Origin: a virus
Virus record (IMG/VR): IMGVR_UViG_3300027708_002747
Location: 20,682 to 84,681 of that record
Length of the DNA: 64,000 bases
Strand: one strand, 5' to 3'
Under the pieces are notes generated by a model, which saw nothing but the letters and a program-made list of their open reading frames with translations, was not told the origin of the DNA and made no database searches. Positions 1 to 64,000 of this stretch are shown here, in pieces. Position 1 is the stretch's first letter; each line of letters opens with the position of its first letter. A program made the translations under genes and the position numbers.

Positions 1-15
1 ACTATAATTCAAAAT

Positions 16-717
16 ATGAAAAATTATTTCTTTTCAATATCAATACCAACGTATGAGTTCAAAGGTAAGGGAGTTAAGTATTTAACTAAAAATTTTGAGA
101 TATTTAAAGAACAAACTTTTAATAATTTTGAAATTGTAATATCTGATGATAGTAAAAATGACGATATTAAAAAATTATGTGATGAATGGTCAGATGTTTT
201 AAACATTAAACATGTTTTTAACAAACCTCATAATTATAACTCACATTCCCCTAACATAAACAATGCAATATCACAATGTTCAGGTAAATGGATTAAAATT
301 TTATTTCAAGATGATTTTTTATATGGAACAAAATCTTTAGAGTTACAACATAATTTCATTAATGAAAATGAAAATTTACATTGGTTTTTTACCAAATTTT
401 ATCATTCAGTTGATGGAAACAATCTATACAATTTATATACGCCAAAATGGAACAATTCGGTGTGGTCAGGTAATAATACTTTAGGAGGTCCTAGTGGGTT
501 AACTATTAAAAATAAAAATATTCCATTATTTGATGAAAATTTAATTTGGTTAATGGATTGTGATTTTTATCAAAAATTATTTATACGGTTTGGTGTACCC
601 GGTATTTCAGATTCAATAACTGTTGTAAATAGAACAGGATTTGACCAATTAACATCAACAATTGGTGAAGAAACAAAATTAAAAGATTTAAAAATTGTTA
701 AAGAAAAATATGATTAA
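16..717 (+). CDS. GT2-family glycosyltransferase
   Basis: N-terminal 'SISIPTY', 'EIVISDDS' and 'KILFQDDFL' (DxD-like) motifs of the GT-A fold. Confidence 0.8.
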   Translation: MKNYFFSISIPTYEFKGKGVKYLTKNFEIFKEQTFNNFEIVISDDSKNDDIKKLCDEWSDVLNIKHVFNKPHNYNSHSPNINNAISQCSGKWIKILFQDDFLYGTKSLELQHNFINENENLHWFFTKFYHSVDGNNLYNLYTPKWNNSVWSGNNTLGGPSGLTIKNKNIPLFDENLIWLMDCDFYQKLFIRFGVPGISDSITVVNRTGFDQLTSTIGEETKLKDLKIVKEKYD

Positions 718-1369
718 TTTAGAAAAAATAACATTAGTGGCACTTACAAGTGTAAGAATACCACAAACTATTCAAGCGTTAGAATACAGTTGTAGAGGGA
801 TAAAATTTGGGGATGTTAAACTTGTATCAGATATCAAACCTGATAATTTACCATCCTATATTAAACATGAATATACCCCAAAAAGTTCTAATATTGATGA
901 ATGGAATTATAATATAATTTATAATTTACCAAAACATGTTGAAACTGACTATGCAATTTTAATTCATGATAATGGGTTTATAGTAAATCCTGAGTCTTGG
1001 AATGATGATTTTTTAAATTATGATTATATTGGGGCACCATTTCCTCTTCCTACTGATGATATATCATATAGAGACATTTATGGTAATATTATTAGACAAG
1101 GAAATAGTGTCTCATTACGAAGTAAAAAATTATTGGATGTCGCAAATAATTTAAATTTAGAATGGAAGTCATTTTATGGTTATACAAATGAGGATGGGTT
1201 TATTTGTGCCCACTATAGACATAAGTATATTGAGGAGGGCTGCATATTTGCGCATATTGATGTAGCTAAACACTTTTCCCACGAAAGCATGATACCTGAA
1301 ATACAAGGAATTAAACCATTCATGTTCCACAATTATAACGGAACTAACATGCAATACCCTAAATTTTAA
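710..1369 (+). CDS. DUF5672-like GT-A fold protein
   Basis: 'ILIHDNGFIVNPESWNDDFLNYDYIGAPF', 'GNSVSLRSKKLL' and 'NEDGFIC' motifs; start placed at ATG 710, overlapping the upstream stop. Confidence 0.65.
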   Translation: MINLEKITLVALTSVRIPQTIQALEYSCRGIKFGDVKLVSDIKPDNLPSYIKHEYTPKSSNIDEWNYNIIYNLPKHVETDYAILIHDNGFIVNPESWNDDFLNYDYIGAPFPLPTDDISYRDIYGNIIRQGNSVSLRSKKLLDVANNLNLEWKSFYGYTNEDGFICAHYRHKYIEEGCIFAHIDVAKHFSHESMIPEIQGIKPFMFHNYNGTNMQYPKF

Positions 1370-1373
1370 AAAA

Positions 1374-2141
1374 ATGAAAAAAAAGATTGCATTAGTTACT
1401 TTAGCTCATAAAGATGAATTATATATCCAAGAATGGATTAATTACAATCTTAAATTAGGGTTTGACGACATACATATTTTTCAGAATAATTGGAGGTGGG
1501 AAAACAATACTCTAAACGAAAATGTTTATCTTCATGAATATGACGGATTTTCATATATAAGTAATGAACCATTATGGGATAGAAATATACAGTCTAAATG
1601 TTTTACTCAATTTTGTAGAAATTATTATGAAAAATACGAATGGGTTGCGTTTTTTGACATTGATGAATTTTTAGTATTAAAAAAACATAAGAATATCCAA
1701 GATTTTATAAATGATTATAATAATTGTAATTGTCTAATAATAAATTGGGCAATGTTTGGAGATAATGGATTAAGTACATTTGATAAATCTCACACAAGTC
1801 AACTTAAAAGATTCACTAAGAGAAAAAAAGAATTACACAATCAGTTTAAAAGTATTTGTAAATTAGGTCCATCTGTTGAACAACACGTTCATTGGTGTGG
1901 GGATTCATGGATGGATACTCATTTTAGACAAGGTAATGGTCCATTTAATTACTCTGCAAGTGATGAAATTGCTCAATTAAACCATTATTATATTAGAACT
2001 TATCCTGAATTTTTAATTAAAAGAGAAAGAGGGGGTGTTGATAATGTAAACGTGAAAAAACCAATAGACACGTTTAATGAAAACAATCATAATGAGATTG
2101 AGGATACGTTTGCAAGAGATTTTTTATACTCAGAGGAATAA
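1374..2141 (+). CDS. glycosyltransferase (GT92/GT2_4-like)
   Basis: 'DELYIQEWINYNLKLGFD', 'WVAFFDIDEFL', 'LNHYYIRT'. Confidence 0.8.
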   Translation: MKKKIALVTLAHKDELYIQEWINYNLKLGFDDIHIFQNNWRWENNTLNENVYLHEYDGFSYISNEPLWDRNIQSKCFTQFCRNYYEKYEWVAFFDIDEFLVLKKHKNIQDFINDYNNCNCLIINWAMFGDNGLSTFDKSHTSQLKRFTKRKKELHNQFKSICKLGPSVEQHVHWCGDSWMDTHFRQGNGPFNYSASDEIAQLNHYYIRTYPEFLIKRERGGVDNVNVKKPIDTFNENNHNEIEDTFARDFLYSEE

Positions 2142-2893
2142 TGGAAAAAAAAATATTATATGTTAACTGGGGAGGACTCGGAGACCATTTATCATTTACA
2201 ACATTACCTGAAATTTTTACAAATTTAGGATATGAATTTTACATAAGTGATAAATCATCATTTAGAAGTCAAGAAATTTATGATTTAGTATGGGGGACAA
2301 ATCCACATGTAAAAGGTTTAACTTCAGAAATTCCAAATTGTGGTCACCTTGAAAACTGGGGTGTTTCTGACACAGTTGATTTTAATAAAGAATTTACAAC
2401 TCATAAAAATATTGAATTAATTTATGGGGTAAATAATGAAAGTAAATACGCTAAAATATATTATAACCCAAATAAGATAAATGAAGTTAATGATTTTATA
2501 GTTTTAGATTTAAATAGTGTGTCAGTTAAAGAATATGATAATGATAAAATAAAATTACATTTACTAACATATAAAAATGAGAAATTCTTAGTTATTCTAA
2601 CAAATGACTATCCTAATTTAGTGGTTTCTGATGATTTTTTTTCAGATTTAAATGTTGAGTTTATCACCACTAAAGATATTTTCCATTATGTTGATTTAAT
2701 TTTTTCATGTAAAAAATTTATATGTGTTTGGTCAGGAAGTTCAATTTTATCATCATCAATAAAAAACTATTATAAAAATGATTTGGATATTGAATGTTTT
2801 AAAAAAACAGTTGATGATAAATGTCCTGAAGGGTGGGGAGTAACAAATAAATCATACTACTGGTATGATAACATAAAATATATAATGATTTAA
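2141..2893 (+). CDS. putative glycosyltransferase (GT-B, GT9-like)
   Basis: N-terminal 'GGLGDHL' and C-terminal 'FICVWSGSS' motifs; cluster context. Confidence 0.45.
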   Translation: MEKKILYVNWGGLGDHLSFTTLPEIFTNLGYEFYISDKSSFRSQEIYDLVWGTNPHVKGLTSEIPNCGHLENWGVSDTVDFNKEFTTHKNIELIYGVNNESKYAKIYYNPNKINEVNDFIVLDLNSVSVKEYDNDKIKLHLLTYKNEKFLVILTNDYPNLVVSDDFFSDLNVEFITTKDIFHYVDLIFSCKKFICVWSGSSILSSSIKNYYKNDLDIECFKKTVDDKCPEGWGVTNKSYYWYDNIKYIMI

Positions 2894-2894
2894 A

Positions 2895-3518
2895 ATGATT
2901 GAAAATTACAAACTAACACAAGATGGTGTTATTGAACAAATAATAAAAGAGGAATTTATTTATGACAAATCATATGGTGATAGATATGGTATGTTTAATC
3001 AAACCAGAAATATAGAAAATCTTAGGTTGGGATATATAATTGGTTCTCTTGGTAAAGTACCAAATTCATTAATGGATGTCGGATATGGTAATGGGTATTT
3101 TTTAGATTCATGTAAAAACTTAATTAAAAATTTGTATGGTAACGACATTGAGCCCGCTTATCCATTAAATGAAGGTATTGAGTTTGTCCCAAATATTTTA
3201 GAAAAAGAAGTTGAGGTTATTACATTTTTTGATTGTTTAGAACATTTTCATGATATTGAATTTGTTAAAAATTTAAAATGTAAATATATTGTTATTAGTC
3301 TTCCTTGGTGCCATAATGGGTTAGATGATGAATGGTTTACTAATTGGAAACATAGAAAACCTAACGAACATATTTTTCACTTTGATGAAAAATCTCTTGA
3401 AACGTTTATGAAACGTCAAGGTTATATTATGTTAAATTATTGTAACTTAGAAGATAATATTAGAGTTGATAAAAATCTAACTCCTAACATTTTAACCGCA
3501 ATTTTTAAAAAAATATAA
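2895..3518 (+). CDS. class I SAM-dependent methyltransferase
   Basis: 'MDVGYGNGYF' motif I, 'FFDCLEHF', 'HRKPNEHIFHF'. Confidence 0.8.
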   Translation: MIENYKLTQDGVIEQIIKEEFIYDKSYGDRYGMFNQTRNIENLRLGYIIGSLGKVPNSLMDVGYGNGYFLDSCKNLIKNLYGNDIEPAYPLNEGIEFVPNILEKEVEVITFFDCLEHFHDIEFVKNLKCKYIVISLPWCHNGLDDEWFTNWKHRKPNEHIFHFDEKSLETFMKRQGYIMLNYCNLEDNIRVDKNLTPNILTAIFKKI

Positions 3519-3520
3519 TA

Positions 3521-4408
3521 ATGTATTTAAATTTATTTGGTTCAAGTGACAGATTAGGAGGTAATATTGGAGATATTGTTTCTCAAATATTATACTCAAT
3601 TAAAAATAATCTTTATATATTCTATAATAGAACTCATTTACGAGTATATAATTCATATAATCAATCGTACAATAATACAATTTTTTTAAAAACATTATTC
3701 GATATTGTTGATTTACATAATAGTAAATTTATTTCAGAAGATTTTACTCAAGAAGTTGATTTAGCGGCGCCGACTCATTATACAGTTTGGTCTAAAACAT
3801 TATTAAATTTAGAAACTGATTTTTTTACTTATTTTAAACAAAATGTTTATTCCGATAAATTTAGAGAAAAATTTATGGAATATGGTAAATCAATGAATTA
3901 TGATATTCCATTTGACCCTAAAAAAACAATTTTAGTTCATCTTAGACTTGAGGATGTTAAAGGTAGACCTGATTATGATGGTTCATTTTGTGCAAATCAT
4001 TTTAAAAATCATATTGAGAATGGATTTATCCCTGATGTTGGTTTTGATACTGAATTTAGAAGCAAATATCCTGACCACAATAGTCAATCACCATTACCAC
4101 CTGAAAGAATTAAAAAAATAATAGATGACGTTTTAAAATATAAACCAAATCATGAAGTCATTATTGTAACAAATCCTGGAGAATATGTGGATGAGTTACC
4201 TTATAGATACATTTCAAATGATGACCCATGTTATGATTTATTTTTATTATGTAATTCTGAAACTTTAATATTATCAAGAAGTAATTTTGCGTTAAGTTCA
4301 TTATTTTTTGGTATAGCCAACAATGTATATCTTCCATTATGGGGACAAATGACTTGTTTTGGACTTTATACAAAATACGATAAAACAAATTTTAAATATT
4401 TTATATAA
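3521..4408 (+). CDS. putative fucosyltransferase-like (GT11/GT23-like) protein
   Basis: 'DRLGGN', 'VHLRLEDV' (HxRxxD) and 'DLFLLCNSETLILSRSNF'. Confidence 0.55.
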   Translation: MYLNLFGSSDRLGGNIGDIVSQILYSIKNNLYIFYNRTHLRVYNSYNQSYNNTIFLKTLFDIVDLHNSKFISEDFTQEVDLAAPTHYTVWSKTLLNLETDFFTYFKQNVYSDKFREKFMEYGKSMNYDIPFDPKKTILVHLRLEDVKGRPDYDGSFCANHFKNHIENGFIPDVGFDTEFRSKYPDHNSQSPLPPERIKKIIDDVLKYKPNHEVIIVTNPGEYVDELPYRYISNDDPCYDLFLLCNSETLILSRSNFALSSLFFGIANNVYLPLWGQMTCFGLYTKYDKTNFKYFI

Positions 4409-4409
4409 T

Positions 4410-5117
4410 ATGAGTGACAAAATTATAACATCAGGCGCGTTTTTAGTAGTGACTGACTTTGGGTTTTTACCTGAAGATTTAAGTCAATCTTGGGTTGAGG
4501 AATATACCAATAATTATTTGATTTATGACAGGGCACATAGATTTGAAGAATCAGATAAAATTAAACATCAAGTAAATGTTGGTGCTAACATATATGATAT
4601 ATTTGATTTTATTGTTACAAACTATGAAAATTTACCTGAAATAATTATTTTTTGCAAAGGTAATGTAATTCCAAGACATTGTGGATTTGAAAAATTTAAA
4701 AACATTATTAATAATACTGAATTTACAACAATTGAAAATTACATTAGGGACCACCCTAGACATAGTCCTGGAATATATTCATTTGTTGATGAAACGGATG
4801 CTTACCATGAGAATCCTAATGAGGTTAATTATACAGTTTCAAGAATACATAATTCTAAATATATTTTTAGTTATCCTGAAATGATACATAGTATATTTGA
4901 AAACCCAACGTTTGGTGAATACATTAGATTTGCCCCTGGAGGAAACCATATTATACCAAAAAAAGACATTTTAAGATATAATAAACATTTTTATGAAACC
5001 ATGAGAAATTATGTTTCTTGGCATGTTCAACCTGGTGAGGCGTATATTATAGAAAGAGCGATGTTTACTTTATTTAGTAATAATTTTACAATTAAAGAAG
5101 AATATAGAAATATTTAA
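4410..5117 (+). CDS. DUF3431-like protein
   Basis: 'NVG...FIVTNYENLPEIIIFCKG', 'FAPGGNHII', 'AYIIERAM'. Confidence 0.6.
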   Translation: MSDKIITSGAFLVVTDFGFLPEDLSQSWVEEYTNNYLIYDRAHRFEESDKIKHQVNVGANIYDIFDFIVTNYENLPEIIIFCKGNVIPRHCGFEKFKNIINNTEFTTIENYIRDHPRHSPGIYSFVDETDAYHENPNEVNYTVSRIHNSKYIFSYPEMIHSIFENPTFGEYIRFAPGGNHIIPKKDILRYNKHFYETMRNYVSWHVQPGEAYIIERAMFTLFSNNFTIKEEYRNI

Positions 5118-5118
5118 A

Positions 5119-6030
5119 ATGATAACTACAAATTTAACAGGTAATTTTGGAAACCATATGTGGCAGTACTCTGTATGTAGAGCAGTTGCCGAAAAGTTAG
5201 GGTATGAATGGGGAATTAATCCAGTACCAAGTTACGACTATCATAATGGAATGAATCAAATGTATTTTATGGATGTGGATTTTGGTAAAGAAGTTATTGG
5301 TAATTTCACCAACTTTCATGAAAAATGGATTACTTACCAACACCACGACAATGTTAATATAACAATGTTTGACCCAAAGGTATATGAAATTACTGATAAC
5401 ACAAAATTAATTGGTGATAACGGAGCGTTGGGTGGGATTTATCAGTGTGAGGATTATTTAATAGATAGAAAAAAAGATATATTGAATTGGTTTAAAATTA
5501 AAGAAGAATATGTACATAAATTTGAAAATAAATTAAAGGAGTTGTCCATATTTCTTGACGATAATCTATGTGTTTTAAATTTTAGAGGTGGAGAATATCA
5601 AAACATCCCAAATGTAATATTAAGAAGAGAGTATTGGAAAGATTCTATAAATAATATGTTATTGATTAATCCAAATATGAAATTTTTAGTGGTTACTGAC
5701 GACCCAAATTGTTCAAGAATGTATATGCCATTTGATATCCCAACAATACATGATGAAATTGGTTTTGATTTTTATTTAATTTATAAAGCAAAATGGTTAA
5801 TTATTTCAAATTCAACATTTGGGTGGTGGCCGGCTTGGTTAAATCAAAATGTAAATAAAGTTATAGCCCCAAAGTATTGGTCAAGACATAATGTTAGTGA
5901 TGGATATTGGGCAACTGGTGATGTTTATACACGAGGATTTACATATATGGATAGAGATGGGTTATTATTTGATTATGAAACTTGTAAATCACAAGCATTA
6001 GAATACTATAAATTAAAAAAAATAATATAA
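5119..6030 (+). CDS. alpha-1,2-fucosyltransferase-like (GT11)
   Basis: 'GNFGNHMWQY', 'NFRGGEY', 'IISNSTFGWWPAWL', 'IAPKYW'. Confidence 0.8.
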   Translation: MITTNLTGNFGNHMWQYSVCRAVAEKLGYEWGINPVPSYDYHNGMNQMYFMDVDFGKEVIGNFTNFHEKWITYQHHDNVNITMFDPKVYEITDNTKLIGDNGALGGIYQCEDYLIDRKKDILNWFKIKEEYVHKFENKLKELSIFLDDNLCVLNFRGGEYQNIPNVILRREYWKDSINNMLLINPNMKFLVVTDDPNCSRMYMPFDIPTIHDEIGFDFYLIYKAKWLIISNSTFGWWPAWLNQNVNKVIAPKYWSRHNVSDGYWATGDVYTRGFTYMDRDGLLFDYETCKSQALEYYKLKKII

Positions 6031-6896
6031 TGAAAAAAATATACGATTGTGTTTTGTTTTTTAATGAATTAGAAACATTAGAATTAAGACTAGAAATACT
6101 TAATGATATTGTAGATAAATTTGTAATAGTTGAATCTACAGTTACTTTTTCAGGTAAAGAAAAAAAATTATTCTTTAATGAAAATAAAGAAAAATTTAAG
6201 AAATTTGAAGATAAAATAATTCATGTGATTATTAATGATACTCCTGAAAATTTTGTTAATTTACCATATGTATTAAATCCAATAAATGACGTTGACAATA
6301 TTAAAAATAGAATTTTAAAATATGTTGAATTGTCTGAAGGGTGGGGAAGACATGAAAAACAATGGGGTAGAGAAACATATCAAAGAGAAGGAATATTTTA
6401 TGGTATTAATAAATGTTCTGATGACGATATTATTTTAATTTCTGATTTGGACGAAATACCAAATCCGGTAGAAGTTGAAAATCTAAAAAATAATATAAGT
6501 AATGAAATTTTTAATTTTAAACAAACAACATATTATTACTATTTTAATTTATTAAAAGAATATAATTGGAGTGGTACTAAATGTTTATTATATGGTAATT
6601 TAAAAAATAAATCAATTAATTTGATTAGACAAAATAAACATACAACAAATCATATTGAAAATGGTGGTTGGCATTTTAGTTTTATGGGTGGGGTTGAAAG
6701 AGTTAAAACAAAAATTGATGCTTATTCACACCAAGAATTTAATAACCCACATATAATTTCAAGTATTGAAAATAATATTAATGGTGAAAATGACCCATTT
6801 TTTAGGGGTAAACTTTCAAAAGTAGAAATTGATTCAACTTACCCAAAATATATTTTAGATAATTTAAATAAATATTCATACATGATTAAACAATAA
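6030..6896 (+). CDS. GT17 (MGAT3-like) N-acetylglucosaminyltransferase
   Basis: 'IYDCVLFFNELETLELRL', 'ISDLDEIP', 'GGWHFSF', 'YSHQE'. Confidence 0.85.
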   Translation: MKKIYDCVLFFNELETLELRLEILNDIVDKFVIVESTVTFSGKEKKLFFNENKEKFKKFEDKIIHVIINDTPENFVNLPYVLNPINDVDNIKNRILKYVELSEGWGRHEKQWGRETYQREGIFYGINKCSDDDIILISDLDEIPNPVEVENLKNNISNEIFNFKQTTYYYYFNLLKEYNWSGTKCLLYGNLKNKSINLIRQNKHTTNHIENGGWHFSFMGGVERVKTKIDAYSHQEFNNPHIISSIENNINGENDPFFRGKLSKVEIDSTYPKYILDNLNKYSYMIKQ

Positions 6897-6909
6897 AAAT
6901 ATTAATATT

Positions 6910-7503
6910 ATGACAAGAACAGAAATAATTAATGGTCTAATTGAGAAAAATAACTATAAATCATATTTAGAAATTGGCGTTAACACTCCAGAACAACCTG
7001 GATATAATTGGGTTGGTGTTAAAATACCTATTAAACATGGTGTTGACCCTAATGTTGATACAACATATAAAATGACTTCAGACGAGTTTTTTGATAATTA
7101 TATATCACAAAAATATGATATTATTTTTGTTGATGGTTTACATTTACACGAACAAGTTTATAGAGATATTGTCAATTCATTAAACAATCTTAACGAAAAT
7201 GGTGTAATTGTCGTTCATGATTGTAATCCAATTACAGAAATAACACAACGACGAGAACGAGCCAGTGACGCTTGGCATGGTGATGTATGGAAAGCCATTG
7301 TTCAGTTAAGGATAAAAAATCCAAATATAGAAATTAATACGGTTAATACTGATGAAGGTTGTGGTATCATCAAAAAAGGTAAACAAAAACTTTTGAGTGT
7401 TAGTGAAAATGAAAATTATTATGATTACGGTTTTTTAGAAAAAAATAGAGAAACCGCAATTAATTTGATTTCAATAGAAACATTTAAAGAAAAATATTTA
7501 TAA
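6910..7503 (+). CDS. SAM-dependent methyltransferase (Methyltransf_24-like)
   Basis: 'SYLEIGV', 'DIIFVDGLH', 'VVHDCNP', 'WHGDVWKA'. Confidence 0.8.
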   Translation: MTRTEIINGLIEKNNYKSYLEIGVNTPEQPGYNWVGVKIPIKHGVDPNVDTTYKMTSDEFFDNYISQKYDIIFVDGLHLHEQVYRDIVNSLNNLNENGVIVVHDCNPITEITQRRERASDAWHGDVWKAIVQLRIKNPNIEINTVNTDEGCGIIKKGKQKLLSVSENENYYDYGFLEKNRETAINLISIETFKEKYL

Positions 7504-7508
7504 TAAAT

Positions 7509-8483
7509 ATGAAAAAATCATTAATTACGGGAATTAATGGACAAGATGGGTCTTATTTATCAGAGTTTTTATTAGAAAAAGGATATGAAGTTCATGGGAC
7601 ATTAAAAAGAAACTCTGTTGCTGAAAATCAAACTGCAAGGTTAAATGAAGTTTATGATAAAATTAAATTACATTATGCGGATTTAACTGATATTTCATCA
7701 TTAATTTCAGTTATTCAAAAAACACAACCTGATGAAATTTATAATTTAGCTGCACAATCACATGTTAGAATTTCATTTGACCAACCAATTTACACATCTA
7801 ACGTCACAGGATTGGGAACTTTAAATCTTCTTGAAGCGGTTAAATTAATTAAACCTGATACAAAAATTTACCAAGCGTCATCATCTGAAATGTTTGGTAA
7901 TTCAATTGATTCTGACGGATACCAAAGAGAAACAACACCGATGAATCCCGTGTCACCATATGGGTGTGCTAAAGTATTCAGTTATAACATTTGTCGTAAC
8001 TACAGAAACTCATATGGTATGTTCATATCGAATGGTATTTTATTCAACCATGAATCTCCAAGAAGAGGAACAAACTTTGTAACTAACAAAGTGTGTAAAG
8101 AAGCGGTTAAGATTAAATTAGGGATGTCTAATGGACTCAAATTGGGTAATCTTGATGCCACACGGGATTGGGGACATGCTAAGGATTATGTTAAAGCAAT
8201 GTGGGAAATTCTACAATTAGAAAATCCTGATGATTTTGTTTGTTCAACGGGTATATCACATTCAGTTAGAGAACTATGTGATTATGTATTTTCATCATTA
8301 GGGTTAGATTATAAAGAATATGTAAATCAAGACGAAAAATTTTTAAGACCTGAAGAATTACACGATTTAAAAGGTGACTCATCTAAATTAATTAATACAA
8401 CAGGATGGTCTCATGATTACACATTTGAGACGATGTTAGATGAAATGATTGACTACTGGTTGGATTATTATACAATTAAATAA
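7509..8483 (+). CDS. gmd: GDP-mannose 4,6-dehydratase
   Basis: 'LITGINGQDGSYL', 'YNLAAQSHV', 'YQASSSEMFG', 'SPYGCAK', 'LFNHESPRRG', 'RDWGHAKDY'. Confidence 0.95.
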   Translation: MKKSLITGINGQDGSYLSEFLLEKGYEVHGTLKRNSVAENQTARLNEVYDKIKLHYADLTDISSLISVIQKTQPDEIYNLAAQSHVRISFDQPIYTSNVTGLGTLNLLEAVKLIKPDTKIYQASSSEMFGNSIDSDGYQRETTPMNPVSPYGCAKVFSYNICRNYRNSYGMFISNGILFNHESPRRGTNFVTNKVCKEAVKIKLGMSNGLKLGNLDATRDWGHAKDYVKAMWEILQLENPDDFVCSTGISHSVRELCDYVFSSLGLDYKEYVNQDEKFLRPEELHDLKGDSSKLINTTGWSHDYTFETMLDEMIDYWLDYYTIK

Positions 8484-9223
8484 TGACAAGAAGAAAAACA
8501 ATTAGCAAAGACACTCAGTATATTCCTACTGACGCTAAACCAAAAATGTCTAAGAAAGACCAAATTAGTGGTATGATTAAAAAGAGTAAGGATAAATTCT
8601 TAACTCAAAGTCAAAGAGAGTATTACGATAAATTAATTAGAAATCAAATTACAATTTGTTCAGGTCCAGCCGGTGTCGGTAAAAGTTTTATAGCTATGAA
8701 AGCGGCAGTTGATTTAATCGCGGACCACACATCACCTTATGAAAAAATTATTATAGTTAGACCCGCAGTTGAAGCTGAGGAAAAACTTGGTTCGTTACCT
8801 GGTAACGTTGAGGAAAAATTGGACCCATATATTTTTCCATCTTACTACCTGTTAAATAAAATTATAGGTAAAGAAGCGAGAGAAAAATTAAAACAAATGG
8901 AGGTTATTGAAGTTTTTGCTTTAGCGTATATGAGAGGGATGAATATTGATAATTCTATTTTAATATTTGAAGAAGCTCAAAACGCAACTCCAAAACAAAT
9001 GAAGTTATTATTAACTCGTATTGGAACAGATAGTAAATTTTTTATATCAGGAGATTTAGAACAAACTGACAGATATAAAGATAAAAAACATTCAGGGTTG
9101 TGGGACGCTATTGAAAAATTTAAAAATATTTCTGAAATTGGTGTTCATGAATTTGGTGATGAGGATGTTGTTAGAAACCCATTAATTACTGAAATCTTAA
9201 AAAGATATGAAGATAGGAATTGA
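8483..9223 (+). CDS. phoH: PhoH-family ATPase
   Basis: 'GPAGVGKS' Walker A, 'RPAVEA', 'LGSLPG', 'AYMRG', 'EEAQN', 'GDLEQTD', 'VVRNPL'. Confidence 0.95.
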   Translation: MTRRKTISKDTQYIPTDAKPKMSKKDQISGMIKKSKDKFLTQSQREYYDKLIRNQITICSGPAGVGKSFIAMKAAVDLIADHTSPYEKIIIVRPAVEAEEKLGSLPGNVEEKLDPYIFPSYYLLNKIIGKEAREKLKQMEVIEVFALAYMRGMNIDNSILIFEEAQNATPKQMKLLLTRIGTDSKFFISGDLEQTDRYKDKKHSGLWDAIEKFKNISEIGVHEFGDEDVVRNPLITEILKRYEDRN

Positions 9224-9800
9224 GATTAATGGTGTTTTAAGGGATACTATTGGTAAGTTTAAAACCACATATGAAAAATTTTTAATAGATAATAACTTAG
9301 AAAATTCTGAATCTGAGAATCCGTTTGAATATAAAATTAGTGAACCAATTGATTCATTAGATTTAACAAATCACTTTTCATTTCAATCAAAAGAAGAATT
9401 TTTTAGTTTTTTATATGAGGAGTTTCCTATGGAAATTTTTGGTCATTCTCCATCAACTGAGTTATCATCACTTAATGATTTAAATGATTTGTATATTAAT
9501 CTAAGAGATAAAGTTGATTTTATTATTATATCAGATGAAATATCAAAATCAAAACCAGCTACTTTATTTTTCTTATCCAAATTTGGTTGTCTTATTGAAA
9601 AAATATTTTTTTATAATGATATAACAAAAAATAAACTATTAGATGAATTAGATTTAATAGTTACTTCTAACCCTGATATTATTATTAATTACAAAGATAA
9701 AGTTGTTAAATATGAGACAACTTATAATAATAAACTTAATTCAAAAGTTTCAATAACAAAACTAAAAGAATTAGAACCAATAATTACTGAAAAACTATAA
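9207..9800 (+). CDS. HAD/5'(3')-deoxyribonucleotidase-like protein with a degenerate motif I
   Basis: 'KIGIEINGVLRD' resembles 'IGIDIDGVL.D'. Confidence 0.5.
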   Translation: MKIGIEINGVLRDTIGKFKTTYEKFLIDNNLENSESENPFEYKISEPIDSLDLTNHFSFQSKEEFFSFLYEEFPMEIFGHSPSTELSSLNDLNDLYINLRDKVDFIIISDEISKSKPATLFFLSKFGCLIEKIFFYNDITKNKLLDELDLIVTSNPDIIINYKDKVVKYETTYNNKLNSKVSITKLKELEPIITEKL

Positions 9801-10066
9801 TGTTACCCATTTTAAATGAAAATTATTATATTGATTTAGAAGAAATTAATTCTTTAATCAATATTGAGCCGACTGAACCAATATCAGGTGAAACAGGTCA
9901 ACATATTAGTGTTGTTCAGTACGAACTCATTAAAATAATGATAGAAGTCATTATGAGTGAACAAGAAGAAGTTGATGAAAAATTGGGCGCAAAATCTCAA
10001 TTATCAATCCCATTCAAATTGGCATTTAATACACTATTAAATAATAAAACTATAAAAAAATACTAA
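9800..10066 (+). CDS. hypothetical protein
   Basis: Translationally coupled 88-aa ORF. Confidence 0.6.
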   Translation: MLPILNENYYIDLEEINSLINIEPTEPISGETGQHISVVQYELIKIMIEVIMSEQEEVDEKLGAKSQLSIPFKLAFNTLLNNKTIKKY

Positions 10067-10069
10067 AAT

Positions 10070-11128
10070 ATGGAAGATAGAATTTTAAAGATTGGAGAAT
10101 CAATCTCAAATCTAAAAAACAAAAAAAATAAAATATATTTTTTTGTACAAGACACTAAAGGTAATGCTAAAGCGTCCGTAAGGTACATTTATCAAATGGC
10201 AAATGCTTTACTTAAGGAAGGATATAACCCGATTATTTTACATGAAAAACCTGATTATTTTGGTGTTTCTAGTTGGTTAGGTGAACAATATTCTAATTTA
10301 CCTCACCAATCAATTGAGGGTCAAAACTTACAAGTGGCACCTGAAGACTTTATTATTATTCCCGAAATTTTCGGTTATGTAATGTCACAATTAACGAATG
10401 TTAAATGTACAAAAATTGTGTTATCACAAGCGTACGACCAAATTTTTGAGACATTACAACCAGGTCAATCATGGACACAATTTGGGTTTACAAAATGTAT
10501 TACAACTTCAGACACTCAAAAAAAATATATTTCACAGTACATTAAAAATGTCTCAACCGAAATTATTGAACCTGTGACTTCTGAGATTTTTCAAAAATCA
10601 AAGTATCCTGCAAAACCAATTATTGCAATCTCCTCAAGAGAACAAAGAGATGCTATCAATGTGATTAAATCATTTTATCAAAGATATCCTCAATTTAGAT
10701 GGATTACTTTCAGAGATATGAGAGGATTAAGTGAGGAAGAATTTGCTAACACATTAAAAGATTGTATGTTATCTGTTTGGGATGATAGAACAAGTGCGTT
10801 TGGTACATTCCCATTAGAGTCCATGAAGTGTGGAGTACCTGTAATTGGTGTTATACCAAAGATGGTACCTGAATGGATGAATGAAGATAATGGAATTTGG
10901 ATACAAGACGAATTAAATTTAGTCAACTTTATTGGTGAGTATATTCAAAATTGGTTAGAAGATAATATCTCAGAAGAGATATATAATGGAATGGAAAAAT
11001 GTTCGTTAAAATATAGTGATGTTAATAATTTTGAAAATAAAATTATTTCATTATTTGACGAATATACCAAATCAAAATTAAACGTTTTTGAAACCGAATA
11101 CAATAAATTACAACTTATAGAACAATAA
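10070..11128 (+). CDS. GT-B (GT4-like) glycosyltransferase
   Basis: 'DFIIIPE' and 'SAFGTFPLESMKCGVPVIG' (E.FG...LEAM..G.PV pattern). Confidence 0.7.
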   Translation: MEDRILKIGESISNLKNKKNKIYFFVQDTKGNAKASVRYIYQMANALLKEGYNPIILHEKPDYFGVSSWLGEQYSNLPHQSIEGQNLQVAPEDFIIIPEIFGYVMSQLTNVKCTKIVLSQAYDQIFETLQPGQSWTQFGFTKCITTSDTQKKYISQYIKNVSTEIIEPVTSEIFQKSKYPAKPIIAISSREQRDAINVIKSFYQRYPQFRWITFRDMRGLSEEEFANTLKDCMLSVWDDRTSAFGTFPLESMKCGVPVIGVIPKMVPEWMNEDNGIWIQDELNLVNFIGEYIQNWLEDNISEEIYNGMEKCSLKYSDVNNFENKIISLFDEYTKSKLNVFETEYNKLQLIEQ

Positions 11129-11132
11129 AATT

Positions 11133-11939
11133 ATGGAGAATATTTTAGATTTAAGCGTCATCTTACCAATTAAAACAAATTTAGTTAAAGATTTTGTAGA
11201 ACTTTTTAGTAAATCGATTGAATCAATTCAATTACAACCTATTAAACCTAAAGAATTAATAATTGTTCACTCAGGTGAAGAAAATTTAATTGATTTTTTA
11301 GAATCATATGATTTTGGAGATTTAAATGTTAGAAAAATTAAATTTGAAGAGGAGCCTAATTTTTCGTCTCAAGTTAATTTAGGTATTGAAAAATCAAATA
11401 CTAAATGGGTTAGTATCTTAGAATTTGATGATGAGTATGCCAAAATTTGGTTTAAAAATGTTAAATCATATATTGAAGTTTATCCTGACGTAGATGCATT
11501 TCTACCAATAGTGGTTGATGTTGATAACAAAATGGTATTTGCAGGATTTACTAATGAGGCAACATTTGCAGCCAATTTTAGTCAAGAAATGGGTTACCTA
11601 ACAAATGAAACATTATTAAATTATCAAAATTTCCAAACCTCAGGTATGGTATTTAAGAAATTGATTGTTGAGGATTTTGGAGGATTTAAACCAAGTTTTA
11701 AATTAACATTCCCTTATGAATTTTTATTGAGAATGACTTATAACTCGGCAAAAATTATGACAATTCCTAAAATTGGTTACAAACATATGAACCTTAGAGA
11801 AGGGTCATTATTTTGGGAATACAAAAATGGTGAAAATAAAGTTGGGGAAAGTGAAGTTCAGTTTTGGGTATCTTTGGCAAAAAAAGAGTATTTCTTTTCT
11901 ACCGACAGGAACATAAAATATTCTCAAGAAAATGCTTGA
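11133..11939 (+). CDS. GT2-like glycosyltransferase
   Basis: 'LSVILPI', 'VNLGIE...WVSILEFDDEY'. Confidence 0.7.
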   Translation: MENILDLSVILPIKTNLVKDFVELFSKSIESIQLQPIKPKELIIVHSGEENLIDFLESYDFGDLNVRKIKFEEEPNFSSQVNLGIEKSNTKWVSILEFDDEYAKIWFKNVKSYIEVYPDVDAFLPIVVDVDNKMVFAGFTNEATFAANFSQEMGYLTNETLLNYQNFQTSGMVFKKLIVEDFGGFKPSFKLTFPYEFLLRMTYNSAKIMTIPKIGYKHMNLREGSLFWEYKNGENKVGESEVQFWVSLAKKEYFFSTDRNIKYSQENA

Positions 11940-12676
11940 TGACTATAAGTTCAAGTACTGAGATGATTGAAGTTTCTAAAAAAAAGAAACCAACCACTGA
12001 AAATTATTTTGACATAAGAGAAGAAAATGCGGTTAGAATGTTTCTAACCGCATCTACTTTTGATGAAAAAAACAAAATATATAACGACTTTTTGAGACAT
12101 CCTTTAGATAAAATGATATCCTCAATTATTCGAAGATATAAGTTGTATAGAAAAGACATGGATTTTATCGATATCCATACTGATACACATTCTTTTTTGA
12201 TGACAAAAATTGACAAATTTAGTCCCTCAAAAGAAAAAAAAGCATATTCTTATTTTGGTACAATCTGTAAAAACTATTTAATGGGACAGATTTTAAAAGA
12301 CCAAAAAGAAATGAATCGAAAAGTGTCTTATGAAGACATATCAGGTGATTTAGAAAATAGAGCTGAAATGGTTTATTACTTGGATGTTGAACCGGATGTT
12401 GAAGTAAATGTTATACCAATTTTAAAATCATACATTAAAAATGTTTTAGAAGAAAATGATTTAAATGAAAATGAAATAAAATTGGGTATTGCGTTAATTG
12501 AAGTATTAGATAATTACGAAACAATATTTCCGGCAAGCGATAATAATAAGTTTAACAAAAATGTAATTCTTTTGTCTTTAAGAGAAATGACGAATCTTTC
12601 AACTAAAGAAATAAGAGCTTCCATGAAAAAATATAAAAAAATATATTTAGGTCTTATAGAAATCAAACCAGATTAA
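11939..12676 (+). CDS. gp55: phage sigma factor, T4 gp55-like late sigma
   Basis: 'KIDKFSPSKEKKAYSYFGTICKNYL' matches the region-2 pattern (F.P.K...AF.YFT.I..N.F) of phage late sigmas; start reassigned to ATG 11939. Confidence 0.7.
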   Translation: MTISSSTEMIEVSKKKKPTTENYFDIREENAVRMFLTASTFDEKNKIYNDFLRHPLDKMISSIIRRYKLYRKDMDFIDIHTDTHSFLMTKIDKFSPSKEKKAYSYFGTICKNYLMGQILKDQKEMNRKVSYEDISGDLENRAEMVYYLDVEPDVEVNVIPILKSYIKNVLEENDLNENEIKLGIALIEVLDNYETIFPASDNNKFNKNVILLSLREMTNLSTKEIRASMKKYKKIYLGLIEIKPD

Positions 12677-12702
12677 TTTTTTTTTAAAAACTATTTATTG
12701 GT

Positions 12703-13065
12703 ATGACTAAACCAAAGAAAAAACAAATTAATTTTACTAAAGACTCAATCCTTGTTTTAATGCAGGAAATTTATAATGAGTTGGTTGAGCAACGTTCAAC
12801 TGCAATCAGAATCCAAAATAAAATGGTTTCTATGATGAAGGAACCTGAAGACATGACTCTAATTGGGCCTGTTATCGAAAAACAACAGAAAATAATCAAC
12901 GACTGTGTTGATAAAAAATTACAACTTTCAAAATTACAATCAGGTATTTGGGAAAAACAAAGTTCAAAAGAAGATTCATTTGATATCTCAAATATGGATG
13001 ATGATGTTTTACAAGGTTTATTAGATAAAGATATAAATTCTGATAATCAAAAATTTAGTTTGTAA
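12703..13065 (+). CDS. hypothetical coiled-coil protein
   Basis: 120-aa ORF; TATTTAT at 12692-12698. Confidence 0.6.
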   Translation: MTKPKKKQINFTKDSILVLMQEIYNELVEQRSTAIRIQNKMVSMMKEPEDMTLIGPVIEKQQKIINDCVDKKLQLSKLQSGIWEKQSSKEDSFDISNMDDDVLQGLLDKDINSDNQKFSL

Positions 13066-14987
13066 TGGCAATTAGTATTGAGGAAGGTTTTGAACAAAGT
13101 AAGAATAAACTTAAAGTTTATAAAACTTTTGTGCAATCAAAAGCTGAAATTAAAAAACAAAAACTCAAAAACAAACTTGACGAAAAAAAACTTGCAAGAC
13201 AACAAAAATCATTAGAAAGAGCAAAAAAAAACCAAGAAAGAAAAGAAAAAGCTCAATCAAGTTATGACCAACTTATTGATATTTTACAAATGGCCAAAGG
13301 TGCCGCAAAGCCAAAAGATAATTATATTACAAAACTTTTAATTAAAGTTGCTAAAGATATTAAACCAAAAATCTCTGAAATAGTTTCAGAAGAAATGTTA
13401 AAATCTTTAAATTGTTCTGAAGAAAGTACCTACAACAATGATGTAATATATATTAAAGTCAGTACTTTAGATTTAGGAAAAATATTACTTATAAATCCAA
13501 CAGATACCTGGGGGAAATGTATATATGAACGAAATCCTTATGACGGTGTGTCAAATTTAAAATCAACAAATCAACTTTTATATTATTTAATCCAAACACC
13601 TAACTCTCTTTCTCAGGGTGGTATTAACGGTATTACCAATCCTGTTAATACTCAATATAAAGGATTAAGTGGACAAAATCTTTTTGATATACAATTTGTA
13701 ACGTCAGATGGTAATGGTACTCCAGGTCAATATTATAAAATTACATTAGCAAATCGAGCATTACAATTAAATCGAGTTTCTGACTTTATTGTTGATTATT
13801 TTAAAACTAACTCATTATTAGATTTAAGATTTTTATTAACAACTTTAATTGATATTGTTTTAGGTAGTGTATCGGCAGATTTAAAGTTCGGAGATAACCA
13901 ACTAGACGACTCAACAAAATTTGGTTTAATAATACAAAGGATATTAGGTCAATGTCAGGATTATAATGTTGAAATTGATGTTGGGGGTCAAGCAAAATAC
14001 CCGGAAGTTGACAATTCCACAGATACTATTTTTGAAATGGAATCTAATGATTTGAGTTTTATAAATGAAAGAGTCCAATCGATTAAATCAGGTATTAGAG
14101 AATTTGTTGATTGTGGAAACATTGCATTACCAATATCAGGTACAAATTATTTATCGGACAATATTAATCAAGTAGGTGATAATGGAGAAAATTTTGAAAA
14201 TGAAATTAATAACATTATAACTAATTTAGTTAACGACCCAAGGTGGGTTGCTAATTTTCCATTCCCTGATGATTTATCATTAAGTATAAATAAAGATTTA
14301 ATACAACAATTACCGTTAGCAATAATTAAATCTATTTTAACACCAAAAGTATTATTACCATATGTTATTATGGCAAAAGCTGTAAATAATATGTTTAATG
14401 ATTCTATCGAGGGTTATAATAATTTTTTAAGAAATAATAGAGCGTTAATTGATGGGATTACAAGTAGAATAATTGCATTATTTTTAGAAGCTTTATTAAT
14501 TGAAATTAAAAAGATTGTTATTGCTCTGGCTAAAACAATTGTTCAAGACATGACTGGTGAAAAAAAGGCAACAATTGCAAGAGTTATAAATAATATTGTT
14601 TCATTATCTGTTTTTATTGCTCAAACAATTAATGATTTTAGAGAATGTAGAAGTTTAGTAGACACGTTATTAAGATTATTCCAACTAAGAATTCCACTAC
14701 CAAAACAAATCACACCGACACCAATTTTAGCATTATCTGACATATTAGATGGAGCGTCAACTAATAGAGCTTATATGAATCATTTAGAGTTTTTACAAAG
14801 TTTAGGATTACCAACAGGACCAAATCCTAATGGAACTCCAATGTATTCAAATATGGAAGGATTCTCAATAATGCAAGGATTAAATAAAGAAAAGGAAGAG
14901 AATGGTAAAACAGAAATGTTTATCAAACCAATACCTATCGCAGGATACGCAACCAGCCCAGTCAGAGTTACAGGAAAATACTTTTAA
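13065..14987 (+). CDS. putative virion/baseplate-associated protein
   Basis: 640-aa ORF in an operon with the gp5-like gene; no diagnostic motif. Confidence 0.4.
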   Translation: MAISIEEGFEQSKNKLKVYKTFVQSKAEIKKQKLKNKLDEKKLARQQKSLERAKKNQERKEKAQSSYDQLIDILQMAKGAAKPKDNYITKLLIKVAKDIKPKISEIVSEEMLKSLNCSEESTYNNDVIYIKVSTLDLGKILLINPTDTWGKCIYERNPYDGVSNLKSTNQLLYYLIQTPNSLSQGGINGITNPVNTQYKGLSGQNLFDIQFVTSDGNGTPGQYYKITLANRALQLNRVSDFIVDYFKTNSLLDLRFLLTTLIDIVLGSVSADLKFGDNQLDDSTKFGLIIQRILGQCQDYNVEIDVGGQAKYPEVDNSTDTIFEMESNDLSFINERVQSIKSGIREFVDCGNIALPISGTNYLSDNINQVGDNGENFENEINNIITNLVNDPRWVANFPFPDDLSLSINKDLIQQLPLAIIKSILTPKVLLPYVIMAKAVNNMFNDSIEGYNNFLRNNRALIDGITSRIIALFLEALLIEIKKIVIALAKTIVQDMTGEKKATIARVINNIVSLSVFIAQTINDFRECRSLVDTLLRLFQLRIPLPKQITPTPILALSDILDGASTNRAYMNHLEFLQSLGLPTGPNPNGTPMYSNMEGFSIMQGLNKEKEENGKTEMFIKPIPIAGYATSPVRVTGKYF

Positions 14988-14988
14988 T

Positions 14989-15186
14989 ATGGACCAAAAA
15001 ATATTTAATATAATAAAAGAACATAAGGATAGACCAAATAGAGATTTGGAAACTGCCATGAACTATCTAAATGAAGAATTTGAAAAAACTAAAGATTTAA
15101 TAGTTAAATTATCTAAACATTTAGATAATGTTGAATTTAACTATAATAAAGTGTTAAAAGAACACGAATCTCGTAAAAAATCATGA
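14989..15186 (+). CDS. small coiled-coil hypothetical protein
   Basis: ATG 14989 directly after the upstream stop; 65 aa. Confidence 0.55.
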   Translation: MDQKIFNIIKEHKDRPNRDLETAMNYLNEEFEKTKDLIVKLSKHLDNVEFNYNKVLKEHESRKKS

Positions 15187-16745
15187 TTAAAAAAATAATA
15201 TACGGTGGTAGAGTAATTGCCAACAATGACCCATGGATGATTGGACGTATTAGAATTCATCCTGATGATGAGGTTATTCAACAAATTTTAAATTCCATAA
15301 AAGGACAATATAATTCACAAGGAGTTTCAATACTAAATGATAATCAAAGTGATATTCGAGATGTTTTCCAATTTACATCTAAAGACCCATTTGTTTATTT
15401 ACCTTTATTACCTATAAATCTTTCAATTTTACCTGAAATAAATGAGTATGTTAATATCATTTATTCTAATAAAGAAGAAAATACAGGTAGAAAAAACCAA
15501 TATTATGTTGCGAGTACTAAAAGTACTGTTATGAATATTGCGTATGAACAAAATTCTGCAACAAAATCAATTTTAGCTGAAGGGTCGAATATTGCCCAAA
15601 ACTTATCAATTAAAAACTACGATGGTACATACCCAAACACAAAATCTAAAGGTGTTTTTGCGGAACCTCAAGATATTGGTATTTACTCAAAAGGAAGGTC
15701 TGATATTATTTTAAAAGATGGTGAGGTTTTAATTAGAGCCGTAAAAACAACATCACTTGAACAAACACAAAGACCTCAGGTTAATCAAAAAAGAACTTTT
15801 TTACAATTATCGTATTTTGATAAAAAATTAACTTACTTACCTGAAAAAACTATTCAAGTACCATTTTTGGTTGATAATAATGTAAAAAAATTATTAGAGT
15901 ATGATGTTATTAACATTAATAACTCAACACAGGGAAATTACACTGGTAGTATAACAATTTATAATTTACCACCTATTGATTTAACAAAAGTTTCAGTATT
16001 CAACCAAGATACATCATTACCCTCGACTGTAACAACACCGGCTTATATTGACGAATTTATTAATTTATCCGAAGAAGAATTAGTATTAAGAATTAATGAT
16101 GCGATTGGTGGATTAAATAGAGGTAAAGTTGAGGGGTATAATAAACCTGATTATTTTGCAACTGATGGTGAAAGATTTCCATTTTATTATAGACCCGGTG
16201 TTAATTTAAAAACTGCGTTACAAAACCCAATAGTGTCGGCTAGTTATATAAACGCTGCTTCAATAACTAATAAAATTAAATTTGTCGGGTCAACATTGAA
16301 TAAAGGTTATGATTTAGTATCTGAACAAAATAGAACTGGAAGGATAACTGACTACTCCAAAATTAAAACACAGGATATCCAAGTTTCACCTATACAAGAA
16401 GGTTATGCGGTTTTAGGTGGTGATAATCTTTATTTATTATCTCACAATTCGTTTATACCCGGAAAACAAAAATTAAATCTTGGTGATGATACTGTTTATG
16501 GTATTCCTGTTGATGAATTATCATTAAACTACATTAAAAATACTTCAGGGATTGTTAGAGGTGACCAATTAAAAGAACTTTTAAATTTAATAATACAGTT
16601 TTTAACTGACCATACACACCCTTGGCACAACTTACCTCCTGACGAACAACCTTTTAGTGGTAAAGGAATATCTAAATCATTAATAACTTCAGAGATGGCA
16701 TTATTCGATTCTAAAGTAATTAATCAAAATATTAGAACGAATTGA
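15183..16745 (+). CDS. baseplate hub/central spike protein (gp5-like)
   Basis: N-terminal OB-fold motif 'GRVIANNDPWMIGRIRI'; C-terminal 'VRGDQLKELL...HTH' metal-binding spike tip. Confidence 0.65.
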   Translation: MIKKIIYGGRVIANNDPWMIGRIRIHPDDEVIQQILNSIKGQYNSQGVSILNDNQSDIRDVFQFTSKDPFVYLPLLPINLSILPEINEYVNIIYSNKEENTGRKNQYYVASTKSTVMNIAYEQNSATKSILAEGSNIAQNLSIKNYDGTYPNTKSKGVFAEPQDIGIYSKGRSDIILKDGEVLIRAVKTTSLEQTQRPQVNQKRTFLQLSYFDKKLTYLPEKTIQVPFLVDNNVKKLLEYDVININNSTQGNYTGSITIYNLPPIDLTKVSVFNQDTSLPSTVTTPAYIDEFINLSEEELVLRINDAIGGLNRGKVEGYNKPDYFATDGERFPFYYRPGVNLKTALQNPIVSASYINAASITNKIKFVGSTLNKGYDLVSEQNRTGRITDYSKIKTQDIQVSPIQEGYAVLGGDNLYLLSHNSFIPGKQKLNLGDDTVYGIPVDELSLNYIKNTSGIVRGDQLKELLNLIIQFLTDHTHPWHNLPPDEQPFSGKGISKSLITSEMALFDSKVINQNIRTN

Positions 16746-16764
16746 TATTTATTGAAAAAAGATA

Positions 16765-18258
16765 ATGTCAATTCATCGTTCATATTTTAATAGAAACAAT
16801 ACAATTCAATATAACAGTTTCACAAACACTGGTAAATCACCATGGACTGAACTGTATTTTGGGTCAGCAAACGATTCTATAAGTCCATCAGGATTTAGTC
16901 GTTTTATATTTGATTTAGATTTGAGTTCATTAACTCAAAAGTTTTCTAATAAAACAATCTCAACAGGTTGTACAGGATTTTCAGGTATAACTCATACTTT
17001 AAGAATGACAAATACTTCGTCATTTGATAATGAGTTATTAAATGATACTACATCAATAGGTCGAAGAAGAGCCACCTCGTTTGATTTAATTTTATTTAGA
17101 ATACCATTAACTTCAGGTACTACAGGTAACCCACAACCTTGGGATGAAGGCGTTGGGTATGATTACTATAATGTAACAAAAACTTTAAATACATCTAACG
17201 GATTATTAACACCAATTGCCTTACCACAAGATAAGTCATCTTCCCAAAGGCCATCTAATTGGTTTCAAACTACAACATTAAGTGGATGGAGCACTAATGG
17301 AATATATAATAATACCAATGGTGGTAATGTTAATTATTCAGATTTAATTATTGTCGATACTCAACACTTTGAATTTGGTAATGAAGATATTGAGTTTAAT
17401 ATGACAAATGAAATTAATCAATACCTTACAGGTTCCACATCAGGATTTACAGGATGGGGTATTGCTTATTTACCTCAGTTAGAAAATTTGACAGGGTTAA
17501 CTGAAAATTATTCTGTTGGATTTTTTACAAGACACACACAAACATTTTATGACCCGTTTTTAGAAACAAACTATGATGATTTAGTCCAAGATGACAGAAA
17601 CTCTTTTTATTCTAATAAAAGTAATAGTTTATATCTTTATACTTACATTGATGGTGACCCAATTACGTTAGATAATTTACCAATAGTCACCATTGAAAAT
17701 AATAATGGCAATGTTGTTGGGGTCTATACATCTTGTACTAAAACTCAAGGTGTTTATGAAATAACTACTACATCAATGACTGCAACAACACCTTGTATGT
17801 TTACAGATACTTGGTCTAACTTATCATATAATAACGTTTCAATACCAAATGTTGTAAACGATTTAACATTACTACCGTATAAATTTGGATTTTCTTTGTC
17901 TCCAAATAGTAAAGAACCTGAATTATACGGTTTTGACTTTTATGGTATTAAACAAGATGAAAAAGTTTTAAATACAGATATTCGTAGAGTTGGTGTTGTA
18001 ATTAAAAAAGCATATACCTCATCACAGATATTAACACCTGTAAGTTCTTATTATAGAGTTTATGTTATGGAAGGAACAACAGAAGTTCAAGTTCAAGATT
18101 GGACACAAGTTAATAGAAGTTCCAATGAATATTATTTTGTGTTTGATACGAGAGATAAAATACCTAATGAATATAATATTGATATTAAAGTTTATTCTTC
18201 GGGAGAAGTTAATACTTATAAAAAAACACTAACATTCCAAATAGTCGACAAAAAATGA
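16765..18258 (+). CDS. putative virion structural protein (beta-rich)
   Basis: Thr/Ser/Gly-rich; 'SRFIFDLD', 'WDEGVGYDY', 'FFTRHTQTFYDPFLE'; TATTTAT at 16746. Confidence 0.5.
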   Translation: MSIHRSYFNRNNTIQYNSFTNTGKSPWTELYFGSANDSISPSGFSRFIFDLDLSSLTQKFSNKTISTGCTGFSGITHTLRMTNTSSFDNELLNDTTSIGRRRATSFDLILFRIPLTSGTTGNPQPWDEGVGYDYYNVTKTLNTSNGLLTPIALPQDKSSSQRPSNWFQTTTLSGWSTNGIYNNTNGGNVNYSDLIIVDTQHFEFGNEDIEFNMTNEINQYLTGSTSGFTGWGIAYLPQLENLTGLTENYSVGFFTRHTQTFYDPFLETNYDDLVQDDRNSFYSNKSNSLYLYTYIDGDPITLDNLPIVTIENNNGNVVGVYTSCTKTQGVYEITTTSMTATTPCMFTDTWSNLSYNNVSIPNVVNDLTLLPYKFGFSLSPNSKEPELYGFDFYGIKQDEKVLNTDIRRVGVVIKKAYTSSQILTPVSSYYRVYVMEGTTEVQVQDWTQVNRSSNEYYFVFDTRDKIPNEYNIDIKVYSSGEVNTYKKTLTFQIVDKK

Positions 18259-18773
18259 AAAAAATAACACTAAAAGAAAACGAATACATTAAGTTATTAA
18301 AATTTGTTTTATCCGAAGTTTTACAACCAGGTGAAGATAAAATCGATATGATTTTAGATAAAATTAGTCAATCAGGTATGGAATCAATCACTCCTGAAGA
18401 AAAAGAAACTCTTGAAAAATTTACTAAAGGTATTTCAATAGAAGATGAGTCATCATCTAAAGATGATTTTATGGTTAAATCAGGTGGTTTTTGGTCTTTT
18501 GAATTCCCAGGTATGCCGTCATTTAAATTTAGATATGAGTCAACTCAAGATACTGAAGATGAAAAAATACATACAGGATATTTAACAGTTGATAATAGTG
18601 ATTACTACGGTGAAATTTATTGTGATACTGAAGGTAATTTTCAAACTTGTATGTTTGAAAATACGACTGAAGGAACTAATGTATTTGAAGATTATGAAGG
18701 TATTGAACACGATATTGAAGTGTTTTTAGATGTAGTCTGTAATGACCTAAAAGAAGATGATATGATTGCGTAA
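18255..18773 (+). CDS. hypothetical protein with a putative head-targeting leader
   Basis: 'MKKITLKENEYIKLLKFVLSE' leader followed by 'IDMILDKISQSGMESITPEEKETL'. Confidence 0.6.
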   Translation: MKKITLKENEYIKLLKFVLSEVLQPGEDKIDMILDKISQSGMESITPEEKETLEKFTKGISIEDESSSKDDFMVKSGGFWSFEFPGMPSFKFRYESTQDTEDEKIHTGYLTVDNSDYYGEIYCDTEGNFQTCMFENTTEGTNVFEDYEGIEHDIEVFLDVVCNDLKEDDMIA

Positions 18774-18774
18774 T

Positions 18775-19218
18775 ATGAAAAATTTAAATAACATAATTAA
18801 AAAAGTACTTAAAGAGGAAAATCAAAGATACATGTTTTTCTCTAACTTAGAACAAATGAAACGCCAATGCGAAATACTCCTTGGTAAAGATAAACAAATG
18901 ATAGAATCTATTTTAGATAATGGACATGATTGGGCTCAAGACCACATTGCAGAATCTAAAAATAATATGGACCAAGTTTTTGATTTTATAATGAATGAAA
19001 TCGAAGGTGAGGACTTTAGTAGTGATGACGCAGTTGATGTAATGTATGAAGGTCGTAAAAAAGCTGGTACTAAATTATGCGCTCGTGGTTTAGCATCGGC
19101 AAAGGCAAAATATGACGTATTTCCCTCAGCTTATAGTAATGGTCACGCTGTTCAAGTATGTAAAGGTAAAATCAAAGGTCTTGACGGAAAAAGACACTGT
19201 TCAGGAGCATATTGTTAA
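18775..19218 (+). CDS. hypothetical protein with a DUF5872-like C-terminal module
   Basis: Leader 'IIKKVLKEE'; 'CARG..AKAKYDVFPSAYSNGHAVQVCKG'. Confidence 0.55.
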   Translation: MKNLNNIIKKVLKEENQRYMFFSNLEQMKRQCEILLGKDKQMIESILDNGHDWAQDHIAESKNNMDQVFDFIMNEIEGEDFSSDDAVDVMYEGRKKAGTKLCARGLASAKAKYDVFPSAYSNGHAVQVCKGKIKGLDGKRHCSGAYC

Positions 19219-19226
19219 TCAATTAT

Positions 19227-19257
19227 TTTGAATTATTAAAAAATCGTAGTATATTTG
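19227..19257 (+). promoter_or_regulatory. Bacteroidota sigma70-type promoter
   Basis: TTTG(19227-30)-N19-TATATTTG(19250-57), upstream of 19277. Confidence 0.7.
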
Positions 19258-19276
19258 TAGTCAAATCATAAATGAC

Positions 19277-19681
19277 ATGACTATAATAAAAAAACTGTGG
19301 ATTAAGTATCGTCTGTATTTACGTAAATTAGACCGAAAGGATACCGAATTTGACATTTATATGTCTAACGTGAGGAAATGTTCCACCATATGTAGAAAAC
19401 TCATTCATTCTCAAGATTCTGAACTCATAATTGCCCCCATATCCGATAAAAAATATATCCGTAATGATAAATTAGGTATTTTTGTTACAATGGATGGTGG
19501 GCAAGTTACGATAACCAATCATACATACAGTTATTTTATTAAATTAAATAAAACTCAATGGGAAAAACTGGTTATCTCATTCCGTAGAGAAATGGAATAT
19601 AGAGCGATGGAGATTGAAAAAGAATTAGAAAGTCAAATTAATCACTCACTTGATAATATTTATAATAAAATAAATTGTTAA
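19277..19681 (+). CDS. hypothetical protein (host-type promoter)
   Basis: 134-aa ORF downstream of TAnnTTTG. Confidence 0.6.
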   Translation: MTIIKKLWIKYRLYLRKLDRKDTEFDIYMSNVRKCSTICRKLIHSQDSELIIAPISDKKYIRNDKLGIFVTMDGGQVTITNHTYSYFIKLNKTQWEKLVISFRREMEYRAMEIEKELESQINHSLDNIYNKINC

Positions 19682-19691
19682 TATTAAAATC

Positions 19692-19937
19692 ATGTCAAAG
19701 TTAGATACCCAAATTAAAAAAGTATTAAAAGAAATGTCAGAAGAACCAGAATACGGAAGACTTGATAGAGGTTTAGTTCAAGACGTTATTGATAGATTAC
19801 TATCAGATGAAACAGGTGGATATAAAGGAGCACTAAAAGCTTTAAATTCTGAATTTAGTACAGGACAATATTCAAGACCTGAAAGAACGTATGAACCTCT
19901 TAAGCCAGGTATTAGAGTTGGTAAAAGTATTTATTAA
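19692..19937 (+). CDS. hypothetical protein with a putative head-targeting leader
   Basis: 'MSKLDTQIKKVLKEMSEE'; TATTTAT at 19657. Confidence 0.55.
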   Translation: MSKLDTQIKKVLKEMSEEPEYGRLDRGLVQDVIDRLLSDETGGYKGALKALNSEFSTGQYSRPERTYEPLKPGIRVGKSIY

Positions 19938-20665
19938 CCTAAAGATTTTCTAATCAAAGATATTAAGACCGATTCGTTGGTCTTTTTCTTTTTAGGTTTG
20001 TATGATGTCATCACAGGTTTTTGACCTTTACCCGTTTGAGTATCTTTTTTCTCAGCCTTTCTTTTTTGTTGACAAGCCGCCTTCTTTTGAGAATCTGACA
20101 TTTTAGACGCTACACCTACCGCCCTACATTTAGGATAACCCTTTGTATCACCTTCAGGTCTCCCACATGGTGGATGTTTACCATCTTTTTTACTACAGAT
20201 ATTAACCCACGGACCTTTAGGTTGTTTACTACCTTTTGGTTTTTTCTTAGTCCCAAACCAAACACCTAAATCTTCATTAACAATTTCTTTTTTAATTTGA
20301 TTTTTACCTAAAACTTTTTTAAGTAATTTTTTGTTAAGAGGGTTGTCATTTAAATCACTTCCGTCATCGTCATTAAGAACAGGATGTTTTTTATCGTAAT
20401 TTGAAAACTTTTTAGCAACTTTTTCTTTGGTTTTAATATTTTTAGTATCAATATTACCGTCCAATGCGTCAACATATAATTGAGCGTTATCAAATTTTTC
20501 TAACGGAACAGTAAAAGGTTCTAAAGTATTTTTATCCCATAACTTTAAACCAGGACTTAAAGGACCCCTATAAGTTCCTGAACCTGATGTTACAGTTGCC
20601 TCGTTAACCATTTCCTCGTACTCTAATAATTTTTGGAATATCTCCAAAATATTTTTACTTTCCAT
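19934..20665 (-). CDS. basic Cys-containing hypothetical protein
   Basis: 'DLGVWFG...WVNIC...PCGR...YPKCR' module; several (V/T)NE sites. Confidence 0.6.
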   Translation of the reverse strand: MESKNILEIFQKLLEYEEMVNEATVTSGSGTYRGPLSPGLKLWDKNTLEPFTVPLEKFDNAQLYVDALDGNIDTKNIKTKEKVAKKFSNYDKKHPVLNDDDGSDLNDNPLNKKLLKKVLGKNQIKKEIVNEDLGVWFGTKKKPKGSKQPKGPWVNICSKKDGKHPPCGRPEGDTKGYPKCRAVGVASKMSDSQKKAACQQKRKAEKKDTQTGKGQKPVMTSYKPKKKKTNESVLISLIRKSLG

Positions 20666-20708
20666 ATTAAAAAAAAAGAATTATATTTTAATATAAATAT
20701 CTAATAAA

Positions 20709-20966
20709 ATGGAACAAAACAATTCTGAAGAATTAAAAAAAGAAATTATTGAGAAATTTGAGAATCTTAGTCCTATTGGTAATTTATTTGATGTAATCAA
20801 TTATAGTTCTTATGAAAATTTAGATAAATTCATAGTTAATATGAGTGAAGAACAGGCTCTTTATTGTATAATTGAAGCAGTTAAATGTTCTTACAGACGA
20901 GGTGTATTTACTCTTGAAGAAAGTGAGGCGATATCCAAATCTTTGAGGATTATTTCATCTAAATAA
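20709..20966 (+). CDS. hypothetical protein
   Basis: 85-aa ORF followed by a terminator. Confidence 0.6.
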   Translation: MEQNNSEELKKEIIEKFENLSPIGNLFDVINYSSYENLDKFIVNMSEEQALYCIIEAVKCSYRRGVFTLEESEAISKSLRIISSK

Positions 20967-20995
20967 AAAAAGGTCAGATTTCTCTGACTTTTTTT
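20965..20995. terminator. bidirectional intrinsic terminator
   Basis: A7-GGTCAGA-tttc-TCTGAC-T7 between convergent genes. Confidence 0.8.
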
Positions 20996-20996
20996 A

Positions 20997-21674
20997 TTAT
21001 ATTTTATTTGATTTACGAATATTTTCATCCCCCCATAACGGTTGTAAGTTTTTTAACGACCAACATTCCATAAATGACTCATCTCCAATTTCTTGTATAT
21101 TAAATGAAGAAATTGGACGTATGTGGTCAACATGCCATATACCGTAATTGTCCCACGACATTTCACCTATAAATTTTTTTTCTAAATGAGTTATTAACTC
21201 ATCAGGTGAATATTTTAAAATTTCAAAATAATGTCCATTTTTTTGTACATTACTTTCTTTCAAAACCTGATATATCGCAGTACGGAAATTATTGATTAGT
21301 TTGTAGATGGGGTCATTATGTTTACGATTTTTTTCGTAATTACGTTTATTTTCTCTATGTTTATCTATATTTTTTTCTCTCCACTCTTTATGATATTCAT
21401 TAAGATGTTCTCTGTTTTTTTCAGACCAAGTTTTGTGTTTTTGTGAAAGATATTCTTTATTACTATCTCTCCATTTTTTATCGGCAATTTTTCTACCACC
21501 AATAAACCTTCTACCTGAAGGGCCTAATTTTACACCATTTTCTTTTAATATTCTTAAAATTGTTGGTTTACTTATACCTGTTTTTTCAGAAATAGTTTGT
21601 GAACCTAGAAGTTCTTCATTATACATTTTTAATATATCAGATAATTCTTTATCATTAGGGTTATACTTTTTCAT
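20997..21674 (-). CDS. free-standing HNH homing endonuclease-like protein with an N-terminal HTH
   Basis: 'WHVDHIRP...CWSLKNLQPLW..ENIRKSNK'; HTH 'SQTISEKTGISKPTILRILK'. Confidence 0.75.
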   Translation of the reverse strand: MKKYNPNDKELSDILKMYNEELLGSQTISEKTGISKPTILRILKENGVKLGPSGRRFIGGRKIADKKWRDSNKEYLSQKHKTWSEKNREHLNEYHKEWREKNIDKHRENKRNYEKNRKHNDPIYKLINNFRTAIYQVLKESNVQKNGHYFEILKYSPDELITHLEKKFIGEMSWDNYGIWHVDHIRPISSFNIQEIGDESFMECWSLKNLQPLWGDENIRKSNKI

Positions 21675-21729
21675 ATATTATAAATATAATATATTTTACC
21701 AAAAAAACAATTATTTAATGTTGTAAAAT

Positions 21730-21760
21730 AAAAAAAGGGACAATTTCTTGTCCCTTTTTT
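21730..21760 (-). terminator. intrinsic terminator downstream of the major capsid gene
   Basis: A7-GGGACAA-tttc-TTGTCCC-T6. Confidence 0.8.
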
Positions 21761-21779
21761 ATTATCAATTAAGATAAGA

Positions 21780-23654
21780 TTATCTTAATTCATTCAAATC
21801 GAATGTACGAACACCATCAACGATAATACGGCCATAGAAGCGATTGTTCACCATCTTTTTCGCGTATCTCGTCATAATACCCTTAATAGGAGTAAAGTTG
21901 AATGGGTTATACATTGTTGGAGTTAATTGTAACGGTACGTATGGAGCGTAGATATATCCAGTGTCCAATAAAGAAGTACCTTTATGACCAATCAACACAG
22001 TGTTAGCTGGGAAGTATGGGTCACGGTATACTTGATAACGACCACTTAATGTACCAACTCTCTCGATACCCATGTTGAATTGGTCCTGCTCAGGAGCCGC
22101 ATTTGATACGTGGAAGTATTCCAAGTCATCAAAGATAGCACTGATTTCAGAAGATACAACAATCCAGTTTGCTCCACCTCTTAAAGTAGATTTGTGGATT
22201 TGAGCTGAAATTTGGTTGATTGCAGTAATCAACGTTTGGTTCCAGTCCTTTTGAGTGTAAGGAGTTGATTGGTTGTTCAGACGCTTCCATCCGTTGTAAT
22301 CCCAACGTAATGTCCAAGCCGCACCTTTACGTAAGTCACGTAAGATTTCACGGTCAATTTCAGCTGCAACTTGTTCAGATAATAAAGCTGTTAATTCAGC
22401 TTCAGCATCGATGTTGTGGAATGCCGCAACGTCTTGAGCAAGTTCTGGAGACCATTGTGCTCTTAATTTTCTTTCTGTAACAGATACAGTTACTGACTCA
22501 AGGTCAAAAGAAACTTCACCAATTTTGTCTTCAAATTCTAACTCTTCGTAACGTCTCCAAGCTGCTTTGATGTTAGTTAAAGAAGTAGCTCCGCTCCATT
22601 GAGATGCGGTTAATGTCGCTCCAGAATATCCATCAGGAGTTGTTTGACCACATGATATACATGCAGGAACTTGAGTATCAATTTCTAAATAGATAAATCC
22701 TGTAGTACTACAAATGTTATCATAATAACCACCATTACCACCCGATGTTGTAGTGTTAAATCCAGCTTGAGTACGTGTGTAGTTTGGACCTACAATACCT
22801 TGACCATATTTTTGAGTAACAACACGGAATAAAAGTGGTGTAAATGTTGCAGTATTTAAGTTAGAAGCTGCCGTTGAGTTATCAGTATAAAGAATTAAGT
22901 TAGCTAAAAACTCATCAGTATCTTGTTCTTGACCGTTTGGTCCGATTAACTTACCAACACCAGCATTTGAGAAACCTGATAATGCAACGATGATTTTTCT
23001 AAATTCAGCGTTAGAACCACCTACAGTGTAAGCTGAATATACAAGAGCTCCACTAGACCAAGCAACTGTTGGAGTCGCAGATGTAATTGTAAGGAAACGA
23101 CCTTTAGAGTAATCGAACAAACCTGCTGGGTTAAGACCTGGCTCAGTTCCTTCGTAGAACATATCATAAAGGTTCTTAGGTGCTGTACCAAATGGTTGAC
23201 CTGTTCCTGTATCATATCCTGAAAGAGGATTTCCAGGATAGTTACCAGGAGAACCTACTGGCGCGTAGTGGTCACCTGATGTAACACCAAGAGTGTCAAC
23301 TGCAGAACCACCTGAATAACCTTGAATCTTAGGTATGAAGTAGAACAATTTACCAATTGGTAAGTTCATAGCTTGTACCGATACAATCTCGTTAGACAAT
23401 AATTTAGAGAACACACGTCTGATGATAGGAAATACCACAGTTTCGAATGAACCTGAATCAGCTGATGATGCAGCTTCGTTAATTAAATGTGACGCTTGGT
23501 TTTCATACAATTGTGCAACATTTTCTTTTAGGTGGCCTCTAAGACCTTCTAGGAACCCTAATTTGTCCCATTTGTTTATAGTGTCTTCTTTGATAACTTT
23601 CAAGTGTTTAAGACCGATGTTACCTACTAATCCACTTTCTAATAATGCTCCCAT
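21780..23654 (-). CDS. gp23: major capsid protein (T4 gp23-like)
   Basis: 'IVSVQAMNLPIGKLFY', 'RKLRAQWSPELAQDVAAFHNIDAEAELTALLSEQVAAEIDREIL', 'YAPYVPL', 'P.KGIMTRY'. Confidence 0.95.
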   Translation of the reverse strand: MGALLESGLVGNIGLKHLKVIKEDTINKWDKLGFLEGLRGHLKENVAQLYENQASHLINEAASSADSGSFETVVFPIIRRVFSKLLSNEIVSVQAMNLPIGKLFYFIPKIQGYSGGSAVDTLGVTSGDHYAPVGSPGNYPGNPLSGYDTGTGQPFGTAPKNLYDMFYEGTEPGLNPAGLFDYSKGRFLTITSATPTVAWSSGALVYSAYTVGGSNAEFRKIIVALSGFSNAGVGKLIGPNGQEQDTDEFLANLILYTDNSTAASNLNTATFTPLLFRVVTQKYGQGIVGPNYTRTQAGFNTTTSGGNGGYYDNICSTTGFIYLEIDTQVPACISCGQTTPDGYSGATLTASQWSGATSLTNIKAAWRRYEELEFEDKIGEVSFDLESVTVSVTERKLRAQWSPELAQDVAAFHNIDAEAELTALLSEQVAAEIDREILRDLRKGAAWTLRWDYNGWKRLNNQSTPYTQKDWNQTLITAINQISAQIHKSTLRGGANWIVVSSEISAIFDDLEYFHVSNAAPEQDQFNMGIERVGTLSGRYQVYRDPYFPANTVLIGHKGTSLLDTGYIYAPYVPLQLTPTMYNPFNFTPIKGIMTRYAKKMVNNRFYGRIIVDGVRTFDLNELR

Positions 23655-23682
23655 TTATTTTATAGGTTTTTTATTTTTAAGT

Positions 23683-25086
23683 TTATTTTATTATTTTTGA
23701 CATAATGTCTTTCATTCTCAAGAATTGAGGGTTCTCGTAAGTTTTAGATTCAATTAGATTAACTGCTGAACCTGACTGTGGAGATTTATCAATTACTTTT
23801 TCGATTGACTCAGTCATGAACTTTTTGGATTCTCCTCCAAGTTCTTCTTTTATTGTTCTATATAAAGCTTTAGATTCTTTAAGACTTTCTGCAGAATCAA
23901 ATCTTCTTAAAACGTTAATTTTTTCTTGCTTTGATGTAGAATGTTCAGTGAACAATCTTGTAGCATATGCTAAATTTGAATTAAATACAGCAACTTCGTT
24001 AAGTTTATCTCTAAACATATTTAGAGCTTTTCTGTATTCTTCATTTTTAACTTTTAACATTTCAAGTTCTTCAACCATAGATTCAGTGTAAAGACGTGCT
24101 TGTTTTTGTCCAGCCTGAGCTCCTTTTTTAAGTGCTCCTTCTCTCCATCCCATACCATAAGTACGAGCAGCTTCTTTAGCTTCTTCCTTAGATAATTTTG
24201 GAGTTCTTGACGGCATTTCAAAACTCTCACTTTCTTTAAATTCAAACTTAGGTTTACCTGTTCCCATAGTTGGGTTAGCACGCTTCTCAATTTTACTAAA
24301 CCCCCCTTTAGTTAAAGGAGTATTCTTATGCCATCCGTATTGTTTAGCGTCACCACCAATTTTAGCATTTTTACCAATTTTTGGTTTCATTGATGCTTTT
24401 CCTTTAGTAGTTTCTTCTTTAAACCCTTTTGAAAGTCCAACTAATTGTGCAGATTCTGTCATGTATTCTTCATCTTCTTCAGCTTCCTCATCCATTTCAA
24501 TTTCGTAAACGACTTCTTCATTTTCTTCTTCTTCTTCTTCATTAAAGTCACCCATTTCATACTCTTCCTCTTCAGATTCAGTTTGAATAAGATATTCATC
24601 TTCTTCATCTTTCAAATGAATAAAATCACCATCTTTCTTAATTTCGAAAGTGTCGGTAGGTTTCATTTCTTTAAAAGCTTTTAAAACTGTGTCCATTGAC
24701 TCGTCAGATAAATCTTGGATTCCCATAGAATCGAAGTCATCGTCACCACTCATATCAGATAAATTTGACATGTCAAACATTTCATCAGAATCTTCTTCAT
24801 CTTCAGTTTCAAATTCGTCTTCTTCCTCTTCAGATTCGTCTTCTTCAGACTCGTCTTCTAATTCAAATTCGTCTTCTTCTTCCTCAGAATCATCTTCAGA
24901 TTCCATTTCGTCTTCAACTTCAAATTCATCTTCTTCTTCAGCCTCATTTTTCATAGACTCTTTTACTAATTCGCTAATTTCTTCTTTCATTGTAGAATGA
25001 AGTATTTCTTTTGCATTTTCATTGATTGCTTCTTCCAAATTTTGTATTTGGATTAATGCTTCTTCAACTAAGTTTTTTTCTGCCAT
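23683..25086 (-). CDS. prohead core/scaffolding protein
   Basis: Highly acidic, coiled-coil, many L/I/M-x-E sites; lies between the protease and capsid genes. Confidence 0.7.
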   Translation of the reverse strand: MAEKNLVEEALIQIQNLEEAINENAKEILHSTMKEEISELVKESMKNEAEEEDEFEVEDEMESEDDSEEEEDEFELEDESEEDESEEEEDEFETEDEEDSDEMFDMSNLSDMSGDDDFDSMGIQDLSDESMDTVLKAFKEMKPTDTFEIKKDGDFIHLKDEEDEYLIQTESEEEEYEMGDFNEEEEEENEEVVYEIEMDEEAEEDEEYMTESAQLVGLSKGFKEETTKGKASMKPKIGKNAKIGGDAKQYGWHKNTPLTKGGFSKIEKRANPTMGTGKPKFEFKESESFEMPSRTPKLSKEEAKEAARTYGMGWREGALKKGAQAGQKQARLYTESMVEELEMLKVKNEEYRKALNMFRDKLNEVAVFNSNLAYATRLFTEHSTSKQEKINVLRRFDSAESLKESKALYRTIKEELGGESKKFMTESIEKVIDKSPQSGSAVNLIESKTYENPQFLRMKDIMSKIIK

Positions 25087-25154
25087 TTGTGCGTTATTTT
25101 ATTAAATAAATATATAGATGTTTAGAAAAATTAATTTTTTTTAGTATATAAATG

Positions 25155-25179
25155 AAAAAAGGGACTTTCGTCCCCTTTT
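25155..25179 (-). terminator. intrinsic terminator
   Basis: A6-GGGAC-tttc-GTCCC-ctttt. Confidence 0.7.
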
Positions 25180-25201
25180 AAATTCTTTTTTAACTTTGTG
25201 A

Positions 25202-25417
25202 TTACTCAAACACTTCGTCAATTTTACTCTCACTTACTGAAGTAATTCTCCAATCATAACTAAATGATTTGTAAGCTTCAGTAACTTTAGCTTCGACATC
25301 AGTAACAGAATAACCTCTTACAAGTTTTTCTTCTCTTACTTTTTTAATTTTTCCTGTGTTTTCATCTGGTAAATCGTATTGGATTTTAGCCACAAAGTAT
25401 TTTTCGTCCATTTCCAT
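25202..25417 (-). CDS. DUF4494-like protein
   Basis: 'YFVAKIQY...GKIKKVREEKLVRGYSVTDVEAKV' resembles the Bacteroidota DUF4494 N-terminus. Confidence 0.6.
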   Translation of the reverse strand: MEMDEKYFVAKIQYDLPDENTGKIKKVREEKLVRGYSVTDVEAKVTEAYKSFSYDWRITSVSESKIDEVFE

Positions 25418-25423
25418 AATTAT

Positions 25424-26143
25424 TTATTTTCCTAAATAATCGGTAAGTCTTCCCATTAAATCAAGCGATTTGTTAACTGTTCTAGAAGCTTTTAGTTCAT
25501 TTTCTTCTTGAAGGTTCTCTTCAAACGCAAATCGACCATCAGGTTCAGTAAATAAATAAGCTCCTGGTGTTGATGGTGAGGATACCAAGTCAAAACAAAT
25601 TAATTCAAAATCGTCTTGTACTTCGTTTTGGTCACCAACTTTTTTAAGCGAACCTACCCCTCTTGATGATATACCTAACGTTACACCCAATCTTAATAGG
25701 TTTGCCGCTTGGTCACCCTTTGTTGATACGATACCTCTTTCATGGAACCCTGGAGAAGTCAAAAGTAATAGTTTACCCAATAGAACATTACCATCCCACC
25801 ACATCTCTGTAATCATGTGTGATACTCTATCTAAATCTATCAATGAAGACTCAGGGTGATTGAGTTCAGATAAAGAGGTTTTTTTACCTATATAATTTTT
25901 TATATAATTTTCAGACTCTCTCTTTAAAATTCTTTCAGGATATGTTCTACCGTTTCTATTTGGTGTATTGTATTTTTGTAGAACGGCGTAGAATTCAAAT
26001 GGTTTTGAATAATCTTTAAAATCCTTACTTTCTTGCAAGAAGGTTTGATTATTTTTTTCTGTTGGGGAAACATATCCAGCATCCATCTCAATTAAAATAC
26101 CTTTTCCTGTTTCTCTTGGACCTAATATTTTGTAATTTTGCAT
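25424..26143 (-). CDS. gp21: prohead protease (T4 gp21-like)
   Basis: 'NRNGRTYP', 'SELNHP', 'DRVSH', 'GISSRGVGSL', 'FDLVSSPSTPGAY'. Confidence 0.92.
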   Translation of the reverse strand: MQNYKILGPRETGKGILIEMDAGYVSPTEKNNQTFLQESKDFKDYSKPFEFYAVLQKYNTPNRNGRTYPERILKRESENYIKNYIGKKTSLSELNHPESSLIDLDRVSHMITEMWWDGNVLLGKLLLLTSPGFHERGIVSTKGDQAANLLRLGVTLGISSRGVGSLKKVGDQNEVQDDFELICFDLVSSPSTPGAYLFTEPDGRFAFEENLQEENELKASRTVNKSLDLMGRLTDYLGK

Positions 26144-26165
26144 TTTATCTTTTTATAGATAAATA

Positions 26166-26630
26166 TTAAATACTTTCTATTTTATCGATTGTTTTTGTTT
26201 TACTAGATTTTGTAAGGTAAAATTTAAAATAATTTGATTTTTTAAACGATTCTGTTTCAATATAATTTATAATATTTTTAATAGAATTTTTTAACTCAGT
26301 AGATTTAAAATCGACATCTTTTTTCAAAAAGAATGTTACCTCTAAATTCATGAAAGACCTTTTTTTAACTGATATCCCACTTGTTCTCAAATCTAAATCA
26401 ACTATAAATTTTTCATTTAATAATTCATTGTCGATAATTTCTATTAAATTTGTTTTAATATTTTTATTAAAAACTGATACAATTCTATTCCAACTTTCTT
26501 CGTGTGTTTTTGGTTTGACCCAAGATTGGATATTTAAATAAATTGATTTTAAATTTTTCGAGTCAACCGTACCATATGAACATTTTATTTGTTTATATCC
26601 TCTAACCACACAACTTTTTCCTTTTTTCAT
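26166..26630 (-). CDS. hypothetical protein
   Basis: 154-aa ORF in the head module. Confidence 0.6.
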   Translation of the reverse strand: MKKGKSCVVRGYKQIKCSYGTVDSKNLKSIYLNIQSWVKPKTHEESWNRIVSVFNKNIKTNLIEIIDNELLNEKFIVDLDLRTSGISVKKRSFMNLEVTFFLKKDVDFKSTELKNSIKNIINYIETESFKKSNYFKFYLTKSSKTKTIDKIESI

Positions 26631-26698
26631 TTACAAGTTTTCCATATCTTCGTTTATTTATGTAAGTAATAATAATCAACAAAAACCGAGTTGTCAAA

Positions 26699-26884
26699 AT
26701 GTTAATAATTCCCGTTAAAAATAATGATTTAGAAAAATCTTTAAAAAATTTTAAATCAAAAGTTTTAAAAACTAAAATGATTGTAGAGTTGCAAAACAGA
26801 AAAAACTACAAAAAAAAATCTGACATAAAACGTCAGATTTTAAACGATGCTATTTATAAAAATTCAAAAAATAATGAATTATAA
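26699..26884 (+). CDS. rpsU: phage-encoded 30S ribosomal protein bS21
   Basis: 'MLIIPVKNNDLEKSLKNFKSK...ELQNRKNYKKKSDIKR...AIY' fits the bS21 pattern, with a Bacteroidia-type MLIIP start. Confidence 0.85.
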   Translation: MLIIPVKNNDLEKSLKNFKSKVLKTKMIVELQNRKNYKKKSDIKRQILNDAIYKNSKNNEL

Positions 26885-27589
26885 ATTTTGAGTTAAATTC
26901 ATCAATTTAATATATTCTTTTTTAGAATGTTTTACATTTGTAAGTCTTTCTTTTGTTTCTAATAAAACTTTTGATAATTCTTCATCTGATTCAGAGATAA
27001 GAGTATCAATTTTTTGAATTGCAGTTTCTTTTAATTCAGTAAATTTTGTTTTTAAGTTTTCATCATTTGACGTTAAAACTTCTTTTACAGAATTTCTTTC
27101 AGACTCAGTTAAGTTTTCTAAATATTTTTCAGCAGTCTTATTAGCAACTTTCAACATTGAGCTAATTGGGACATTTGAAGATTTGTTTTCTTTAATTATT
27201 GGTTTTTTACCTAAAGACTCAACAATTGATTTTTTAGCAATTGATTTCTTTTCAGGTTTTAGTAAATCGCCATAAAATAGTTCATCAATTGTTTTGTATT
27301 TGTTTTCAAGTACAATATCTTTAGTCCAACTTTTGACAAAACTTACTGTATTCTCAGATAATTTAATTTGTCTAAATTCATTAGATAAATCATCAACCAA
27401 ATAAGTTGCAGTTTCTTTATCTAATTCTTTATTTTCTTTTAAATTATCATATATCGACATTAATTTACAAAAATCACTATTTTTAAGTAATTTTCTTTCA
27501 AAAAGTCTCATATCAGTTTTAAGAGTTCCTTTAACAAAGGAATCAATTAATTTATTTTCTACTAATGTTTTTATTAATCCGAATCTCAT
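26879..27589 (-). CDS. hypothetical head-module protein
   Basis: 236 aa, downstream of the portal gene; several LxE sites. Confidence 0.6.
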   Translation of the reverse strand: MRFGLIKTLVENKLIDSFVKGTLKTDMRLFERKLLKNSDFCKLMSIYDNLKENKELDKETATYLVDDLSNEFRQIKLSENTVSFVKSWTKDIVLENKYKTIDELFYGDLLKPEKKSIAKKSIVESLGKKPIIKENKSSNVPISSMLKVANKTAEKYLENLTESERNSVKEVLTSNDENLKTKFTELKETAIQKIDTLISESDEELSKVLLETKERLTNVKHSKKEYIKLMNLTQNL

Positions 27590-27612
27590 ATCTATATTTT
27601 TTTATATAAATA

Positions 27613-29466
27613 TCAACCTTTAAGTAGTTTATCCAGTTGATTACCCATTTCTCCTAAGGATTCTTGTACTCGACTTAAATCAATAATGTCATCTTCATTC
27701 AACATACCCGAATTTTCTAAAATAATATTTAAATTTTCTTTGTTTCTTTCATTGTTTTCAGGTACTGTACCACCTTCAGCTGTTGGTGGTGATGGTGATG
27801 ACGGTGGTGCCGGTGATTCTCCTCCCATATCTCCCATTCCTCCTAAATCAGGTGGTGCTCCTAATCCACCTCCTGTATCAGTAGACCCTCCTTCAGTAGG
27901 TGTTCCTGCCGGTTCCCCTTCTTTCTTACCATATAACTTATCTAAGTTATCGAATATACCTGTATGAGTAATTACTTCAGCAGTTTTCTTAAGTTCTTCA
28001 CCTACAGCTCTTTCAATACGTTGTTGTTGTAAATCAAGTTTAATCTCATCATCAGAAAATCCAAGAATATGTTTTTTCGCCCATGACATAGATACTGCAG
28101 CAACACCACTACCTGGGTCAGCAACCATATCTTTATACAATAGAATTTTTTCTTTCCAAACATCTATCTTCATCAAATCAGCTTGAGTTGATGGATTTGT
28201 TAAACTTAAGTTAAAGTTTGATATCTCATCTTCAAAACCTAAAATGAATAAATGTATGATTGCAATTTTATTTAATTCAGAAATCATATTCTTTTGAATA
28301 CGATTGATAGTACGAGCAAAACGAATATCTTGTAATGATAAGTTCTTACCGTCACCAACAGTTTCTTCAAACCCTAAAAACGCTTTAGGAACACGAAGAG
28401 CTGTTAACAATTTCTTTTGGATATACTCGATGTCGGCAATCTCAGATAAGTTTTGAGCTCCCGGTAATGTCTCTATCGGTGACGCTTGTGCAGTATCTCT
28501 AACAGGAACAAAATAATCTTGGTCAACTGCCATTTGATTAAATCTCATATCGACATTACCTGTCTTATGGTCAACCGTTTGACTTCTCTTAAACTTGTTT
28601 GCAAATCTTTGGATATATGGTTCAACATCTGCGTCATCCATGTTTCCAACGAATACTTTGAATACACGTCTTTCAGGCGCTCTTGATGTTCTATAAATCA
28701 ACATAGCGTCTTCAGATAACAATAATTGTTTCCAAATACGACGTGCTTTTTCTAACATAGAAGTTCCATAAGGTAATCTTCTATCATCACCCAATAATCT
28801 AAAGTGAGCGACTTCCCATGTGTTAAACTCTAAATCTTTTTGTTTCCATTTGAACTTCAAATGTTTTTTTTCAGGATTGGTTGTTGAATCTGTTGAGTGA
28901 GCTCCCATACCCGCTTCCAATCTTTCAATCTCAATGATTGGTAATTGCATACATCCTATAATACCTTTTTCAGGGTCTAATTTAAGATACACAAAATTAT
29001 CACCATACTTACATGTGTTTCTTGTCCACATAGGTAAGTTAGTATTAATATCCAAAGCGTTATTAAATAAATCACCTAAAATTGATTTAATTCTTGATGA
29101 CTCAGAATAGATTTGCAACATATAACCATCCTGATTAATTGTTGTTGACTCTTCGGCATAAATGTCTAAAGCCGCACCAATTTCAGGAGTAAATTCCATT
29201 GACTCGTAGTCATAAAAAGACGATAAACGAGTTGGTTCATAAAAAACCGCTTGTGTGTATAGATTATTTTCAACCCTACCCCATTGGTTCGCTAAATAAT
29301 AAGTTTGTTGGGCTTGAAGTTTTTCTCTGTCGAATTCTGACTTGGAAGTTGTTTTTAATAACTCACTTTTATCATATTTGTACGTAGGGTAATCCTGGCC
29401 CAATAAAGAATTAGGCCCAAATGTCTGGGATAACCTCTGCCATACCGTTAGTTTATTTTCACTCAT
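27613..29466 (-). CDS. gp20: portal protein (T4 gp20-like)
   Basis: 'PEIGAALDIYAEE', 'LPYGTSMLEKAR', 'EDAMLIYRTSRAPERRVFKVFVGNM', 'IETLPGAQNL', 'ALRVPK'. Confidence 0.95.
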   Translation of the reverse strand: MSENKLTVWQRLSQTFGPNSLLGQDYPTYKYDKSELLKTTSKSEFDREKLQAQQTYYLANQWGRVENNLYTQAVFYEPTRLSSFYDYESMEFTPEIGAALDIYAEESTTINQDGYMLQIYSESSRIKSILGDLFNNALDINTNLPMWTRNTCKYGDNFVYLKLDPEKGIIGCMQLPIIEIERLEAGMGAHSTDSTTNPEKKHLKFKWKQKDLEFNTWEVAHFRLLGDDRRLPYGTSMLEKARRIWKQLLLSEDAMLIYRTSRAPERRVFKVFVGNMDDADVEPYIQRFANKFKRSQTVDHKTGNVDMRFNQMAVDQDYFVPVRDTAQASPIETLPGAQNLSEIADIEYIQKKLLTALRVPKAFLGFEETVGDGKNLSLQDIRFARTINRIQKNMISELNKIAIIHLFILGFEDEISNFNLSLTNPSTQADLMKIDVWKEKILLYKDMVADPGSGVAAVSMSWAKKHILGFSDDEIKLDLQQQRIERAVGEELKKTAEVITHTGIFDNLDKLYGKKEGEPAGTPTEGGSTDTGGGLGAPPDLGGMGDMGGESPAPPSSPSPPTAEGGTVPENNERNKENLNIILENSGMLNEDDIIDLSRVQESLGEMGNQLDKLLKG

Positions 29467-29537
29467 ACTAAAATATAAATACTTTTAAATTAAATTAAAG
29501 TTTAATCAAAAATATGATACATAGGTTATAGTGGTTT

Positions 29538-30830
29538 TTAGTACCCAAATCTTGTCTTATACAATGCATGTTGTGCTTGTATTTGGGATAACGATAATAC
29601 ACCATTCCAAACTTTAACAAATCCTATGCTGGCAGTCTGTACTTCACTACCTAATGAACGACTAAATAATCTTAATTGATTAAATCCTCCTCCTCCGGCA
29701 TTAATTACAGAATATGCAAAATTACTTGGAGCAATACTTGTTGAAGTATACAGTGTACCTGTATTAGTTCCGGTATCCCAAGTTGCCCAATCTAAATGCC
29801 AAACTGTGTCAGCTCCAGATGATGGTAAGTTTACAGTAAAGTTTGGATAGAAAGTATTTGGGTTACCATTATAAGCCCCCATTAACCAATCTTTAACCGC
29901 CTCATTTTGAGTATTCAGCAATCTACCAGCAGATGTTACAGATAGTTTATAAGCCATAAATACTGTGTAACTTTGACTAGTAACATAATTTGGGCCTCCA
30001 TATATAGCATCCGTACCAACATTATTTGATTTAACAAAAGTTCCACCATTCGCGCTGTTCCAAGATATACTACTACTAGCGTTAGTCACTGTAACTGAAT
30101 ACGCTCCTGTTCCGGATACTGTAGAACCATTAGTTGGCATTGCCGAGTAGTACGCGGCATCTAAATCATAAACTAACGATGGTAGTCTTGTAGGTGTAGG
30201 TGTAGTAGTTGGTGTAGGTGTTTTAGTTGTAGTATTAGTTGGTGTTTGAGTAACCGTTGGAGTTACAGTTTTAGTTGGTGTAATTGAAGGTGTTGGGGTT
30301 ATTGTTGGTGTAATTGAAGGTGTTGGGGTTATTGTTGGTGTAATTGAAGGTGTTGGAGTTATAGTGTTAGTAGGAGTTTGAGTAACCGTTGGAGTTACAG
30401 TTTTAGTTGGTGTAATTGAAGGTGTTGGCGTATTAGTTGGAGTAATTGAAGGGGTTGGTGTAATAGTATTAGTCGGAGTTTGAGTGTTAGTTGGAGTTTG
30501 AGTGTTAGTTGGAGTTTGAGTGTTAGTTGGTGTTTGAGTATTAGTCGGAGTTTGGGTATTAGTTTGGGTAGGTGTCGGAGTTTGAGTATTAGTTTGGGTA
30601 GGTGTTATAGTATTAGTTGGTGTTACAGTTGGGGTAGGTGTTGTAGATGGTATTGGTGTTGGGGTAGGTGTGGGTGATAAAGGTGGACCAGGTCCATCAT
30701 TTGGTGTTTTAAAAATATTGTTAAAACCATTACTTTTATTTCTTAAAACACCAGAATTACCCTGACCATCGACAACCAGTCTTGAACCTGTGAATAAATT
30801 ACCCGATTTTTTTCTATCTCCTGTTCCCAT
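29538..30830 (-). CDS. Thr/Pro-repeat stalk protein with a C-terminal LamG/ConA-like domain (head fibre/decoration candidate)
   Basis: About 165 aa of TPT repeats, then 'LVYDLDAA...[14 protein letters not shown]...K.RFG'. Confidence 0.7.
30190..30680 (-). repeat. coding tandem repeats ([16 protein letters not shown])
   Basis: Visible 18-bp and 30-bp imperfect tandem units. Confidence 0.85.
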
Positions 30831-30836
30831 ATAATA

Positions 30837-32582
30837 TTATCTTCGTCCCCCGAATAACCATAAATAGTTTTCGTAGTCACTTTTAGTCGCTTCTCGTTTA
30901 AAGTTTTCTTGTTGATGTGAAATTACTGGGTCTGTAAATTGTCTTCTGTTAAATTCATTTGTATTAACAGTCCACGAATCAATCATCGCCTTTGTTTGAT
31001 TTGTTACCTTATTCAGAGATGAAAATGATGTTTCACCAACATAAAGAGCCATGGCAACTGACATAATCAAGTCATCATGTTGTCCCTTTTGGTGGTCAGG
31101 TCGTCCATTCACATAAATAAATGTGTTCATTTCATTTAACAACCTACTTGAATTTATTCTAAATCCATGTCTTAAATATTCTTCAAATGTTGCAATAATT
31201 TGAACTCTTTTAGCATTAAAGTTAATTCCCGGTATTTTTTCTGTTGCCTTTGGGTCGTATTGCCACTTATTTGAAATATCAACTCCATCAACATACACAT
31301 TTCTATATCCCAACTCTCTCAATCGTAAAGATGTTGTAACTCCCATACCACCAGTAATATCCACAACAATAAATGCGTTATACATATTACCCCATTTATA
31401 ACATATTTCAGCCAAAGTGTCAGGAGGAAGTTTACCAACATACTCAGCGACCTGTTCTCTTGTATCAAAATCAACAATTTGAAATGTTGAGAAGTCCTCA
31501 CTGTCACCACGAGATACGTCAACACCCATAATATATTTTTTACCTATTTCAGGTTCTTTCCAAATCCATAGTCCACCACCCATCATCTTTGTAGGCGGCT
31601 CCTTAACCATATTTACTCTTAAATCTTCTAACATATCAGAATTAAATACATTATCCCCCGAACCAAGAAACGCACATTCCAACTCCTGATTAACCTTACG
31701 TTTATCGTATTTAAGTTTCTTTACCATTGATTCATACCAAGAAGAACTTGGTTTGTACCCCTGAGAAATTAATTCTTTTATTTCATCAAAGTTTTTTTCC
31801 TTATTGTTATATTCAATAATTTCAACATTTGGGTATTCATTACGATTTAAATAATAATGAATAACATCTTTAACGTTGATTAATGATAAATCTTTAGCAT
31901 ATCTTGGGTCTTTCCACCAAACCATTGGGGAAATTTTAAATTCATTCATTCCCTTTAACGCTTGGTCGTAAATTTCATAATAGATTGCGTCATATCCGTT
32001 TGGTGTTGATACAACTATCACCTTACCACCTGTTGATAAGGATGCCATACAAGCCGCCCAAAAATCACTATCGGCCTCAATGTACGCAGCCTCATCAAAT
32101 ATTAATATTGTGGGGGTATAACCACGAAGAGCATCCTTAGATGTTGCAACCGCCTTAACTTCACATCCATTTGTTAATTTAAAATGTCTTTGTGAGTTTT
32201 TTTCAGATGAAAAACCAACACCAACCCAACTAGGCCATTGGTCGGTAAATCCTCTAATCTTATTTGCAACTTCAACCGCAGTATCCAACTTATTTGCAAT
32301 AATCAAAACTTTTTCAGGACTATTCTTTTTAGCAAAAACAAGTTTTTTTGATGACCAAGCGGCAGTTACCGTAGATACACCAGCTTGTCTATACTTTAAT
32401 GCAATATTTTCATTATAATTTTCGTAATCCTCAACCAAACTAATTTGGTCAGGGAATAACTCTAACGGGACATACTTTGAAACAGTGTTGTCATATGTCT
32501 GTAAATAAGTTTTAAGGGCGTATGGTGTTGATTTCATACACTTGGCATACTCCATTAAAACGGCTTCTCTAGATAAACTCAT
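30837..32582 (-). CDS. gp17: terminase large subunit (T4 gp17-like)
   Basis: 'LFPDQ', 'KYRQAGVST', 'LIFDEAAYI', 'VSTPNG', 'GVDVSRG', 'HDDLIM'. Confidence 0.93.
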   Translation of the reverse strand: MSLSREAVLMEYAKCMKSTPYALKTYLQTYDNTVSKYVPLELFPDQISLVEDYENYNENIALKYRQAGVSTVTAAWSSKKLVFAKKNSPEKVLIIANKLDTAVEVANKIRGFTDQWPSWVGVGFSSEKNSQRHFKLTNGCEVKAVATSKDALRGYTPTILIFDEAAYIEADSDFWAACMASLSTGGKVIVVSTPNGYDAIYYEIYDQALKGMNEFKISPMVWWKDPRYAKDLSLINVKDVIHYYLNRNEYPNVEIIEYNNKEKNFDEIKELISQGYKPSSSWYESMVKKLKYDKRKVNQELECAFLGSGDNVFNSDMLEDLRVNMVKEPPTKMMGGGLWIWKEPEIGKKYIMGVDVSRGDSEDFSTFQIVDFDTREQVAEYVGKLPPDTLAEICYKWGNMYNAFIVVDITGGMGVTTSLRLRELGYRNVYVDGVDISNKWQYDPKATEKIPGINFNAKRVQIIATFEEYLRHGFRINSSRLLNEMNTFIYVNGRPDHQKGQHDDLIMSVAMALYVGETSFSSLNKVTNQTKAMIDSWTVNTNEFNRRQFTDPVISHQQENFKREATKSDYENYLWLFGGRR

Positions 32583-32614
32583 ATACTATAAATATAAAAT
32601 TTATATAAAAATAG

Positions 32615-32640
32615 AAAACCCTTCATCTCTGAAGGGTTTT
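32615..32640 (-). terminator. intrinsic terminator
   Basis: AAAACCCTTCA-tctc-TGAAGGGTTTT. Confidence 0.7.
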
Positions 32641-32647
32641 AAAGTTT

Positions 32648-33955
32648 TTAGTTGATACCTAATCCTTTTAAAAAGTCATCAAAATCCTCATCATCATCGT
32701 CGTCATCATCATCCTCATATTTTTTCATAGTATCTTCATACTCATATCCTTTTAGTTCTTCAACAATTTCATCAACCATGTCTTTCACCATTTTCTTTCC
32801 TTTTGGTGAACCTGATAAAATTTCACGAGCCATCGCAAAAAATTCGTTTGGAGTAAGTTCAGCAAACTTAACAAGGAAATATTGTTGTAAGTTTCTCTTA
32901 TCGTCATCAAATAACTCATCAGGATAAGACTCACGGAACTTTTGCCAAATAACTGGACCTAATCTCATATCCCAAATTTCACCGACAACAGTATCTTGTG
33001 AGTTAATCACCGCCTCTTGTCTTGTCTTATCTTTTGGTAATCCGTATGTTCCCGCAATTTCCATAACACCTTTAGCAAGTTCATGAATAAGGATTGGTAA
33101 GTTAACACCACGAGCCTTTACTGTTGGTGGGTCAGTCTTAGCATCCAATTCAGACATACCAAAAGTAGATTCTCCATCACCCGCCATACCTTGAACCATT
33201 GAGTCAGGCATTAACCAATAAAGTGAATCCGCAAATGACATAAACACACCATACAAATTTAATAACCTTGGGTTAATAGCATTTAACTCTCTGTTTAATA
33301 ATTCAAACATATAAGAAGATTGTTTAGCAGCACCTTGAATAAGTGAGTTAATAAATCTTCTTTTAGCCTTCTCTAAATCAAATTGTTCAAATGAGTCCAT
33401 GAAATCTTCAAGTTGTTCTTGTTCTTCTTCAGAACCAAACATATTTTCAATTTCTTCTTCACTTGGTTCCTCACCTTTAGGTGATAACTTACTTGAATCA
33501 ATGTCATTTGGTTTAACCAACTTTACATCATATTGTAAAGCTCCTTCAGGAATTGCAAATTCTTTTTGAACAACTTCAATTGCAAGTTCTTCCAAATATT
33601 CTTTATTTTCAGATTCAATTTGAGCAATTTCTCGCATTGCGTTCATCACCATCATTTGAAGTTGCATCATCGAATTTTCTGATGTAACATCTTGAAGACC
33701 TGTATATCTTTTTAATCTGTTGATAACCTCTTTAAATCTTTGTGATGCAATAAGTTGCTCAAAGTTAGATGGTTTATCGGGACCTTCAGGTGTAATTTCA
33801 GGAAATGCTTTACTACCTGAATGAGGAGTTTCACCTTTTTCAAATTTAGATTGAATATCAGGAGCCATTCTTTCAGGACCTTCGTACCCAATAGGAGCCT
33901 CATTAATTCGGCTAATCAATCTTTTAACTAATTGTTCTTTTTTCATCTTACTCAC
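32648..33955 (-). CDS. hypothetical protein, acidic C-terminal tail
   Basis: 435 aa; leader 'LVKRLISRINE'; 'ILIHELAKG'. Confidence 0.65.
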   Translation of the reverse strand: MSKMKKEQLVKRLISRINEAPIGYEGPERMAPDIQSKFEKGETPHSGSKAFPEITPEGPDKPSNFEQLIASQRFKEVINRLKRYTGLQDVTSENSMMQLQMMVMNAMREIAQIESENKEYLEELAIEVVQKEFAIPEGALQYDVKLVKPNDIDSSKLSPKGEEPSEEEIENMFGSEEEQEQLEDFMDSFEQFDLEKAKRRFINSLIQGAAKQSSYMFELLNRELNAINPRLLNLYGVFMSFADSLYWLMPDSMVQGMAGDGESTFGMSELDAKTDPPTVKARGVNLPILIHELAKGVMEIAGTYGLPKDKTRQEAVINSQDTVVGEIWDMRLGPVIWQKFRESYPDELFDDDKRNLQQYFLVKFAELTPNEFFAMAREILSGSPKGKKMVKDMVDEIVEELKGYEYEDTMKKYEDDDDDDDDEDFDDFLKGLGIN

Positions 33956-34841
33956 CTTTTAATTTAATATTCATTTTACCAAAACTTAAATATTTTGGTA
34001 ATTCACCTTTTGGTCTTGGGTCTGTGTTAGGAGCTGGTTGGTAAGGATTTTTTCTAGGAGTTATTGTTGTCCTTTCCTTTTCTTTAGTTTTTTCCTTTTC
34101 CTTAGTTCCTGAACCTTTTGGTCTTGGTTCAGTATTAGGAGCTGGTTGATAAGGATTTTTTCTAGTTGGAGTTGTCGTTCTTTCCTTTTCTTTAGTTCTT
34201 TCCTTTTCTTTTGTTCCTGAAGATTCTTTCATTTCGGTCATTTCAGAGGATTCTTTAGTCATTTTTTTTCTCATTAAATTCATTAAATCTTTTTTAGTAA
34301 TTGCTGGTCTTATGTTAGCTTCAACAATCTCTCTCATTTTTTGTTCCAAAATTACTTCATATGGATTTTTACCTTCTTTTAATGACTTTTTGACATCAAG
34401 AACACATCTTTCAAATTTCTTATCTTCACCTTTAGTGTAATCATCTTTCTTTTTACCATTTAAACCTAATGATGATGTACAGATTGCCCAAGGATTTTTT
34501 TCAACTTTTTTCTTTGGTTTTTTATTTTCTTCCATTGGGGTTGCGGTAACCGTATTATCAGTATTTTTCTTTATTGAATACCCTTTATCGTTTGCGGGAA
34601 CTACTCCACCTTTGTCTCCAATCTTATATGATGGTTTTCCAGGTACTGGCGTAACTTGTTCTTTAGATTCAGTTTTTTTAACTGAAGCCATTCTACCAAT
34701 AGGTTTATCCATTCCAACAAACCCTTGAGCATTTACCATACCCTCATGTAAGTTTTTAATTTCTCTTAATGTCATCTTTGATAGAGTGCTTTTACTAACA
34801 CCCATCTTAAGAATTTCTTGGATTTGTTTTTCTGTTACCAT
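33948..34841 (-). CDS. basic low-complexity hypothetical protein with an internal duplication
   Basis: 'NPWAICTSS' motif; two copies of 'GTKEKE(R/K)TKEKERTT.TP/R.KNPYQPAPNT.PRPKG'. Confidence 0.6.
   Translation of the reverse strand: MVTEKQIQEILKMGVSKSTLSKMTLREIKNLHEGMVNAQGFVGMDKPIGRMASVKKTESKEQVTPVPGKPSYKIGDKGGVVPANDKGYSIKKNTDNTVTATPMEENKKPKKKVEKNPWAICTSSLGLNGKKKDDYTKGEDKKFERCVLDVKKSLKEGKNPYEVILEQKMREIVEANIRPAITKKDLMNLMRKKMTKESSEMTEMKESSGTKEKERTKEKERTTTPTRKNPYQPAPNTEPRPKGSGTKEKEKTKEKERTTITPRKNPYQPAPNTDPRPKGELPKYLSFGKMNIKLKGE
34000..34220 (-). repeat. coding tandem duplication of about 108 bp
   Basis: 'gagctggttg(g/a)taaggattttttctag' and its flanks occur twice. Confidence 0.8.
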
Positions 34842-35226
34842 TTTCTTCAAATTCTTTATAATACTCAAGGATTATATCCTTTTCGTATAGTTTATCTTTA
34901 ACTTGTTGTTCACTCATTCCAAAGTGAAACACTAATCTATTATCTATATCACTATCTTTTTCCCAACCTAACGCAACAACATTATCAATTGCGTCTTTCA
35001 TACAAAAAAAATCGGAGTTTTGAACGAGCTCCATATCTATTCCGTCTCTATTCAATACTCCTACTTTTTTAATTTCTTCAGTGTCAGGTGGTGTTGGGTT
35101 TCCATTTGCAGGATTTGTGTCCCAATCATCACCAAATACATCAGTGGTTTCTGAGAAAATAAACTCGTAAGTTTTATTCCCTCTATAATTTGCCCCTAGT
35201 CCGTTAATAAAAACTAAATAACTCAT
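34807..35226 (-). CDS. hypothetical protein
   Basis: 139-aa ORF, translationally coupled. Confidence 0.65.
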   Translation of the reverse strand: MSYLVFINGLGANYRGNKTYEFIFSETTDVFGDDWDTNPANGNPTPPDTEEIKKVGVLNRDGIDMELVQNSDFFCMKDAIDNVVALGWEKDSDIDNRLVFHFGMSEQQVKDKLYEKDIILEYYKEFEENGNRKTNPRNS

Positions 35227-36452
35227 AGGATATTACCTTGTGGAGATACCTTAAGTTGTTTGTTATTATTTTCAAAAACTAAATTACCTTTATTTGTTTT
35301 ACCAACAAAAGTTATAAATGGGAAATTATTAACAATCTTTTTTGATATCTCAGATTGGGATTCAGTTAAAGATAATCTTTCAATTTCTTTATTGTATTTT
35401 GCCTTTCTTGATTCAGAAATAATTTTTTGTTCTTTCTTTTTTTCATTAACAAACTTCTTTTCATTTTCGTTAACTACAACATATTTCTTTAAAATTTTGT
35501 CAACTTGAGATTCTCCAAAAACTTTAGAGAACATTCCGTCTAAATAATCTGCTTCACCCATTTCCTCAGGTTTTGGCTCTTCTTCAGTTGAAGTTTCTTC
35601 TGAATCAACATTAAATTCATCACTTTCTTCATCTTCTGAACCCATATCTTCCATTCCGTAATTAGATTCTTCTTCACTATCAAATCTTGTTAAGATTTCT
35701 TCTTTATCTTCTTCATCTAATGAATTTAAATCTAAAGAAGATAATATAGAATTAATAACATATTTTACATCTTTACTTGATAATTCTTCTTCATTACCCG
35801 AATAATCTCTAATTTTTTGAGCCAACTTACCAGTTAACTTTTGGATAGATTTAAATGTAACGGGTTCACCACCTTCTGAAGGTTCTCCACCCATATCTTC
35901 CATATCAGTATCCATTTCTTCACCTTCAGGTGATGTTGGCATTTCATCTGATGACGGTCCCATATCTAAAGATGTGTCCTCAGGTGCAGGAGCCGGTGAT
36001 GGCTCAGGTGATGGTGATGGAGCCGGTGGTGGTAAATCTGAAGGAGCTTCAGTCGGAGCTTCAACCTTAGGTTGAGGTGTTTTCAACATATACTTTTTAT
36101 CTTCAGTGAATAAAGATATACCTTCGCTAATACCATTGACTCTATTAATTTCACCAGCCATTAAATTTAATTTTCTCATTGCCGATGAATATGACGAAAA
36201 ATGTTTTCTATTTTTAATATTGTCAATATATTCAGATGTTGATTCATTAATTGATTTCTTAATGATGTAACCCAATCTTTCTTTAACAATTGCATATGTG
36301 TTACCATCTGCTAAAGTTATTTTATAATCAACAGAGGATGTTTCATTTATAGAATTTGGAATTACTTCTTTATACTTAGCAATCTCCATGATTCTTTGTA
36401 ATTTTTCATTTCCTTGTAGTTTTTCACTACCTATTGGTTTTAATTTACTCAT
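35223..36452 (-). CDS. hypothetical protein with Pro-rich and acidic linkers (probable head-internal)
   Basis: 'NEKLQRIMEIAKY...SINE' leader; multiple INE/TE sites. Confidence 0.6.
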   Translation of the reverse strand: MSKLKPIGSEKLQGNEKLQRIMEIAKYKEVIPNSINETSSVDYKITLADGNTYAIVKERLGYIIKKSINESTSEYIDNIKNRKHFSSYSSAMRKLNLMAGEINRVNGISEGISLFTEDKKYMLKTPQPKVEAPTEAPSDLPPPAPSPSPEPSPAPAPEDTSLDMGPSSDEMPTSPEGEEMDTDMEDMGGEPSEGGEPVTFKSIQKLTGKLAQKIRDYSGNEEELSSKDVKYVINSILSSLDLNSLDEEDKEEILTRFDSEEESNYGMEDMGSEDEESDEFNVDSEETSTEEEPKPEEMGEADYLDGMFSKVFGESQVDKILKKYVVVNENEKKFVNEKKKEQKIISESRKAKYNKEIERLSLTESQSEISKKIVNNFPFITFVGKTNKGNLVFENNNKQLKVSPQGNIL

Positions 36453-36457
36453 TTTTT

Positions 36458-36643
36458 TTAATTATTTAATCCGTTAAATCCGCCAAGGGTTATTGCATTT
36501 AATTGAACAACAGTATCTGCAGAACTTGCCATACCATTATAAATTGGGTGGGGTTGAATTGCTGAGACACAACCCTCGCAGTTTGTTGCTCCAGTGAAAT
36601 TAATTAACTTATACGTATAAGTTCCAGACGAAAATACTGCCAT
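36458..36643 (-). CDS. small hypothetical protein (CxxC)
   Basis: 61 aa; late-type motif at 36658-36664. Confidence 0.55.
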   Translation of the reverse strand: MAVFSSGTYTYKLINFTGATNCEGCVSAIQPHPIYNGMASSADTVVQLNAITLGGFNGLNN

Positions 36644-36673
36644 ATTATTTTTTCTTTATAAATATACAGAAAA

Positions 36674-37435
36674 TTAGGATTTTTTTAGATTAAGTAAAAA
36701 ATCTACGTTTTGTTCCATTAAAGATAGCTCTTTATCTAAAAGATTATTTTCTAAATTAAATAATTTCTCTAAATAATCACTTCTTCTTAAGTATTTAAAC
36801 ACCAAATTCTCGTAAGAATATTCACCTTCTTTCTTAAGACCTGAACTACGATATTTTTTAAGTTTTTCTTTAAACTTTTTAATATATTCTCTTGCTTCGT
36901 CAATATCTTTTTCAGTTGCGTTATCTACAACAGTATCAATTTGACTTTTCCAATGATTAATTTTTGATTTAAGAATTTTTGTATCAATGTTTGAATCTTC
37001 TTTTTCAGGTTTTACATCCCATTCATCATATAGAACTGAATAAACTCCTGAACTAAAATGTGCTTCAGTCTCGTTTTGAACATATAACTCAACTTCATAT
37101 CCAAAGATTTTAATATCGTGATTGGTATTAAAAATAGTTTTTTTAACTTTAAACAACTCTTCGTAAAGTGATAGTTCAGTGTCTGAGAATTGAATAAAAT
37201 CACAAACAACGTGAAGGTCAATATCAGAATACTCTGACCAATTATAATTGGCTAAAGAACCTGTGAAAATAACGTCCTCAATTAATAAAGGAACTCCAAT
37301 AAAATCAATAAATTCATTAGCAGTTTGAAGTAGTTTTTCCCTAACTTCTTTTCTCAATTGCATATTCTCATCCCAAATTTTTGAGTTGAGCTCATCCTTA
37401 GAGAAAAAACTTTTGATTATATTATTATCTTTCAC
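36674..37435 (-). CDS. Pol-beta superfamily nucleotidyltransferase
   Basis: 'GSLANYNWSEYSDIDLHV' (GS..DxD) plus a third acidic residue in 'VELYVQ'; GTG start. Confidence 0.8.
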   Translation of the reverse strand: MKDNNIIKSFFSKDELNSKIWDENMQLRKEVREKLLQTANEFIDFIGVPLLIEDVIFTGSLANYNWSEYSDIDLHVVCDFIQFSDTELSLYEELFKVKKTIFNTNHDIKIFGYEVELYVQNETEAHFSSGVYSVLYDEWDVKPEKEDSNIDTKILKSKINHWKSQIDTVVDNATEKDIDEAREYIKKFKEKLKKYRSSGLKKEGEYSYENLVFKYLRRSDYLEKLFNLENNLLDKELSLMEQNVDFLLNLKKS

Positions 37436-37455
37436 AAATAATAAATATCAACTAA

Positions 37456-37698
37456 TTACAATCTTTTATACTTATAAACTTTTGCAATGTTTTTATTAAA
37501 AAAACTTCCTTGTGATTCAGCCATTCTAAATCTTGTATACACCTCGTGTGGAACTCCCTCATATTCATACTGAATACCTGTTTTAAAATCAACAATTAGT
37601 TTTTTACTCTCTGTATTGAAATCAGTTTTACTGATGTTTGATGATTCAATTTCACAAATAATGTTTGTTCCACTGATTGTTTCTTTTTTAATTGCCAT
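37456..37698 (-). CDS. KTSC domain protein
   Basis: 'SSNI....F......L.V.FK.G..YEY.GVP..VY..F..AESQGSFFNKNI'. Confidence 0.9.
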   Translation of the reverse strand: MAIKKETISGTNIICEIESSNISKTDFNTESKKLIVDFKTGIQYEYEGVPHEVYTRFRMAESQGSFFNKNIAKVYKYKRL

Positions 37699-37730
37699 AA
37701 CTTTTTTTTTAATGATAAATAATTTTGAAT

Positions 37731-37738
37731 TACATTTG
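37731..37738 (+). promoter_or_regulatory. Bacteroidota -7 element upstream of clpC
   Basis: TACATTTG matches TAnnTTTG. Confidence 0.5.
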
Positions 37739-37786
37739 TAGTTGAATTTAAGAACAAATTCATTTAATTTTAATAAAAACTATTTT

Positions 37787-39850
37787 ATGACAGATTCAGT
37801 TGAAGAGGGTGGGAAACTACCAAAAAAGACAGAGGTAAACTCAAGTACCCCTGTTTTAGATAATTTTAGTCGTGACCTTATCAAACTTGCCGAAGAAGGT
37901 AAGTTAGACCCCGTTGTCGGTAGGGAAGATGAAATATTACGTATTGCTCAAATTCTTTCAAGAAGAAAGAAAAATAACCCAATTATCATCGGTGAACCTG
38001 GTTGTGGTAAGACGGCGATTGTTGAGGGATTGGCAATGAAGATTTTTGAAGGTGATTGTCCAAGAAACTTGGTCGATAAACGTATTCTATCATTAGAGAT
38101 GAATTCAGTTGTTGCAGGAACAAAATATCGTGGTCAATTTGAAGAACGATTAAAGGTTATCTTGGAAGAAATTCAAGCGAACCCAAATGTTATTCTATTC
38201 ATTGACGAAATTCATACCATTGTAGGAGCAGGTAACGCCTCAGGTTCTATGGATGCCTCCAACATCTTAAAACCAGCGTTATCAAGAGGTGAAATACAAT
38301 GTATTGGAGCCACCACATTGGATGAATACAAAAAACAAATTGAGAAAGATGGGGCGTTAGACAGACGCTTCCAAAAAGTAATTGTCAGTTCATCAACAAA
38401 AGAAGAAACATTACAAATTCTTAAGAATGTTAAAGACAAATACGAAAATTATCATAAAGTAAATTATACTGATAATATTCTACAAATCTGTGTTGATTTA
38501 GCAGAACGATATATCACCGACAGAGAGTTCCCTGACAAAGCATTTGACATCTTGGATGAAGTCGGTGCAAGAGCTCAGGTAGATGTGAAAAATCCTGAAA
38601 TAATTGACGAATTAAAACGTCAGGCCTTAGAGATTAAACAACAAAAATTACTTGTTGTTAAAAAACAGAATTACGAAGAAGCCGCAAACTTAAGAGATAA
38701 AGAAAAGAAAGTTTTATCACAACTTGATATTGAAAAGAAAAAGTTTGAACAAACTCTTTTGGATAATAGAAAAACAATTTCAGAGGAATTGGTTTATGAG
38801 GTGGTGTCAACAATGACAAAAATACCTCTAACAAAACTTAATTTAGATGATAAGATTGCTCTTATTAATTTAGAAGAAGAATTAAATAAATCAGTCATTG
38901 GACAAAAAGAGGCGGTTACAAAGATTGCAAAATCTATTCGTAGAAATAGATTAGGTATTAAAGACCCAAATAAACCAATTGGTTCATTTATATTCTTAGG
39001 TTCAACAGGTGTTGGTAAGACATTATTGGCAAAAGAATTGGCAAAACAAATCTTTGGAAGCGATGAAAATCTTATTCGAGTTGATATGTCTGAATACCAA
39101 GATAAACATACCGTATCTCGTTTAATTGGTTCACCTCCTGGTTATGTAGGATATGATGAAGGTGGACAACTTACAGAACAGGTAAAAACCAAACCATACT
39201 CTGTAGTATTATTTGACGAGGTTGAGAAAGCTCACAAAGACATATTCTCAGCATTACTTCAACTATTGGATGAAGGTTACATGACAGATAGTTTTGGAAG
39301 AAAAATCAATTTCAAAAACTGTTTAATCATTATGACATCAAATCTTGGGGTAAAAAAGATGCAAGAGTTTGGAGCAGGGGTTGGATTTAGTAAGACAGGT
39401 AATGTGTATACCAATGAAGAACTTAAGAAAACAATGTTAAACAAAGAATTAAAGAACCATTTCGCGCCTGAGTTTATCAATCGTTTGGATGAAGTAATTG
39501 TATTCAACACACTTCAAAATGACGATATCCAAAAGATTGTTTTGGTCGAAGTCAACAAATTAAAATCTCGTTTATCAAAATTGGGATATAACATTAACTT
39601 CGGTCAGTCAGTAATTGATTTTGTTTCAAAAGTTGGATTTGATGATGTTTACGGAGCACGTCCTTTGAAGAGAGCAATTCAAGAAAAGATTGAAGACTAC
39701 ATTTCAGATGAAGTATTACGTGAAAAAATTGTAATGGATAAAACCTACAATATTGAAATTAATGAAGAGGAAGTGTCGATATCGGAGGTTGAGGTCCAAC
39801 CTGATGAAACGCCAAAAGTGAAAAGAACAAGAAAGAAAAAGGGGGAATAA
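37787..39850 (+). CDS. clpC: ClpC-type AAA+ unfoldase lacking the N-terminal Clp-repeat domain
   Basis: D1 'GEPGCGKT'/'LFIDEIH', UVR-type middle domain '[11 protein letters not shown]', D2 'GSTGVGKT'/'LFDEVEKAH', ClpP-docking 'VGF' loop, 'GARPLKR'. Confidence 0.9.
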
Positions 39851-39862
39851 ACCCCCTTTTTT
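39836..39862. terminator. bidirectional terminator
   Basis: A5-GGGGG-aataaa-CCCCC-T6 between convergent genes. Confidence 0.75.
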
Positions 39863-39866
39863 ATTT

Positions 39867-40685
39867 TTAGAAATTATATAATTGTGACCTATGGATAAAT
39901 TCGTATTTCTGATTACCAAGTTCTTCAATCAGTTTTTTACCTGTATTCATACCAGCAAAAACTTCATGAACAACAACATATTCATTTGGTGTGTGATAAT
40001 TGTGATAACCAATTGAAAAGTTAATACAAGAGAAGTCAAACTTCTTACGAAGTTGCCAAACATCGGTGTAAGGGTGTTGCATATATTGTGGTTCAGACAA
40101 CATACCTTCAGAAAGAACTTTTTTAGCCTTTGACTCAAATTCAGAGTCCGTTTCAAAAACTTTAACACCATAACAATATTCTGTCACCATAAAATCGTGA
40201 GGTGCGTCAAACTGAATTGCATAACCCACATTACTAAAAAATTCAGGGTCTGCTTCTTTTGAACCCAAACAACCAACTTCTTCAGATACAAACAAAGCAA
40301 CTTTAATTACATCAAAAACTTCCAATAACTGAAGACAGGCAAACACTCCACACTTATCATCACCACCAATACCTGTTGGGTCACCAAAATCGTTATATGC
40401 TTTAAGTGATAAACTTGGATTACCTTTTGAGTCTTTAAGTTGTTCTTCATGGATATTGATTGTATCAATGTTATGAACCGTATCGGTATGTGCAACAATA
40501 CAAGGATAGGATTCACCCTCATTTATTTCACCCTTTGTAACATAAACATTTCCAAAGTCATCAACTTTGAAATTGTGTTTTTTTTCGGTTAAGTATTCAA
40601 CCAAAAATTCAATCATTAAATCTTCTTTAAATGATTTTGTAGGTATTGACAATACCTTTTTTAAGAAATTAACATTTTCTATCAT
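39867..40685 (-). CDS. M20/M28-family metallopeptidase
   Basis: 'AHTDTV', 'GGDDKCG', 'SEEVGC.GS', 'YTD', 'GYHNYHTPNE'. Confidence 0.85.
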   Translation of the reverse strand: MIENVNFLKKVLSIPTKSFKEDLMIEFLVEYLTEKKHNFKVDDFGNVYVTKGEINEGESYPCIVAHTDTVHNIDTINIHEEQLKDSKGNPSLSLKAYNDFGDPTGIGGDDKCGVFACLQLLEVFDVIKVALFVSEEVGCLGSKEADPEFFSNVGYAIQFDAPHDFMVTEYCYGVKVFETDSEFESKAKKVLSEGMLSEPQYMQHPYTDVWQLRKKFDFSCINFSIGYHNYHTPNEYVVVHEVFAGMNTGKKLIEELGNQKYEFIHRSQLYNF

Positions 40686-40712
40686 AGCTCATAAAGATAA
40701 GCTATTTTTTAA

Positions 40713-41792
40713 TTAAAACAATTCAGGATGATATAAAAAATTTAAGAAAGTATCATAATCAATTTTAACGGTTTGGTTAAATTCATTTTTACTATGATTA
40801 CTATATGTAATAAGTATTTTTCCGTCATCAACATCTCGAATTATGAATTTGTTTGGTGTCTTTTCCCCAAATGTTTTTTGTGAAGGAAATTCATACCATT
40901 TATTAAATTCACCATACTTTAACTTTGATAATTTTTCAAGTACTTCAGAGTTTTTACGATAAGAATCAATATTATCACTATTTTCAATTTTTTCCATGAT
41001 TTTATCAAGATTCCAAGTTACACTTCTGTTAAAACTTTCATCATCATAATTTTGATTATCAAAATAAGAATAATAATCTTCATATAAATCTTCATCAAAT
41101 TCTATCCCCAATTGCTCAATACTTGTTTTTAACATATCTGAAAGTTTAGCGTCTTTGTCTTCACCAGACTTATCCCAAGTATTTAAAAGAATTGACACAG
41201 TTGTCATGTAGAGATTGGTACATTTTTTCTCAAAGATATTTAAAGGAAGTAAAGCGTTACATAATTTAGATGTAACATATTGTCTTAATCCTTTAACCAA
41301 GGCTTCATCATATTCACTTGAATAATCGTAAATAATACTATCTATCTCATTTGAAAAATTATTTTTTAACCACTTACAAATTTCCATAACCTTATCGTTA
41401 TGTTCTGTTAAATTTTCTACGGAAAGACTAGGTCGTAATATTTTTACTATTTGTTTGACCCTATCTAAATTATCGTCATTGAAATAGTGTAGTAAATAAC
41501 CCTCATCCCAATCATAATCCATGGAATAATCATCAACAAAAACATTACCTCCATAATACGCCCCTTGGAAAGCAACTCTAATTAAATAACCGTTATTATT
41601 TTCATTACTATTTCTAGTGAAAAGGTCAATATAATCATTAGTATCAAATGTTAAATAAACCAAAGATTTACCAAGATTTTTTTCATTTACTCTCGTAATA
41701 CGTAAAATATCCTCATCGTCTTCGTACCTAACAAAATTTGCAGTAACTAAACCTTCCGTAAAATCTTTTAATGCCTGATAAAGTTGACTCAT
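40713..41792 (-). CDS. hypothetical protein
   Basis: 359-aa acidic ORF; late-type motif at 41807-41813. Confidence 0.65.
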   Translation of the reverse strand: MSQLYQALKDFTEGLVTANFVRYEDDEDILRITRVNEKNLGKSLVYLTFDTNDYIDLFTRNSNENNNGYLIRVAFQGAYYGGNVFVDDYSMDYDWDEGYLLHYFNDDNLDRVKQIVKILRPSLSVENLTEHNDKVMEICKWLKNNFSNEIDSIIYDYSSEYDEALVKGLRQYVTSKLCNALLPLNIFEKKCTNLYMTTVSILLNTWDKSGEDKDAKLSDMLKTSIEQLGIEFDEDLYEDYYSYFDNQNYDDESFNRSVTWNLDKIMEKIENSDNIDSYRKNSEVLEKLSKLKYGEFNKWYEFPSQKTFGEKTPNKFIIRDVDDGKILITYSNHSKNEFNQTVKIDYDTFLNFLYHPELF

Positions 41793-41866
41793 TAAACTTT
41801 TTTTTAATAAATACTTGGTAAAAGAAGAATATATTTATATCTTTACAACATAGTTCTTTGATTTAT

Positions 41867-42261
41867 GGGGATGTTTTTGGATTTGACAGGTATGAATCTG
41901 TCATAAAACGCACGTCGGGGCTAAACTAACCCTGTAAAACTGGTTTAAAACACAAACGGCAACACAATTGCAAAACTTTCTACACTCGGTTTAATCCGTA
42001 CTGAAGAAGTAACTGTAGCCTAATCTAAGATTAGTATACAACGGGGTCGGTGAGCATATAACCTTGCAACAGAAGCTTGTACCGTGGTGTGGTTTCTATC
42101 CGAAAAGGAACAAAGTGGAGGATTAGTTCTCAGTAAACCGAACCACTATAAAATAAGGGAATTGTGAAGTTTCGGATTGTTTAGAAAAACAATGACCTAA
42201 ACGTGTAGTGTTTTATGGTCGACATATTTGGACCGGCGTTCGAGTCGCCGCATCTCCACCA
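41867..42261 (+). ncRNA. ssrA: tmRNA
   Basis: 5' GGGGATG pairs with 3' CATCTCC-ACCA (G3:U alanine identity); 'GGATTTGAC' D-loop analogue; T-arm CGGCG-TTCGAGT-CGCCG; internal tag ORF 41958-42023. Confidence 0.92.
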
Positions 42262-42265
42262 ATTT

Positions 42266-42292
42266 AAAAGGGACTTTTCAGTCCCTTTTTTT
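42266..42292. terminator. bidirectional terminator after tmRNA
   Basis: AAAAGGGACT-tttc-AGTCCC-T7. Confidence 0.8.
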
Positions 42293-43244
42293 ATTTTATA
42301 AATCTTTTAAAGTTTTTTAGTTCTTCTGTTAAACTTACCTCTTTTTCTTCTTCTTTTTTCTTAGCTTCCTCTTCTTTTTTCTTAGCTTCCTCTTCTTTTT
42401 TCTTAGCCTCCTCTTCTTTTTCTATTTCTTTTGTAATTTCTTTAGCGGAATCAACAAATTCCGAAATTGGAATACCTAAAAACAAAGAACTACAAAACTT
42501 ATCTTTTTTTGTTACATATTTTTCACCAATATATTTAACTAAATCATTAAAGTGTTTTTCACAATCAGATTCAGTTTTTATTTCAGCTATTTTTTTAACA
42601 CCAAAATTATTTAACATTTTATTAAATTCAGAATCAATTTCTGATTGTGACATAGTCAACCATTCTGGTTCAGGTTCAGGAAATTCAAAGTTCACTAAAT
42701 CTGATGATGGGACTGAATTACAAAATTGTGAGGTGTATCTACTTTCGTCACCCTTACTCTCAGAATATGAAATATGAAAATGAACTTCTGTTGAATGTGG
42801 TGTAGGGTGTCGATACTCATCAATAAAAGTAAATCCAGGTATAGATTTTTTAGCAGCACATAAAAGAGTTGATATTTTATCCAACATTTCATCATCTGAT
42901 TTTTTAACACCTGTAAAAACTATATCATTTGCATTACCCTTATTATGTCGACTGCTTGGATAATCACTATGGAATTTATCCCTACCAGAACCAAAAGTTA
43001 TTTCTAAATCAGGCATTTCTTTTTTAAACGCTGAGGATACTTTTTTCAAAACATTTGCAAATTCAGGAGTAATATCCCCAATTTCATCTAGCGTTGGTTT
43101 AACTTTATACCCTATATTACTTAAATGTGTTCTAACACCATTAGCATTAACGTGAGTTGATTTATCAACTTCCGCTTCAAGTAAAACATTTCTTAATTTT
43201 TTAATTTCAGAAATAACTTCTTTATGACTATTAATCTTATTCAT
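42291..43244 (-). CDS. LAS/M15-like zinc peptidase (putative peptidoglycan hydrolase)
   Basis: 'SRHNKGNANDI' (Hx6D) and 'HFHIS' (HxH); C-terminal KKKEEEA repeats. Confidence 0.65.
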   Translation of the reverse strand: MNKINSHKEVISEIKKLRNVLLEAEVDKSTHVNANGVRTHLSNIGYKVKPTLDEIGDITPEFANVLKKVSSAFKKEMPDLEITFGSGRDKFHSDYPSSRHNKGNANDIVFTGVKKSDDEMLDKISTLLCAAKKSIPGFTFIDEYRHPTPHSTEVHFHISYSESKGDESRYTSQFCNSVPSSDLVNFEFPEPEPEWLTMSQSEIDSEFNKMLNNFGVKKIAEIKTESDCEKHFNDLVKYIGEKYVTKKDKFCSSLFLGIPISEFVDSAKEITKEIEKEEEAKKKEEEAKKKEEEAKKKEEEKEVSLTEELKNFKRFIK

Positions 43245-43271
43245 ATATTTTTTTGTATATTTATAAATATT

Positions 43272-44039
43272 ATGGAAAACAATAAATTAATTAGAATAGC
43301 TCAAAAGTTATCTTTATCCATTAAAGATACAAATGTAGCACAAATATCAATAAAATTAAATCACAGTAAAGGCCCGTATCAACAAATGATGTCCGTGTTA
43401 GAAGGATGGGATTTTGTTAAATTGGTATTTTTAATCGGCGCCATTAATAATGGTGAAAAAGAATTTGAATCAATATTATGGAAAGTAGATAACGAAAGAT
43501 TTACCTACGCAATTGCCAATGTATTTGATGATGAAGTTCAGGAAAGCTGTGATTACTGTGGTGGTGATGGTGAGATTAGTTGTAGTGACTGTGATGGTGA
43601 TGGTGAAGTAGAATGTTCTGATTGTGGTGGTAGTGGTGAAGACGATGAAGGTGAAACATGTTCAAATTGTGATGGTAGTGGTAAACTTGAGTGCGATACC
43701 TGTGGGGGTAGCGGTCATGAAGATTGTTATGACTGTGGTGGCACAGGTGAACAACAAAAAAGTGATGCTTACGAATTAAAATTAGACATTTATTTTAGCA
43801 TTAATGAAGAATTAAAATTAGAACTTAGTAAACTTAACAGATATGACAAAATTGACTCTGACACAATCACAGATTATGAAGATACAAATGAAACTATATT
43901 AGTATATGCACTACCGATGGCAATAGAAGTTGAGACAAATGAAGAATTAGAATATAATACCGAATATTTTTATGAAATAGATACTACAGGATGGGTTGGA
44001 GGTAAATGTGACAAACTAAACTTTGATTTAGATTATTAA
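43272..44039 (+). CDS. protein with six DnaJ-type CxxCxGxG zinc-finger motifs and no J domain
   Basis: CDYCGGDG, CSDCDGDG, CSDCGGSG, CSNCDGSG, CDTCGGSG, CYDCGGTG; no HPD. Confidence 0.75.
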   Translation: MENNKLIRIAQKLSLSIKDTNVAQISIKLNHSKGPYQQMMSVLEGWDFVKLVFLIGAINNGEKEFESILWKVDNERFTYAIANVFDDEVQESCDYCGGDGEISCSDCDGDGEVECSDCGGSGEDDEGETCSNCDGSGKLECDTCGGSGHEDCYDCGGTGEQQKSDAYELKLDIYFSINEELKLELSKLNRYDKIDSDTITDYEDTNETILVYALPMAIEVETNEELEYNTEYFYEIDTTGWVGGKCDKLNFDLDY

Positions 44040-44653
44040 ATCAAAAAGTTTTTTACTGATTCGGTGTCTTTTCTAAAATCTTCTTTGAAATTCTTTGTAA
44101 ACTCTTCATTTTCACAATATACTTCAACATGTTCACTGAACACCCAATCCATACAAAGAAGAGCAATTAAATGATTTTCTCTGTCCATAATTGGTAATGA
44201 AACCATAGATTGTGTTCCAAATTTTTTAATTAAAGCTCTTGTTGCAATATCAGGGATAAGTTCACAATCGTGAATAAATAATCCGTCGTTCATAGTTTGT
44301 TTAATCAACCAATTATAGTGACTTACAAACACATTTTGTATTTTTTCAGTTATTCTTTCAAGTCCATCAGAACATCTTTCATATGTTACAGACGCTTTTT
44401 GCATTGCTGATGATGTATAGAAATTTCCACCATTATGAAATTGGATAACATATATTCTATCCGCATTATATTTTCTTCTTATTTCTCTTAAAGTAGAGTG
44501 AACAATTTCGTCTGTCTCTATTTGTTGTGAAAGTTTGTTTCTTGAGTTTTGTTTCGCTCTTTTTTCTTTCATCATGTTAAAAAACCCCGCAGTTATTAAT
44601 GCAATGACAATTGATGTAACTGAGGTAATGATTGTTGGTATTATTTCCTTCAC
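44036..44653 (-). CDS. single-TM protein with a GAF-like domain; T4 holin T-like candidate
   Basis: N-terminal TM helix, then 'ADRIYVIQFHNGG...S.TYE' and 'SLPIMD....IALLCMDW'. Confidence 0.55.
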   Translation of the reverse strand: MKEIIPTIITSVTSIVIALITAGFFNMMKEKRAKQNSRNKLSQQIETDEIVHSTLREIRRKYNADRIYVIQFHNGGNFYTSSAMQKASVTYERCSDGLERITEKIQNVFVSHYNWLIKQTMNDGLFIHDCELIPDIATRALIKKFGTQSMVSLPIMDRENHLIALLCMDWVFSEHVEVYCENEEFTKNFKEDFRKDTESVKNFLI

Positions 44654-44704
44654 CTTTCTTTCTTTAAATTTTTATATCACTGATTAATAAATATTAGTGA
44701 AAAT

Positions 44705-44731
44705 AAAAAAGGGTAAAAAATTACCCTTTTT
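44705..44731 (-). terminator. terminator downstream of the tRNA
   Basis: A6-GGGTAA-aaaa-TTACCC-T5. Confidence 0.7.
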
Positions 44732-44741
44732 AAAACAATAG

Positions 44742-44813
44742 TAGTTCCGCTTGGACTCGAACCAAGAATAGAAGATTAGAAATCTACTGTGATATCCCTT
44801 TCACCACGGAACC
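44742..44813 (-). tRNA. tRNA-Arg(UCU), CCA not encoded
   Basis: Reverse complement GGTTCCG...GTAGA-TT-TCT-AA-TCTTC...CTTGG-TTCGAGT-CCAAG-CGGAACT-A; TATATTTG promoter at 44822-44829 on the minus strand. Confidence 0.88.
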
Positions 44814-44848
44814 ATATGTCACAAATATAGGTAAAATTTGTTACAATA

Positions 44849-45025
44849 TTAAAGTTGTTTGACAATATACTTATGACCTGAATCAGAATTTTTCTCAAAT
44901 AATTCTTTTGTTATTTCAGCTTCTTCATAGGTATTAAACTCCAAGATTTCATCATGGATGTTTAGAAGGATGACAGGCATCTCAACCCCTTTTTTGTTTT
45001 TTATAAATTTAACGATTACAAACAT
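44849..45025 (-). CDS. small hypothetical protein (58 aa, absent from the ORF track)
   Basis: MFVIVKFIKNKKGVEMPVILLNIHDEILEFNTYEEAEITKELFEKNSDSGHKYIVKQL; starts 2 nt after the upstream stop. Confidence 0.65.
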   Translation of the reverse strand: MFVIVKFIKNKKGVEMPVILLNIHDEILEFNTYEEAEITKELFEKNSDSGHKYIVKQL

Positions 45026-45027
45026 AA

Positions 45028-45279
45028 TTAATATCCAAAATGTGTTCCACTATAATTATCCCATTCGTCATCAAACGAAAATTTCACTTTATCATATTTT
45101 TCAATAATAACAGATGATTGTTCTTCTATAAAGTTTGGATTTAGAACAAATTCTTTCCATGTATAAAAATCATATAAACTTTCTAATACTTCCAAAGGAA
45201 CTAATATAAGTTTATCATGAGTCAATCCCTTAACATCATTTCTGTATTTTTCTGATATTTGTATTTTGTTTTCTGACAT
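45028..45279 (-). CDS. hypothetical protein
   Basis: 83-aa ORF. Confidence 0.55.
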   Translation of the reverse strand: MSENKIQISEKYRNDVKGLTHDKLILVPLEVLESLYDFYTWKEFVLNPNFIEEQSSVIIEKYDKVKFSFDDEWDNYSGTHFGY

Positions 45280-45317
45280 AACAATTTAAGTATAATTATA
45301 CTTATTGGTAAATTCAA

Positions 45318-45349
45318 TTTGTCCTAATAAATTTTTATTAATATCTTTG
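45318..45349 (+). promoter_or_regulatory. Bacteroidota sigma70-type promoter
   Basis: TTTG(45318-21)-N20-TATCTTTG(45342-49). Confidence 0.65.
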
Positions 45350-45354
45350 TGATT

Positions 45355-45843
45355 ATGAATGGAGTATTAGTTCTTAATTCAGATTATAGTCCCTTAAATG
45401 TAACATCGTTTAATCGTGGGTTTAATTTAGTCTATAAAGGAAAAGCAGAGGTTGTTAAATCATCTGACGAGCCAGTCGTATGTGGTATTGTAAAACTTGT
45501 TAGACCCGTTATTATTAGGCTTTTAAACTACGTTTCAATCACTCGTAGACGTATTCGTGTTAATCGTCACAGAATCATGAGACGTGACAACAATGCTTGT
45601 GTTTATTGTGGTAGTAAAAAAGACCTTACAATCGACCATATCGTGCCTAAATCAAAAGGTGGAGGTAATACATGGGATAACCTAGTTACGTGTTGTATAA
45701 CGTGTAATTCAAAGAAAGGAGACAAGTTATTGGGTGATACTAATATGAGGTTAATGAAAAAACCCACAGAACCTACCATATTTTCGGATTCCGTGGGTCA
45801 GTCTTTACAAAAAATTTGGGTTGATTTCCAAAAAAGTTTTTAG
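45355..45843 (+). CDS. HNH endonuclease (McrA-like)
   Basis: 'VLVLNSDY.PL', 'RDNNACVYCG', 'TIDHIVPKSKGG..TWDNLVTCC..CN.KKG'. Confidence 0.9.
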   Translation: MNGVLVLNSDYSPLNVTSFNRGFNLVYKGKAEVVKSSDEPVVCGIVKLVRPVIIRLLNYVSITRRRIRVNRHRIMRRDNNACVYCGSKKDLTIDHIVPKSKGGGNTWDNLVTCCITCNSKKGDKLLGDTNMRLMKKPTEPTIFSDSVGQSLQKIWVDFQKSF

Positions 45844-47279
45844 ATTGAACTTTTTAATTTTTCAATGTAACTTTTTTTCATATCTGAAGAAGTTTCAATT
45901 GTTGTGTTTTTTAAATCTTCTAATGATTGTTTAACCTTTTGAGATATTTGATGTGTTAAATCGTCCAAAGTTGTTCTTGAGGCAGCAAGTTTAGCGATTG
46001 TGTTTCTAACAATAGTTTCCAATCCATCACCTGATGGGTCACTAATTTCAATAAAACTTTCAGGTAAAATTGATACAATTGTTTCTGAGACATACTGAGG
46101 GTCAATCATTTTTTTAGCATCTTCTTTTGGTAAATTTTTAAATGTATCACTAATTTTTTTACCAATTTCTGAATTTGGCTCAATTTGTAATTTATTTAAA
46201 ATAAATTGTATACCTTTTTCAATAAAAGTTTCTTCATGTCCTCCAAACACTGAATTAAATGCAATATCAAAATCACCTAATTCTGACTCATTTAATGTCT
46301 TTAAAACACCACCATTAAAGTAGGTGTCAAAAAATTTTCTGTATGATTCGTTGAAGAAATATTTTGAATTTTCTTTTAAACTTATTTTTTTGTTTAATTT
46401 AGATATTTTTAATTTTTCTTTAACATTTTCAGAAATTGTTTTATTTGTTTTCATTTCTTTTAATTTTTTCTTAATTTTTAGTTTTCTCTCAATTAAATGA
46501 GTAGTTACTGACTCTTGTAACGTTTGTATCCATTCATCGTACCATTTAACTCCTTCAGGTTTTGTATTCGCAATCCATTTAACAACAGGATTTTTATGTA
46601 ATCCTTTTTTGTTTTTTTCAGCCCATTTTAAATCGTTATCAATAGTTGGGTCACACAAATCCATCATTTTGCTATCTAAAAGATACTTGTATTTAGTATT
46701 AAAATTAACGACCATTTTATATGCGGCATCATCTCTTTCATCATCGGTACTATAATCATTAATAAAATAATTATCTGTTTCCCATGGATTACAATCCATT
46801 TCAAGTACACTAGGTTTTAAACTATTTGTATAAATGTCACTAATTGTATGACCCTTTAAACCTGGAAACGTGTTAGAATCATAAACATGATTCCAAACTT
46901 TTTTCATTGTTGAATTACAATAACTTAATGTTTTAGTACCTTTTTCACTTAGTTCATATTTTTTTGCAATTTCAGGAAATTGTTTGTTTACATACTTTCT
47001 AAAAATATCACCTGCTTCTGTGTCACAATCTTTAGAGTCATTACATCTAAAAACCATTCCTTCACTCGGTTTCCATTCACATCCTGTAATGTCATTTTTT
47101 TCAGGTGACGGAGATGGTTTTGGTGGAGATGGTTTTGGTTTTGTTTTACATGATGAAGGACTATAATAAAATTTTCCATCAACTTGTTTTGTTTTACAAT
47201 GTGAAAATTTTTTAATCGAATCAGGAGCGACAAGAACCCAATCACTTTGTTCTAATAATATTTTATTTATCAAATTCAT
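45840..47279 (-). CDS. hypothetical, probable virion-internal protein
   Basis: 'MNLINKILLEQ' leader; internal LQE/ISE/LKE/LNE sites. Confidence 0.55.
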   Translation of the reverse strand: MNLINKILLEQSDWVLVAPDSIKKFSHCKTKQVDGKFYYSPSSCKTKPKPSPPKPSPSPEKNDITGCEWKPSEGMVFRCNDSKDCDTEAGDIFRKYVNKQFPEIAKKYELSEKGTKTLSYCNSTMKKVWNHVYDSNTFPGLKGHTISDIYTNSLKPSVLEMDCNPWETDNYFINDYSTDDERDDAAYKMVVNFNTKYKYLLDSKMMDLCDPTIDNDLKWAEKNKKGLHKNPVVKWIANTKPEGVKWYDEWIQTLQESVTTHLIERKLKIKKKLKEMKTNKTISENVKEKLKISKLNKKISLKENSKYFFNESYRKFFDTYFNGGVLKTLNESELGDFDIAFNSVFGGHEETFIEKGIQFILNKLQIEPNSEIGKKISDTFKNLPKEDAKKMIDPQYVSETIVSILPESFIEISDPSGDGLETIVRNTIAKLAASRTTLDDLTHQISQKVKQSLEDLKNTTIETSSDMKKSYIEKLKSSI

Positions 47280-47285
47280 ATATAA

Positions 47286-49745
47286 TTAGTATGGTATAAA
47301 TGTATTATTTTTATATATAAAATTAACTATTGTTTTATTTGTATCATCATTTTTATAAGCAGTTCCGACACCTGTTTCATTATATGGGGTTGCAATCGTA
47401 TAACCATTTATTCTTGCCCAATTTTCAAATCCTTTTGGTGTACCGTCAATTTTATTTAATTCTTTCTCCGCCATTTTTTGTTTTCTTTTGTTCATTAAAC
47501 AATTATACATATTAACTTCTGCCGACTTACCATTTTTATCGACAAAACAATAATCTTCTTGTAACATCTTGTCATATTTTTTCTTCGTTGCGTCAATCTG
47601 TTTCATTAATTCATTTAGAGCGATTGTTTTTGCTTCTGGAACACCACCCCCACCAATCATAACACGCCAAATTTTATCACTCCAAAACTTTATATCATCT
47701 ACGTAAGTTTCTGTAACTATACCGGCCATATCTAAACCTGCTCGAATAAGTGTTGGTCGATACGATGCTTCAATTTCGTCCGGATTTGGAGCAACATATA
47801 ACTGTTGAAGTAAGTCATTTATTTCTTTGCATTCTTCATCAGTTCCGATTTTTTCAATAGTTTCACCATCCACAACAGTTGGTTCACAAATTAATTTTTT
47901 AAAGTCCTCAAAGTTTTTAAGAGCTTCAAGTCTTTGAGAATTTTCTAAACCACCAGTACCCAAAGACGCTAACCAAGGATATGCTAAAGTAGTCCAAACC
48001 AAAAGTTTAAACCCTCTCTCAAAATATATTCCTGACCTACCACCTAACGCAAATATTTTTCTATAAACATCAACACTGTTAGGACTTGTTGTTAATGCAA
48101 ACCTTCCCCAACTTTTAAGGAAATCACCAAAAAAATAACTTCCAACCTTTAATTTGTTTACTTTTCCTTCAGTTAAAAATAATTCTTTCCATCTGTTTAT
48201 ATTTAATATTCCTGTCATTTCTCCATAACCTCTAAACATTATTTTTACCGCCTTACCAAAGTTTTTTTGGAAATCCACACTAAGTGAATCGGCCAGTTCT
48301 TTAAATTCAGGTGATTCAATAAGTCTTTTAAATTCAACACTTTCTTTTTCTAAACCATATGATAAAAGATTATTTTCTAACCAGCTTGCCGCAGATTTAC
48401 CTGATATGTCACTTTTGTTTAATAAAACCATTAAATTTCTTATAGTATCAAAATTACCGGAAATAGTTTTTGGACCCTTTTCGTCACCGATTATTTTTTT
48501 CGCCATTAATTGTACTTCCCTATCTAATCTTTGATATAGTTCTTCTAATGTACCATACGGTGTCATTAGTTTTATTCTAGTTATAACATTCTCTAAAAAG
48601 TACTTAAGGAAATTTGGACCTTCCAATGACCCAAAAGTTTTTAAACCTTCTATCGCTTTTTGTAAACCTTCAATTTTATCAAAAGGTAACTTACTCGCCA
48701 ATTTATACACTTTAGCAATATTTTCAAATTCTTTTGTCAATATTTCGTCTACAATATTATAATCAAAATCAGAAATTTCTTCTTTAACGACTGAATCCCA
48801 CTCTTTATTTTTTGAAGTTTTTGACATAATTGATTTTAAAAACCCAGGTAGATTTACTTCACCCGCAGAATTAACATAACCTAATTTTTTTAATAAATTT
48901 TTAAAATATTCATTTACAAATTCTGAATTTTTTTTAAGTGCTGGAATTATTTTACTTAATAAACTTTCTGGTAAATCGTTAAATGCTATTTTTTTATCAA
49001 TAAATTTTTTTAGTTGTTCAAACTCTTGAACAGTAAATGTAGTTCCATTACTCAATATATCAGTACTACCTCTAATTGGTCCGTAATTAGTTAAAAATAA
49101 GTCATTAATTTTATCACGTAAGAAATTTCTATTTTGAGTTATAAATTTAACAGTATCAATATTATTAGGTAAATCATTTAGTTTAAAAACATCAATTAAT
49201 ATTTTTTTATATTCTTCATCAACACCTTTTAAATTATTAATCTCTTTTTTAAGTTTTTTTAATGCGTTTAAAGTATCTTGATATAAAACAGCATCTTTTT
49301 TTGCTACTGTAGTAGTTAGTTTAGTAACTAATGTTGAACATTCATCCGCTAACTCAGATAAATCAGGATATATTTGACGTAATGTTCCTCTCATTACCGT
49401 TTCAATTTCTTTTCTTAAAGTAACATCAGAGTTTTTAATTAAATTCTTAAACATTTCTTCAAGAGGTACCTCATTCAAAATATCATCTCCCCACTTTTCA
49501 TACTTAATTGCACTAATAATCTTATTAACTAAATTAGTTTCAACAGATTCGCTACTAGCCGATAATAAACTTTCTCTAACTGTTCTCCCAAGTTTTTGTA
49601 AGTCCATATTTTTTAGAGCGTCAATATCAAAAAGATTTTTTAATATTTTTTGAGTTAAACTTTTTGGTAGACTAACTTCCAAAATTAATGTTAATCCCAT
49701 TATTTCTCTAACTCTATTAACTTCGTTTAATAATTGTGTTTTCAT
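47286..49745 (-). CDS. large helical protein with a hydrophobic segment, probable ejection/internal protein
   Basis: 'MKTQLLNEVNRVREIMGLTLILE' leader; late motif at 49750-49756 favours the second Met. Confidence 0.55.
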   Translation of the reverse strand: MKTQLLNEVNRVREIMGLTLILEVSLPKSLTQKILKNLFDIDALKNMDLQKLGRTVRESLLSASSESVETNLVNKIISAIKYEKWGDDILNEVPLEEMFKNLIKNSDVTLRKEIETVMRGTLRQIYPDLSELADECSTLVTKLTTTVAKKDAVLYQDTLNALKKLKKEINNLKGVDEEYKKILIDVFKLNDLPNNIDTVKFITQNRNFLRDKINDLFLTNYGPIRGSTDILSNGTTFTVQEFEQLKKFIDKKIAFNDLPESLLSKIIPALKKNSEFVNEYFKNLLKKLGYVNSAGEVNLPGFLKSIMSKTSKNKEWDSVVKEEISDFDYNIVDEILTKEFENIAKVYKLASKLPFDKIEGLQKAIEGLKTFGSLEGPNFLKYFLENVITRIKLMTPYGTLEELYQRLDREVQLMAKKIIGDEKGPKTISGNFDTIRNLMVLLNKSDISGKSAASWLENNLLSYGLEKESVEFKRLIESPEFKELADSLSVDFQKNFGKAVKIMFRGYGEMTGILNINRWKELFLTEGKVNKLKVGSYFFGDFLKSWGRFALTTSPNSVDVYRKIFALGGRSGIYFERGFKLLVWTTLAYPWLASLGTGGLENSQRLEALKNFEDFKKLICEPTVVDGETIEKIGTDEECKEINDLLQQLYVAPNPDEIEASYRPTLIRAGLDMAGIVTETYVDDIKFWSDKIWRVMIGGGGVPEAKTIALNELMKQIDATKKKYDKMLQEDYCFVDKNGKSAEVNMYNCLMNKRKQKMAEKELNKIDGTPKGFENWARINGYTIATPYNETGVGTAYKNDDTNKTIVNFIYKNNTFIPY

Positions 49746-49766
49746 TACCATAAATATACAGGTCGA

Positions 49767-52700
49767 TTAATCTTCAATATTACTTTCTATTTGTTTATTT
49801 AACTCATCAATTCTTCTATTTAATTCTTTAACTTCATTAATGAGTTTATCTAATTTTTCATCAGACAATTGTTCTTTTATTTTTTTAGTCTGTTCCCCAA
49901 AGATTTTTTTACCAACATTCTCTAAAAAAATTTTCTGTTCTTTTTTGTTACTTGATAGAATATTTTCAAAAAAATTGTCAGCCTCTTCAGGAGTATTTAT
50001 ACCTCTGTTATTTAATTCCCATTCAAAAGCTTTCCATTTAGTTTCATCTAATTCGACATTAAATATGTCTTGTGACACCTGATTTGCATAAATAAACATA
50101 TTATATCCCATATTTAACATGACTGGTGAAAACACAATAGGAACTTTTACTCCAACTTCCTTTAAAATTTTAACAGCAATATTTTTCCACTGAGAACCAA
50201 ACTGTTGTTTTAACCATCTGTCCATAATTTCTTTTCCGTAAACCTGAATTTGTCTTGTAAATCTTGGAGTGTTGATGATATCATATAAATGTCTTCTTTC
50301 AACATCTGTTAACGACCTTACAAAATTATTCAATTTCTTACCTGTATTTGGGTTAGCTTTTTTTAATTTATTAAATACTGATATTTCTGCCCAATCCCCA
50401 AATCCTGATAAGAATTTTTTCTCAAATCCTGGTGTGTCCACAATAAATGATAACACAGCACACGCCATATCAATTTTAGCGGCCTCTTCATTTCCCGCCA
50501 TTTTATTTCTGTAGGCGGAATAAATATTAAGTCCAGCATCAACTGATATTCTCGCGACAATCGCCAATTCAAGTTCCCATCCTACAGCCATAAATAAAGG
50601 TGGAAATACAAGTGATGCTAAAAGTACTCCCCCCATAACAATTTTCCATCCGTTTTCATCCCACCACTCATCAGGGCAAGGAATAGTATACTTAACATAA
50701 CCTGATGGTAATGAAGAATAATATTGACCAACAATATAACCTTTATATTCTCTTTGACCCGCAGCAATTGATTGTAATTCTTTATACATTCCTGGACATT
50801 CAAGTAGTTTTTTTAGGGTTAATTCAACGAGTGAATCAGGTATCTTATCAATTGTTTTATAACCACCCCCCAAGGCATCGGATAATGTACCTAAAAATCC
50901 TGGGTTCATAAAAATATGCATTTTAACCGCATTTTTAACCAAAGGATTATTAAGATAAAAATCTTTAGAACCAGGAGCACCCGGTAAATAAGTTTGTATT
51001 AAATCGTAATCCTCAGGATAAAACTGAAGTAATAAATCTATTTGTTCTTCAGGTAATTTTAAAAATTTAATCATCCATTTACCAACATCACCATTTGTTT
51101 CTTTATTTGCAAAATCAACAACACAGTTAGGATATAACGATTCGTTTTCTACCAAATCCTTTACAAAATTAGGGAACTTAGAATATAAATCAAAGTCAAA
51201 ATTAAGACCACTTCCTCCTTTAGTAACAATTTGTCTTCCTTTAATACCATCAAATTCAAAAGGTTCTGTACACCATTCAGTTAACCAATTTACTAAAGTA
51301 TTAACTTGTTCATCATTTAAAATACTAAAAATTGGACCTAAATTAATTATTTGAGGTTTAAATCCTGAATCTTCATTTTTTCCTGAAATAACTTGGTTAA
51401 TATTTTTTTGAATATTTCCAATTGAGTACGACGGTAAATCAGGGTCATCACCTCTACTATAAATTGGTATTATTTTACCATCAACATCATAAATACTTAT
51501 TTTTAAAAACTTGGAATTATTAACACCTTGTTCAAATTTTTCTTGTTGTTCTTTTGGAGTTTGGCCTGTTTCATATAACCATTCATCCGCAGGAACATTT
51601 GGATATGCATTAGCCCTTAAAAATGAAAGAAAAGGTTCTACCCAATCATGTTTGTTAGTTTTAAAAAACTTATATGCCGGCATATTCTCTTCATTTATAG
51701 TGGACCCTTTACAAACTCGATAAGTTTTAAGTAAACAAATATAATTTTCAATATACCCATCTAGTTTAGGATTGTTAGGAGTAAGTCCTAAAGCTTCCGC
51801 AAAATTATAGTTACCACTTTTTAAATAATCCCTCAATGAATCATGCCAAGGATAACTGGTATTAACACCCCTCTCTCGTACTACATCTTTTTGTTTTAAA
51901 TAACCAAGTTCTACTAACGCCATTTGTAAATTTGTAACTGAACTTTCCGTATTTTCTTTTACATAGGTTGGATATCCTTTTTTAGTATACCCTACTAAAC
52001 CTTGTTCCTTTTGTTTAATATTTGTTAAATATTGTGTAGGTGAATATTGATATTGAGTAAGATAAGTCAAACTAGGAAACTTTAATGTTAAATCTTTCCA
52101 ATTTGGTTTAATAGGGGGTTGATAATTAAATTGTTTTGGATTTTTATTATATTCACCAATTTTTCTCTCAAATATTTCATAATCGAGTAATACAACGAAT
52201 GGACCCAAAACTTTAACATTACCTTTAAAACTTTTTTTACTTCTTGGTTGTTGTATTGAACTACCTGTTGGTGAATCGGAAAAATATAAACTATCTCTAA
52301 AAACTTTATTGTTTTTTAATAATTTTATTAAATCATCATAATTCATTTCAGATATTTTCTCCGCAAAAACAGTTATAATCTTATCTTTATTTGTGTTAAT
52401 ACTAACTCGAGCCTCACCTTCACTACTGTTAGATTCATATAATTTAATTAATTGGTCAATAGAATATTTTCTAAGTTCTTCTTTTGTTAAAACTTTTGGT
52501 TTTGGAGTTGTTTGAGGATTTGTATTATTGGTTATTGGAGTTTTAGAATAAAATGATGGGTAATTTAATTGTAAACTATTACAAAATTTATCAACAGTTT
52601 CTTTAGTTCTTGGCACAAACCAATCGTAATTTCTTGGTTGCATTTTACAATTTTTAATTGCGTCTTTATCATATTGATTTTTTGGGACTTTATTTGGGTC

Positions 52701-52814
52701 TTGTTGTTCTGTTAATATTTTAACTTTTGAAATATTTTCAGACAAAGTTTCCTTATTATCGTATTTCATCAATAACAAAACTCTTTCCAATAATTCTTGT
52801 TGTTTCTTTTCCAT
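49767..52814 (-). CDS. 1015-aa protein with TM-like segments, probable ejection/internal protein
   Basis: 'LLERVLLLMKY...LSE...LTEQ' leader; hydrophobic 'IVMGGVLLASLVFPPLFMAVG'. Confidence 0.55.
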   Translation of the reverse strand: MEKKQQELLERVLLLMKYDNKETLSENISKVKILTEQQDPNKVPKNQYDKDAIKNCKMQPRNYDWFVPRTKETVDKFCNSLQLNYPSFYSKTPITNNTNPQTTPKPKVLTKEELRKYSIDQLIKLYESNSSEGEARVSINTNKDKIITVFAEKISEMNYDDLIKLLKNNKVFRDSLYFSDSPTGSSIQQPRSKKSFKGNVKVLGPFVVLLDYEIFERKIGEYNKNPKQFNYQPPIKPNWKDLTLKFPSLTYLTQYQYSPTQYLTNIKQKEQGLVGYTKKGYPTYVKENTESSVTNLQMALVELGYLKQKDVVRERGVNTSYPWHDSLRDYLKSGNYNFAEALGLTPNNPKLDGYIENYICLLKTYRVCKGSTINEENMPAYKFFKTNKHDWVEPFLSFLRANAYPNVPADEWLYETGQTPKEQQEKFEQGVNNSKFLKISIYDVDGKIIPIYSRGDDPDLPSYSIGNIQKNINQVISGKNEDSGFKPQIINLGPIFSILNDEQVNTLVNWLTEWCTEPFEFDGIKGRQIVTKGGSGLNFDFDLYSKFPNFVKDLVENESLYPNCVVDFANKETNGDVGKWMIKFLKLPEEQIDLLLQFYPEDYDLIQTYLPGAPGSKDFYLNNPLVKNAVKMHIFMNPGFLGTLSDALGGGYKTIDKIPDSLVELTLKKLLECPGMYKELQSIAAGQREYKGYIVGQYYSSLPSGYVKYTIPCPDEWWDENGWKIVMGGVLLASLVFPPLFMAVGWELELAIVARISVDAGLNIYSAYRNKMAGNEEAAKIDMACAVLSFIVDTPGFEKKFLSGFGDWAEISVFNKLKKANPNTGKKLNNFVRSLTDVERRHLYDIINTPRFTRQIQVYGKEIMDRWLKQQFGSQWKNIAVKILKEVGVKVPIVFSPVMLNMGYNMFIYANQVSQDIFNVELDETKWKAFEWELNNRGINTPEEADNFFENILSSNKKEQKIFLENVGKKIFGEQTKKIKEQLSDEKLDKLINEVKELNRRIDELNKQIESNIED

Positions 52815-52817
52815 TTT

Positions 52818-53072
52818 TTACCAAACTTGATTTGCAGGGCCTCTTTTAATACCGGTCTCCCATTTTTCACCTTTTTTACCCAACATGTTGGCTTTACCTC
52901 TTGTGGTCACATAAAGTTCATCCCAATTACTACCTCTTTTATTTGTATTAGATGTTGCACCTCCACCACCTGAGGCAGCGTCTTGTTCACCTAACTCATC
53001 TTTCTTACCTTTTTTACTATTGGTAGTCAGATTTTTAAGCAAATCAATTATATAGTCAACGTCCTGTGTCAT
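52818..53072 (-). CDS. small hypothetical protein
   Basis: 'ELGEQ', then two 'RG(K/P)AN' repeats; late motif at 53079. Confidence 0.6.
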   Translation of the reverse strand: MTQDVDYIIDLLKNLTTNSKKGKKDELGEQDAASGGGGATSNTNKRGSNWDELYVTTRGKANMLGKKGEKWETGIKRGPANQVW

Positions 53073-53087
53073 TTTTTTATAAATATC

Positions 53088-53119
53088 TTTGGTTAGATAA
53101 AAAAGTGTAGTTATATTTG
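53088..53119 (+). promoter_or_regulatory. Bacteroidota sigma70-type promoter
   Basis: TTTG(53088-91)-N20-TATATTTG(53112-19). Confidence 0.7.
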
Positions 53120-53124
53120 TAGAT

Positions 53125-53610
53125 ATGAAACAATTACTTTTTTTATTCCTATTATCTATAACATTATTATCTTGTGAGAGATATGAACAACCTACTTACC
53201 CATCATTATCAGGTAACTATGTAATTGATGTTATTACAGTTTCAACCGATTCTTACACTGATGTATTATATCCTGGTGATACACTATTTCTAAACGATAC
53301 TAACTTTCCAATGGACACAATTGCCGTTGGTTTTACCAAATTAGGTTTTAATAACACACACATGGGATTTAATATTGTTGAGAACCAATGGGGTGATTAT
53401 TATTTTGAAGATAAATTCCCGTATACCTGTACTAACTTCGAATATCAAGGAAATGGATTTTTTTGGGTAATAATTAATGGAATACAATACTCATTTGATA
53501 TTGTACAAGATGGTCTTGAAAATTTAATTATTCGTTCTAAAACAGGTAGATTTAGAGATTCCAACAACAATGAAATGGAATTAACATTTACTATGACTAT
53601 GACATATTAG
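53125..53610 (+). CDS. lipoprotein (beta-rich, lipocalin-like)
   Basis: 'MKQLLFLFLLSITLLSC' lipobox. Confidence 0.75.
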   Translation: MKQLLFLFLLSITLLSCERYEQPTYPSLSGNYVIDVITVSTDSYTDVLYPGDTLFLNDTNFPMDTIAVGFTKLGFNNTHMGFNIVENQWGDYYFEDKFPYTCTNFEYQGNGFFWVIINGIQYSFDIVQDGLENLIIRSKTGRFRDSNNNEMELTFTMTMTY

Positions 53611-53942
53611 AATAAAAACGAAGGTGGAATTTTATTTGGATTTAATTTATAATACTCATCCATAAAATCCTTTAACTCAATTTTATCAACCTCGTATTCC
53701 CTTTCGTCTAACGCTTCTTCATCAATAATTAACTCGTCAGTGTCTTCTTCATATATGATAGGAAAATCACTTGATTCATAATCATAGTTCTCTAAAATGA
53801 AAAAACCGGACTTCTCAACAAAGTCCAGTTCAAATTCATGTTCTCTTATCTCGTCCTCACCATCTTCTTTTAATCTAAAACTAACTTGTATAATTTCAGA
53901 TTTTGGATTATAATAGTAATCAACAATTTCTTTGATTTTCAT
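53607..53942 (-). CDS. acidic hypothetical protein
   Basis: Start reassigned to MKIKEI. Confidence 0.6.
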   Translation of the reverse strand: MKIKEIVDYYYNPKSEIIQVSFRLKEDGEDEIREHEFELDFVEKSGFFILENYDYESSDFPIIYEEDTDELIIDEEALDEREYEVDKIELKDFMDEYYKLNPNKIPPSFLF

Positions 53943-53946
53943 TTCC

Positions 53947-54405
53947 TTAAAGAATTTTCTTAAACCACTTAAGTGATTCATTGATTTGTTCTTGTACTAA
54001 CGAAGCTTTTGATTTAATTTTAATACCTTCTTCAATCTCTTCCATAGTATACCCTTTAGTTCCACACTCACACGTTTCACCTTCTTTCATTTCACCACCA
54101 CACTCTTCACATGTTTCACCCTCATACATACCACTACATTCACACATTTCACCTTCATATAAACCTCCACACTCATCACATTGTTTTTTCATTTTTTGAT
54201 TAATGTTTGTGTTCTTATATTCAGTAACCTCATTTTTATTATTAACGGTAATACCACCCTTATCCTGAGCCAAATCCTCAACATTAAGCATTTGTTCTTT
54301 TGGTGTGTCAAATCCACGAGTGACATAACCATCATATGGTTTTCTATGTTTATCTTTAATTGAATTTTTTTCTTGTTCTGAAATACCTAAAAAATATGGA
54401 TTCAT
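53947..54405 (-). CDS. hypothetical protein with repeated 'EGE.CE(E)C(G/S)' motifs
   Basis: Leader 'ISEQEKNSI'; C-terminal 'QEQINESLKWFKKIL'. Confidence 0.65.
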   Translation of the reverse strand: MNPYFLGISEQEKNSIKDKHRKPYDGYVTRGFDTPKEQMLNVEDLAQDKGGITVNNKNEVTEYKNTNINQKMKKQCDECGGLYEGEMCECSGMYEGETCEECGGEMKEGETCECGTKGYTMEEIEEGIKIKSKASLVQEQINESLKWFKKIL

Positions 54406-54468
54406 AATAATTGTTTTCTAGATAAATATATGGTTGATTGAATAATATTAATTTATTATACTTTACCC

Positions 54469-54978
54469 ATGGAAAAACCTTACCAACTATTACAACCAGT
54501 TTTTAAAGACCATCGTGGGTCTTTTACTCCAATCAAACTTTCTGACAAGTGGGTTCAATCAAACATTAGTATAAACGATGATATATTCGTATTTCGTGGA
54601 TTACATTATCAAGACGAACCAATGTCTCAAACGAAGTTAGTTTCTGTTATTCAAGGAAAGATTATTGATTTTGTTGTTAACTTGGATAAAAAAAGTGAAG
54701 AGTTTGGTAAACTTGAAACATTTGTTTTAACATCAGGTGAATCGGTATATGTCCCCAAAGGATACGCTCACGGATTTTTAACACTTCAAAGTGGGACAAT
54801 CGTTAACTACTTGGTAGACAATGAATATTCTAAAGAACACGAAGGATGTATTCAATGGGATACTATAGAAGAAGTAAAAGACATTATCACCAAATACATG
54901 AGAGGATTTAACTTTAAAGTTAAGATTAGTGATAAAGACACCGAAGGAATTACATTAGAAGAATATAAAAACAAATGA
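54469..54978 (+). CDS. rmlC: dTDP-4-dehydrorhamnose 3,5-epimerase family
   Basis: 'FKDHRGSF', 'VQSNIS', 'RGLHYQ', 'KLV.V.QG.I.D', 'VPKGYAHGF'. Confidence 0.9.
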   Translation: MEKPYQLLQPVFKDHRGSFTPIKLSDKWVQSNISINDDIFVFRGLHYQDEPMSQTKLVSVIQGKIIDFVVNLDKKSEEFGKLETFVLTSGESVYVPKGYAHGFLTLQSGTIVNYLVDNEYSKEHEGCIQWDTIEEVKDIITKYMRGFNFKVKISDKDTEGITLEEYKNK

Positions 54979-55211
54979 CAAAAGAAGAAGTAGAAGAATT
55001 GGCCGAAGGAGCAATTCTATTAGATGGATTTGATGAATGTATCACAGGAATTGTTGAAGAGTTTGGCAATGGTGTGAGAATACTTTATTCACGTGATAAA
55101 ATACTTGAGTCATTACAAAAAGATATGTCTTATGAAGATGCTTTAGAATATTATTACTACAACATTGTTGGTGGACATTTTGGTGAAAGAAATCCTTTGT
55201 TTTTACTTTAA
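54975..55211 (+). CDS. conserved phage hypothetical protein
   Basis: 'DGFDECI.G...MSYEDALEYYYYNIVG...GE.NP.F'. Confidence 0.7.
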   Translation: MTKEEVEELAEGAILLDGFDECITGIVEEFGNGVRILYSRDKILESLQKDMSYEDALEYYYYNIVGGHFGERNPLFLL

Positions 55212-55810
55212 AAGTAATTTGCGTAAAACGAAATAATTTTTGGAGCATATCTTTTTAAATAAGAATTAATTCTTTCTACGGTCACTTCTTTATTTTCTTC
55301 TTCAATTATACTTATTACTCCGTTCACCATTTCACCTTGAACTTTATCGGCCATATCAACTAATTCATCGAACGCTTCGTTAGTATCATTATACTTATGT
55401 TCGTGAGCCAATCTTTCTTTACCCATATAAAGATACGGTGAAGCCGCCAACATGTTAACGACACCAGATTCTCTTAATTTATTTAAATATCGTTTTAAAA
55501 ACAACATGTTGAAATGTTTTATTAACTGAGCATGTTGTGTTAAATCAGTTGACAGATTTTCTTGAATATTTCTTTTTTGTTTTCTTTCCTTCATTTCATC
55601 AAACTCAGATTCATACATCCATTTATCTTCATCCAATAAATAAAGACCCGACCCGTTGTCCCATTTAACAACATATTGAATAAATCCAGGCCCTTTTTGT
55701 ATTCCTTTAACAGTTCCTCTGTCACCAAACGATAATTGAGGTTCACCGAAAAGTTCAATGATAACAATTCTATCACCAGGTTTAAGTTCAGGATTTAATT
55801 TCTTACTCAT
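55208..55810 (-). CDS. hypothetical protein with an SH3-like N-terminal domain
   Basis: 'LKPGDRI...GDRGTV...VKWDNGSGLYL' and 'L..LRESGVVNM'; start reassigned to MSKKLN. Confidence 0.6.
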   Translation of the reverse strand: MSKKLNPELKPGDRIVIIELFGEPQLSFGDRGTVKGIQKGPGFIQYVVKWDNGSGLYLLDEDKWMYESEFDEMKERKQKRNIQENLSTDLTQHAQLIKHFNMLFLKRYLNKLRESGVVNMLAASPYLYMGKERLAHEHKYNDTNEAFDELVDMADKVQGEMVNGVISIIEEENKEVTVERINSYLKRYAPKIISFYANYF

Positions 55811-55825
55811 ATATTTATAAATATA
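55811..55825. promoter_or_regulatory. palindromic bidirectional late-type element TATTTATAAATA
   Basis: Fills nearly all of the 15-bp gap between divergent ATGs at 55810 and 55826. Confidence 0.65.
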
Positions 55826-56446
55826 ATGAAATATATAATTAAAGAATCTCAAAAGCAAATTATCCTTGAAACAATAAATGATAGGATTAAAGAAGTTCAA
55901 GAAGATGGTGTTGAACTAACAAAAAAGATTGTAGAAGACACTAAAACTCACGTTTCAATAAACTTAAAGATGATGCTCACATGGGGAGCGGCAATCGGAG
56001 GGTTTATGGGCCCAATTATGCAATGGTTAAATGGACAGGTACCTGAGTTAACAGAAAAAGATTCATCATTAATTGCTGCCGGTATTGCGTCAGTAATATT
56101 CTTTCAAGAAAGAAGTTTTACCAAATCAATTATTAAAAAGATTAAAGAAGACGGACTTGAAGAATCATTTAAATTGGGGGCAATTAAAGCCAATCAACTT
56201 AAAACTGTTTTGGCAGGTTTTTTAAAGAGTTTGAATTTATCTGCGTTCAGTGTAACAAATATGTTAAGTTACGCATTCTTGGTTCCAATCATACCAATGA
56301 TATACGACGCTATCTCTGAAGGTATATGGGATATGAAAGATACTGAAATGTTAGTTAAATCATTATCAGCGTTTGGATTAATAACAATTTCAGGTAATTT
56401 CTTAAAACGACTTATGGATTTAATCGTTGACAGGATTACTAAATAA
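55826..56446 (+). CDS. membrane-segment protein with a head-targeting-like leader
   Basis: 'MKYIIKESQKQIILE'; 3-4 hydrophobic helices. Confidence 0.6.
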   Translation: MKYIIKESQKQIILETINDRIKEVQEDGVELTKKIVEDTKTHVSINLKMMLTWGAAIGGFMGPIMQWLNGQVPELTEKDSSLIAAGIASVIFFQERSFTKSIIKKIKEDGLEESFKLGAIKANQLKTVLAGFLKSLNLSAFSVTNMLSYAFLVPIIPMIYDAISEGIWDMKDTEMLVKSLSAFGLITISGNFLKRLMDLIVDRITK

Positions 56447-56705
56447 AATCAATCTTTAATTCCAAATCAGACGTTCCTCTGAATATTCTGTGATAAGTCC
56501 CTTCAGGAATTAATAATACTTGTCCTTCAGTTAACTCTATTGGCAATTGATTATCCATTTGAAATTTCCATCCATCACCTTGTACCACTTCAATCAATCT
56601 ATCTTCTCTATCACGATGCCATTGTAGTTCACCACTATCAACATCGGATTTAAAAACTCTAATCTTTGAGGTTTCTGTTAGTTTTCTATCTTTATACGGT
56701 TTCAT
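56439..56705 (-). CDS. cupin domain protein
   Basis: 'WHRDREDR', 'IPEGTYHRI'. Confidence 0.75.
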   Translation of the reverse strand: MKPYKDRKLTETSKIRVFKSDVDSGELQWHRDREDRLIEVVQGDGWKFQMDNQLPIELTEGQVLLIPEGTYHRIFRGTSDLELKIDFI

Positions 56706-56706
56706 A

Positions 56707-57306
56707 TTACCAAAATCCTGGATAAGTTTTACCGCCCCAGAGGTAACCAAAGCGATTGAGTCTACATGCCCAGTACCCCGCAGTTAATCTGTCTTTCTTT
56801 TTAGAACACTGATGTCTAGCCGCAAATGATTTACGAGCTTTAGGATTAGATACCTTAGCAGTTAAACCACCATGAACATCACCAAATGAAATTTTCTTAA
56901 CTCTACCTGTTGATGGGTTTTTAACATAGACAACATATTTCTTACCACCACCACTATTTCTTCTTGGTTTACCGAGTTCAACTTTCTTTCCGTTATACTC
57001 AGCTTCAGAGATAAATGTTTCTTCCATTGGAGTATCCAAATAAACTACTCTACCATTTGATAATCTAACCTGTGTTCCAAAATCAGATTCAACAAGTTCA
57101 ACATCATCTTCATTTAATTCAACCATTCCTTCGTAATATAACTCACGTGCTTCTTGAATAACGTTAAAGAATTCCTCAGAACCAAATCTGAAGATATTAT
57201 CATTTAATGGTACATCATTTGTTATATGATAATTAAGGTGTTCCGAGATAAGTGGTTTTTCCACTGATTCTGTAAGAACTTTTTTGATAAGTTTTTTGAT
57301 ATTCAT
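56707..57306 (-). CDS. DUF6321-like protein with an N-terminal leader
   Basis: 'KKYVVYVKNP..G.VKKISFGD', 'ARKSFAARHQC', 'AGYWAC'; leader 'IKKLIKKVLTES'. Confidence 0.65.
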   Translation of the reverse strand: MNIKKLIKKVLTESVEKPLISEHLNYHITNDVPLNDNIFRFGSEEFFNVIQEARELYYEGMVELNEDDVELVESDFGTQVRLSNGRVVYLDTPMEETFISEAEYNGKKVELGKPRRNSGGGKKYVVYVKNPSTGRVKKISFGDVHGGLTAKVSNPKARKSFAARHQCSKKKDRLTAGYWACRLNRFGYLWGGKTYPGFW

Positions 57307-57506
57307 TTTTTACTTCGTAATAAGAAATACAACCCAAAGAACAATGCTGAAGTACAATAGAAAATTCCTGTGGTAATCCAATAAGAACTTGTGTAATCTA
57401 AGATTGCTTTGAACATTATGTCGAATCCTAGTGGATTGAAAAACATTGCGAGCATAAGGCAATAAGTGGCAACATTTTCCTTTAGAATTCGTTTCATTTT
57501 CGTCAT
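57303..57506 (-). CDS. small two-TM membrane protein
   Basis: Two hydrophobic helices; 'FFNPLGFD'. Confidence 0.6.
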   Translation of the reverse strand: MTKMKRILKENVATYCLMLAMFFNPLGFDIMFKAILDYTSSYWITTGIFYCTSALFFGLYFLLRSKK

Positions 57507-57563
57507 TATCCATTAACGTGGGTTTAAAGTTTATGAACAAAGTTCATTTTATTTATAAATATA

Positions 57564-57594
57564 TTTGTGTAGACAAATATTTTGTGTATATTTG
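57564..57594 (+). promoter_or_regulatory. Bacteroidota sigma70-type promoter
   Basis: TTTG(57564-67)-N19-TATATTTG(57587-94). Confidence 0.7.
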
Positions 57595-57620
57595 TATAAA
57601 TAATTAAATAATCAAGTCCT

Positions 57621-58052
57621 ATGAAAAACTTATTTCTTTCTCTTGTTTTGGTGATGGTTGGTTTGGTAGCTAACTCACAAGTAATTACTGTTAATGTTCA
57701 CAAAGTTCAAAATTTCAATCATTCGTCATCTATGTCAACAGTTCAAGCAAGACAATTGGATTTGATTGAATACCCAAATTATACTACTGGTGAAAATGTC
57801 TACACATTTGACTTGGATAAAAAAATTCTAACATTAAAGAATTGTAAAGGATTTTTTACGTGTAATATTATTGAAGTTAATAAAAATGAAAACATTCTTG
57901 ATTGTATTGTTTTTGATGGTGTTAGGAATGTTTTATTTATGTTAGGAGTAAATAAAAATAACGAAAGAGAGTTTTTAACTGAATTTGTTGATAATGATAA
58001 AGTATTTGGTCAATTCTCTTTAAATTCAGATTTTGATTATAGTGTAAAATAA
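57621..58052 (+). CDS. secreted/periplasmic protein (Sec signal)
   Basis: 'MKNLFLSLVLVMVGLVANS/Q'; Gln at +1 is typical of Bacteroidota signal peptides. Confidence 0.7.
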   Translation: MKNLFLSLVLVMVGLVANSQVITVNVHKVQNFNHSSSMSTVQARQLDLIEYPNYTTGENVYTFDLDKKILTLKNCKGFFTCNIIEVNKNENILDCIVFDGVRNVLFMLGVNKNNEREFLTEFVDNDKVFGQFSLNSDFDYSVK

Positions 58053-58078
58053 AAAAGAGGGTATAACCCTCTTTTTTT
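58051..58078. terminator. bidirectional terminator
   Basis: A6-GAGGGT-ata-ACCCTC-T7. Confidence 0.75.
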
Positions 58079-58096
58079 GTAAAAAAATTATTTAAA

Positions 58097-58717
58097 TTAA
58101 GCTTTACAAACTCCTGGAAATTTAGCTAATTGTTCTTTAAGCGCTCTTTTAGTTGCGGCTTGTAATGCTTTTTTTCCATTTTCAGCACTATTATTTCCAA
58201 AATACTTGTATAAGTAATCTAAATCTTCGGGCTTATATTTTCCATCTTTAAATCTCCATTCAGCCCCACTAACATTTGCGTCAATATTACATGTACCATT
58301 ACATAAACATTTAGTATTAAGACTTTCGTCGGCAGCAATTGATGTTAAATAATATCTAATAAAATCAAATGCCATTGACTCAGCATTATGTTTTGGATTT
58401 TCTCCACCCCCACCACCGGTTATATTTGGTTCAGATTGAGGTCTTAAACCAATAATTGCCAATGAGGATTTACTAATTGTTGGTGTGTTAGGCCACCCAA
58501 CAAACTTATTTAATGAAGTTTCGTCTTTAATTATTTCAGGTAAATAATATGTTTTACCATTTGACGTAAAACCTGCTGTAGATGTTATGGATGCTGGGGG
58601 TTGTCTTTGATTTTGTTGAACTGGTTGTTCACTTAAATAATTCTTTTTGGTTGCACTTTCATGCATTTCCAATATTCTTTGTTTTTCTTCTAAAGAAATT
58701 TCAAATAGTTTTTTCAT
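58097..58717 (-). CDS. hypothetical protein with a head-targeting-like leader
   Basis: 'MKKLFEISLEEKQRILEMHESATKKNYLSEQ'; late motif at 58735. Confidence 0.6.
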   Translation of the reverse strand: MKKLFEISLEEKQRILEMHESATKKNYLSEQPVQQNQRQPPASITSTAGFTSNGKTYYLPEIIKDETSLNKFVGWPNTPTISKSSLAIIGLRPQSEPNITGGGGGENPKHNAESMAFDFIRYYLTSIAADESLNTKCLCNGTCNIDANVSGAEWRFKDGKYKPEDLDYLYKYFGNNSAENGKKALQAATKRALKEQLAKFPGVCKA

Positions 58718-58789
58718 AATCTTAATTTTATTTAATAAATACATGATATTTTTAAAAAATTATATACTTATTGCCAAATAAATGAAATA

Positions 58790-58921
58790 ATGGCAGCTAA
58801 ATCAACAGGTTCAACGAAATTATCATTCGGAGTTAAAAAATCAGGTAAATCAACAAAGAAATTTACCTCAAATAAAAGAAGTAAAAATTATAAGAAGCCT
58901 TATAACGGCCATGGGAGGTAA
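58790..58921 (+). CDS. small basic protein (43 aa, absent from the ORF track)
   Basis: MAAKSTGSTKLSFGVKKSGKSTKKFTSNKRSKNYKKPYNGHGR; stop lies 2 nt before the next ATG. Confidence 0.7.
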   Translation: MAAKSTGSTKLSFGVKKSGKSTKKFTSNKRSKNYKKPYNGHGR

Positions 58922-58923
58922 AC

Positions 58924-59238
58924 ATGAAAGAATACATTAAAAAACAAATCGGAAACATCAAACAGTTTTCATTCGCAGAGATGACTTCCAATAGTTCAGG
59001 AAAGACATCAGGAAGTGGTACTGCAGGTCTTTACATCGTCTTTATTGGAGGTTTGACATTCCTTATGGGTTGTGTGGATAAAATGTTTTTAAACAAAGAT
59101 ATGGACGTTATAACACAGTCAATAATCCTTGTTGGAATTGGGGCAACTCTTTTAGGATATAGAAAATCAAAAGATAAGACAGAAGAACCTACGGTAGAAG
59201 AAGTAACAGAAACTACTGAAGAAGAAATTAACGGTTAA
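58924..59238 (+). CDS. two-TM membrane protein (holin-like)
   Basis: 'SSGKTSGS', two hydrophobic helices, charged tail. Confidence 0.55.
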   Translation: MKEYIKKQIGNIKQFSFAEMTSNSSGKTSGSGTAGLYIVFIGGLTFLMGCVDKMFLNKDMDVITQSIILVGIGATLLGYRKSKDKTEEPTVEEVTETTEEEING

Positions 59239-59831
59239 TTCCACCAACGTTCAATATTTTCACTCAAAACTTTGAAAAGTAATTTCCTTGCCCTTTCGTG
59301 ATTGTATCTTCCGATATTCAAAGCAATTCTTGATTTAACCTCGTATGAAGTTAAGTCATCATTGTCCATTTTAAAAACATGATATTTTTTATCGGTAATA
59401 ATTTTCTTATACACCAATGGATATTTTTTGAAAAAATCATTTAAGTTTTCTTTTTTCAAACGTGTCTCCATATAATATCCACCTAAATCATCTTCAATAT
59501 CATCACCTGTTGGGACAAAGAAAAAATCTTTATCTTCATAGTCCATATACTCCATTGTATAAAACTCTTCTTGAACTTTTTCCATCAGTTTGACACACAA
59601 CATCATCCTTTTGGCATCAAGGTCAGAATTCATGTGAAAACCTTTTTCTTTAATGTACTTAGCCTGTTTCTCTAACTTAAACTTGAATACCTCAAAAATA
59701 TAATGGTCATCCCAATCACGGTCTTTCCAAATAACAGGAAACCACTTGATTAGATTACCAACAGAGGTAAAAAAGTTTCTAACAGGATTTCTAAAATATT
59801 TCCAAATAAAATCATTTATTTTTTCAATCAT
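59235..59831 (-). CDS. conserved phage hypothetical protein
   Basis: 'WFPVIWKDRDWD...NIERWWN'. Confidence 0.7.
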   Translation of the reverse strand: MIEKINDFIWKYFRNPVRNFFTSVGNLIKWFPVIWKDRDWDDHYIFEVFKFKLEKQAKYIKEKGFHMNSDLDAKRMMLCVKLMEKVQEEFYTMEYMDYEDKDFFFVPTGDDIEDDLGGYYMETRLKKENLNDFFKKYPLVYKKIITDKKYHVFKMDNDDLTSYEVKSRIALNIGRYNHERARKLLFKVLSENIERWWN

Positions 59832-60034
59832 AACTCAAGGATTGTTTTTTTACTAACTAAATCTTTTTTTAAGGAAACAATACTACATTCAAAGTCCAAA
59901 GAATACTGTGTTAATTCTTCAGATTCTTCATACTTTTTAACATATAATTCAACCAGATTTTCTGCAGATTGAATCTGTCCGAAATGAGTTATTGAACCAA
60001 TAACTTTACGTATCCATTGAAAGTCCCTATCCAT
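59828..60034 (-). CDS. hypothetical protein (host-type promoter)
   Basis: TATATTTG on the minus strand at 60039-60046; start MDRDF. Confidence 0.6.
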   Translation of the reverse strand: MDRDFQWIRKVIGSITHFGQIQSAENLVELYVKKYEESEELTQYSLDFECSIVSLKKDLVSKKTILEL

Positions 60035-60057
60035 AGGACAAATATACATAATTTTTC

Positions 60058-60441
60058 TTAATTATACAATAACGCAGTTAATTGCGGATTACTTTTTTCA
60101 TACATACGTATCATAATCCCTGCTTCAGAGTTTGCGAAGTTTTCTTGAGATATGGTATTAAACCCTTGTAACTTAATATTTCTTTGACGTGCAAACTCAT
60201 GAACCCACTCGTGAGCAATTGTTCTTAAAACATCAATTAACATTCTTCCAAATGCAAGAACTTTAATTTTACCCGTAATTTCACTTCCTGTGGTCATTTT
60301 ACCAAAACGTTCACCAAGAAGTTGGATATCAACGTCTTTCTTAAGTGGAGAGTTTTTTTGACAAAATCTCAAGAAGTCCTGAATAACATCTATTTGTTCA
60401 GAACTAAGTCCACTAGATTTATCATACAAATTTACTTTCAT
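60058..60441 (-). CDS. zincin-like metallopeptidase
   Basis: 'DVLRTIAHEWVH' HExxH plus 'ENFANSEAG'. Confidence 0.75.
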   Translation of the reverse strand: MKVNLYDKSSGLSSEQIDVIQDFLRFCQKNSPLKKDVDIQLLGERFGKMTTGSEITGKIKVLAFGRMLIDVLRTIAHEWVHEFARQRNIKLQGFNTISQENFANSEAGIMIRMYEKSNPQLTALLYN

Positions 60442-60482
60442 CTTAACAATAAATATCTTATATTTCTTTTGTATATATAATT

Positions 60483-60752
60483 ATGAAAAAGAGTTTTTTT
60501 GAAAAAGTCCTAAATAAAATAAACAAACAAGACATCGACCAATGGTTTGGTGAAAATTCCGAAATCAAAGTTACGGAATTTTCTCATTCAATTAGTCAGA
60601 AAAAAAACATTTTATCAATAAAATTATACCCAACAGATTATGAATACGCTATCGAACTTTTTCCGGAAGGCTTGGAAATTCTTGTCTCCCATACTGTCAA
60701 AATTCTTTCACTTCCTGAGGATTATATATTAACAACATCAATAGAACATTAA
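60483..60752 (+). CDS. hypothetical protein
   Basis: 89-aa ORF. Confidence 0.55.
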   Translation: MKKSFFEKVLNKINKQDIDQWFGENSEIKVTEFSHSISQKKNILSIKLYPTDYEYAIELFPEGLEILVSHTVKILSLPEDYILTTSIEH

Positions 60753-60755
60753 ATT

Positions 60756-61109
60756 ATGCCACACCCAATCGTACACGCTAAATCCTCAGCAAAAAAATTT
60801 GGAGGAAAATGGGAAGATTATATTGAAATCCATGAATGGTTTGATAATACGAAATCATGGTATGGACATTCATTACACAGAATTTTTCGACATCATTCAG
60901 AGGGTATTTTTGAAATGGAGCAAAAATTTGGTCCGGAATTTAAAAATAGTGATGGAAAAACTGTATATACCCGTTATGTCGGTGAACAACATGTAATGGA
61001 AGATTGTAACGGATATATTCCGTCTGGAAAAGAATGGGTGTTAGCATTAGAAAATAAACAAAGACCTTTATGGATGATTAAAACCATGAAGTTAGAAATT
61101 GATGATTGA
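60756..61109 (+). CDS. DUF6915-like His-rich protein
   Basis: 'HP..HAKSSAKKFGG..EDY..IH.WFD.TK...HR..RHHSEG...EQHV.ED...IPS'. Confidence 0.75.
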   Translation: MPHPIVHAKSSAKKFGGKWEDYIEIHEWFDNTKSWYGHSLHRIFRHHSEGIFEMEQKFGPEFKNSDGKTVYTRYVGEQHVMEDCNGYIPSGKEWVLALENKQRPLWMIKTMKLEIDD

Positions 61110-61120
61110 TATTTATTATT

Positions 61121-61816
61121 ATGAAAGAATTATTAAATAACCCTGATACTATAAAAAAATTTAAACTTTTACATTACATCTTATTAAGTAATGGTCTTAC
61201 TCATATCAGTAATGACTTTTATATTGATTACGATGGAAATGTTGATTATCACTTTGCTCCTTGGACTGGAAGAGGTAATGCTTATGATATTATACCTAAT
61301 AAATTATTTGATTTTTTAGATAATTTTTTTGATTCTATTAAAGATAAAGTTTTAGATTCATTAGAAGGTGATGGTGATTCTAGAGCAACGGTATCATGTG
61401 AGTATTCAACAACAGATAAAACTTTTACAATTGAAGAAGGTATTCAAACTATGGGTTATGAATCATATTACCATGAGTTTGAAATTGACGAAAAAGAATT
61501 ACTTGAAGATATGGTTCAATGGAAAGAAGAAGGTAAACTTAAAATTACAGTTGATTTTAACGGTGGTGGTGATTCAGGTTATATTGACGATGTTGGATAT
61601 TACAATGACGGTAACGACAAACATGATTTATCAGCAGTTTGGGAAGATAAGTTATACAAAATCTTGGAAAAAAATCATGGTGGATGGGAAATAAATGAAG
61701 GCTCTGAGGGAACGTTCATAATTAATAATGAAAACCAAACTATAGAATTAGATTTTCGTATGAATGTTGAAGAAACTTCAACAGGTTACGAATTTACACA
61801 CCAATTTGAGTTTTAA
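61121..61816 (+). CDS. DUF6878-like protein
   Basis: 'FNGGGDSGYI' and 'GWEINEGSEG'; TATTTAT at 61110. Confidence 0.65.
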   Translation: MKELLNNPDTIKKFKLLHYILLSNGLTHISNDFYIDYDGNVDYHFAPWTGRGNAYDIIPNKLFDFLDNFFDSIKDKVLDSLEGDGDSRATVSCEYSTTDKTFTIEEGIQTMGYESYYHEFEIDEKELLEDMVQWKEEGKLKITVDFNGGGDSGYIDDVGYYNDGNDKHDLSAVWEDKLYKILEKNHGGWEINEGSEGTFIINNENQTIELDFRMNVEETSTGYEFTHQFEF

Positions 61817-62130
61817 TAAACCTGAATAGTTCTTTGTGGTCTGTCATCACCAAAGTCAGGACAGAAATAAGTATTGTTACCGTCGTGATAAATTGTTCCA
61901 CCAACTCCATTAGGAATTTTGTGTGTTTCATGGAATTTTTCATCCAAGTCAATTTGGTGATTTCCATCATGAATGATAAAACATAAGTTTTCATAACCAC
62001 ACTTATATTGTTGGTCTTTGTTCTTATGTTTCATAAACTCGTCAAAAGACATTACATATCTTGCATCTTCGTTAAGGTATCTTTTAACGATAAATTCTAA
62101 TTGGTTCTCTGTGATAATAAACTTTTTCAT
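61813..62130 (-). CDS. hypothetical protein with a head-targeting-like leader
   Basis: 'MKKFIITENQLEFIVKRYLNE'; late motif at 62136. Confidence 0.6.
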   Translation of the reverse strand: MKKFIITENQLEFIVKRYLNEDARYVMSFDEFMKHKNKDQQYKCGYENLCFIIHDGNHQIDLDEKFHETHKIPNGVGGTIYHDGNNTYFCPDFGDDRPQRTIQVY

Positions 62131-62148
62131 ATTCTATAAATATAAGGG

Positions 62149-62898
62149 TTAAGAATAAATTCCTTGACTATAAATCTTCCATTCTTTTTGTCTTCTATCA
62201 GGATGAGTAAAATCTAAAAAATTAGATTTAACACCATTCAAAGAATTTGGATTAGTTTTTAAAGAATTACTTAATTTTGGAGCTTTTGTTGTACAACCTG
62301 CAAATCCAACTTGATAACATAATGACGATAATGCATCAACTTGATTTTGATTCAAATTAGGATACAAATTTAGTAACTTATTTGCTAATTTATCTAAGTT
62401 TGTTTTTAAAAATACTTTAGCTTTATCTTTTGTTATTGATGGGTCTTTAGGTGTTACTTTTCTACCATCAGGATAATAAACCGTACCATAACCAATTGTG
62501 GGTGTTCCTGATGGTGTTTTACCTTTTAAACAACAATCAACTTCACCCCTAACACATTTCCCACCTTTAGCATCATCATAAACACAAGGAACAAAAAACT
62601 CAATATTACCAACAAAATTAACAAGTTTGTCTGAAACACCTGTAGGTTTTTGAATACTCTTTGGTGTTTTTGTTCTTATCATCTTAAGTGCATTATCAAT
62701 AACACCTCCTGATTCTGGTTTTATTTGGTCTTTTGGTGGAGCCATAGAAGACCATTTATCCATAAAATTTGGTTCTTGGTTTGAAGGTTTATATCCCGCA
62801 ATTTTATTAATATCATCAAAAACTGATTGCTCATTAATATTTGGATTTAAACCCATCATTGATTTTATCTTACTAACTTCAGTTAATAAATTTCTCAT
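62149..62898 (-). CDS. GH24 lysozyme with an N-terminal leader
   Basis: 'IE......YDD...TPTIGYG', 'LNQNQVDALSSLCYQVG', 'RRQKE..IY'. Confidence 0.8.
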   Translation of the reverse strand: MRNLLTEVSKIKSMMGLNPNINEQSVFDDINKIAGYKPSNQEPNFMDKWSSMAPPKDQIKPESGGVIDNALKMIRTKTPKSIQKPTGVSDKLVNFVGNIEFFVPCVYDDAKGGKCVRGEVDCCLKGKTPSGTPTIGYGTVYYPDGRKVTPKDPSITKDKAKVFLKTNLDKLANKLLNLYPNLNQNQVDALSSLCYQVGFAGCTTKAPKLSNSLKTNPNSLNGVKSNFLDFTHPDRRQKEWKIYSQGIYS

Positions 62899-62971
62899 AC
62901 TGATAAATACTTTTTAATAAATATTTTGCTAATGTTGATTATTTTTAATAAAGAGCATATATTTAATTTTA

Positions 62972-63040
62972 ATGATAACAAAAAAAGTTAAAACAAAACT
63001 ACGAAATTTAAATAACAATAATATTTTTAAGAAATCCTGA
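62972..63040 (+). CDS. putative Asn-rich leader peptide MITKKVKTKLRNLNNNNIFKKS
   Basis: Five Asn codons out of six at 63005-63022; the stop codon lies in the 5' arm of the terminator. Confidence 0.55.
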   Translation: MITKKVKTKLRNLNNNNIFKKS

Positions 63041-63060
63041 CATTTGTCAGGATTTTTTTT
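63029..63060 (+). terminator. attenuator-like intrinsic terminator upstream of the AsnRS paralogue
   Basis: AAATCCTGAC-attt-GTCAGGA-T8; no full-size + strand gene ends here. Confidence 0.75.
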
Positions 63061-63095
63061 GCCCTTTTAATAAATAAAATAAAAAAAAACAAAAA

Positions 63096-63920
63096 ATGAA
63101 AAACACAGAAACTTACAACGAGTTAGTTCAAAAAATGAGAACATTCTTCCAAAACAAAGGTTTTAAAGAAGTTCCAACCCAATCAAGATTATCAATCTTG
63201 GCGGCGTGTGAAAATCCACACTCAATAACAACATTTAATTATCAAGGAGAAGTATGGCCACTACCACAGACAGGTCAAATGTGGTTAGAATACGAACTTC
63301 TTAAGAATCCTGAATGGAACGGTGTCTATTGTATTTCAACGTCTTATAGACAAGAAAAAGACCCAATTCCAGGTCGTCACGAAATGATTTTTCCCATGTT
63401 TGAGTTTGAATCAAAAGGTGGAATGAAAGAAATGTTAAAACTTGAATTTGAACTTTTAGATTATTTAGGTTTTGATTCACCTGTAGAAGTTAACTACGAT
63501 GATGTATGTGAAGAATATGGTGGAGTTTCAATCTTAGAAAACGAACACGAAACAAGAATGTGGGAAGAAAAAGGACCGGTAGTATCACTTCAAAATTTCC
63601 CATACAGAACAAACCCATTTTGGAACATGAGAGAAAGTGAAAACAAAATATTCAACAAAGTTGATGTAATCCTTTACGGGCAAGAAACAATTGGTTCTGC
63701 AGAAAGAAGTTCCAACGTAGAAGAAATGAGAAATAATTTCTACACAATAGAAAATGGAAAATATTCTGAAAAACTATTTGAACTATTTGGTAAAGAAAGA
63801 GTTGAAAAAGAATTAGAAGAATTCTTATCACATGATTTCTTCCCAAGATTTGGTGGAGGGATTGGAATGACTCGTTTATCAAGAGCTTACGAACTACTAC
63901 AACAAGAAGTAACAGTATAA
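63096..63920 (+). CDS. class IIb aaRS catalytic-domain-only protein, asparagine synthetase (AsnRS2/archaeal-type)-like
   Basis: Motif 1 'FF..KGFKEVPT', 'LPQTGQMWLE', motif 2 'SYRQE...GRH...FPMFEFE', 'ETIGSAERS', motif 3 'GGGIGMTRL'; no anticodon-binding OB domain. Confidence 0.75.
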   Translation: MKNTETYNELVQKMRTFFQNKGFKEVPTQSRLSILAACENPHSITTFNYQGEVWPLPQTGQMWLEYELLKNPEWNGVYCISTSYRQEKDPIPGRHEMIFPMFEFESKGGMKEMLKLEFELLDYLGFDSPVEVNYDDVCEEYGGVSILENEHETRMWEEKGPVVSLQNFPYRTNPFWNMRESENKIFNKVDVILYGQETIGSAERSSNVEEMRNNFYTIENGKYSEKLFELFGKERVEKELEEFLSHDFFPRFGGGIGMTRLSRAYELLQQEVTV

Positions 63921-63925
63921 ACCAT

Positions 63926-63953
63926 AAATCCCCTCATTAGAGGGGATTTTTTT
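63926..63953 (+). terminator. intrinsic terminator
   Basis: AAATCCCCTC-atta-GAGGGGA-T7. Confidence 0.8.
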
Positions 63954-64000
63954 ATTCTTTAATTTCTTTCATCAACTTACCCCACAAAGCCGTCTGTAAT

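Follow-up and report, generated by a model that had tools for sequence, protein, structure and literature searches.

A conserved leader ORF and terminator hairpin form a candidate ribosome-dependent attenuator upstream of a phage class IIb synthetase-core gene

Upstream of a gene for a class IIb aminoacyl-tRNA-synthetase catalytic core, the window (the whole 64-kb stretch of phage DNA that was analysed) carries a short leader ORF with clustered Asn codons, whose stop codon lies within a terminator-like hairpin. This leader observation is correct and well beyond chance. Comparison with related loci supports leader and hairpin as a predicted conserved, ribosome-dependent leader-peptide attenuator that would operate without an antiterminator. 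In our preferred reading, to which we assign a probability of roughly one half, this ribosome-dependent attenuator would be ON when asparagine is plentiful and the enzyme is probably tied to a pyrimidine route.

Layout of the leader locus

A check of the window sequence placed the ATG-initiated leader ORF and its Asn codons where the preliminary description had put them (Table 1), with one AAT at 63005–63007 followed by AAT AAC AAT AAT at 63011–63022. The minimum-energy fold pairs 63029–63041 with 63046–63058 in 13 pairs around a loop at 63042–63045, with a G+C core at 63035–63041/63046–63052, and the region 62940–63110 folds with z = −3.2 relative to shuffles. The fold bears out the earlier placement of the leader TGA (63038–63040) within the 5′ arm and of the hairpin plus U8 (63029–63060), 35 nt before the gene ATG (63096). 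Because the upstream gene at 62149–62898 (minus strand, Phage_lysozyme) is divergent from the leader and the regulated gene, no gene terminates at the leader hairpin, as had also been claimed. A simple terminator scan of the window did not list this hairpin, since the A/U extension is counted into the stem and too few T remain; a second scan gave 14 terminator-like sites in the window, of which all but this hairpin lie at gene ends. Both scans detected a terminator immediately 3′ of the gene, which is therefore monocistronic.

Table 1. Features of the leader locus and of the gene downstream, in window coordinates
Feature	Positions	Strand	Basis
-35-like hexamer TTGATT, leader promoter	62935–62940	+	TTGATT-17-TATATT predicted at 62935–62963
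TATATTTA box, -10/Bacteroidota -7-like element, 6 nt 5′ of leader ATG	62958–62965	+	Box across families
Leader ORF, 22 codons + TGA	62972–63040	+	ATG ORF up to the hairpin kept in all leader families
Asn codons, proposed sensor	63005–63022	+	Unique run in the window; frame-specific Asn enrichment across families
Predicted intrinsic terminator hairpin	63029–63058	+	Fold; stems vary among families yet stay paired
T8 tract (U8 in RNA)	63053–63060	+	T8–T9 after the stem in nearly all leader-bearing loci
GCCC immediately 3′ of T tract	63061–63064	+	Conserved across family representatives
A-rich spacer	63065–63095	+	No Shine-Dalgarno and no recognisable promoter
Regulated gene, 274-aa class IIb aminoacyl-tRNA-synthetase catalytic core without anticodon-binding domain	63096–63920	+	Pfam tRNA-synt_2
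Terminator 3′ of gene	63926–63953	+	Both terminator scans

The elements of the predicted leader promoter recur elsewhere. The box lies 4–12 nt 5′ of the leader ATG in 18 of 22 family representatives, and a TTG or TTTA element is found at similar spacing in other leader families (by our own pattern, TTG at N17–23 in 9/22 representatives). Within the window, a TATTTA box occurs no more than 60 nt upstream of 27 of the 76 genes, often 5–9 nt from the ATG; the leader transcript is probably leaderless or nearly so. On the other side of the hairpin, the T tract is followed by GCCC in 15 and by ACCC in 2 of 22 family representatives, and GCCC also follows the T-run in several cellular loci. A promoter between the T-run and the gene was considered and rejected: the TTTG in the T-run has no TAnnTTTG-like box at the proper distance, and some spacers are too short. 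An Rfam search of 62700–63300 with E up to 10 returned no match at the gathering score (best 25.8 bits versus a gathering score of 54), and the sub-threshold matches were weak sRNA matches driven by the terminator.

The preliminary description had cautioned that AAT/AAC runs are not rare in such DNA. The window has 30% G+C, and the four-Asn run is nevertheless the sole run of at least four consecutive AAY triplets on both strands of its 64 kb. Among the short ATG ORFs of the window (7–30 codons, n = 678), three contain at least five Asn and a single one, the leader itself, contains four consecutive Asn. Asn accounts for 5 of the 22 leader residues, compared with 7.3% in the long ORFs of the window.

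Conservation of the leader and hairpin among viral relatives

A perfect hairpin with a T-run was found 16–55 nt upstream of the gene in 70 of 80 related viral loci, and the box together with the ATG in 65 of the 71 hairpin-bearing sequences, the window counted in. The shared layout consists of a promoter box, an ATG 6–10 nt further on, an ORF of 7–26 codons, a covarying hairpin, and T8–9. Every hairpin-bearing locus has a perfect stem of 6–11 bp; the stems differ between families and remain paired, with double changes in three of five aligned pairs. The MAFFT alignment of the hairpins is poor and their stem lengths differ; the conclusions rest on per-locus stems. The leader peptides are unrelated in sequence and in length (7–26 codons), and their frame is open up to the hairpin, an outcome expected by chance with a probability of ~8e-13 if stops were as dense as in the other frames. 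The upstream neighbours of the gene fall into 16 unrelated groups among 23 families and lie on either strand, indicating that the device travels with the gene. As to function, the neighbours in the viral loci were uninformative (peptidoglycan amidase, metallophosphatase, Hsp70, PPK2-lysozyme, FKBP, PAS kinase). The spacer between T-run and gene ATG is 12–20 nt in several families, which leaves no room for a separate promoter.

Two kinds of departure from this layout were seen. In two families the leader ORF continues through the hairpin and has no Asn before it, and five loci have no short leader, a long upstream ORF ending at −11 to −16 instead. Both are variants that fit translation coupling. 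In the phage GenBank collection the gene is present in only nine records, from cyanophages and huge uncultured phages, and the window-type leader is absent from all nine.

These comparative data, in our view, refute a chance ORF beside a stray hairpin. DNA of 30% G+C readily yields A-rich ORFs and AT hairpins, but the device is kept in 70 of 80 loci, its stems covary, its frame stays open and its Asn excess is frame-specific (below), which leaves this explanation next to no weight. It is also improbable, though less extremely so, that the short ORF stands on its own as a small gene or small RNA, with the enzyme produced by leaky read-through or from an unseen promoter and no sensing involved. 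The unit does resemble other small phage genes in carrying a promoter-like box and a terminator of its own. However, its peptides of 7–26 residues have no sequence in common, as would be expected neither of a functional peptide nor of a base-pairing RNA; despite changing neighbours the unit is invariably followed by the enzyme gene, the 12–20-nt spacers leave no promoter space, and no Rfam family matches.

Sequencing runs that match the window region, kept as contigs, share only 5–6% of words with it. The four runs compared gave contigs of relatives, 85–95% alike, which carry no information on starts or ends. One 435-nt contig from an RNA library (which may be DNA) joins 62845–62975 to 63046–63202 with 72 other letters between them; it also spans the divergent promoter region, and neither a strand nor a start or end can be read from it.

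Frame-specific excess of Asn codons in the leaders

Counted per frame across the leader families, AAY triplets number 76 in the leader frame and 32 and 23 in the other two (p 6e-9), and Asn is the commonest leader residue (76/420). Lys AAR codons, as A-rich as AAY, are distributed 66/41/74 and show no frame preference. Shuffles that kept the frame open contained 47–50 ± 6 Asn, with a maximum of 67 among 1000, and the excess was replicated in five further families retrieved with other queries (AAY 16/3/2). A pair of consecutive Asn is present in 13 of 22 families; one leader has zero Asn, and three families have a single one.

These counts bear on an alternative in which the attenuator is translation-coupled and perhaps UTP-sensing, while its Asn richness is a by-product of an A-rich, unstructured leader and not a specific sensor. 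The leaders are indeed A-rich and unstructured, two families read through the hairpin with no Asn before it, and five loci have a long upstream ORF in place of a leader. In the same direction point the leaders just mentioned with one or zero Asn, and the 9-codon leader of the saccharibacterial orthologues described below. Against this stand the 76 in-frame AAY versus 32 + 23 out of frame where shuffles expect 47–50, the absence of any frame preference in the equally A-rich Lys codons, and the replication of the Asn excess. We regard such a by-product as rather unlikely, although it deserves more weight than an independent small gene.

The enzyme and its genomic context

The product of the gene matches Pfam tRNA-synt_2 (PF00152; class II aaRS, D/K/N subclass) with 47.2 bits versus a gathering score of 25 (E 2e-12), as well as phrog_29758, annotated as function unknown. 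Its closest sequence relatives are AsnRS, and its 274 residues match only the catalytic part of the 420–440-residue AsnRS chains. Arg 85, Arg 260 and the block 195–205, presumably class II motifs 2 and 3, are invariant in 31 sequences, and the block at ~58–67 of the window protein aligns with the matching AsnRS block. An AlphaFold2 model (pLDDT 85) gave AsnRS, AspRS and archaeal AsnA as the best folds; the archaeal structures 3rex, 3reu and 3rl6, which together with NCBIfam NF005053 we take to represent the archaeal-type asparagine synthetase A, an AsnRS paralogue, were matched by Foldseek with E ~2e-15 and TM 0.65–0.68. The sequence models were less accommodating, with 21.4 bits for NF005053, below its curated cut-off of 322, and 27–29 bits for the AsnRS models TIGR00457 and NF003037, below their cut-offs of 343–414. 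In the ESM Atlas only the family's own clusters were matched. The family comprises more than 8000 metagenome sequences and 265 places in the scanned species-representative genomes, including CPR bacteria and DPANN archaea, and it is annotated everywhere as a tRNA ligase.

Cellular orthologues are 55–62% identical, and in several phyla they adjoin genes of pyrimidine synthesis, with pyrE/pyrF next to the gene in 12 of 79 loci and pyrD in 8 of 79. None of 13 genomes that hold the gene had pyrB above the cut-off (genome completeness is not given, so that pyrB is to be read as not found and not as proven absent), whereas pyrB passed it in 107 of 117 genomes of one order that do not hold the gene and in all 14 controls. 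All five holder genomes tested have pyrD. Of five near-complete phage genomes with the gene, none has pyrD and one has pyrF. The orthologues of Saccharibacteria are preceded by a 9-codon leader without Asn richness. Wherever leaders have only 9 codons, a ribosome would need a polymerase pause to draw level with RNA polymerase, and no pause site was identified.

The leader had previously been taken as independent support for an asparagine synthetase, a proposal that fares poorly here: the AsnA cut-off is missed, and the orthologues stand with pyrD/E/F where no aspartate carbamoyltransferase was found. The enzyme probably has a function other than asparagine synthesis, more likely a step that feeds dihydroorotate dehydrogenase in the absence of aspartate carbamoyltransferase and dihydroorotase and that possibly uses asparagine. 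In the cyanophages P-SSM2 and P-SSM7 a tRNA-Asn-like gene follows the enzyme homologue, an arrangement that would likewise suit an enzyme of Asn supply or of Asn-tRNA charging.

Position of the ribosome relative to the hairpin

The reach of a ribosome extends 11–12 nt beyond the first base of its A site, a value that may err by a few bases. With the last Asn codon of the window (63020–63022) in the A site, the ribosome would reach ~63031–63032 and thus cover the weak A/U extension, not the first G–C pair at 63036, which lies 16 nt downstream of that codon. Across all families, 78 of 87 Asn codons lie beyond −11 from the first G–C pair and, by this reach, would be too distant to mask the stem; seven Asn codons are at −15 to −12, barely outside the assumed reach, and the last Asn falls within −11 in only 5 of 24 families. 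The stop codon, by comparison, is found at −17 to +12 (median −4) in 25 of 25 families. When representatives were folded without the 3′ arm, the 5′ arm was unpaired in 18 of 23, in agreement with the earlier remark that no separate antiterminator can be seen, and the leaders are nearly unstructured, with fold energies no better than those of shuffles. With no antiterminator and with the stop codon, not the Asn codons, at the hairpin, coupling of the pyrBI/rph-pyrE type is favoured.

This geometry weighs on the mechanism first proposed, in which the gene encodes an asparagine synthetase induced by starvation and the 5′ arm is masked by a ribosome that has stalled on the Asn codons, so that read-through occurs only if Asn-tRNA is limiting. 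Several observations speak for it, including the Asn enrichment specific to the leader frame, the usual logic of biosynthetic and synthetase leaders, the AsnRS as nearest sequence relatives with archaeal AsnA among the best folds, the five families whose last Asn codons do reach the stem, and the tRNA-Asn-like gene of the cyanophages. In the window, however, the last Asn codon is 16 nt from the first G–C pair, most Asn codons elsewhere are likewise out of reach, and starved ribosomes would halt at the first Asn codons, even farther from the stem. A ribosome at the stop codon, which every family has within or beside the 5′ arm, would itself block the terminator in fed cells, so that the device would never close. 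The AsnA score of 21 bits and the orthologues beside pyrD/E/F in genomes with no pyrB found also oppose this mechanism, which we consider unlikely, albeit the strongest of the competing explanations. Of the original proposal of an Asn attenuator, the data support a conserved, predicted ribosome-dependent device with Asn codons in its leader and no antiterminator; its direction and its steric detail are not supported.

Proposed mechanism

From the arrangement described above we infer where transcription starts, that the leader is translated, that transcripts end at the hairpin and in which direction the system responds. A phage promoter at 62935–62965 would start the RNA at the leader ATG or a few bases off, and a ribosome would translate the 22-codon leader towards a stop codon located inside the 5′ arm of the terminator. 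A ribosome close behind RNA polymerase and positioned at the leader end would mask the 5′ arm, prevent the hairpin and permit read-through into the gene. If charged tRNA-Asn is short, the ribosome would be held at the Asn codons, 16–31 nt before the first G–C pair, and the held ribosome would leave the stem free, so that transcription would end at the U8 tract. The net effect would be expression of the gene while asparagine is in ample supply. The U8 tract may also confer sensitivity to UTP, although no UTP-sensitive pause region was identified.

Ribosome reinitiation was set aside, as the stop-to-start distance in these loci is 45–75 nt with the hairpin between, compared with the distances of ~10 nt given for reinitiation at leader genes in PMC4833913.

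A more specific version of the preferred reading is tentative, and we think it unlikely to hold in full. It envisages a two-input attenuator in freshwater Bacteroidota jumbo phages, in which the leader would read Asn-tRNA charging and the U8 tract UTP, gating an AsnRS-derived adenylate-forming core that might supply dihydroorotate without carbamoyl-phosphate synthetase, aspartate carbamoyltransferase and dihydroorotase, possibly through ATP-driven ring closure from asparagine. If true, surplus asparagine would be converted into pyrimidines for the AT-rich phage DNA, and this only as long as translation has enough Asn.

Comparison with known systems

Leader-peptide attenuators are textbook devices of enterobacterial amino-acid operons, the classical ones being trpL, hisL, leuL, thrL, pheL, and pheM before pheST; pheM illustrates that synthetase genes can be controlled by leader-peptide attenuation. 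To our knowledge, asparagine is not among the amino acids with a described leader. Literature searches gave nothing relevant on an Asn leader, a phage AsnRS paralogue or an AsnRS-like pyrimidine enzyme; the earlier statement that no phage Asn attenuator has been described is in keeping with this, and an Asn-codon, phage-borne, leaderless, antiterminator-free version was likewise not found in the searched literature. Should the favoured direction be true, amino-acid sensing would have been grafted onto a pyrBI-type switch that is ON when the amino acid is plentiful, the reverse of the classical logic. The switch also points at a widespread cargo enzyme, and the missing pyrimidine route that it may represent is directly testable.

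Like the classical attenuators, the locus combines a short ORF bearing tandem codons of one amino acid with an intrinsic terminator and then the gene, leader translation and termination being predicted. Unlike them, it has no 1:2/2:3/3:4 alternative pairing, its regulatory codons are spread out and, for the most part, lie at a distance from the stem, its sign is likely opposite, and it matches no Rfam leader family. The enzyme resembles archaeal AsnA as a stand-alone class IIb catalytic core of similar size that lacks an anticodon-binding domain. It differs in scoring 21 bits where the AsnA cut-off is 322, in having AsnRS and AspRS fold scores that are equal or better, and in a context of pyrimidine and not asparagine genes.

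The closest parallels are pyrBI (with the pyrL leader) and rph-pyrE of Escherichia coli and Salmonella, where a terminator functions without an antiterminator and a ribosome on the 5′ arm prevents the hairpin. In contrast to these systems, the leader has tandem Asn codons, so that ribosome speed and not only polymerase speed would be sensed; its transcript is probably leaderless, it is phage-borne with hosts that are probably Bacteroidota, and the gene is neither pyrB nor pyrE. The resemblances are nonetheless several. The stop codon is placed at −17 to +12 from the stem in all 25 families, there is no antiterminator, and the U tract is long. As with pyrL, the leader ORF of two families runs on through the stem, and in five loci the end of a long upstream ORF takes the part that rph plays. 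The regulated gene may also be linked to pyrimidine synthesis, by the genome context of its cellular orthologues; pyrD is absent from the near-complete phage genomes.

Locus layout and gene starts

The window makes up the final 64 kb of an 84.7-kb viral contig whose completeness is rated at 29%, and its DNA has a G+C content of 30%. The lysozyme-like gene and the enzyme gene at its right end are separated by 197 nt, which hold a promoter, a leader ORF, a hairpin, a T8 tract, GCCC, and a spacer (table). The leader ORF with its Asn run, the TGA in the 5' arm, the hairpin followed by U8, and the gene behind it were all confirmed as set out in the preliminary description. ARAGORN also called a tmRNA and a tRNA-Arg elsewhere in the window.

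Coordinates of the features discussed
Feature	Position	Strand or direction	Remarks
tmRNA	41867-42261		ARAGORN; 17-residue tag
tRNA-Arg (TCT)	44741-44813		ARAGORN
Lysozyme-like gene	62149-62898	leftwards	right end of window
Sigma-70-like promoter	62935-62963	+	TTGATT-17-TATATT
Leader ATG	62972	+	6 bases past TATATTTA box
Leader ORF	from 62972	+	22 codons; Asn codons at 63005 and four consecutive at 63011-63022
Leader TGA	63038	+	within hairpin 5' arm
Hairpin	63029-63041 with 63046-63058	+	13 pairs in predicted fold
T8	63053-63060	+	then GCCC, then 31-nt A-rich spacer to gene
GCCC	63061-63064
Enzyme gene	63096-63920	rightwards	274 codons
Terminator of the enzyme gene	63926-63953		directly 3' of gene
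tRNA-Asn-like gene, P-SSM7	L082:2278-2364		ARAGORN
tRNA-Asn-like gene, P-SSM2	L083:2304-2391		ARAGORN
Saccharibacteria leader	L306:4839-4951
Saccharibacteria leader	L283:468-580
Saccharibacteria leader	L292:4841-4953
Saccharibacteria leader	L255:708-820
Saccharibacteria leader	L271:4840-4952
Saccharibacteria leader	L273:4824-4936
Saccharibacteria leader	L293:4839-4951
Saccharibacteria leader	L309:4806-4918

Of the 76 genes in the window, 27 have TATTTA within the 60 nt upstream, commonly 5-9 nt from the ATG; a TATTTA(T) box also lies 5-20 nt ahead of many start codons, structural-looking genes included. Judged from sequence, this box at a short distance from ATG is the usual gene start of the phage, and near-leaderless transcripts seem to be the rule. 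From the spacing, we infer that the transcript starts at or just before the leader ATG. The leader start was ATG in every family picked, under a selection rule that admitted ATG only.

Conservation of the leader and terminator

The preliminary description had cautioned that AAT/AAC (AAY) runs are not rare in such DNA; the leader run proved to be the sole run of at least four AAY triplets on both strands of the window. Four consecutive Asn residues appear in 1 of its 678 short ATG ORFs, and Asn makes up 7.3% of its long ORFs. The layout thus exceeds chance within the window, and the comparative data are stronger still.

A viral-contig scan returned 589 relatives of the enzyme. In 70 of the best 80 of these 589 loci (75-99% identical), a perfect hairpin with a T-run lies 16-55 nt upstream of the gene; nine of the other ten have no such site and one has only 23 nt of upstream DNA. 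The stem base is common to the families, while the upper stem varies with changes always matched on the opposite arm. A TATTTA-type box followed by ATG after 4-12 nt was found in 65 of 71 hairpin-bearing sequences (window included), and the ORF from this ATG terminates adjoining the hairpin. By peptide similarity the leaders fell into 23 groups, one of them actually the end of a longer gene. They comprise 7-26 codons, with sequences unrelated between groups, except for two families whose ORF of 41 or 44 codons continues through the hairpin. The probability that all leaders would be open up to the hairpin, calculated from the stop density in the other two frames, is ~8e-13. Across the 23 families, the gene lying 5' of the device comes from 16 unrelated groups and may be on either strand, so the device can be assigned to the synthetase-like gene.

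The leader frame is enriched in Asn codons. With one representative per family, exceptions included, AAT/AAC numbered 76 in the leader frame versus 32 and 23 in the others (binomial p 6e-9; such p-values are rough, as the families share ancestry). Lys triplets, just as A-rich, numbered 66, 41, and 74. Asn is the commonest leader residue (76/420), and two consecutive Asn occur in 13 of 22 families. Over 1000 trials of frame-open shuffling of the leaders, Asn came to 47-50 +/- 6 and never exceeded 67, and Lys was at expectation. Two more scans with diverged members as queries added upstream regions of 25 new kinds; five are new leader families, with AAY at 16/3/2 by frame. The excess of in-frame Asn codons is large and was replicated.

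Ribosome geometry at the terminator

When the leaders were folded as far as the loop, omitting the 3' arm, 18 of 23 representatives had an unpaired 5' arm, at energies no better than shuffles gave. There is, as had been noted from the sequence, no separate antiterminator, and any ribosome effect must therefore be direct.

With the first G-C pair of each stem as the reference point, all 25 families have a stop codon whose first base falls between -17 and +12 (median -4), in 20 of them no farther away than -11; 78 of 87 Asn codons lie beyond -11. The window's Asn codons are at -31, -25, -22, -19, and -16, with the stop at +2. A ribosome was assumed to reach 11-12 nt past the first base of its A-site codon. 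Given that reach, a ribosome stalled at the window's last Asn codon would extend to 63031-63032, into the A/U extension only, and one at the stop codon would cover the entire 5' arm. Read-through upon Asn starvation, by a ribosome stalled at the Asn codons and masking the 5' arm, would suit only the 5 of 24 families whose last Asn codon lies within -11 and hence within reach of the stem; the geometry of the window itself does not support the proposal.

The conserved feature, as far as sequence comparison tells, is a translation end abutting the terminator. Variants of three kinds fit this pattern: the two families whose leader passes through the hairpin have no Asn ahead of it; five loci without a short leader have a long upstream ORF ending at -11 to -16; and some loci have T-run-to-gene spacers of only 12-20 nt, so that the polymerase has to pass the terminator to reach the gene.

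The enzyme and its asparagine link

The enzyme has a class IIb synthetase core (Pfam tRNA-synt_2) and no anticodon-binding domain. Its best curated-family matches were AsnRS (29 bits, cut-off 414), AspRS, archaeal AsnA (21, cut-off 322), and EpmA, all far below the cut-offs, none of which was reached. PHROGs places it in a family of unknown function. Sequence searches against solved structures returned almost only AsnRS, and the predicted structure (pLDDT 85) matched AsnRS, AspRS, and archaeal AsnA about equally. The enzyme is AsnRS-derived, without demonstrated membership of any characterised family. Its assignment as an asparagine synthetase is disfavoured by the AsnA score and by the pyrimidine genes around its cellular orthologues.

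Homologues in the Prochlorococcus phages P-SSM7 and P-SSM2, annotated 'tRNA ligase', have no leader. About 10 nt or less 3' of each, ARAGORN called an unusually long tRNA-Asn (GTT) of 85-88 nt, the sole tRNA call in the scanned 3.8-kb P-SSM2 stretch. This neighbour is a second, independent tie of the enzyme family to asparagine; it pulls against the pyrimidine reading given below and could also be explained by a function in supplying Asn or charging its tRNA.

Cellular orthologues and pyrimidine genes

Scanning species-representative genomes gave 265 relatives, of which 80 loci were kept, 55-62% identical at full length except for one partial 79% match on a Fluviicola MAG contig. They derive from Patescibacteria, DPANN archaea, Dependentiae, Weeksellaceae, Chitinophagales, Saprospiraceae, and myxobacterial and Bdellovibrio-like MAGs. 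The exception, L233, is a 31.6-kb contig binned with a Fluviicola genome, whose gene copy stands behind a phage-type hairpin and T9; either the contig is of phage origin and was binned there, or it hints at the host group.

Clustering of the neighbours, with a Pfam scan of one representative per cluster, revealed OMP-decarboxylase/phosphoribosyltransferase at 12 of 79 loci, a Dus-family flavoenzyme at 10, and dihydroorotate dehydrogenase at 8. Several form same-strand rows with the orthologue, e.g., gene-pyrE-pyrF-pyrD or pyrD-pyrEF-gene. Aspartate carbamoyltransferase (TIGR00670) was not found over cut-off in any of 13 genomes carrying the orthologue (holders; completeness not given), and was present in 14/14 control genomes. 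In one sampled order, where 4 of 121 genomes have the orthologue, it was over cut-off in 107 of 117 non-holders (hypergeometric p ~1.2e-4, phylogeny uncorrected). Among five holders, multimeric-type dihydroorotase (TIGR00857) was not found over cut-off, one genome having two strong sub-threshold matches, and the dimeric type (TIGR00856) gave no match (completeness not given); dihydroorotate dehydrogenase was present in all five. The gene is present but pyrD is missing in all five near-complete phage genomes, and only one of them has pyrF, so these phages would have to rely on host enzymes.

In this context, the enzyme family probably supplies the dihydroorotate dehydrogenase substrate via some ATP-dependent reaction. 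Asparagine is a candidate substrate because of the presumed AsnRS-like pocket.

Other upstream architectures

In 15 of 22 phage leader families the T-run is immediately followed by GCCC, as it is in several Patescibacteria loci (L251, L291, L272, and L269 among them); none of the window's other terminators has GCCC behind it. Nine loci (L025, L032, L074, L114, L124, L134, L158, L217, L229) have a second conserved design instead of the Asn leader: a box resembling GATATATACA, then a hairpin and A10, with TTTC a few nucleotides ahead of ATG. In some, a terminator with T8 precedes it, and T8 could pair with A10. Upstream of the homologue in the 735-kb uncultured phage LR756501 (L084:1456), an imperfect G+C hairpin lies between T8 and A9, adjoining the ATG, with a longer structured-looking stretch farther upstream.

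Upstream of the Saccharibacteria orthologues lie TATGCTAA, which looks like a promoter, a conserved ORF of 9 codons that lacks Asn richness, two hairpins, a U-run, and ATGCA; the beginning of the ORF is complementary to the stretch around the U-run. This leader matched no Rfam family and may be an attenuator or structured leader built differently. In Weeksellaceae/Moheibacter (L236, L238, L239, L241, L243, L248, L257, L259, L267, L277), a conserved motif of ~22 nt replaces the hairpin ~25 nt ahead of the ATG, and PEP carboxykinase lies directly 5' of the orthologue on the same strand at 12 loci.

Proposed mechanism and comparison with known attenuators

Because translation ends abutting the terminator, variants included, we interpret the device as an attenuator that works by coupling, like those of pyrBI and rph-pyrE. 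A ribosome keeping pace with the polymerase would prevent the hairpin, and Asn shortage would delay the ribosome and lead to termination. If asparagine is the substrate, a switch that is ON when Asn is plentiful would make sense; for an asparagine synthetase it would be absurd. Two independent lines, geometry and gene context, agree here, and neither amounts to proof. The kinetic weak point of the model is the polymerase pause that short leaders need, for which no site was found; as a speculation, the U8 tract is a candidate pause site, which would add UTP sensitivity.

A full-text literature search found no description of an Asn-codon leader, this phage gene family, or an AsnRS-like pyrimidine enzyme, and no Rfam family matched the device, in line with the earlier remark that no phage Asn attenuator was known. 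The device would thus be a variant of a known attenuator type, with an Asn-codon leader undescribed in the literature found; its likeness to the pyrBI and rph-pyrE attenuators lies in a close-following ribosome that would block the hairpin.
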